A stretch of DNA of 30,614 bases, filler included, from a bacterium (GTDB lineage: Bacteria > JADJOY01): assembly GCA_046331705.1 (NCBI GenBank). It is 3 parts of 3 records of this genome, joined end to end, with 100 filler letters (N's around TTAATTAATTAA, not from the genome) between each part and the next. Parts side by side here need not be neighbours in the genome. Positions count along the whole stretch, not along the records: positions 24,126 to 30,614 come from JAXLQJ010000118.1; 2 more parts are not named here. One strand, given 5' to 3'. This document shows, in pieces, positions 1 through 30,614 of this stretch (the stretch's first letter is position 1; each line of letters begins with the position of its first letter). A model generated the notes under the pieces. That model did not search any database. It had not been told where the DNA came from and was given only the letters and a program-made list of their open reading frames with translations. Made by a program: the position numbers and the translations under genes.

Positions 1-294
1 GAGCACCGTTGCCGACAGCACCGGCTTCCGCCCGAAGCGATCGGCGAGCAGCACGAAGAAGAAGGACGCCATGCCGCCGATGCGCACGATCGACGCCATC
101 ACGCCGACCGCCGGGTCGCCCATTGCGAAGGTGTGCGCGATGTCGGGCGTGCACAGGTGGAAGATCGTGATGTCGTAGCCCTCGAACACCGTGGCCGACA
201 TCAGCAGCGCAAAGAGAAACCGCAGGTAGCCGCGCTCGGGCGGCGCCCAGCCTTCGGCCGCGCGGTCGTGTTCGACGTGCGGTCCGACCTTCAT
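1..294 (-). CDS. MFS transporter, N-terminal part (runs off window edge)
   Basis: Translated by hand (not in the ORF track): MKVGPHVEH...LLMSATVFEGYDITIF...FVLLADRFGRKPVLSATVL. It has a TM1 'EGYD' and MFS motif A (ADRFGRK). ATG at 294. Confidence 0.85.
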   Translation of the reverse strand, partial: MKVGPHVEHDRAAEGWAPPERGYLRFLFALLMSATVFEGYDITIFHLCTPDIAHTFAMGDPAVGVMASIVRIGGMASFFFVLLADRFGRKPVLSATVL

Positions 295-503
295 CTCGCT
301 GCACTCATGATCGGGTCGGTGCGATCGGTCACCGGATCACCACGTCGGATCGCGACGATCATCGATCCATCTCGCGCCATGACTTCCACCCGCCCTGCGT
401 CTTCGCGAGGCGCTTCCGCCCCCAGGTCCGTCACGGACTCGACCAGAATGCACACGTCGCCATATCGGTCGTCGACATCGCGGCAGATATCGAGACACCC
501 CAC
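291..503 (-). CDS. Possible small hypothetical protein (~70 aa)
   Basis: 3' end of the 291..1658 frame. Its TGA overlaps the MFS ATG (ATGA), typical of translational coupling. The GTG start at 503 is a guess and no family is recognised. Confidence 0.3.
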   Translation of the reverse strand: MGCLDICRDVDDRYGDVCILVESVTDLGAEAPREDAGRVEVMARDGSMIVAIRRGDPVTDRTDPIMSAAR

Positions 504-668
504 CGCGGTTGCCCCGACCGACGATCGGCGGGTCACGTCCGCAGATTTCGTGCTCGCGTTCGCAGCACCTTTCGGGGCGGCATCAATCGTGCTTGCACAC
601 GCGCCCTCGAGGATGGAATGTCGTCGGGTCGATTGCGCCGCAAGCGTTGCGCGCCCTGCCCCACCTCC

Positions 669-2177
669 ATGCACGACACCCTCCACCGTCGAGACTTCCT
701 CCGTCGCGCCATAGCAGGGACCGCGGGACTGCTGCTGCCCGGTGCCTGCTCGCGGGCGCCGCAACCCGGTCCCGTACGTCCTAACGTCGTCCTGTTCGTC
801 ACCGACGACCAGAGCTGGAGCTCGATCGGCTATGCGAGCGGCGGCTCGGTGCAGACGCCGCACCTCGATCGGCTCTCGGCCCGCGGCGTGCGCTTCGAGC
901 GTGCCTACGCCAACTCGATGCCCTGCATCCCGTCGCGGGCGTCGATGCTCACCGGCCTGCACCACCACCGCTGGCCGCGGGGTCATCGCGTGTCGCGCAA
1001 GACCGGCGAGACGTACGAGACGTCGGTCGCAGAAGGGTCCTGGACCTGGGCGAGCGCCCTGCGCGCGGCGGGCTACGCGACCGCGCTCATCGGCAAGATG
1101 CACCTCGACCCGCCCAAGGCCCGTCTCGGCTTCGAGCAGATGCAACTGTGCGAGCTGCGCGCCATGGGCAAGGACGAGTACGCGCGCTGGCTCGAGTCGC
1201 ACGGCGTGCTCGAGAAGGTTCTGGCGACGACCGCGAAATCGCCCCTGAGCTTCGGGGTCGCCGACTGGCCGCTCAGCGCACGGCAGCACCGGATCTCGTG
1301 GGTGCGCGACCGCACCATCGAGTTCCTGGACGCCCAACGCCGCCAGGCCCAGCCGTTCCTGCTCGTGGTCTCCTTCCTCGCCCCGCACGCGCCGTACGAT
1401 CCCATCGAGCCCTTCGCTTCGATGTACGCCCCCGACGCGCAGGTCCTGCCCACGGATCGATGGCAGGACCTCCAGGCGATGCCGCCCACTCTCGCCGCGA
1501 TGCGCCGGCTCCTTCCCCGCAGCAATCTGCCGGCCGACCTCTTGCGACGCGCGCTGGCGCGCTATCTCGGGCTGGTCTCGCAGGTCGACGACTCGATCGG
1601 CACGATCGCCGGTCACATCGACCTCGAGCGCACGCTGGTCGTGTTCACCTCCGATCACGGAGACTATCTGGGCCGTCGCGATTGTCTGCTCAAGTCGCCG
1701 CTGGTCCCGTTCGACGCCGTTGCGCGGGTGCCAATGTTCGCGTGCGGCGCCGGGGTGCCCGAGGGGCTGTCATACCCTCATCCGGTCTCGCTGGTCGACA
1801 TCGCGCCGACGCTGCTCCGCGCCGCAGCGATCGACGTCCCCGCAGACCTCGACGGCAGGGCCCTGCAGGAGTGCTTCACGGCGACGGGCGCGGGCCCGGA
1901 CCGTACGACCTACTGCTTCGGCGCCGACGGCTTCGACATGATCACGCGCGGCAACGTCAAGTACTTTCAAGCACACCAGGGCGACGAGGAGATGCTGTTC
2001 GATCTCGCGGCGGATCCGGACGAATGGTCGAACGTCGTGGCCGATCACGACCGGCGGCACGACGTCGCGGCGCTCCGGCAAGCCATGGCTCAGGTTCGGC
2101 GGCGACCCCCGTCGACGTTGCCGGCGTTCTCGTTGTCTGCCCTCCCCCGTCGACGGAACCGGACCACCGCCGCATGA
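669..2177 (+). CDS. Formylglycine-dependent sulfatase (choline-sulfatase/arylsulfatase-like), predicted Tat lipoprotein
   Basis: Motifs: CIPSRASMLTG (CxPSR), N-terminal FVTDD, GKMH, APHAPY, FTSDHGDYLG, LFDLAADPDE. The N-terminus HRRDFLRR..LLLPGAC is a twin-arginine signal plus lipobox-like Cys. Start moved to ATG 669. Confidence 0.92.
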   Translation: MHDTLHRRDFLRRAIAGTAGLLLPGACSRAPQPGPVRPNVVLFVTDDQSWSSIGYASGGSVQTPHLDRLSARGVRFERAYANSMPCIPSRASMLTGLHHHRWPRGHRVSRKTGETYETSVAEGSWTWASALRAAGYATALIGKMHLDPPKARLGFEQMQLCELRAMGKDEYARWLESHGVLEKVLATTAKSPLSFGVADWPLSARQHRISWVRDRTIEFLDAQRRQAQPFLLVVSFLAPHAPYDPIEPFASMYAPDAQVLPTDRWQDLQAMPPTLAAMRRLLPRSNLPADLLRRALARYLGLVSQVDDSIGTIAGHIDLERTLVVFTSDHGDYLGRRDCLLKSPLVPFDAVARVPMFACGAGVPEGLSYPHPVSLVDIAPTLLRAAAIDVPADLDGRALQECFTATGAGPDRTTYCFGADGFDMITRGNVKYFQAHQGDEEMLFDLAADPDEWSNVVADHDRRHDVAALRQAMAQVRRRPPSTLPAFSLSALPRRRNRTTAA

Positions 2178-3532
2178 CGGTCGACCGGCGAACCGGTGCG
2201 GCGCGCGGCATCGTGCGCCGAGCACTCACAGCCGCGTTGCTGTCCGTCGCCCTCGTGCTTGCAGGCCTCGAGGTGGTGAGCCGCCTTGGCTTGATCCCGT
2301 GCTACACGAAATTGGCCGGCGTGTGGGAGGTCCACCCCGCCTTCGGCTGGTTTCATCGACCTGGCGTGCAGGGCTGGGGCCAGGGCTGTCTCGGCAGAGA
2401 CGCCGAATGGCACGCCACGGTCGAGATCAACCAGCACGGGCTCCGCGATGTCGAGCACGAATACGCGAAGGGCGACGGCGTGTTCCGCATCCTGATCCTC
2501 GGTGACTCGTTCATCGAGGGCTTCAACGTCGACTTCGAGGATCACTTCCTCAAGCGGCTGCAGGAGCGGCTCGGCGCGCTCTCGCCGAAGATCGAGGTGA
2601 TGGCGGCGGCGGTGAGCGCCTGGGGCACCGATCAGGAGCTGCTCTACTTTCTCCTGGAAGGCGTCAAGTACAATCCCGACCTGGTCGTGCTCGCCTTCAA
2701 CCCCGGCAACGACATCGCCGAAAACAACCCTGGCCTCGGCCTGCCGAAGCCGCGAGAGGCCAAGAAGCCGAGCTTCACGCTCGACGACGGTCGGCTCACG
2801 CTGCACGACTACCCGATCCGGACGCCCGCCCCCGACGATCGGTGGATCGTGAAGCTGGACGATACGCTCGCACGTCGAACCTACGCCTATCCGGTCCTGC
2901 GCCATCTCGCCGACAAGCTGCGGACGACGATCGCACCCCCGGCTCCGCGCAAGCGGAGAGCCGCGCAGACACAGGCCGGGCATGCCCAGGCAGCGTCGCA
3001 CACGACGCCACCGGCAGCATCGCCGGGCTCAGCCGCGGCAACCACCGCGGCCTCCGTCGCACGGCCTCCGGATGCCGCGCCCACCCCCAAACCGCGCCCG
3101 GAGGTGTCGGTGGATGCCGTGATCGCGCTCGATCCCCTGCCTCCCAGGTGGGAAGCCGGGTGGCAGCTCAGCAAGGCGCTCGTGCGCGACCTGCGCAAGC
3201 GTGTCGAGTCGAGCGGCGCGGCGTTCGCCGCGACGATCGTTCCGAGCAAGTTCGCCGTCGGCGGACCCCGGATCCGATACTCGCCCAGCTGGGAGCGCGA
3301 CGACCTCGACCCCACCGTCCCCGAGCGAAGGACCGAGGAGTTCCTAGCTGCGGAGCGGATCCCGACCTGTACGCTTCTGCCCCGCTTCCGAGCTCACCTG
3401 GAGGCGACCGGTAGAAACGGGTTCTTTGCCTTCGACATCCACTGGAACGAGGACGGCCACCGTATCGTCGCCGATGCCCTGGCCGACTGCCTCGCTCCGA
3501 TGATCCCGGAACGGGTGTTGCCCCGCTCCTGA
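2174..3532 (+). CDS. SGNH/GDSL hydrolase family protein with N-terminal membrane anchor
   Basis: ATGA overlap with the sulfatase stop. SGNH blocks: ILILGDSF (I), WGTDQE (II), FNPGND (III), DIHWNEDGH (V). Hydrophobic N-terminal helix. Confidence 0.88.
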   Translation: MTVDRRTGAARGIVRRALTAALLSVALVLAGLEVVSRLGLIPCYTKLAGVWEVHPAFGWFHRPGVQGWGQGCLGRDAEWHATVEINQHGLRDVEHEYAKGDGVFRILILGDSFIEGFNVDFEDHFLKRLQERLGALSPKIEVMAAAVSAWGTDQELLYFLLEGVKYNPDLVVLAFNPGNDIAENNPGLGLPKPREAKKPSFTLDDGRLTLHDYPIRTPAPDDRWIVKLDDTLARRTYAYPVLRHLADKLRTTIAPPAPRKRRAAQTQAGHAQAASHTTPPAASPGSAAATTAASVARPPDAAPTPKPRPEVSVDAVIALDPLPPRWEAGWQLSKALVRDLRKRVESSGAAFAATIVPSKFAVGGPRIRYSPSWERDDLDPTVPERRTEEFLAAERIPTCTLLPRFRAHLEATGRNGFFAFDIHWNEDGHRIVADALADCLAPMIPERVLPRS

Positions 3533-3533
3533 C

Positions 3534-3947
3534 TCAGCATCCCCCGGAGCCACGATGGGGTGCTCGGTGCTCCTCGCTCCGAGCGTCGTTGGGCTTCCAT
3601 GAAGAGCAGGGCGCGCCGCTCGGGTCGGGATCGTGGTGCGGTGGTCCAGTCGTGTCCTGCGGCACGCGAGCCGCGGCGATGTCGGTCTTCTTGAACGTCT
3701 GCCGCACGACACAGCCGCGGCGCAGCAAGCTCGCGAGCGGCTGCCAGAGGACGAAGAGCGGCAGCAGCAGGACGAACAGCGGCACGCTCGCGAGCGCCCA
3801 GACGCGCTCCGCCTGGTCGGACGAACGCCCGCGCAGCAGGCGGTAGAGCGCATCGCGCTGGAACGGCAGCAGCGCGTTCACGATCGACTGCGCGAAGATG
3901 AAGAACGAGTACTCGAGCGAGAAGTGGTCCTCGCGCAGCAGGCGGTA
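3534..3947 (-). CDS. C-terminal fragment of a probable class I SAM-dependent methyltransferase (5' end lost at contig break)
   Basis: Frame is open to the contig end: YRLLREDHFSLEYSFFIFAQSIVNALLP...LASLLRRGCVVRQTFKK. This resembles the amphipathic C-termini of methyltransferases in surface-glycan loci. The SAM motif itself is not visible. Confidence 0.5.
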   Translation of the reverse strand, partial: YRLLREDHFSLEYSFFIFAQSIVNALLPFQRDALYRLLRGRSSDQAERVWALASVPLFVLLLPLFVLWQPLASLLRRGCVVRQTFKKTDIAAARVPQDTTGPPHHDPDPSGAPCSSWKPNDARSEEHRAPHRGSGGC

Positions 3948-3948
3948 G

Positions 3949-4048
3949 NNNNNNNNNNNNNNNNNNNNNNNNNNNNNNNNNNNNNNNNNNNNTTAATTAA
4001 TTAANNNNNNNNNNNNNNNNNNNNNNNNNNNNNNNNNNNNNNNNNNNN
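3949..4048. other. Artificial contig linker
   Basis: N44 + TTAATTAATTAA (stops in all frames) + N44. Confidence 0.98.
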
Positions 4049-4049
4049 C

Positions 4050-4601
4050 GTGGTCGTGCACCCGGCCAACCCGCTGGAGTCCATCTCGCTCGACGACCTG
4101 CACCGGATCTACAGCGACCAGATGCATGATTGGCGTGAACTTCACGTTCGCGCGGGAGCCATCGAGCCGATCGTGCAGCCCGCGGGAGACGACGTCAGCA
4201 TGGCGTTCTTCCAGCGCGTGCTGGGCGGGGACGCGCCGACGGCGCCCGCGTTCCGGGCCGAGTCCGACAGCGCCGTGATCGAGCGGGTGCGCCGGACGCC
4301 CGGGGCCGTGGGCTACGTGTCCATGGCCAGCGGACATGAGGGGGTCCGCCGGCTCCGGCTGTCCGCCTTGCGGGGGCTCCCCGACTGGAATGCCGACGCG
4401 GAGAAGGTGTACAAGGGAGAGTACCCGCTGACTCGCAACTACAGCATGTACGTCCGCACCGCCGGGCCGGACCTGGCGGACGGGCTGATCACCTTCGTTT
4501 CGACACGTGACGGACAGAAGCTGGTGCACGAAGCCGGGGCGGTGCCCATCACCATCCCGGTGCGCTTCGCCAGACGCTCCCCCATGTTGGGCAGTCACTA
4601 G
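4050..4601 (+). CDS. PstS-like periplasmic substrate-binding protein (PBP type 2), C-terminal part
   Basis: VVHPANPLESISLDDLHRIY, 'VRRTPGAVGYVS', 'GEYPLTRNYSMY' and 'FVSTRDGQKLV' match the PstS/PBP_like_2 pattern. 5' end truncated. Confidence 0.85.
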   Translation: MVVHPANPLESISLDDLHRIYSDQMHDWRELHVRAGAIEPIVQPAGDDVSMAFFQRVLGGDAPTAPAFRAESDSAVIERVRRTPGAVGYVSMASGHEGVRRLRLSALRGLPDWNADAEKVYKGEYPLTRNYSMYVRTAGPDLADGLITFVSTRDGQKLVHEAGAVPITIPVRFARRSPMLGSH

Positions 4602-4629
4602 GACCTCGAGGAGCATTCGACAGGACCCC

Positions 4630-6414
4630 ATGAACCGAAACCACGTCAGTTCCGCCTTCGGCAGCGTCCTTCGCCGCACGTGCACGGCCGTCGCCCTGGT
4701 GCTCGCGATCGCCGCGCCGGCGTTCGCCGACGACCTGAAGGACGCCCGGACCGCGCTGGCCGCCGGCCAGCTGGACCAGGCGCAGCAGCTGTTCGAGCGC
4801 GTCGCCTCGCAGGGCTTCGCGGACGGTCGCTCGGGTGTGGGCCTCGTGCTGCTCAAGCGCCGCGACTACACCAAGGCCGCCGAGGCGTTCGAACTCGCGC
4901 GGAAGATGGACGGCAACAACGCCATGGCCTGGTACGGCCTCGGCGAGGTGCGCCGTGACGAGGGCAACCTGCAGGGCGCGGTCGAGATGTACCGCAAGGC
5001 GGTGGACCTCGATCGCAAGTTCCCCGAGGCGCAACTCGCGCTCGGCGACTGCCTGCGCGACATGAAGCAGTACGGCGACGCCATCACCGCGCTGGCGCCC
5101 GGGCTGAACTGGGGTGCGAAGTGGCGCCCGAAGTTCCTCGTGGCGCACGGCAACGTCGAACTCGCGCGCGACTCGCTGCGCGACGCCGGCATCTACTTCA
5201 CGCAGGCCCAGCAGGCGGCTCCGGACGATCCGGTCACGAACCGCGCGCTCGGTGACTTCTACCTCAAGCGCGGCATCGGTTCGCTCGCCATTCCGTCCTA
5301 CGAGAAGGCCGTCGAGCTGGACACGTCGGACGTCGAACTGCGCCAGGCGCTCGGCACCGCGCTGTACTTCGACCAGCGCTACAACGACGCGCTCGAGCAG
5401 TTCCGCTGGGTGACGCAGCGCGATCCCGAGTTCGCGCCCGGCCAGTTCTCGCTCGGCAAGCTCTACTACCTGTCGGGTGCCGCCGATCCGCGCCGGTACG
5501 CCGAGGCCAAGCCGTATCTCGAGAAGTACACGCAGCTCATGCCCGCCGATTCGCGGGGCTGGGCGTACCTCGGGCAGGACCTGTACTACCTGAAGATGAA
5601 GCCCGAGGCGATCGCCGCCATGACCAAGGCGGTCGAACTGGGCGAGAAGAGCAAGGACATGTTCACCGTGCTCGGGCGTGCCTACGTGGACACGAAGGAA
5701 TGGGCCAAGGCGATCGACGCCTACGGCCGCGGCGAACCGAACACGCAGGACCTCTTCAAGATCGGGCAGGTCCATGCGCTGCTGGGGAATGTGGCGGCGG
5801 CGGACTCGGTCTACCAGGGCATGATCGCCAAGGACTCGACCACCTCCGAGGCGCGCTTCGCGATGCAGGAACTGGGCAAGCTCAAGTTCCGGCTCAAGGA
5901 CTACCCGGGCGCGGTGGCCATGCTCCAGAGGCGAATCGCCCTTGACCCGAACTCGGACGAGGCTTACTACTACATAGGCTTGTCCTACAAGGAGATGAAG
6001 CAGCTTCCCGAGGCGGTGGATGCACTCCGTCAGGCGACGCTGATCGCTCCCGGCAAGGCGGACCGGCACTTCTGGTTGGGCGTCGTGCTTTCGAGCATGG
6101 CGGATTCGACGGCCCAGTCCGTCGCGGCATTCACCCAGTTCATCGCACTCGACTCGAGCAGCAAGAACGCCGGTCTGGCCTACCAGCAGCTGGGCTACCA
6201 GCGGCTGCTGGTCAAGGACTGGGCGGGAGCCGTGGACCTGCTGGAACGTTCGGCTGCGATCACGGCGGCCGACGTGAACACGCAGGTCTGGCTGGGACAG
6301 GGCTACCAGAACATGGGCAACCGTGCGAAGGCGATCGAGGCCTACCGCCGGGCCCTGGGGTTGGATCCGAACAACGAAGACGCGAAGAAGGGCCTGAAGT
6401 CGCTCGGCAACTGA
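4630..6414 (+). CDS. Exported tetratricopeptide-repeat protein (594 aa)
   Basis: Signal peptide ending APAFA. Many TPR units (AWYGLG..A...YRKAVDLD; AYYYIG..Y; WLGQGY...AIEAYRRALGLDP). Start set at ATG 4630 after AGGA. Confidence 0.92.
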   Translation: MNRNHVSSAFGSVLRRTCTAVALVLAIAAPAFADDLKDARTALAAGQLDQAQQLFERVASQGFADGRSGVGLVLLKRRDYTKAAEAFELARKMDGNNAMAWYGLGEVRRDEGNLQGAVEMYRKAVDLDRKFPEAQLALGDCLRDMKQYGDAITALAPGLNWGAKWRPKFLVAHGNVELARDSLRDAGIYFTQAQQAAPDDPVTNRALGDFYLKRGIGSLAIPSYEKAVELDTSDVELRQALGTALYFDQRYNDALEQFRWVTQRDPEFAPGQFSLGKLYYLSGAADPRRYAEAKPYLEKYTQLMPADSRGWAYLGQDLYYLKMKPEAIAAMTKAVELGEKSKDMFTVLGRAYVDTKEWAKAIDAYGRGEPNTQDLFKIGQVHALLGNVAAADSVYQGMIAKDSTTSEARFAMQELGKLKFRLKDYPGAVAMLQRRIALDPNSDEAYYYIGLSYKEMKQLPEAVDALRQATLIAPGKADRHFWLGVVLSSMADSTAQSVAAFTQFIALDSSSKNAGLAYQQLGYQRLLVKDWAGAVDLLERSAAITAADVNTQVWLGQGYQNMGNRAKAIEAYRRALGLDPNNEDAKKGLKSLGN

Positions 6415-6456
6415 GGTGCAACGCGGCCGCAACGCGGACGCCACGGAGGAGCAAGG

Positions 6457-6810
6457 ATGGCGAACTTGAAGAGCCGGCAGGTCGGCAGCATCCACATCCT
6501 GACGCCGAAGGGCTACCTGACCGGCGGCGAGGAGACGGAGGAACTGGAGAAGGCCATCCGGCAACTCGGTGAGGACGGCAACAAGAACCTCATCATCAAC
6601 CTCGGCGAGACGCAGCACCTCAACTCGACGGCGCTGGGCGTGCTGATCTCCGCGCATTCGAGCTACGTGCGCCGTGGCGGCCAGATGAAGCTCGCCGCCG
6701 TGGACAAGCGCATCGAGAACATCTTCGTCATCACCAAGCTGTCGCTGGTGTTCGACGTGAAGGCGACCGAGGAGCAGGCGATCGCCAGCTTCGCGGAAGC
6801 GTCGGCGTAG
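6457..6810 (+). CDS. STAS-domain anti-sigma-factor antagonist (SpoIIAA/RsbV-like)
   Basis: 117 aa with LIINLGETQHLNSTALGVL and IFVITKLSLVF. Strong GGAGGAG RBS. Confidence 0.92.
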   Translation: MANLKSRQVGSIHILTPKGYLTGGEETEELEKAIRQLGEDGNKNLIINLGETQHLNSTALGVLISAHSSYVRRGGQMKLAAVDKRIENIFVITKLSLVFDVKATEEQAIASFAEASA

Positions 6811-6835
6811 CCGTTTCGGATCGGGAGGAGCGCGC

Positions 6836-7183
6836 ATGGCCGTCACGAAGCGGCAGCTCGAGAGCATCACGGTGATCGCGGCACGCGGTCGGTTCTACGG
6901 TGATCGCGAAACCGACGAGCTGGAAGCCGCGATCATGGCGGAGGCCTCGAGCGGCAACATGCGACTCGTCGTCAATCTCGCGGAGTGCGAGGCCATGAAT
7001 TCCGTCGCGCTGGGCGTGCTCATGCGCGGCATGGCCAACTACCGCACCCGCCACGCCGAGATCAAGCTTTGCGGGCTTGGGAAGAAGCTGAAGGACCTTT
7101 TCGTCATGACCAAGCTCATCATGGTTTTCGACCACTTCGAGACGGAGGAGCTGGCTCTGGCTTCCTTCGCCGCTGTGGAGTAG
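6836..7183 (+). CDS. Second STAS-domain anti-sigma-factor antagonist
   Basis: 115 aa with LVVNLAECEAMNSVALGVL and LFVMTKLIMVF. GGGAGGAG RBS. Paralog of the upstream gene. Confidence 0.92.
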   Translation: MAVTKRQLESITVIAARGRFYGDRETDELEAAIMAEASSGNMRLVVNLAECEAMNSVALGVLMRGMANYRTRHAEIKLCGLGKKLKDLFVMTKLIMVFDHFETEELALASFAAVE

Positions 7184-7342
7184 CAGCCTCCGCCTGACCG
7201 GGTCGGGGGGAGAAGAAGTTTCACGAAGCAGGTCCGGATCAGTTCGCTCCGCGACCCGGGCGGGTGAGGAACCTCAACCGCTGATCATGAACAGCCGGCT
7301 CGCCGCCCTCGCGGCGGACGGCGATGGAGGAATCGTCAGGCA

Positions 7343-8083
7343 ATGAACCGCATTATCGTTCAGCTCTATTTCGCGGCCGCGGTCGCCGTTTCGATCTTGA
7401 TCTGGTGGAACCTTCCGGCGCTCGGTGACCTTGGCAAGCAGATGAAGGAAGCCGGTCCGCTGGTCGCTGGCCTGTTCCTCCTCCTCATTCTCCAGGTGAC
7501 GTTCGTGATCGAGCGTACGTGGAGCCTCAACAAGGCCAAGGGCACGGGCTCGATGGCCGACTTCCTCGTGAACGTGCGCAAGAAGATCCAGACGGGCGAC
7601 GTCGATGGTGCCATCGCGCTCTGCGGCAAGCAGCGCGGCTCGGCGGCCAACGTCATGCGTGCGGGCCTCGAGCGCTACCAGATGCTCATCAAGGAAGGCG
7701 CTCCGAAGGACAAGATCGTGGCCGAGACGCAGGCAGCCATCCAGGAAGCCAACGGCCTCGAAGTGCCGCTGCTCGAGCGCAACCTGATCGCCCTGTCGAC
7801 GATCGCCTCCATCTCGACGATGGTCGGTCTGCTCGGCACGGTCGTCGGCATGATCCGTTCGTTCGCGGCCCTCGGTCACACCGGCGCGGTGGATGCCACC
7901 AAGCTCGCCGTCGGTATTTCCGAAGCGCTCATCAACACGGCCGGCGGTCTCATCGTCGCCATCCTCGGCATCGTCATGTACAACGTGTTCGTGACGCGCG
8001 TGGACGGCTTCAACTACATGATGGACGAGGCGTCGTACGAGGCCGTGCAGCTGCTGGCCGCCAACGCTTCCGACAAGAAGTAA
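7343..8083 (+). CDS. exbB: MotA/TolQ/ExbB proton-channel protein
   Basis: LSTIASISTMVGLLGTVVGMIRSF and GISEALINTAGGL. GGAGGA RBS. Confidence 0.93.
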   Translation: MNRIIVQLYFAAAVAVSILIWWNLPALGDLGKQMKEAGPLVAGLFLLLILQVTFVIERTWSLNKAKGTGSMADFLVNVRKKIQTGDVDGAIALCGKQRGSAANVMRAGLERYQMLIKEGAPKDKIVAETQAAIQEANGLEVPLLERNLIALSTIASISTMVGLLGTVVGMIRSFAALGHTGAVDATKLAVGISEALINTAGGLIVAILGIVMYNVFVTRVDGFNYMMDEASYEAVQLLAANASDKK

Positions 8084-8101
8084 GCGGGGGAGGACGAGCT
8101 C

Positions 8102-8596
8102 ATGCTCAAGAAGATGCGTCGCATCGGCATCGCGATCGACATGACGCCGATGGTCGATGTGGCCTTCCTCCTGCTGATCTTCTTCATGTGTACGACGCAG
8201 TTCAAGCCACCGGAGAAGGACAAGATCACGCTGCCCGATTCGAACTCGCCGGCGAAGTCGCCCGAGTCCGACATCATCACCGTGTCGGTGACGGCGCCCA
8301 AGCCGGAGAACGGCATGGTGTCGCAGGTGCGCGTGACCTGGCGGCAAGGCGAGAACGAAGTCGAACGCATGATCGCTCCCGAAGCGGTGAAGATGAACCT
8401 GGGCTCGGTGCTGGGTACGGCCCGCGCCGCGAATCCCCGGTCTCGCGTGCTCGTGAAGATGGACCGCGAAGCATCGTTCGGTCTCATGGCCGACATGATG
8501 CACGCGTTCCAGGAATCGAACGCCACGCGCTTCAACGTCCAGACGAACCTGGCCAAGGGCGGAGGCGCGTTCGGCGGCCCCGCACCGACCAAGTAA
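8102..8596 (+). CDS. exbD: ExbD/TolR biopolymer transport protein
   Basis: IDMTPMVDVAFLLLIFFM TM motif with the conserved Asp. Confidence 0.93.
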   Translation: MLKKMRRIGIAIDMTPMVDVAFLLLIFFMCTTQFKPPEKDKITLPDSNSPAKSPESDIITVSVTAPKPENGMVSQVRVTWRQGENEVERMIAPEAVKMNLGSVLGTARAANPRSRVLVKMDREASFGLMADMMHAFQESNATRFNVQTNLAKGGGAFGGPAPTK

Positions 8597-8626
8597 CGCG
8601 CCACTCGCGCTGAGAGGTATGCCCGC

Positions 8627-9130
8627 ATGGGTGCAGTAGACACCCCACAACCGAGAAGTGGCGGAGGCAAGAAGGGGAAAGGCTTCCATCGCCCGAAGCG
8701 TCGCGTCGGTGTCCGCATCGACATGACGCCCATGGTGGACGTCGCCTTCCTCCTGCTCATCTTCTTCATGGTCACGACGGTGTTCCGGACGCCCCAGGCT
8801 CTGGAAATCAACCTGCCGCCGGACAACCAGAATCCCGCGCCGATCGCCGAGTCGAAGATTCTCCAGCTTCGGGTGCTCGGTGAGGATCGCGTGTTCTGGA
8901 AGCGCGGCCCGAAGACGGACCCGTGGGTCCGGACGTCGGTCGCGAACATGAAGGACGTGCTCAAGCCGCTCGCGAACAACGACGCGATCGTGGTGCTGAT
9001 CAACATCGACCGCGACGCGTCCTTCGACAACATGGTCGGCATCATCGACCAGCTCGACATTGCGAACCTGGGTCGCTTCTCGATCCTCGAGCTATCCCCG
9101 GCCGACAAGGCGGAGGTGGAGAAGCTATGA
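8627..9130 (+). CDS. exbD: Second ExbD/TolR biopolymer transport protein
   Basis: IDMTPMVDVAFLLLIFFMVTT. Confidence 0.93.
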   Translation: MGAVDTPQPRSGGGKKGKGFHRPKRRVGVRIDMTPMVDVAFLLLIFFMVTTVFRTPQALEINLPPDNQNPAPIAESKILQLRVLGEDRVFWKRGPKTDPWVRTSVANMKDVLKPLANNDAIVVLINIDRDASFDNMVGIIDQLDIANLGRFSILELSPADKAEVEKL

Positions 9131-9846
9131 GCGAGCCCAAAGTCGCGTTGTACGAGTTCATGCCCTACGGGGCACCCGAACTCCTCGAGGTCGCGAAGAA
9201 GTACCTGACTCGGGCGCTGACGGTCGCGATGAGCGCGCTCATCGTGATCTTCCTGGCACTGCTCGCGCTCGGGTACTACATGTCGCACCGGCAGGAGAAG
9301 GTCGTGCCCGTCGTGGTGCCGTATCGCGAACTCCAGGCGCCCCCGCCGCTGACGGACGCCGCGCCGCCGCCGAAGGTCCAGGTGGCGACGCAGGTGGCTC
9401 CGCCTTCGGCGGCCATCCCCGTGCCCGTCCCGGACGCGGAGGCTCCGCAAGAGCAGACGATCGCGTCGCAGGAGGAACTCTCCGCGGTTTCCGGCAGCAG
9501 CGCGGGAACCGAGGGCGACAACATCGTCGTGGCTCCGCCCGAGGAAGACGCCATGCCCAGCTTCGGCGAGTACGTCTACACGGACGAACTCCCGGAGAAG
9601 ATCACGCACGTGCAGCCGGTCTACCCGGACATCGCGCGCGAGGCGGGCGTGGACGGAACCGTGATGGTGCAGGCGCTGGTCGGCAAGGACGGCCGCGTGA
9701 AGGACGTGCGCGTCGTCAAGTCCATCCCGATGCTCGACGCCGCGGCGCTCGCGGCGGTGAAGCAGTGGGTGTTCAAGCCGGCGCTTTCCAACAACAAGCC
9801 CGTCGCCGTGTGGGTGGGCTGCCCGGTGAAGTTCTCGCTGCGCTGA
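9127..9846 (+). CDS. tonB: Energy transducer TonB
   Basis: ATGA overlap with exbD2. Single TM helix, Pro-rich linker, and TonB_C domain (PVYPDIAREAGVDGTVMVQALVGKDGRV...WVFKPA). Confidence 0.92.
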   Translation: MSEPKVALYEFMPYGAPELLEVAKKYLTRALTVAMSALIVIFLALLALGYYMSHRQEKVVPVVVPYRELQAPPPLTDAAPPPKVQVATQVAPPSAAIPVPVPDAEAPQEQTIASQEELSAVSGSSAGTEGDNIVVAPPEEDAMPSFGEYVYTDELPEKITHVQPVYPDIAREAGVDGTVMVQALVGKDGRVKDVRVVKSIPMLDAAALAAVKQWVFKPALSNNKPVAVWVGCPVKFSLR

Positions 9847-9867
9847 CCGCACCGGGGAAATGGCATG

Positions 9868-9909
9868 GCGGCGCATCCGTCTTCACGGACGGGTGCGCCG
9901 TCCGCTTTC
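9868..9909 (+). terminator. Stem-loop after tonB, probable intrinsic terminator
   Basis: GGCGGCGCATCCGTC-TTCACG-GACGGGTGCGCCGTC (15-bp stem with G-U pairs), followed by a weak U tract (CGCTTTC). Confidence 0.55.
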
Positions 9910-9971
9910 GGTGCGCAGGGGCGCGCGGGACCGCGTCGGTCGGGCATTTCCCGCGCCGGTGGCGCGTGGGT

Positions 9972-10000
9972 TTGACCCTTGCGTGAGCGCTCCCTAACTT
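9972..10000 (+). promoter_or_regulatory. Sigma70-type promoter for the Yip1-TolC-ABC operon
   Basis: TTGACC (9972-9977), 17-bp spacer, TAACTT (9995-10000), about 55 nt upstream of the ATG in otherwise very GC-rich DNA. Confidence 0.6.
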
Positions 10001-10054
10001 GCGGGTGATTGCCCCCCTTCACAGTCACGTCCCCGTTCCGGAGTGGGTGTTGCC

Positions 10055-10816
10055 ATGACCGTCGATCTCTCGCCCGAAGCGCCGGCGGCCCCGTCGGCCG
10101 CGGTGCGGCTTTCCCCGTGGGAACGCGCGCGGCGCGTGTTCGTCTCTCCCTCGTCGGCGTGGGAAGGTCTCGAGGAGCAGGTGCAGTGGTGGATTCCGCT
10201 CGTCGCGACCTTGCTCATGGCGATCGGTGTCTTCCTGCTGCTGTACGAACGCGCCTACCTGCCCATGATGCTGGACCAGATGGACCAGCAGGTGGTCAAC
10301 GGCCAGTTGACGGCGGACCAGGTGGATCGGATGGAGCAGGTGTATTCCGGTCGCATGGCCATGTCGCTGATCGCCGCGAGCCAGTTGGTCGCCGTGACCG
10401 TCGTGATGCTGGTGGGAGCGCTGGTCGTGTGGTTCGGTGTGGGCTTCGTGCTCGGGGCGCGCTTCCGCTACCGGCTCGCGCTGGAGGCGGTCTGTTGGGC
10501 GAACCTCGTCACGTTGCCGAGCTACCTGCTGATGGCCGCGATGGCGTGGTCCCAGGAGACCATGAAGGGCGTCCACCTGGGGCTGGCAGCACTGCTGCCG
10601 CACGCCGACACGCCCTCGAAGCTGGAAGTCGGGCTGACGGTGTTCCTGGACGCGATCAGCCCGTTCGCCGCGTGGAACATGTTCGTCCTGATCATCGCCA
10701 GCAGCATCCTGAGCCGGGCGCCGCGCCGCAACGTCGCGTGGGTGCTCGTCTCGCTCTATCTCGCGCTCTTCGCCATCGGCGCCGCGGTCGCGGCCATGAT
10801 GACGCCCGGCGCGTGA
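10055..10816 (+). CDS. Yip1-domain membrane protein (YknW-like)
   Basis: RVFVSPSSAWEGL..WWIPL Yip1 opening and about five hydrophobic segments. ATG 10055 after GGAG. Confidence 0.82.
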   Translation: MTVDLSPEAPAAPSAAVRLSPWERARRVFVSPSSAWEGLEEQVQWWIPLVATLLMAIGVFLLLYERAYLPMMLDQMDQQVVNGQLTADQVDRMEQVYSGRMAMSLIAASQLVAVTVVMLVGALVVWFGVGFVLGARFRYRLALEAVCWANLVTLPSYLLMAAMAWSQETMKGVHLGLAALLPHADTPSKLEVGLTVFLDAISPFAAWNMFVLIIASSILSRAPRRNVAWVLVSLYLALFAIGAAVAAMMTPGA

Positions 10817-10901
10817 GTCCCTGCAACCTCGCCTGCTCGGTCGGCGTAGACCGGCGCGTGCCCCGAGCGGGGCGCACGCCCGCCGACTCCGGACCGGAGG
10901 A

Positions 10902-12224
10902 ATGATGATTCGCCAGATTGCCTCGGCTCTTCTTCTCGCACTCGCCGTGACCGCCCCCCAGGCCCGGGCTGCCACCGGTGGCCCCATGACGGCCGACCAG
11001 GCCGTCCAGATCGCCCTTCGCCAGGGCACCCAGGCCATCCAGGCCGAAGCCTCGCTGCTCGACGCCCGCTCCGGGCTGTGGAGCGCCTACTCGGGCGTGC
11101 TCCCGCACGTCTCCGCCGACGCGTCACGCTCGGGCGGGAAGACCCGCGAGAGCTCTCCGTCGGGAATCACGGATGACCGCGGCTACAATGGCTCCTACGG
11201 CCTGAGCGGCAGCTGGGGTGTGCTGAACCTGTCGTCGTGGGCGTCCGTGAGTTCGGCGCGCCGTGGTTCGGCCGCCGCGAAGTACGAGCGTGCCGCGACG
11301 CGTGCGCAGATCGTGCTCGACACGAAGCGGCAGTTCTACGAAGTCGTGAAGTCCATGCACCTGGCTCGCGTGTCCGCGCAGGCGCTCAAGCTTTCGCGGG
11401 ATGACGAACGGCGCGTGCGCGCGCTGTACGAAGTCGGCTCGGTGTCGAAGAGCGACCTCCTCAAGGCGCGGGTGCGGACTTCGCAGAGCGAACTCGACTC
11501 GCTGGTCGCGGACCACAACGTCACCGCGCAGCGGGTGCGGCTCGCCACCCAGCTCGGCCTGTCCGAGTCGGCGCTGGGGGACGTGGATTCCACGCTCTCG
11601 ACGGCGACGGCGGGGGCCGATGCCGCGGCGATCATGGCCGAGGCGCGCACGAACCGGCCGGACGTGAAGGCCGCCGAGGCGTCGTACGCGAGCGCCCAGT
11701 GGCGCCTGCGCTCCGTGCAGCTGTCGCGCCTGCCGAGCGTGTCGGCGACGGGTTCGTACACGCCGAAGTCGGTGTCCAGCTCGAGCTACGTCTCGCCGAT
11801 CGACGGCCCGCAGAGCGGCAGTGGCTGGGCGAAGGGCGACATGAGCGGCCGGCTCGCGCTGAGCATGAGCCTGTTCGACGGACTCGCCACCGAGGCGCGC
11901 GTCGCTTCGGCGCGGGCAGGAGAAATGCGCGCGCGTGAAACCCGGGACGCGCTGCTCCGTAATCTCGACAGCGAGGTGCGCATCGCGGTGCTCGGCTACA
12001 CCGAGGCCACGGAGCGCGAGTCGCTCGCCCGCCGGACGCTCGAGTCGGCGAGCGAGAACCTCAACCTCGTGCAGCAGAAGTACAACGTCGGGTCGGCGAC
12101 CATCCTCGACCTCATCGATTCCCAGGTGCAGCTGCAGCGTGCCCAGAGTGATCTCGTTTCCGCCATGGCCGCGATTCGCGTGGCCGAAGCGGAACTCGAC
12201 CAGGTCCGCGGCCGCGGCGAGTGA
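10902..12224 (+). CDS. TolC-family outer-membrane efflux protein
   Basis: Signal peptide and two OEP repeats (YEVGSVSKSDLLKAR; KYNVGSATILDLIDSQ). NRPDVKAAE. Confidence 0.92.
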   Translation: MMIRQIASALLLALAVTAPQARAATGGPMTADQAVQIALRQGTQAIQAEASLLDARSGLWSAYSGVLPHVSADASRSGGKTRESSPSGITDDRGYNGSYGLSGSWGVLNLSSWASVSSARRGSAAAKYERAATRAQIVLDTKRQFYEVVKSMHLARVSAQALKLSRDDERRVRALYEVGSVSKSDLLKARVRTSQSELDSLVADHNVTAQRVRLATQLGLSESALGDVDSTLSTATAGADAAAIMAEARTNRPDVKAAEASYASAQWRLRSVQLSRLPSVSATGSYTPKSVSSSSYVSPIDGPQSGSGWAKGDMSGRLALSMSLFDGLATEARVASARAGEMRARETRDALLRNLDSEVRIAVLGYTEATERESLARRTLESASENLNLVQQKYNVGSATILDLIDSQVQLQRAQSDLVSAMAAIRVAEAELDQVRGRGE

Positions 12225-12246
12225 CGCGAAAGGAAGCAGGACACCC

Positions 12247-13530
12247 ATGAACAAGAAGGCGCTGCTGTGGGGCATCCTCGGCCTCGTCGTGGTGGGCGGC
12301 CTGACGGCTGCCGGCATCGCGAACAACGCCCGCAGCAAGGTCCAGTCCGTCCAGCTCGCCCGCGTGCGGCGTGAGGACATCACGTCGCAGGTGCGCGCGC
12401 CGGGCAAGATCGAGCCGAAGACGCAGGTCAAGATCAGCGCGGACATCGTGGGCAAGATCGTGGGCCTGTACGTCAAGGAAGGCGATCGCGTCCGCAAGGA
12501 CCAGCTCATGCTCCAGCTCGACGACACGCAGTACCGCAGCGCCCACGCCCAGACGCGGGCCGGGCTCGCGGCGGCGCAGGCGCGGCTGCGTGAAGCGCAG
12601 TCGGCGATGCGTGTGAACGAGGCGAACTTCGCCCGCCAGCGCCAGCTGTACGACCAGAAGCTGCTTTCGACCGCCGAATGGGAGCAGGCGCAGAACGCCC
12701 ACGAGGGCGCGCGCGTGGCTGTGGCCACGGCGCAAGAGGACGCCACGCGGGCGGCGGCGGCGCTCGACGCGGCCGCGGACAACCTGCGCAAGTGCCGCTT
12801 TCTCGCACCGTTCGACGGTGTCGTGAGCGCGCTGAACGTGGAGGCCGGCGAGAACGTGATTCCCGGCACCATGAACAACATCGGCACCGAGATCCTCGTG
12901 GTGTCCGACCTGTCGCGCATGCTCGTCCGGGCCGACGTGGACGAGACCGACGTCGTGGACATGCGACTCGGCCAGCACACGAAGATCTCCGTGGACGCGT
13001 TCCCGGACACCACGTTCCCGGGGACCGTCACCGAGATCGGCAACACGGCCAAGCGTTCGATCACGTCCACGGTGGACGGCCAGACGAACTTCGAAGTGAA
13101 GGTCGTGTTCGACCAGAACGTGCCCGAAGTGCGTCCCGGCATGACCGCCGACGTCGAGATCGCGACCGGCACGCATGCCCAGGCCCTGGTCGTCCCGATC
13201 CAGGCCGTCGTGGTGCGCACCGAGCGCGAACTCGAGCGCGCGGCGAAGAAGGGCAACGCCAAGGATCGCGCGGCGCGGCGCGCCGCCGCCACGGCCGACG
13301 AGGACACGGTGGGCCGTCGCGACAAGGAAATCACGGGCGTGTTCGTCGTGCGCAACCAGGTCGCGACGTTCGTGCCGGTGCGGACGGGCCTCGCGAGCGA
13401 GACCATGATCGAGGTGTTCGGCGACCTGAAGGAGACCGACACAGTGGTGTCCGGTCCCTACAAGGCGCTGCGCGAACTCAAGCCGGGCGGCAAGGTGAAG
13501 AAGGAAGCCGCCGCGAAGGGGAAGAAGTGA
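12247..13530 (+). CDS. Periplasmic adaptor (MFP, MacA/HlyD family)
   Basis: N-terminal anchor, lipoyl halves ([30 protein letters not shown]), coiled hairpin, and [10 protein letters not shown]. Start ATG 12247. Confidence 0.92.
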
Positions 13531-14254
13531 GCGACTCCGGTGCGTTGATCGCCATTCGCGGGCTGCATCGCGTCTACCAGGTGGGCGACCAGGAAGTCCG
13601 CGCGCTCGACGGCGTGGACCTGGACATCCGTGCGAACGAGTACGTCGCCATCATGGGGCCGTCGGGCTCGGGCAAGTCCACCCTCATGAACATCCTCGGC
13701 TGCCTCGACACGCCGTCCCTGGGATCCTACCGGCTCAAGGACGCCGAGATCGCGAAGATGTCCGACGACGAGCTCGCGCGGATCCGCAACCAGGAGATCG
13801 GCTTCGTCTTCCAGACGTTCAACCTGCTGCCGCGCGCGGATGCGCTTCACAACGTCGAGCTTCCGCTCGTGTACGCCGGCCTCAAGCACGAGGAGCGGCG
13901 CGCACGCGCGAAGCAGGCGCTGGAGACCGTCGGCTTGGGCGAACGCATGAAGCACCGGCCGAACGAACTGTCGGGCGGCCAGCGTCAGCGCGTGGCGATC
14001 GCGCGCGCCCTCGTGAACCGGCCCAGCATCATCCTCGCCGACGAACCGACCGGTAATCTCGATTCGCGGACGGGCGAGGAGATCATGACGGCGTTCGAGA
14101 ACATCTGGAAGCAGGGCAACACGGTGATCCTCGTGACGCACGAAGCCGACATCGCGGAGCACGCGCGGCGGATCGTGCGCATGAAGGACGGCCGGATCGA
14201 GAGCGACGTCGTGAACCCGCACCCGCGTACGGTCTCGGGGGCGGCGGCCCACGC

Positions 14255-14258
<4 letters not shown>
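13527..14258 (+). CDS. ABC ATP-binding protein (MacB/LolD family)
   Basis: GTGA overlap with the MFP stop. Walker A GPSGSGKS, signature LSGGQRQR, Walker [17 protein letters not shown]. Confidence 0.95.
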
Positions 14259-15472
<1,214 letters not shown>

Positions 15473-15476
15473 CGTC

Positions 15477-16748
15477 ATGACCACGCTCGCACTGCTTCGG
15501 GAAACGTTCGACATGGCGCGCGGCGCGCTCGTGGCCAACCGGCTGCGCTCGCTGCTCGCGCTGCTCGGCGTGGTGATCGGCGTCGCCACGGTGATCGGCA
15601 TGGTCGCACTCATCAACGGCTTCCAGCGCCAGTTCGCGCAGAACATCCAGTCGATCGGCAACAACACGATCTACATCCGCCGCATCCGGCCCGGCGTGAA
15701 CTTCTCGAACGAGATCCCGGATTCGCTGAAGCAGCGCAAGGCCTTCACGATGGAGGACGCGCGCGCGATCCTGGACCGCGCCCCCTCGGTCAAGGCGATC
15801 GCGCCGTTCAAGTTTCCCTACGACAACATCCGCCTCGGCTACCGCGAGAAGCTCACGAAGGCGACCTTCGTGTACGGCACGAACGACCAGTACCTGATCG
15901 CGCACAACTACGACCTCGCGAACGGCCGCTTCTTCACGCCGCAGGAGGTCGCCGAGAACGCGAACGTCGTGGTGATCGGCAAGGACACGCGCGAGGCGCT
16001 CTTCGGTGACGCCGCCGGCATCGGCCGCACGGTGCGCCTGAACGGCATCCCGTTCACGGTGATCGGCGAGTTCGAGAAGAAGGGCAAGATGCTCGGCAAC
16101 AACTTCGACGAGGTGGCGTGCGTGCCGTACACGGTGATGGACAAGTACTGGTCCGCCCCGTACAACGCGCCACCGTGGTTCCCGAAGAAGGGCGAGCTGT
16201 TCCTCGACGCGACCGCGGTGTCGCCCGAGCTCAGCGCCAAGGCGGTGCAGGAGATCAGCGAGGTGCTGCGCGTGCGCCGGCACCTGCCGAGCAACAAGCT
16301 CAACGACTTCGCGATCTTCACCGACGACGCGTTCCTGTCGCTCTACAACACCGTCACGGGCGGCATCTTCGCGCTCATGACGCTCGTGGCGTCCATCTCG
16401 CTGCTCGTCGGCGGCATCGGCGTCATGAACATCATGCTCGTCGCCGTGACCGAGCGCACCCGCGAGATCGGCGTCCGCAAGGCGCTCGGCGCACCACGCC
16501 GCGCGATCCTGATGCAGTTCCTGGTCGAGGCCGTGCTGCTCACCGGGCTCGGCGGGCTCACGGGAATCGTGATCGGCGCCGGCATCTCGTTCCTCGTGAA
16601 GGCGGTGAGCCCGCTGCCGACCTACGTGAGCGCCTGGTCCGTGGTGACGGCGCTGCTGTTCTCCGCGGTCGTCGGCGTGTTCTTCGGGCTCTATCCGGCC
16701 ATGCGCGCGTCGCGTCTCGATCCGGTGGAATCCCTGCGCTACGAGTGA
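15477..16748 (+). CDS. MacB/FtsX-family ABC permease 2
   Basis: RSLLALLGVVIGVATV, GGIGVMNIMLVAVTERTREIGVRKALGA, LDPVESLRYE. Confidence 0.95.
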   Translation: MTTLALLRETFDMARGALVANRLRSLLALLGVVIGVATVIGMVALINGFQRQFAQNIQSIGNNTIYIRRIRPGVNFSNEIPDSLKQRKAFTMEDARAILDRAPSVKAIAPFKFPYDNIRLGYREKLTKATFVYGTNDQYLIAHNYDLANGRFFTPQEVAENANVVVIGKDTREALFGDAAGIGRTVRLNGIPFTVIGEFEKKGKMLGNNFDEVACVPYTVMDKYWSAPYNAPPWFPKKGELFLDATAVSPELSAKAVQEISEVLRVRRHLPSNKLNDFAIFTDDAFLSLYNTVTGGIFALMTLVASISLLVGGIGVMNIMLVAVTERTREIGVRKALGAPRRAILMQFLVEAVLLTGLGGLTGIVIGAGISFLVKAVSPLPTYVSAWSVVTALLFSAVVGVFFGLYPAMRASRLDPVESLRYE

Positions 16749-16770
16749 CGGTCGCGCGACGCGGGCGGTC

Positions 16771-16779
16771 TGGTAAAGT
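16771..16779 (+). promoter_or_regulatory. Extended -10 element just upstream of uvrA
   Basis: TGGTAAAGT (TGn-TAnnnT) ends 9 nt before the ATG. No Shine-Dalgarno in between. Confidence 0.45.
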
Positions 16780-16788
16780 GCCGCGGCC

Positions 16789-19661
<2,873 letters not shown>

Positions 19662-19665
<4 letters not shown>

Positions 19666-20762
19666 ATGCCGACACGATGACGGCGGAAGCCACGAGCACT
19701 CGAACTCGCGCCAAGACCATGCGCGCGATCGTCAAGACACAGGCGGCCGAAGGCGCGGAGATCCGCGAAGTCCCGGTGCCGTCGCCCGGACCCGGCGAGA
19801 TCCTGTTGAAGGTGAAACGGGCCGGTGTCTGCGGCACCGATCTCCACATCTGGACCTGGGACCGCTGGGCGCAGTCCCGCATGAAGCCGCCCGTCACGAT
19901 CGGGCACGAGTTCGTGGGCGAGGTCGTCGAGCTGGGCACGGGTGTCACGAACGTGCGGCTCGGCGACCTCGTCTCGTGTGAGAGCCACGTCGTCTGCAAC
20001 ACGTGCCTCTCGTGCCGCACGGGCAACGGGCACGTCTGCGAGAACACGAAGATCCTCGGCGTGGACATCAACGGCGGCTTCGCCGAGTACGTCGCCGTGC
20101 CCGCGGTCAACGCATGGCAGGTGCCGCGGAACATCCCGATCGAGATGGCGGCCTGCATGGAGCCTTGCGGGAACGCCGTGCACACGGCGTTCGCCGGCCC
20201 GCTCTCGGGCTGCAACATCGCGGTCACCGGTTGCGGCCCGATCGGGCTGTTCGCGATCGGCGTCGCCCGCGCCGCGGGCGCGGCCCGCGTATTCGCGTCC
20301 GACGTGTCGCCCTACCGGCTCGACCTCGCGCGCAAGATGAACGCCGACGCCGTCATCGACGTGTCCAAGGAGAACTTCGTGGACCGCGTGAACGAGCTGA
20401 CGCACGGCCGCGGCCTCGACGGCGTGCTCGAGATGTCGGGCCACCCCGCGGCCATGCGTGACGGTCTCGCCGCGCTGCGCATGGGCGGCCGCATGTCGCT
20501 GCTCGGCCTGCCGACCGAACCGTTCGAGCTCGACTGGAACCGGCTCCTGATCTTCAAGGGCATCACGCTGCACGGCATCATCGGCCGGCGCATGTACGAC
20601 ACCTGGTACCAGATGGACCAGCTCATGGGCTCGGGGCGCCTCGACATCCGTCCGGCCATCACGCACGTGATGGACATGGAGAAGTTCGAGACCGCGATCG
20701 GGCTGCTGCGCGAAGGCAAGGCGGGCAAGGTCGTGCTGGTGCCGTGGGGCGAGAAGGCCTAG
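19662..20762 (+). CDS. tdh: L-threonine 3-dehydrogenase
   Basis: [21 protein letters not shown], structural-Zn Cys cluster, [17 protein letters not shown]. Adjacent to kbl. ATG 19662 overlaps the uvrA stop; two further in-frame ATGs downstream are alternative starts. Confidence 0.95.
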
Positions 20763-20772
20763 GGAGGCGGCG

Positions 20773-21978
20773 ATGTTCGACACCATGAAGCCCATGCTCG
20801 AGGCGGAACTGCAGAAGATCCGCGACGCGGGCCTGTACAAGAACGAGCGCGTGATCGCGTCCCCGCAGGGCGCGCAGGTCACGCTCGAGGACGGCCGCGA
20901 GGTGATCGTGTTCTGCGCGAACAACTACCTCGGGCTCTCGAGCCACCCACGCGTCATCGCGGCGGCGCACCGCGCGCTCGATTCGCACGGCTACGGCATG
21001 TCGTCCGTGCGCTTCATCTGCGGCACGCAGGACCTGCACAAGCAGCTCGAACGACGCATTTCGGAGTTCCTCGGCACCGAGGACACGATCCTGTACGCGG
21101 CGTGCTTCGACGCCAACGGCGGCGTGTTCGAGCCGCTGCTCGGCGAGGCCGACGCGATCATCTCCGACGAGCTCAATCACGCGTCCATCATCGACGGCAT
21201 CCGGCTCTGCAAGGCACAGCGCTGGCGCTACAAGACCAACGACATGCCCGACCTCGAACGCTGCCTGAAGGAGGCGGTGGACAAGGGTTGCCCCCAGAAG
21301 CTGGTGGTGACCGACGGTGCGTTCAGCATGGACGGCACCGTGGCGAACCTGAAGGCGATCGTCGAGCTGGCCGAGAAGTACGGCGCCATGGTGATGACGG
21401 ACGAATGCCATACGCTGGGGTTCGTGGGACGCACCGGCCGCGGCACTCCGGAACTGCACGGCGTGCAGGGCCGCGTGGACATCATCACCGGGACGCTCGG
21501 CAAGGCGCTCGGCGGGGCGCTCGGCGGCTTCACGTCGGGCCGTCGTGAGATCGTCGCCATGCTGCGCCAGCGTTCGCGCCCGTACCTGTTCAGCAACGCG
21601 CTGCCGCCGGCCGTGGTGGGGGCGAGCCTCGAGGTGCTCGACCTGCTGACCGAGACCACGGCACTGCGCGACCGGCTCGAGGCGAACACGAAGCGGTTCC
21701 GCCAGGGCATGGCGGCGGCGGGCTTCGAACTCAAGCCCGGCGACCATCCGATCGTGCCGATCATGCTGTACGAGGAAAAACTGGCCCACGACATGGCCGC
21801 GCGGCTCCTGGAGAAGGGCATCTACGTGATCGGTTTCTCGTTTCCGGTGGTGCCGAGAGGGCAGGCGCGCATCCGCGTCCAGCTCTCGGCGGCGCACACC
21901 GACGAGCAGATCGACCGGGCCATCGCGGCATTCACGGAGGTGGGTCGTGACCTGGGGGTGCTGGCGGGAAATCGCTGA
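20773..21978 (+). CDS. kbl: Glycine C-acetyltransferase (2-amino-3-ketobutyrate CoA ligase)
   Basis: [33 protein letters not shown] Lys in [36 protein letters not shown]. Confidence 0.97.
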
Positions 21979-22006
21979 CCGCCGGAACTCCTCGGAGGGC
22001 AGGAGA

Positions 22007-22040
22007 GAGGCGCCGGGCCACGGTCCGGCGCTTCTTCATT
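22007..22040 (+). terminator. Intrinsic terminator after kbl
   Basis: GAGGCGCCGGGC-CACG-GTCCGGCGCTTC 12-bp stem followed by TTCATT. Confidence 0.7.
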
Positions 22041-22275
22041 CGGGATTGCGGTGCTGAACGATGATTGGTGTGGAAAAACTGTCGTCAATAGCGACATTTC
22101 ATTTCAAGGTGGCACCGTTTACCCTTCTGTCAGCGGTTCTTGTCATCGGCGTGACCGATGACAGATTCTCGTCCCGACTCGTTCCCCACGAACGGCTCGC
22201 AACCGTTTGCCCGCGTGCGGATCCCGTCCGCGATCCCTCATGCGGGTGCTCCACGAATCGTCTACGGGAGGATTC

Positions 22276-24025
22276 ATGCACCTCGTCACCATGCACCGAC
22301 GCTTCGCGATTGCGACCCTGCTCGCCTTCGCCGGGCTCGCCGGCGCGTTGTCGCTCGTCACCCCGGCGGCCGCGCAGGACGAAGCCCCGGTCTACGGACG
22401 CGATTACCGTCCGCAGATCGTCGAGTACAAGAAGCAGCAGCTGCAGGAAGAGTTCCGCATGGAACAGAAGGAGCGCCGCGAGCGCGCCGAAGCCGCTCGC
22501 CGCGCCGCGCGGAACAAGGGCCGCAAGGGTGCGCAGGTGCGCCGTGCGGAAGAAGCCATGCTGAACTCGGACGTCGTCGCGGGCGCGCATCGCGCCTCCA
22601 CGCCGTTCGGCGTGGATCGCATCTCGGCGATCCCGCTCAACACCAAGGCCAACGACAAGACCGCCGACGCCGCAGGCGCGGGCCAGGCCGAGCAGCACGC
22701 GGTCTTCCAGGGCCTGAACGGCCTGTGTGCGTGGAACGACGGCCAGGGCTTCAACCTGACCCCGCAGGACGTGCAGGGCTACGGCTACACCACCAACGGT
22801 GGCGCCACGTGGACCGACGGCGGCATCCCGCCCAAGACCGCGTCCATCAGCACGTGGACGTCGGACCCGGTCGTCGGGCTGAACGAGAAGACCAGCAACT
22901 TCTACTACTGCGGCCTCATCTCCGGCCCGTCGTCCACGAACGGTGTCGCCGTCGTGCGCGGCACGTTCTCGGGCGCCTCGTTCAACTGGGCGACGCCGGT
23001 CGTCGTCGTGAGCGGCGCGAGCAGCAGCGCGGCCTACGACAAGCAGTGGTTCGTCGCGGACTCGCTGACGGGCAATCTCTACGTCACGTACACCAAGTTC
23101 GTCGTCGGTGGCGCGCACATCTGGTTCCAGCGCTCGACCGACAACGGCGCCACGTGGAGCACGCCGCTGCAGATCAGCGCGACGGCCGACAACAACCTCG
23201 TGCAGGGTTCGCGTCCGTGCGTCGGGCCGAACGGCGAGGTCTACGTCGTGTACTACGCGATCGGCACGGTGAACGACTACGACTACATGAAGGTCCGCAA
23301 GTCCACGGACGGCGGCCTGACGTTCGGCGCCGAAGTCACCGCGGCGAGCCTGCTGACGAACTTCGGCACGGGCGCCCCCGGCTTCAACCGTGAGCGCGGC
23401 ATCACCATGCCGAGCATCGCGGTGGATCGCTCGACCGGCCCGAACCGCGGCCGCGTGTACGTCTCCTACAATGAGACGATCGACTGGTACCAGGACGCGC
23501 TCGGCGGCGGTGGCTCGAAGAGCGAAGTCGAGAACAACGGCAACTTCGCGAACGCCACGCCGTTCACGATCGGCCAGACGATCCGCGGCGCGCAGAGCAC
23601 CACGTCGGACACCGACAACTGGAAGTTCGCGGCGGTGCAGGGTTCCACCTACGTCTTCTGGGTGGATTCGCTGCGCTCGACGCTGCGCTACACGATCCGC
23701 ATCTACTGCCCGAACGACACCGTCGCCGTCTCGCGCATCGCGATGGGCGGCAACGCGTCCACCGCGGGCCAGCAGGGCTTCATCGTGTGGACCGCGCCCT
23801 CCACGGCGACCTACTACTTCCGTTGGGCGCCGGGCGGCGCCGGCACGTCGGCCGGCTACCGCATCCGCACCGGCGTGCACACGCCGTACGTGCTGGACGT
23901 GGCGCGCGACCAGCGTGACGCCATGGTCGTGTCCTCGCCCGACGGCCTCACGTGGGGCCCGCCGGTCCGCATGAACGACGACGCGGCGCTCTACGACCAG
24001 TACCTGCCCGAAGTCGGCGTGGGCG
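22276..24025 (+). CDS. Secreted BNR/Asp-box beta-propeller (sialidase-fold) protein with inserted PPC-like domain; 3' truncated
   Basis: GGGAGG RBS and signal peptide ending PAAA-Q. Asp-boxes TTNGGATW, STDNGATW, STDGGLTF, SPDGLTW. Segment EVENNGNFANAT...DTDNWKF...ATYYFR resembles a pre-peptidase C-terminal module. Confidence 0.8.
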
Positions 24026-24125
24026 NNNNNNNNNNNNNNNNNNNNNNNNNNNNNNNNNNNNNNNNNNNNTTAATTAATTAANNNNNNNNNNNNNNNNNNN
24101 NNNNNNNNNNNNNNNNNNNNNNNNN
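24026..24125. other. Artificial contig linker
   Basis: N44 + TTAATTAATTAA + N44. Confidence 0.98.
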
Positions 24126-24166
24126 GGCCGGAGGCCGAGGATCCGCCAGGAGACCGCTTCCCGCCA

Positions 24167-24832
24167 ATGCCGCTGACGATCGAGCAGTCCTTCTACGAGT
24201 TCCTCTGCGGCCCGCGCCAGTACCACGGAGACCTGAGTCGCTTCATTGCGGCCTATCGCGCGATTACCGCGGCGGAGACCGAGACACCTCTGCGCATCGT
24301 GCCGCACGAGGAGCGGATCATTGGGCGATTGGTGCTTCCGCTGCGACGCGCAAAGGCAGCCTTTGTCCTGGGCGACTACCTCGGGGTCGTGGCGCTTGGT
24401 GGAATCGTGGCCGAGATGGCCGCCATGCTGCTGTACGAGTTGGCCGACCTCGGATTGGACGATCAGCAGCAGGCGCTAACGTTTGGTCGGAGCTTCGTCA
24501 ACCTGGGCCAGGAGCGTAGAGTCGAAGTCCTCAAGGTGCGCGGCCTGCTCGATGAGCGCCAGTTGCAGTGGTTCGGATCGATCCGAGGCATTCGTCGCAA
24601 GGACCTGCACTTCCTAGACGAGCCGGCGCCGACCGAGACTGAGGCCCTTACGGTCTACCGCGCGGCATTGGGACTGGTCGCCACGACGATCGGCACGCCG
24701 CCTACCGAGTCATCCTTCGGTCTCAGCGACCAAGTCATGGCCCTCCTTCGGCGGAAGGGACTTGTGTGGAATCCTGAAGATGAGCCCGAGGGGCCGGGCA
24801 CGAAGGCCCGGGTCGGAATCCGTCTGTCGTAG
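24167..24832 (+). CDS. HEPN-like domain protein (possibly 5'-truncated)
   Basis: All-helical pattern AKAAFVLGDYLGVVALGGIVAE plus C-terminal Rx4H (IRRKDLH). The frame is open back to the contig edge (24128), so the true start may be missing. Confidence 0.6.
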   Translation: MPLTIEQSFYEFLCGPRQYHGDLSRFIAAYRAITAAETETPLRIVPHEERIIGRLVLPLRRAKAAFVLGDYLGVVALGGIVAEMAAMLLYELADLGLDDQQQALTFGRSFVNLGQERRVEVLKVRGLLDERQLQWFGSIRGIRRKDLHFLDEPAPTETEALTVYRAALGLVATTIGTPPTESSFGLSDQVMALLRRKGLVWNPEDEPEGPGTKARVGIRLS

Positions 24833-24883
24833 GGTTTCCTGGGCACGTTGCGCGCGCCGAGGACCGGCGAAGGAGTGTCTGAG

Positions 24884-25393
24884 ATGCGCTTTCAAGAGAT
24901 CCTGGCGCGGCTGACCGGCCTCAGCTCACCGGTGTTCGGCGTGTCCTGGAATCCGAAGGAACCGGAGATCGCCGTCGCGAAGCGCGTCATCGTCTTCCTG
25001 GAAGATAGACGCGTTCTGTACGTGCCATCGGAGATGGAATCGCCCAGTCACTGCGTCAAGTCCATCCTCGAGATTCGCAGGTACCTCACGCAGGAACTGC
25101 AAACGCTCGGCGAGGGATCGGAACTCGCCGCCTCGCTCCGTGCGATGCGCGCCGCCTGTCGGAAATTCCTAACGGCGATGCATTCTCGCCAAGATCTCGT
25201 GCTCTACGGCGCCCATCACGGGCACTGGGCAAGCTGGGAGTTCAACGGGGGGCTCGGCGAACTTCGGGGCGTCTTCGGCGTCCACATCGCCCGGCTCGCG
25301 GCCGCCCATGGGCTCGGGGTGGAGGGCGACCTTGCGTCGATACTGCCGGGCTCGATCGACGACCGCAGCGGAGTGGGAGACCTGGAAGGCTGA
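24884..25393 (+). CDS. DUF6650-like protein
   Basis: AAGGAG RBS. MRFQEILARLTGLSSPVFGVSWNP...FLEDRRVLY...HCVKSILEIRRYLT...MRAACRKFL...LGELRGVFG matches my recollection of DUF6650; not searched. Confidence 0.7.
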   Translation: MRFQEILARLTGLSSPVFGVSWNPKEPEIAVAKRVIVFLEDRRVLYVPSEMESPSHCVKSILEIRRYLTQELQTLGEGSELAASLRAMRAACRKFLTAMHSRQDLVLYGAHHGHWASWEFNGGLGELRGVFGVHIARLAAAHGLGVEGDLASILPGSIDDRSGVGDLEG

Positions 25394-25426
25394 ACGCCTT
25401 CAACCGTAAACGCCCATGAGGCTGCC

Positions 25427-26269
25427 ATGCCCACTCGCGTCACCTTCGACAACAACTTCCTCGACAAGTTCAACCAGGCGCATGCGGAGGAACGCCGGAG
25501 GATTCTGGACTGCGTCGCCTCGGGAGGCGTTGAGTTCTACGCGAACTTCGAGATGCTTCGTGAACTGATGGGCTTGGCAGCCAGCCCGGCGCGCAAGCGC
25601 CTGATTATCCCCTACTCCGCCGATGTCCTCGCCCTGACCGGCGGGAAGATTCTGAACGAAGTGCTGCCGATGCTCGAAACTGAGCTGCGCGGCACGTTCG
25701 AGCTCCAGCTGCCCAAGAGTCGGCTCGGGGAGATCGTTGCGTTCCTCGAGCAGGCAGCGAGTGGGCATGTTCCCGACGCGGCCCTAGTCATCGGGACGGG
25801 GGCCATCGATGAGAAATCGCAGGCCAAGGCTGGTTTCGACGCGATGTTCCGCGCATTTGAGACGCATTTCGGCGGATTGAACGACTCGGAGCGTGCCAAG
25901 ATCACCCTAGAGCAGTTGCAGGCGGGCTGGTGGTCCAAGAAGGGCCGGGACACGGTGCTTCGCTTCTGCGCCGATTGGGGTGTCCCGAACCCGGAACAAA
26001 CAGCCGACCAGGTCATGGCCAATCCCGAACGCTTTCCCCACGTCCAGGCGTAGGCTCGCATCTTCGCTCTCAACCTTCATCGGTACCTCGTCCTACGTCG
26101 AAGGCGGCACGAGGGCGATCTTTTCGACCTCTGGCAGATGCTCTACCTGCAGGACATAGACGTCTACATCACCGACGAGAAGAAGCTGCCCGAGTGGTAC
26201 GGAGGCGTTTTCGGGAATACCCGCCGAGTGCTCACGGCAGCCGAGTTTCTTGCTGAGCGGTGGTGCTAG
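25427..26269 (+). pseudogene. PIN-like domain gene interrupted by one in-frame TAG (26051-26053)
   Basis: N-terminal VTFDNNFL (PIN strand-1 Asp). After the TAG the same frame continues 71 sense codons with GDLFDLWQMLYLQDIDVYITDEKKL (PIN C-terminal acidic motifs) to TAG 26267-26269. Confidence 0.7.
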
Positions 26270-26320
26270 GCAGGGTCTACGCCATTCTCCGTCGCCAACG
26301 GCCATTGGCAAGAGTGCGAG

Positions 26321-27721
26321 ATGAAACCAGAAACGCCACAGGACATCCTTCAGAAGCTCGGGCTTCCGATGCCCCCGCCCCCAATCGTGCCGCTTCACGG
26401 CGTGCCCAGCGCGAACGAGCCGATTCAGCTGTACGAGGGCCCCGTGGCAGTTGGCATCGGCGATAAGGAAGTCCTCATTGCCGGCACCGTCGCGTGGGAA
26501 TGGCACCCGCATCCCCGGGTGATGGTTCGTGGCACGACCGCGGCATCGCTTAGGGTGGATGTGCGGGACGCGACAATCTCCATCCCATCGCTCGCCATGC
26601 GCGGAACGTGTCTGCTGTCCGTCGGGATGTCCTTCGAGCATGACTCCGGCCCGAGCTACTCCGTACGCGCCCTCATGCATGATCCGTTCTGCGGCGGCGA
26701 CCTTGGGAAGGCGGTTGCCTTACGAGCCTACCTCCCCAACTTCCCTGAGATGATTGGCAGCCCCGTGGCCCGCGTGGTCGGCGAATCGTTGGAGGTGCAG
26801 CGGGTTCGCATCACTCTCAACGGCGACCCGTGGCAGGTGGTGCTCGACCAGGTGCCGCAGGCGACAACCAACCGAAATGCCCTCCGATCCACTGGCGGAT
26901 TCGCCGTGACGCATGTATGCGAGATCCGTCGCGTGGATGGCCAGCACTTCGAGCAGGCTGACGTCGAGCAGCTTGAGGCAGACCTGCACCTGTACTTCTC
27001 GTTCCTGCGTGGGCACTACTGCAGTCCGGTGCTGCTCGAAGGAGTCGACTCCACGGGTGCGTCGTGCTGGCGATCATGGAGCTACCGTCCCATGGAGTCG
27101 GCCAAGACGGTCTGGGAATGGCTCCCGGTCTTTGAGCCGGCAGCGGCCAGGCAGCTGTTTCCTGGGTTCATGGCGCGCCGGGCCGACTCGCAATGGCGGC
27201 AATCGATCGAAGCGGCAGTGCGCTGGTACCTCTCCGGCAACACATTTGCCGGCGGCAGAGCCGGCGCGATCGTACTCGCCATCGCAGGCCTCGAGTTGTT
27301 GGCCTGGGAGTACCTTGCCGACCCTCGCCTGAAGAAGCAGCGGGGCCAGAGTCGACAAGGAACTTCAGAGAAGGTCCGCGCCCTACTGCAGTGGGCAGGA
27401 ATCCCTGCAGCCATTCCCGCAGGTCTGACTGCCCTCGCCGCTGCTTGTCCAGGGCATGACGCCGCTCGAGCCCTCATCGACGTTCGCAACGGCATCGCCC
27501 ACCCGGAGCCCCGATATGCGCACCTGCGGTCGGACGAAGTCCTCTGGGACAGTTGGCGCTTGGCACTGGAGCTGCTCGAGCTCGCAATCCTCCGGCTCAG
27601 CGACTACTCCGGCAAGTTCCACAGCCGGGTAGAGGGCAATCGCTTCGCGGCGGACGTCACCAGCGTTCCGTGGATGGTAGGCTCGGAGACGCAGCCTTCT
27701 CCCGACGGGGCCGAGAGCTGA
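26321..27721 (+). CDS. ApeA-like / YopA-like protein with C-terminal HEPN domain
   Basis: Beta-rich N-terminal half, then AVRWYLSGN...LAIAGLELLAW and the HEPN motif VRNGIAHP (R-N-x3-H). 466 aa, typical ApeA-type layout. Confidence 0.72.
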   Translation: MKPETPQDILQKLGLPMPPPPIVPLHGVPSANEPIQLYEGPVAVGIGDKEVLIAGTVAWEWHPHPRVMVRGTTAASLRVDVRDATISIPSLAMRGTCLLSVGMSFEHDSGPSYSVRALMHDPFCGGDLGKAVALRAYLPNFPEMIGSPVARVVGESLEVQRVRITLNGDPWQVVLDQVPQATTNRNALRSTGGFAVTHVCEIRRVDGQHFEQADVEQLEADLHLYFSFLRGHYCSPVLLEGVDSTGASCWRSWSYRPMESAKTVWEWLPVFEPAAARQLFPGFMARRADSQWRQSIEAAVRWYLSGNTFAGGRAGAIVLAIAGLELLAWEYLADPRLKKQRGQSRQGTSEKVRALLQWAGIPAAIPAGLTALAAACPGHDAARALIDVRNGIAHPEPRYAHLRSDEVLWDSWRLALELLELAILRLSDYSGKFHSRVEGNRFAADVTSVPWMVGSETQPSPDGAES

Positions 27722-27874
27722 TTGTCGATGAGTTCGTCGAAATCTAGCGAACGCCTGAGGGTCGCTCCCACGCGAAAGCCCGAGCGCTGAGCAAGAGGTG
27801 CGCACCCGGTCAGCGCCACGCGCGGAGGCCCGACCCCGTGGGACGTTGCCCGCGTCGCGCCCGTAGCCGCCCGC

Positions 27875-27911
27875 CTGAGCGCCTCCCGCGCCCCCGCCCC
27901 GCTGAGCGCCT
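27875..27911 (+). repeat. Direct repeat CTGAGCGCCT x2
   Basis: Exact copies at 27875-27884 and 27902-27911, each preceded by a GCCC(C)G-like run. Confidence 0.6.
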
Positions 27912-27992
27912 GCGGCGGCCGACGCCCCGCCCCGGGCGGTTCGAGTCTTGCTGGGTAGTAGGCCGAGCGGGCCCAGGCGCGGAATCCGTGCC

Positions 27993-28088
27993 CTACGCGG
28001 CCTTCTCCGCCAGCGCCAGCCGCAGCTCGTTCATTTCGCGGAGCCAGCCCAGCAGTTGGTTCAACTCCGCCATCCATGGGGACGCCAA
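27993..28088 (-). other. Orphan coding tail LASPWMAELNQLLGWLREMNELRLALAEKAA* starting in the att core
   Basis: 31 sense codons, almost all G/C-ending, forming an amphipathic helix. No RBS seen. The upstream frame beyond 28088 reads as non-coding. Confidence 0.6.
28074..28087 (+). repeat. Displaced tRNA-Glu-like 3' fragment, candidate attR core
   Basis: CCATGGGGACGCCA; GGGGACGCCA is the 3' end of bacterial tRNA-Glu such as E. coli's. No 5' half of a tRNA lies upstream. It sits at the island/host boundary and is followed by a terminator-like hairpin. Confidence 0.62.
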
Positions 28089-28097
28089 ACTTCCGTT

Positions 28098-28137
28098 CGC
28101 CTCGCGCGTGCTTTCGCCGCCGGGGCGTTCGTGTTTT
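28098..28137 (+). terminator. Terminator-like hairpin after the tRNA fragment
   Basis: CGCCTCG (28098-28104) pairs with CGGGGCG (28121-28127), followed by TTCGTGTTTT. Confidence 0.5.
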
Positions 28138-28325
28138 CGGGACCGACGCTGCCCGCGGCCCGGCGAAACGCACCGCGCCCGTCCCTCGGAGGCACGCGGC
28201 TGGAGCACCCTCTCGCGCGTCTGTCGCGATGCGATTGCCCAGCCCTCGCTCGCACCGGATGTTCGCCTCGCGAGCTTGGCCTCGCGCCCTCACGCTGGTC
28301 CGGGATCCAAACGCACGAGGTCGAC

Positions 28326-30389
28326 ATGAAGCGCAGGGACTTTCTCCGCACCGCATCGCTGTTCGGGGCCGCTCTCGCATTCGGGGCCGGCGACGTCTGG
28401 GCATCCACGCGCGAATGGCGTGAGCGCCGTGAGTTCTTCCCCGAAGGCGTCGCGTCGGGCGACCCGCAGGCGGAAAGCGTGATCCTGTGGACGCGCCGGC
28501 CGCCGGTGAACGGCAGCACGTCCCGACGCCTCACGCTCGAGATCGCCGAGGACGAGAAGTTCACGCGCGTCGTCGCGACCACACGCACCCGCCTGTCCGC
28601 CGCCTCCGACTGGACGTGCCGCGTGCTCGCGGCGGGACTGAAGCCGGCACGCGTGTACTGGTACCGGTTCACCGACGAAGAGGGGAACGGCAGCCGCATC
28701 GGCCGCACGGTCACCGCGCCCGCGAACGACGATCCTCGCCCGGCGCGCTTCGCTTTCGTCAGCTGCCAGGACGCCAACACGGGCGCACAGAACGCCTATC
28801 GCCGGATGATCTACGAAGACGAGCGCGCGCCCGAGAACGAACGGCTCGGCTTCGTGCTGCACCTGGGTGACTTCATCTACGAGATGGTCTGGTACCCGGA
28901 AGATCGCAAGCAGGGCTACTACGACCGCACGATCTACGACGTGGTGCGCTACCCCGGGGGCGAGAAGATCAGCGACTTCCATGTCCCGATCACGGTGGAC
29001 GACTACCGCGCCGTGTATCGCGGCTACCTGCACGACCCGGAAATCCAGGACGCTCGTGCGCGCTGGCCCTTCGTCTGCATCTGGGACAACCACGAGTACT
29101 CGTGGCAGGGCTATCAGGGCATGCAGGTGTTCGGTGGCAAGACGCGGCCCGCGCAGACGCGCAAGGTCGCCGCGAACCAGGCGTGGTGGGAGTTCCAGCC
29201 GGCGCGCGTGGAAAAGCCCAGCGGGCCTTCGCTCGAGACTTTCGATCCGCCGCACGTCGAGGACGCGCCGGTCACGACGTACGACGAGCACGGACTCGGG
29301 CAGGAGCCCAACAACCTCACGGCGATCGCGAGCTTGAAGGCGTACCGGTCCACTCGCTACGGCGCGAACTTCGACCTGTTCATCACCGATCTGCACAGCT
29401 TCCGCTCGCCGGACGCGACCGACGTGCCCGAGGGCGACCAGTTCTACGACAAGGCGTTCCCGTACTTCGTGCCGGAAGAAGTCATCGAGATCCTCGACGC
29501 CGGTCGTACGTACGATGGCGGCCATCCGCCGGCGACGATTCGATTCGCGGGCAAGGACATCCACAACTCTCGCGCGGACGGACTCCCTCCCTCGATGCTC
29601 GGCGTGGAGCAGAAGGCGTGGTTCCTTTCGCAGCTGCGATCCTCGCGCACGCCGTGGAAGGTGTGGGGCAACTCGCTCCCGACGCTCACCGAGCGCACGG
29701 ACCCGCAGAACCTTCCGCCGGGATCACCCGCGTGGGGCGGCTCGGGATACGCGAGCCTGGGCGGCGGCGACTGGAGCAACCTCGTCACCGAGCGCAACGA
29801 GATCTTCGACGCGGTGCGCGACGCCGGCATCACCGGGTTCACGATCGTCGCGGGTGACCGCCATGCGTTCTGGTCCGGGCTGCCGTCGCGTTCGCTGCCG
29901 CCCAAGCCGTTCGAGCCGGTAGGCCTGGAGTTCATCACGGGCTCCATTTCGGCGCCGGGGTTCCTCGAATCCGCCGAGCACCGCTTGCGCAAGGACGTGC
30001 CGCTGCGCGGCATGTACCTGGCCGACACTCCCGGTGCGGCGAAACCCGAGCCGACGGTCAACATGATGATCCGGCACGGTGTGCGCTCGGCTCTCGAATA
30101 CGCGAGCTCGCGCGACATCGCCAAGGCGCGCGCGCTTTCCAATCCCGACTCGTCACCTCACCTGACGTTCGTGGACACGGGCGGCCACGGCTACGCCACC
30201 GTGCGCGTCACGCCGGACACGCTCGAAACCGAGTTCGTGTGCATCGAGCGCCCGATCGTGCGCAACACCGCTCCGGACGGCGGCCCGCTGCGCTACCGCG
30301 TGCTTCACCGCGCGAACCTCTGGAAGGCGGGCGAGCGGCCGAGCATGGAGGTGAAGGTGATCGAAGGAGCAGCGGACTTGTCCATCTAG
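28326..30389 (+). CDS. phoD: Alkaline phosphatase D family protein, Tat-exported
   Basis: MKRRDFLR Tat signal. Motifs FPEGVASGDP, FVSCQ, LHLGDFIYE, WDNHE, MLGVEQKAW, GDRH. GAGG RBS before ATG 28326. Confidence 0.93.
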   Translation: MKRRDFLRTASLFGAALAFGAGDVWASTREWRERREFFPEGVASGDPQAESVILWTRRPPVNGSTSRRLTLEIAEDEKFTRVVATTRTRLSAASDWTCRVLAAGLKPARVYWYRFTDEEGNGSRIGRTVTAPANDDPRPARFAFVSCQDANTGAQNAYRRMIYEDERAPENERLGFVLHLGDFIYEMVWYPEDRKQGYYDRTIYDVVRYPGGEKISDFHVPITVDDYRAVYRGYLHDPEIQDARARWPFVCIWDNHEYSWQGYQGMQVFGGKTRPAQTRKVAANQAWWEFQPARVEKPSGPSLETFDPPHVEDAPVTTYDEHGLGQEPNNLTAIASLKAYRSTRYGANFDLFITDLHSFRSPDATDVPEGDQFYDKAFPYFVPEEVIEILDAGRTYDGGHPPATIRFAGKDIHNSRADGLPPSMLGVEQKAWFLSQLRSSRTPWKVWGNSLPTLTERTDPQNLPPGSPAWGGSGYASLGGGDWSNLVTERNEIFDAVRDAGITGFTIVAGDRHAFWSGLPSRSLPPKPFEPVGLEFITGSISAPGFLESAEHRLRKDVPLRGMYLADTPGAAKPEPTVNMMIRHGVRSALEYASSRDIAKARALSNPDSSPHLTFVDTGGHGYATVRVTPDTLETEFVCIERPIVRNTAPDGGPLRYRVLHRANLWKAGERPSMEVKVIEGAADLSI

Positions 30390-30482
30390 GGGGCTACTGG
30401 AAATCGCGCTGATGCGAGTAACCTGCGATGCTCTTGCGCACCCACCACTGAACGAACGCAGACGCCGAAGGTGGAGAAGTCG

Positions 30483-30614
30483 ATGAAGCTCCTCGAACAC
30501 CTGTTCCTCGACGGCGAGTTCCCCGCGCGCGAGCGCCTGCTTTCGGGCCTGACGCTCGCGCAGGTCACGCTGCGTCCCGACGGCGCGACGCACTCGATCT
30601 ACGAGGAGCTCTGG
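30483..30614 (+). CDS. DinB-family protein, N-terminal fragment
   Basis: Translated by hand: MKLLEHLFLDGEFPARERLLSGLTLAQVTLRPDGATHSIYEELW. The 'L.GLT...RP....HSI.E..W' pattern is DinB_2-like. GGAG RBS. Confidence 0.7.
   Translation, partial: MKLLEHLFLDGEFPARERLLSGLTLAQVTLRPDGATHSIYEELW

Follow-up and report, generated by a model that had tools for sequence, protein, structure and literature searches.

A probable orphaned end of a large serine recombinase gene, with a conserved Ala-Ala terminus, beside a displaced tRNA-Glu(TTC) 3' end

Background

The architecture in which a recombinase gene spans its own attP is known from DsiB of Dehalococcoides, from myxophage Mx8 and from the SSV-type archaeal integrases. 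In the ssrA genomic islands of Dehalococcoides, the gene of DsiB is arranged in this way with the tmRNA gene as target, and the available part of the source suggests that DsiB may reach its full function only when the element is circular, or when its gene stands behind a neighbouring island with the 3' gene fragment (McMurdie et al. 2011, PMC3146451). In Mx8 (IntP/IntX), attP lies in the integrase coding sequence, integration makes a new int 3' end and, in the accessible portion of the article, the altered integrase is stated to stay active with a changed specificity (PMC6070905). The SSV-type ("suicidal") integrases have the site within the integrase ORF, and integration is reported to split the gene in two (PMC7253208). 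Finally, in mycobacteriophage integration-dependent immunity (e.g. BPs), attP at a tRNA 3' end lies inside a gene, and integration, according to the extract available, strips the repressor of an ssrA-like tag, the integrase being tagged as well (PMC9262239).

We describe here a short minus-strand reading frame in a window of 30,614 nucleotides (the whole stretch of DNA that was analysed), which we interpret as the 3' end, now orphaned, of the gene for a large serine recombinase (LSR) of this architecture. Relative to the described systems, what appears to be new is the conserved Ala-Ala end of the family. SSV-type integrases are archaeal tyrosine recombinases whose gene is split deep within its length and thereby inactivated, whereas the window family would swap only ~22-27 C-terminal residues. 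The likeness to DsiB, drawn from the described architecture, lies in a gene that runs antisense into the target RNA gene, and the tandem idea matches a pair of recombinase genes found here (L187 and L188); DsiB differs in that its target is a tmRNA gene rather than tRNA-Glu, in that it is accompanied by a second small recombinase, DsiA, and in that its C-terminal part is divergent, the authors giving no conserved tail or Ala-Ala end in the parts of the text available (PMC3146451). The Mx8 enzyme differs in being a tyrosine recombinase, and its description, as far as available, mentions no degron (PMC6070905). In the BPs type, the gene that is cut encodes the repressor, the integrase is a tyrosine enzyme and, in the accessible text, the integrase tag is not removed by integration (PMC9262239), whereas in the window family the tail with the candidate tag belongs to the serine recombinase itself; the gene spanning attP being that of a serine recombinase, the element would work alike without being a member of this type. 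Outside subscription journals and supplements, a literature search turned up no paper in which serine integrases that target tRNA genes are given a conserved tail ending in Ala-Ala.

Results

Composition of the window

The window joins three separate contigs of a metagenome-assembled genome (G000), namely C115 (1-3948), C117 (4049-24025) and C118 (24126-30614), the last of which is a whole contig and carries the tail studied here. Features cannot be linked across the joins, which consist of N spacers of 100 bases each (3949-4048 and 24026-24125) containing TTAATTAATTAA, and the island is therefore considered to run off the contig end. What is left of it on C118 is a partial cargo region (24126-27992, plus strand) that is cut by the contig start and has a lower G+C content, of 0.58-0.65. 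It contains four plus-strand ORFs (24167-24832, 24848-25393, 25427-26053 and 26321-27721), the second of them with a DUF6650 label, and the four proteins have no homologues in the other stored loci or elements. The host-side flank is formed by a gene for a Tat-signal PhoD-like phosphatase (28326-30389, plus strand; Pfam PhoD and PhoD_N), which serves as a synteny anchor to relatives with a tRNA-Glu upstream. A search of genome contigs found PhoD orthologues that are 74-84% identical in L017-L021 and L057. None was found in the same-genus and same-family genomes G001-G005, where a weak match over 89 residues (E 1.7e-4) turned up in G005, of a sister genus, and a phylum-level search of 6 genomes gave low-complexity matches.

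A second assembly version of C118 exists in another genome, G044 (4.5 Mb), as the opening 6.49 kb of a contig of 71.8 kb (L016). It shows 8 indels and 0 substitutions relative to the window version, and all the indels, which we read as assembly or polishing differences, fall within the G+C-rich spacer 27826-28076. The sequence of this spacer is uncertain, and the indels at 28067 and 28076 decide the frame between Ala-Ser-Pro and the tail, which is broken in L016. The window version keeps the 30-nt spacing seen at the two sites of L019 and in L057, which were picked by eye before any pattern search, and for this reason we provisionally take it, as an unproven choice, to be the correct one. C118 may also have been binned with the wrong organism, so that absences in G000 carry little weight.

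The tRNA-Glu core and its attachment-site arm

The crossover core at 28077-28087 (plus strand) is the displaced 3' end of a tRNA-Glu(TTC), composed of the acceptor 3' strand, the discriminator G and CCA. Its sequence, TGGGGACGCCA, is identical over 11/11 nt to the end of the tRNA-Glu(TTC) in three syntenic relatives (L017, L018 and L020), where the intact tRNA gene lies 1.4-3.7 kb upstream of a PhoD gene 77-82% identical to that of the window and ends ...GGGTTCGAATCCCGTTGGGGACGCCA (L017 and L018) or ...GGGTTCAAATCCCGT... (L020). The tRNA-like core noticed by the first-pass annotation is thus real, owing to this 11-nt identity. ARAGORN and Rfam reported no tRNA or cloverleaf in the window, and nothing but the final 11 nt, together with a pentamer similar to the T-loop, resembles tRNA-Glu.

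This pentamer, GGTTC, belongs to an arm of attP type at 28058-28076 (plus strand) that appears to derive from the element. Alignment against the three intact tRNAs places the motif 5 nt further from the core than in a true tRNA, in the window as well as in L016, L019 (two sites) and L057, all of which have just such a fragment of the tRNA. For the Listeria LI/A118 integrase, the available part of the source reports that the serine-integrase zinc-ribbon DNA motif of attB is 5 bp closer to the centre than that of attP (Rutherford et al. 2013, PMC3783163), and our observation, a distal motif 5 nt further out than in the tRNA (attB), agrees with this rule and shares its 5-bp shift, GGTTC being in our case only a putative zinc-ribbon site. 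Because of the offset and of this attP/attB rule, the window fragment looks like a hybrid junction, with a left arm from the element attP and a right arm from the host tRNA.

The same hot spot in L017 shows another arrangement, in which a 1.2-kb insert lies between an intact tRNA-Glu (1269-1344) and a plain repeat, 25 nt long, of the 3' end of this tRNA (~2520-2552). Since the repeat lacks the 5-nt shift, we read this insert as probably the remnant of a different, tyrosine-type element.

The minus-strand frame

The frame under study runs on the minus strand over 31 codons (28088..27996), followed by the stop codon TAG (27995..27993); it begins TTG GCG TCC CCA TGG ATG, ends GCC GCG TAG and reads LASPWMAELNQLLGWLREMNELRLALAEKAA-stop, i.e. 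LASPW...EKAA. Sequence and ORF listing both agree with the earlier account of it as a GC3-rich minus-strand frame of 31 codons ending in EKAA. The tail proper of the family begins past Ala-Ser-Pro, and 24/26 of the last codons have G or C at the third position. The earlier remark that no convincing ribosome-binding site is present also stands, with a GGAAG that precedes ATG 28073 by 18 nt and TTG 28088 by 1 nt. A longer version, of 71 aa and starting at GTG 28208, is Arg-rich and looks non-coding in its N-terminal part, and its matches in G001-G005 were weak only (best E 0.03) and were read as noise. Taken alone, the tail ORF is at chance level, with 51 ORFs of at least 25 aa in 4.6 kb of 68% G+C DNA, and the 14-mer CCATGGGGACGCCA was found at least once, with up to 2 mismatches, in 32/100 shuffles.

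Homology of the tail to large serine recombinases

A tblastn search of the tail against the PhoD loci identified similar in-frame peptides beside the tRNA 3' fragments of L057 and L019, as the first-pass annotation had expected of tail homologues. Despite roughly 50% divergence, the three sequences align without indels over ~75 nt and show synonymous differences (Arg CGC/CGG/CGA, Leu CTG/CTC/CTA), a pattern which points to coding sequence. A degenerate pattern derived from four fragments was then scanned over genome contigs and gave 69 loci, of which ~21, from Acidobacteriota and Eisenbacteria, carry the tail (L/V/M)ASPICASWNQLxxWLRAVDGLRxAA-stop or an Eisenbacteria variant of it (L123 and L124 being one and the same site). 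In the resulting alignment, the columns A2, S3, P4, A7 and N10 were fixed by the search pattern and their invariance is therefore circular, whereas W15, R23 and the hydrophobic positions were free.

At one of these sites, L128, the frame is open upstream of the tail and gives a 575-aa ORF with Resolvase, Recombinase and Zn_ribbon_recom domains, whose protein ends ...MASPICASWNQLDRWLRQVERLRRAA, a tail of the same family in the same frame. The window tail itself matches a 425-aa recombinase representative (P0129) with 13/25 identical residues at positions 400-424 (E 4e-5), can be aligned with 18 other tails and shares 14-17 identities with the Eisenbacteria-type metagenome tails. The attribution of the tail to an integrase is consequently borne out by the alignment, in the Ala-Ser-Pro frame, with the C-terminus of intact LSRs. 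A run of 107 open codons upstream of the tail in L127 was rejected as a gene, being non-coding-like.

Integrated relatives and complete elements

The L128 enzyme was searched against the whole library and gave 34,939 matches at E <= 0.001; among the best 150 of them, 109 align to query residue 500 or beyond. Of these 109 LSR representatives, 42 end in an antisense-tRNA peptide (e.g. ..ASPTGFEPVFWP, ..TPAGFEPAISTLKGSRPGPG or WRPQRDSNP), 25 end in Ala-Ala, and 42, some of them truncated, have neither end. Tails of the ASPxGFEP type, to which the first-pass annotation had pointed, are indeed present in many related recombinases, as ASPTGFEPVFWP illustrates.

An alignment of 40 LSR enzymes was used to retrieve 80 genomic loci. 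In 42 of them the recombinase 3' end overlaps a tRNA on the opposite strand, giving ...ASPTGFEP ends, and the tRNAs concerned are Glu-TTC (28), Ala-CGC (8), Glu-CTC (2), Arg (2), Gln (1) and Lys (1). The eight sites in tRNA-Ala(CGC), with ...GGGQGS-like ends, belong to a Nitrospira group (L241-L243, L248, L256, L257, L263 and L266), and the LSR family has switched tRNA targets. At nine loci the stored flank contains, upstream, a further copy of the 11-nt core; that of L247, inside the recombinase gene, was set aside as chance. The other eight loci define complete elements, which measure 3.9-10.7 kb and have direct repeats of 12-27 nt with one tRNA and one fragment each, the repeat opening in 6/8 with the 10-nt tRNA-end core (TGGCGTCCCC on the recombinase strand). 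Each of the eight also has an orphan tail of 20-31 aa, junction codons included, at its far junction, in the frame of the recombinase whose gene crosses the tRNA-proximal one.

On the strength of these integrated relatives and complete elements, the proposed architecture, in which a gene running into the tRNA at the far end of the island would gain the tail once attP is restored, holds for the relatives (42/80 loci and the eight elements); the partner ORF itself was found neither in G000 nor in G044.

Search for the partner gene

In G000, which is 95.7% complete, we found no LSR of the tail's family, no Resolvase domain and no tRNA-Glu matching the core. The 14-mer core occurs once in this genome; blastn-short with words of 7-9 gave no second core copy, blastn-short gave no repeat of the 604-nt intergenic region, and tblastn of the tail gave no paralogue. 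None of the tRNA-Glu genes of G000 (on C13, C14 and C102) has the core at its end; that of C102 comes nearest, with ...TGGGGACACCA. In G044, likewise, neither the tail's LSR family nor the matching tRNA-Glu was found. The L128 enzyme used as query had no match in the orphan-tail genomes G041-G043, and the sole Recombinase-domain gene of G042 (L186), which has neither tail nor tRNA, was discarded as unrelated. C118 starts 3.95 kb left of the core, a distance shorter than most complete elements, and this may be why the recombinase body and the intact tRNA are missing from the assembly; the recombinase end of the window's element may lie unassembled beyond the contig start.

G000 contains a second case on another contig (C6, L185), where a 351-aa ORF with a Recombinase domain and no Resolvase domain (661-1716, minus strand) runs antisense through a predicted tRNA-Arg(TCG) (726-804, plus strand) and ends in a tRNA-antisense peptide.

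The Ala-Ala ending

The terminal Ala-Ala, which the first-pass annotation had proposed to look for in tail homologues, is conserved well above background and in this frame only. The ending was found in 7/8 tails of complete elements, in 13/19 genome tails, in 20/32 complete family-like metagenome tails and in 25/109 LSR representatives, for a background of 126/3465 (3.6%) among the likely coding ORFs of G000; the other two frames at the same sites gave 0/8 and 0/19 each, and the integrated-form ORFs 0/42. Binomial p-values for the enrichment among the LSR representatives overstate its significance, since these proteins are related to one another. The Ala codons at the ends vary (GCG 23, GCC 11, GCA 5, GCT 1), all three stop codons are in use and the DNA downstream of the tails differs between loci, which speaks for the protein, and not a DNA motif, as the object of selection. 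Five of the 7 Eisenbacteria-type genome orphans lack the ending, which fits the decay of unused scars and also weakens the Ala-Ala rule.

A terminal Ala-Ala is the part of ssrA-like degrons that is read by ClpXP. The Ala-Ala end of the family may be an ssrA-like degron that integration would remove; G000 has clpX and a tmRNA tag ending ...AIAA, with the proviso that C118 may belong to another bin.

Discussion

Proposed explanation

We propose, with a probability of about 0.85, that an element has inserted into the 3' end of tRNA-Glu(TTC), that its LSR gene spans attP and that the window tail is the orphaned end of this gene. Under this explanation, a small integrative element would insert into the tRNA-Glu(TTC) 3' end by means of a large serine recombinase whose own gene contains attP within its final ~30 codons. 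The gene would be split on integration, the body staying at the tRNA-proximal junction, where its frame would read antisense into the regenerated tRNA and end ...ASPTGFEP.., and the last ~26 codons being moved to the distal junction, where they would remain as an untranslated orphan by the 11-nt tRNA end and the PhoD gene. A recombinase would regain the tail through excision, or through the arrival of a second element in tandem. The free-form enzyme would then carry a candidate ssrA-like Ala-Ala degron and a putative helix, both lost on integration, and its stability or activity may differ between the integrated and excised states. Sequence comparison shows that the tail is homologous and in frame, how the junction is built and that the terminal Ala-Ala is conserved; a role in degradation or directionality is a plausible hypothesis.

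Alternative explanations

The best-surviving alternative, to which we give somewhat less than an even chance, is a rival on activity and not on identity, and is compatible with the main explanation: the tail would be the inert scar of a past insertion, left by an element that has lost its recombinase, without any present role. It may indeed be a dead relic, as the partner gene is unseen in both G000 and G044. Most homologous tails are orphaned too, a recombinase within 2 kb being present at only L128 of the ~21 family sites and a full recombinase beside 0/35 metagenome tails; several (L137 and L152) lie 0.9-1.4 kb from an intact tRNA-Glu, too close for a recombinase to fit between, and scar arrays exist (L019, L120/L121 and L308-L310). 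However, the window tail keeps an intact frame, the conserved family residues and the Ala-Ala end, and a contig that ends 3.95 kb from the core is short for elements that span 3.9-10.7 kb and have the recombinase at the far end. The gene may thus lie just off the contig, and contigs of mobile elements are often missing from bins.

We consider it very improbable that the frame arose by chance over the decayed pseudogene of a tRNA-Glu, or over an ordinary tyrosine-integrase attR, and has no coding meaning. ORFs of such size are common in DNA of 68% G+C, tRNA islands usually come from tyrosine integrases, as stated in the accessible part of the Islander paper (PMC4383910), and the plain 25-nt tRNA repeat of L017 lacks the 5-nt shift; but past the 11-nt core the window has no tRNA match (40/57 positions differ over codons 6-24), the tail matches LSR C-termini, the synonymous-site pattern points to coding, Ala-Ala ends occur in the tail frame only and an offset of 5 nt typifies the attP arms of serine integrases in the available text of PMC3783163. 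Least probable of all, and disfavoured although the first-pass annotation had itself raised it, is a stand-alone 26-aa small gene from ATG 28073, an intact, high-GC3 ORF with an ATG that could form an amphipathic helix but that has no ribosome-binding site, no paralogue in G000 and no homologue with Met at the aligned position (mostly Ile, Thr, Gly, Cys or Tyr), whose homologues are the ends of 560-575-aa proteins, and which in the L016 version stops after 3 codons.

Possible regulation and significance

Returning to the orphaned recombinase end, we suggest more tentatively, and as the less likely outcome, that a widespread clade of tRNA-targeting LSRs regulates itself: the free form would bear a helix with an Ala-Ala degron, the integrated form an antisense-tRNA peptide that makes it longer-lived or differently active, and the exchange would act as a stability or directionality switch. 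With a C-terminus rewritten by the enzyme's own recombination, and with Ala-Ala only in the free form, how long the enzyme lasts or how active it is could simply follow the integration state. Genome engineering prizes serine integrases because they act strictly one way as long as no separate directionality factor is there; a self-switching LSR, if true, would possibly be less dependent on such a factor.

According to the available text of the 2014 Islander paper, no targeting of tRNA genes by serine integrases was known (PMC4383910), and a Paracoccus phage with a serine recombinase has been predicted, in the passage at hand, to integrate at tRNA-Met (PMC6536676). The loci gathered here show tRNA genes to be common targets of serine integrases in soil phyla (Acidobacteriota, Nitrospirota, Eisenbacteria and Methylomirabilota), and the window contains a single orphan member of the class. 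For annotation, protein ends in "...GFEP" and short "tRNA-like" ORFs by tRNA fragments are junction artefacts of such elements, and orphan tails flag past insertions.

Two recombinase genes that are 88% identical lie 12.8 kb apart on one contig (L187, 10001-11728; L188, 10001-11722), with intact tails ending RRAA and RRVA, and we interpret them as parts of a tandem array, where the enzyme of one element would read into the orphan tail of the next. Several orphan tails accompanied by fragments of tRNA-Glu also stand in series, at two sites of L019 (169 and 1171), at L120 and L121, which are 5.2 kb apart on one contig, and at three sites on one 6.7-kb contig (L308-L310); these look like the stacked scars of repeated insertions.
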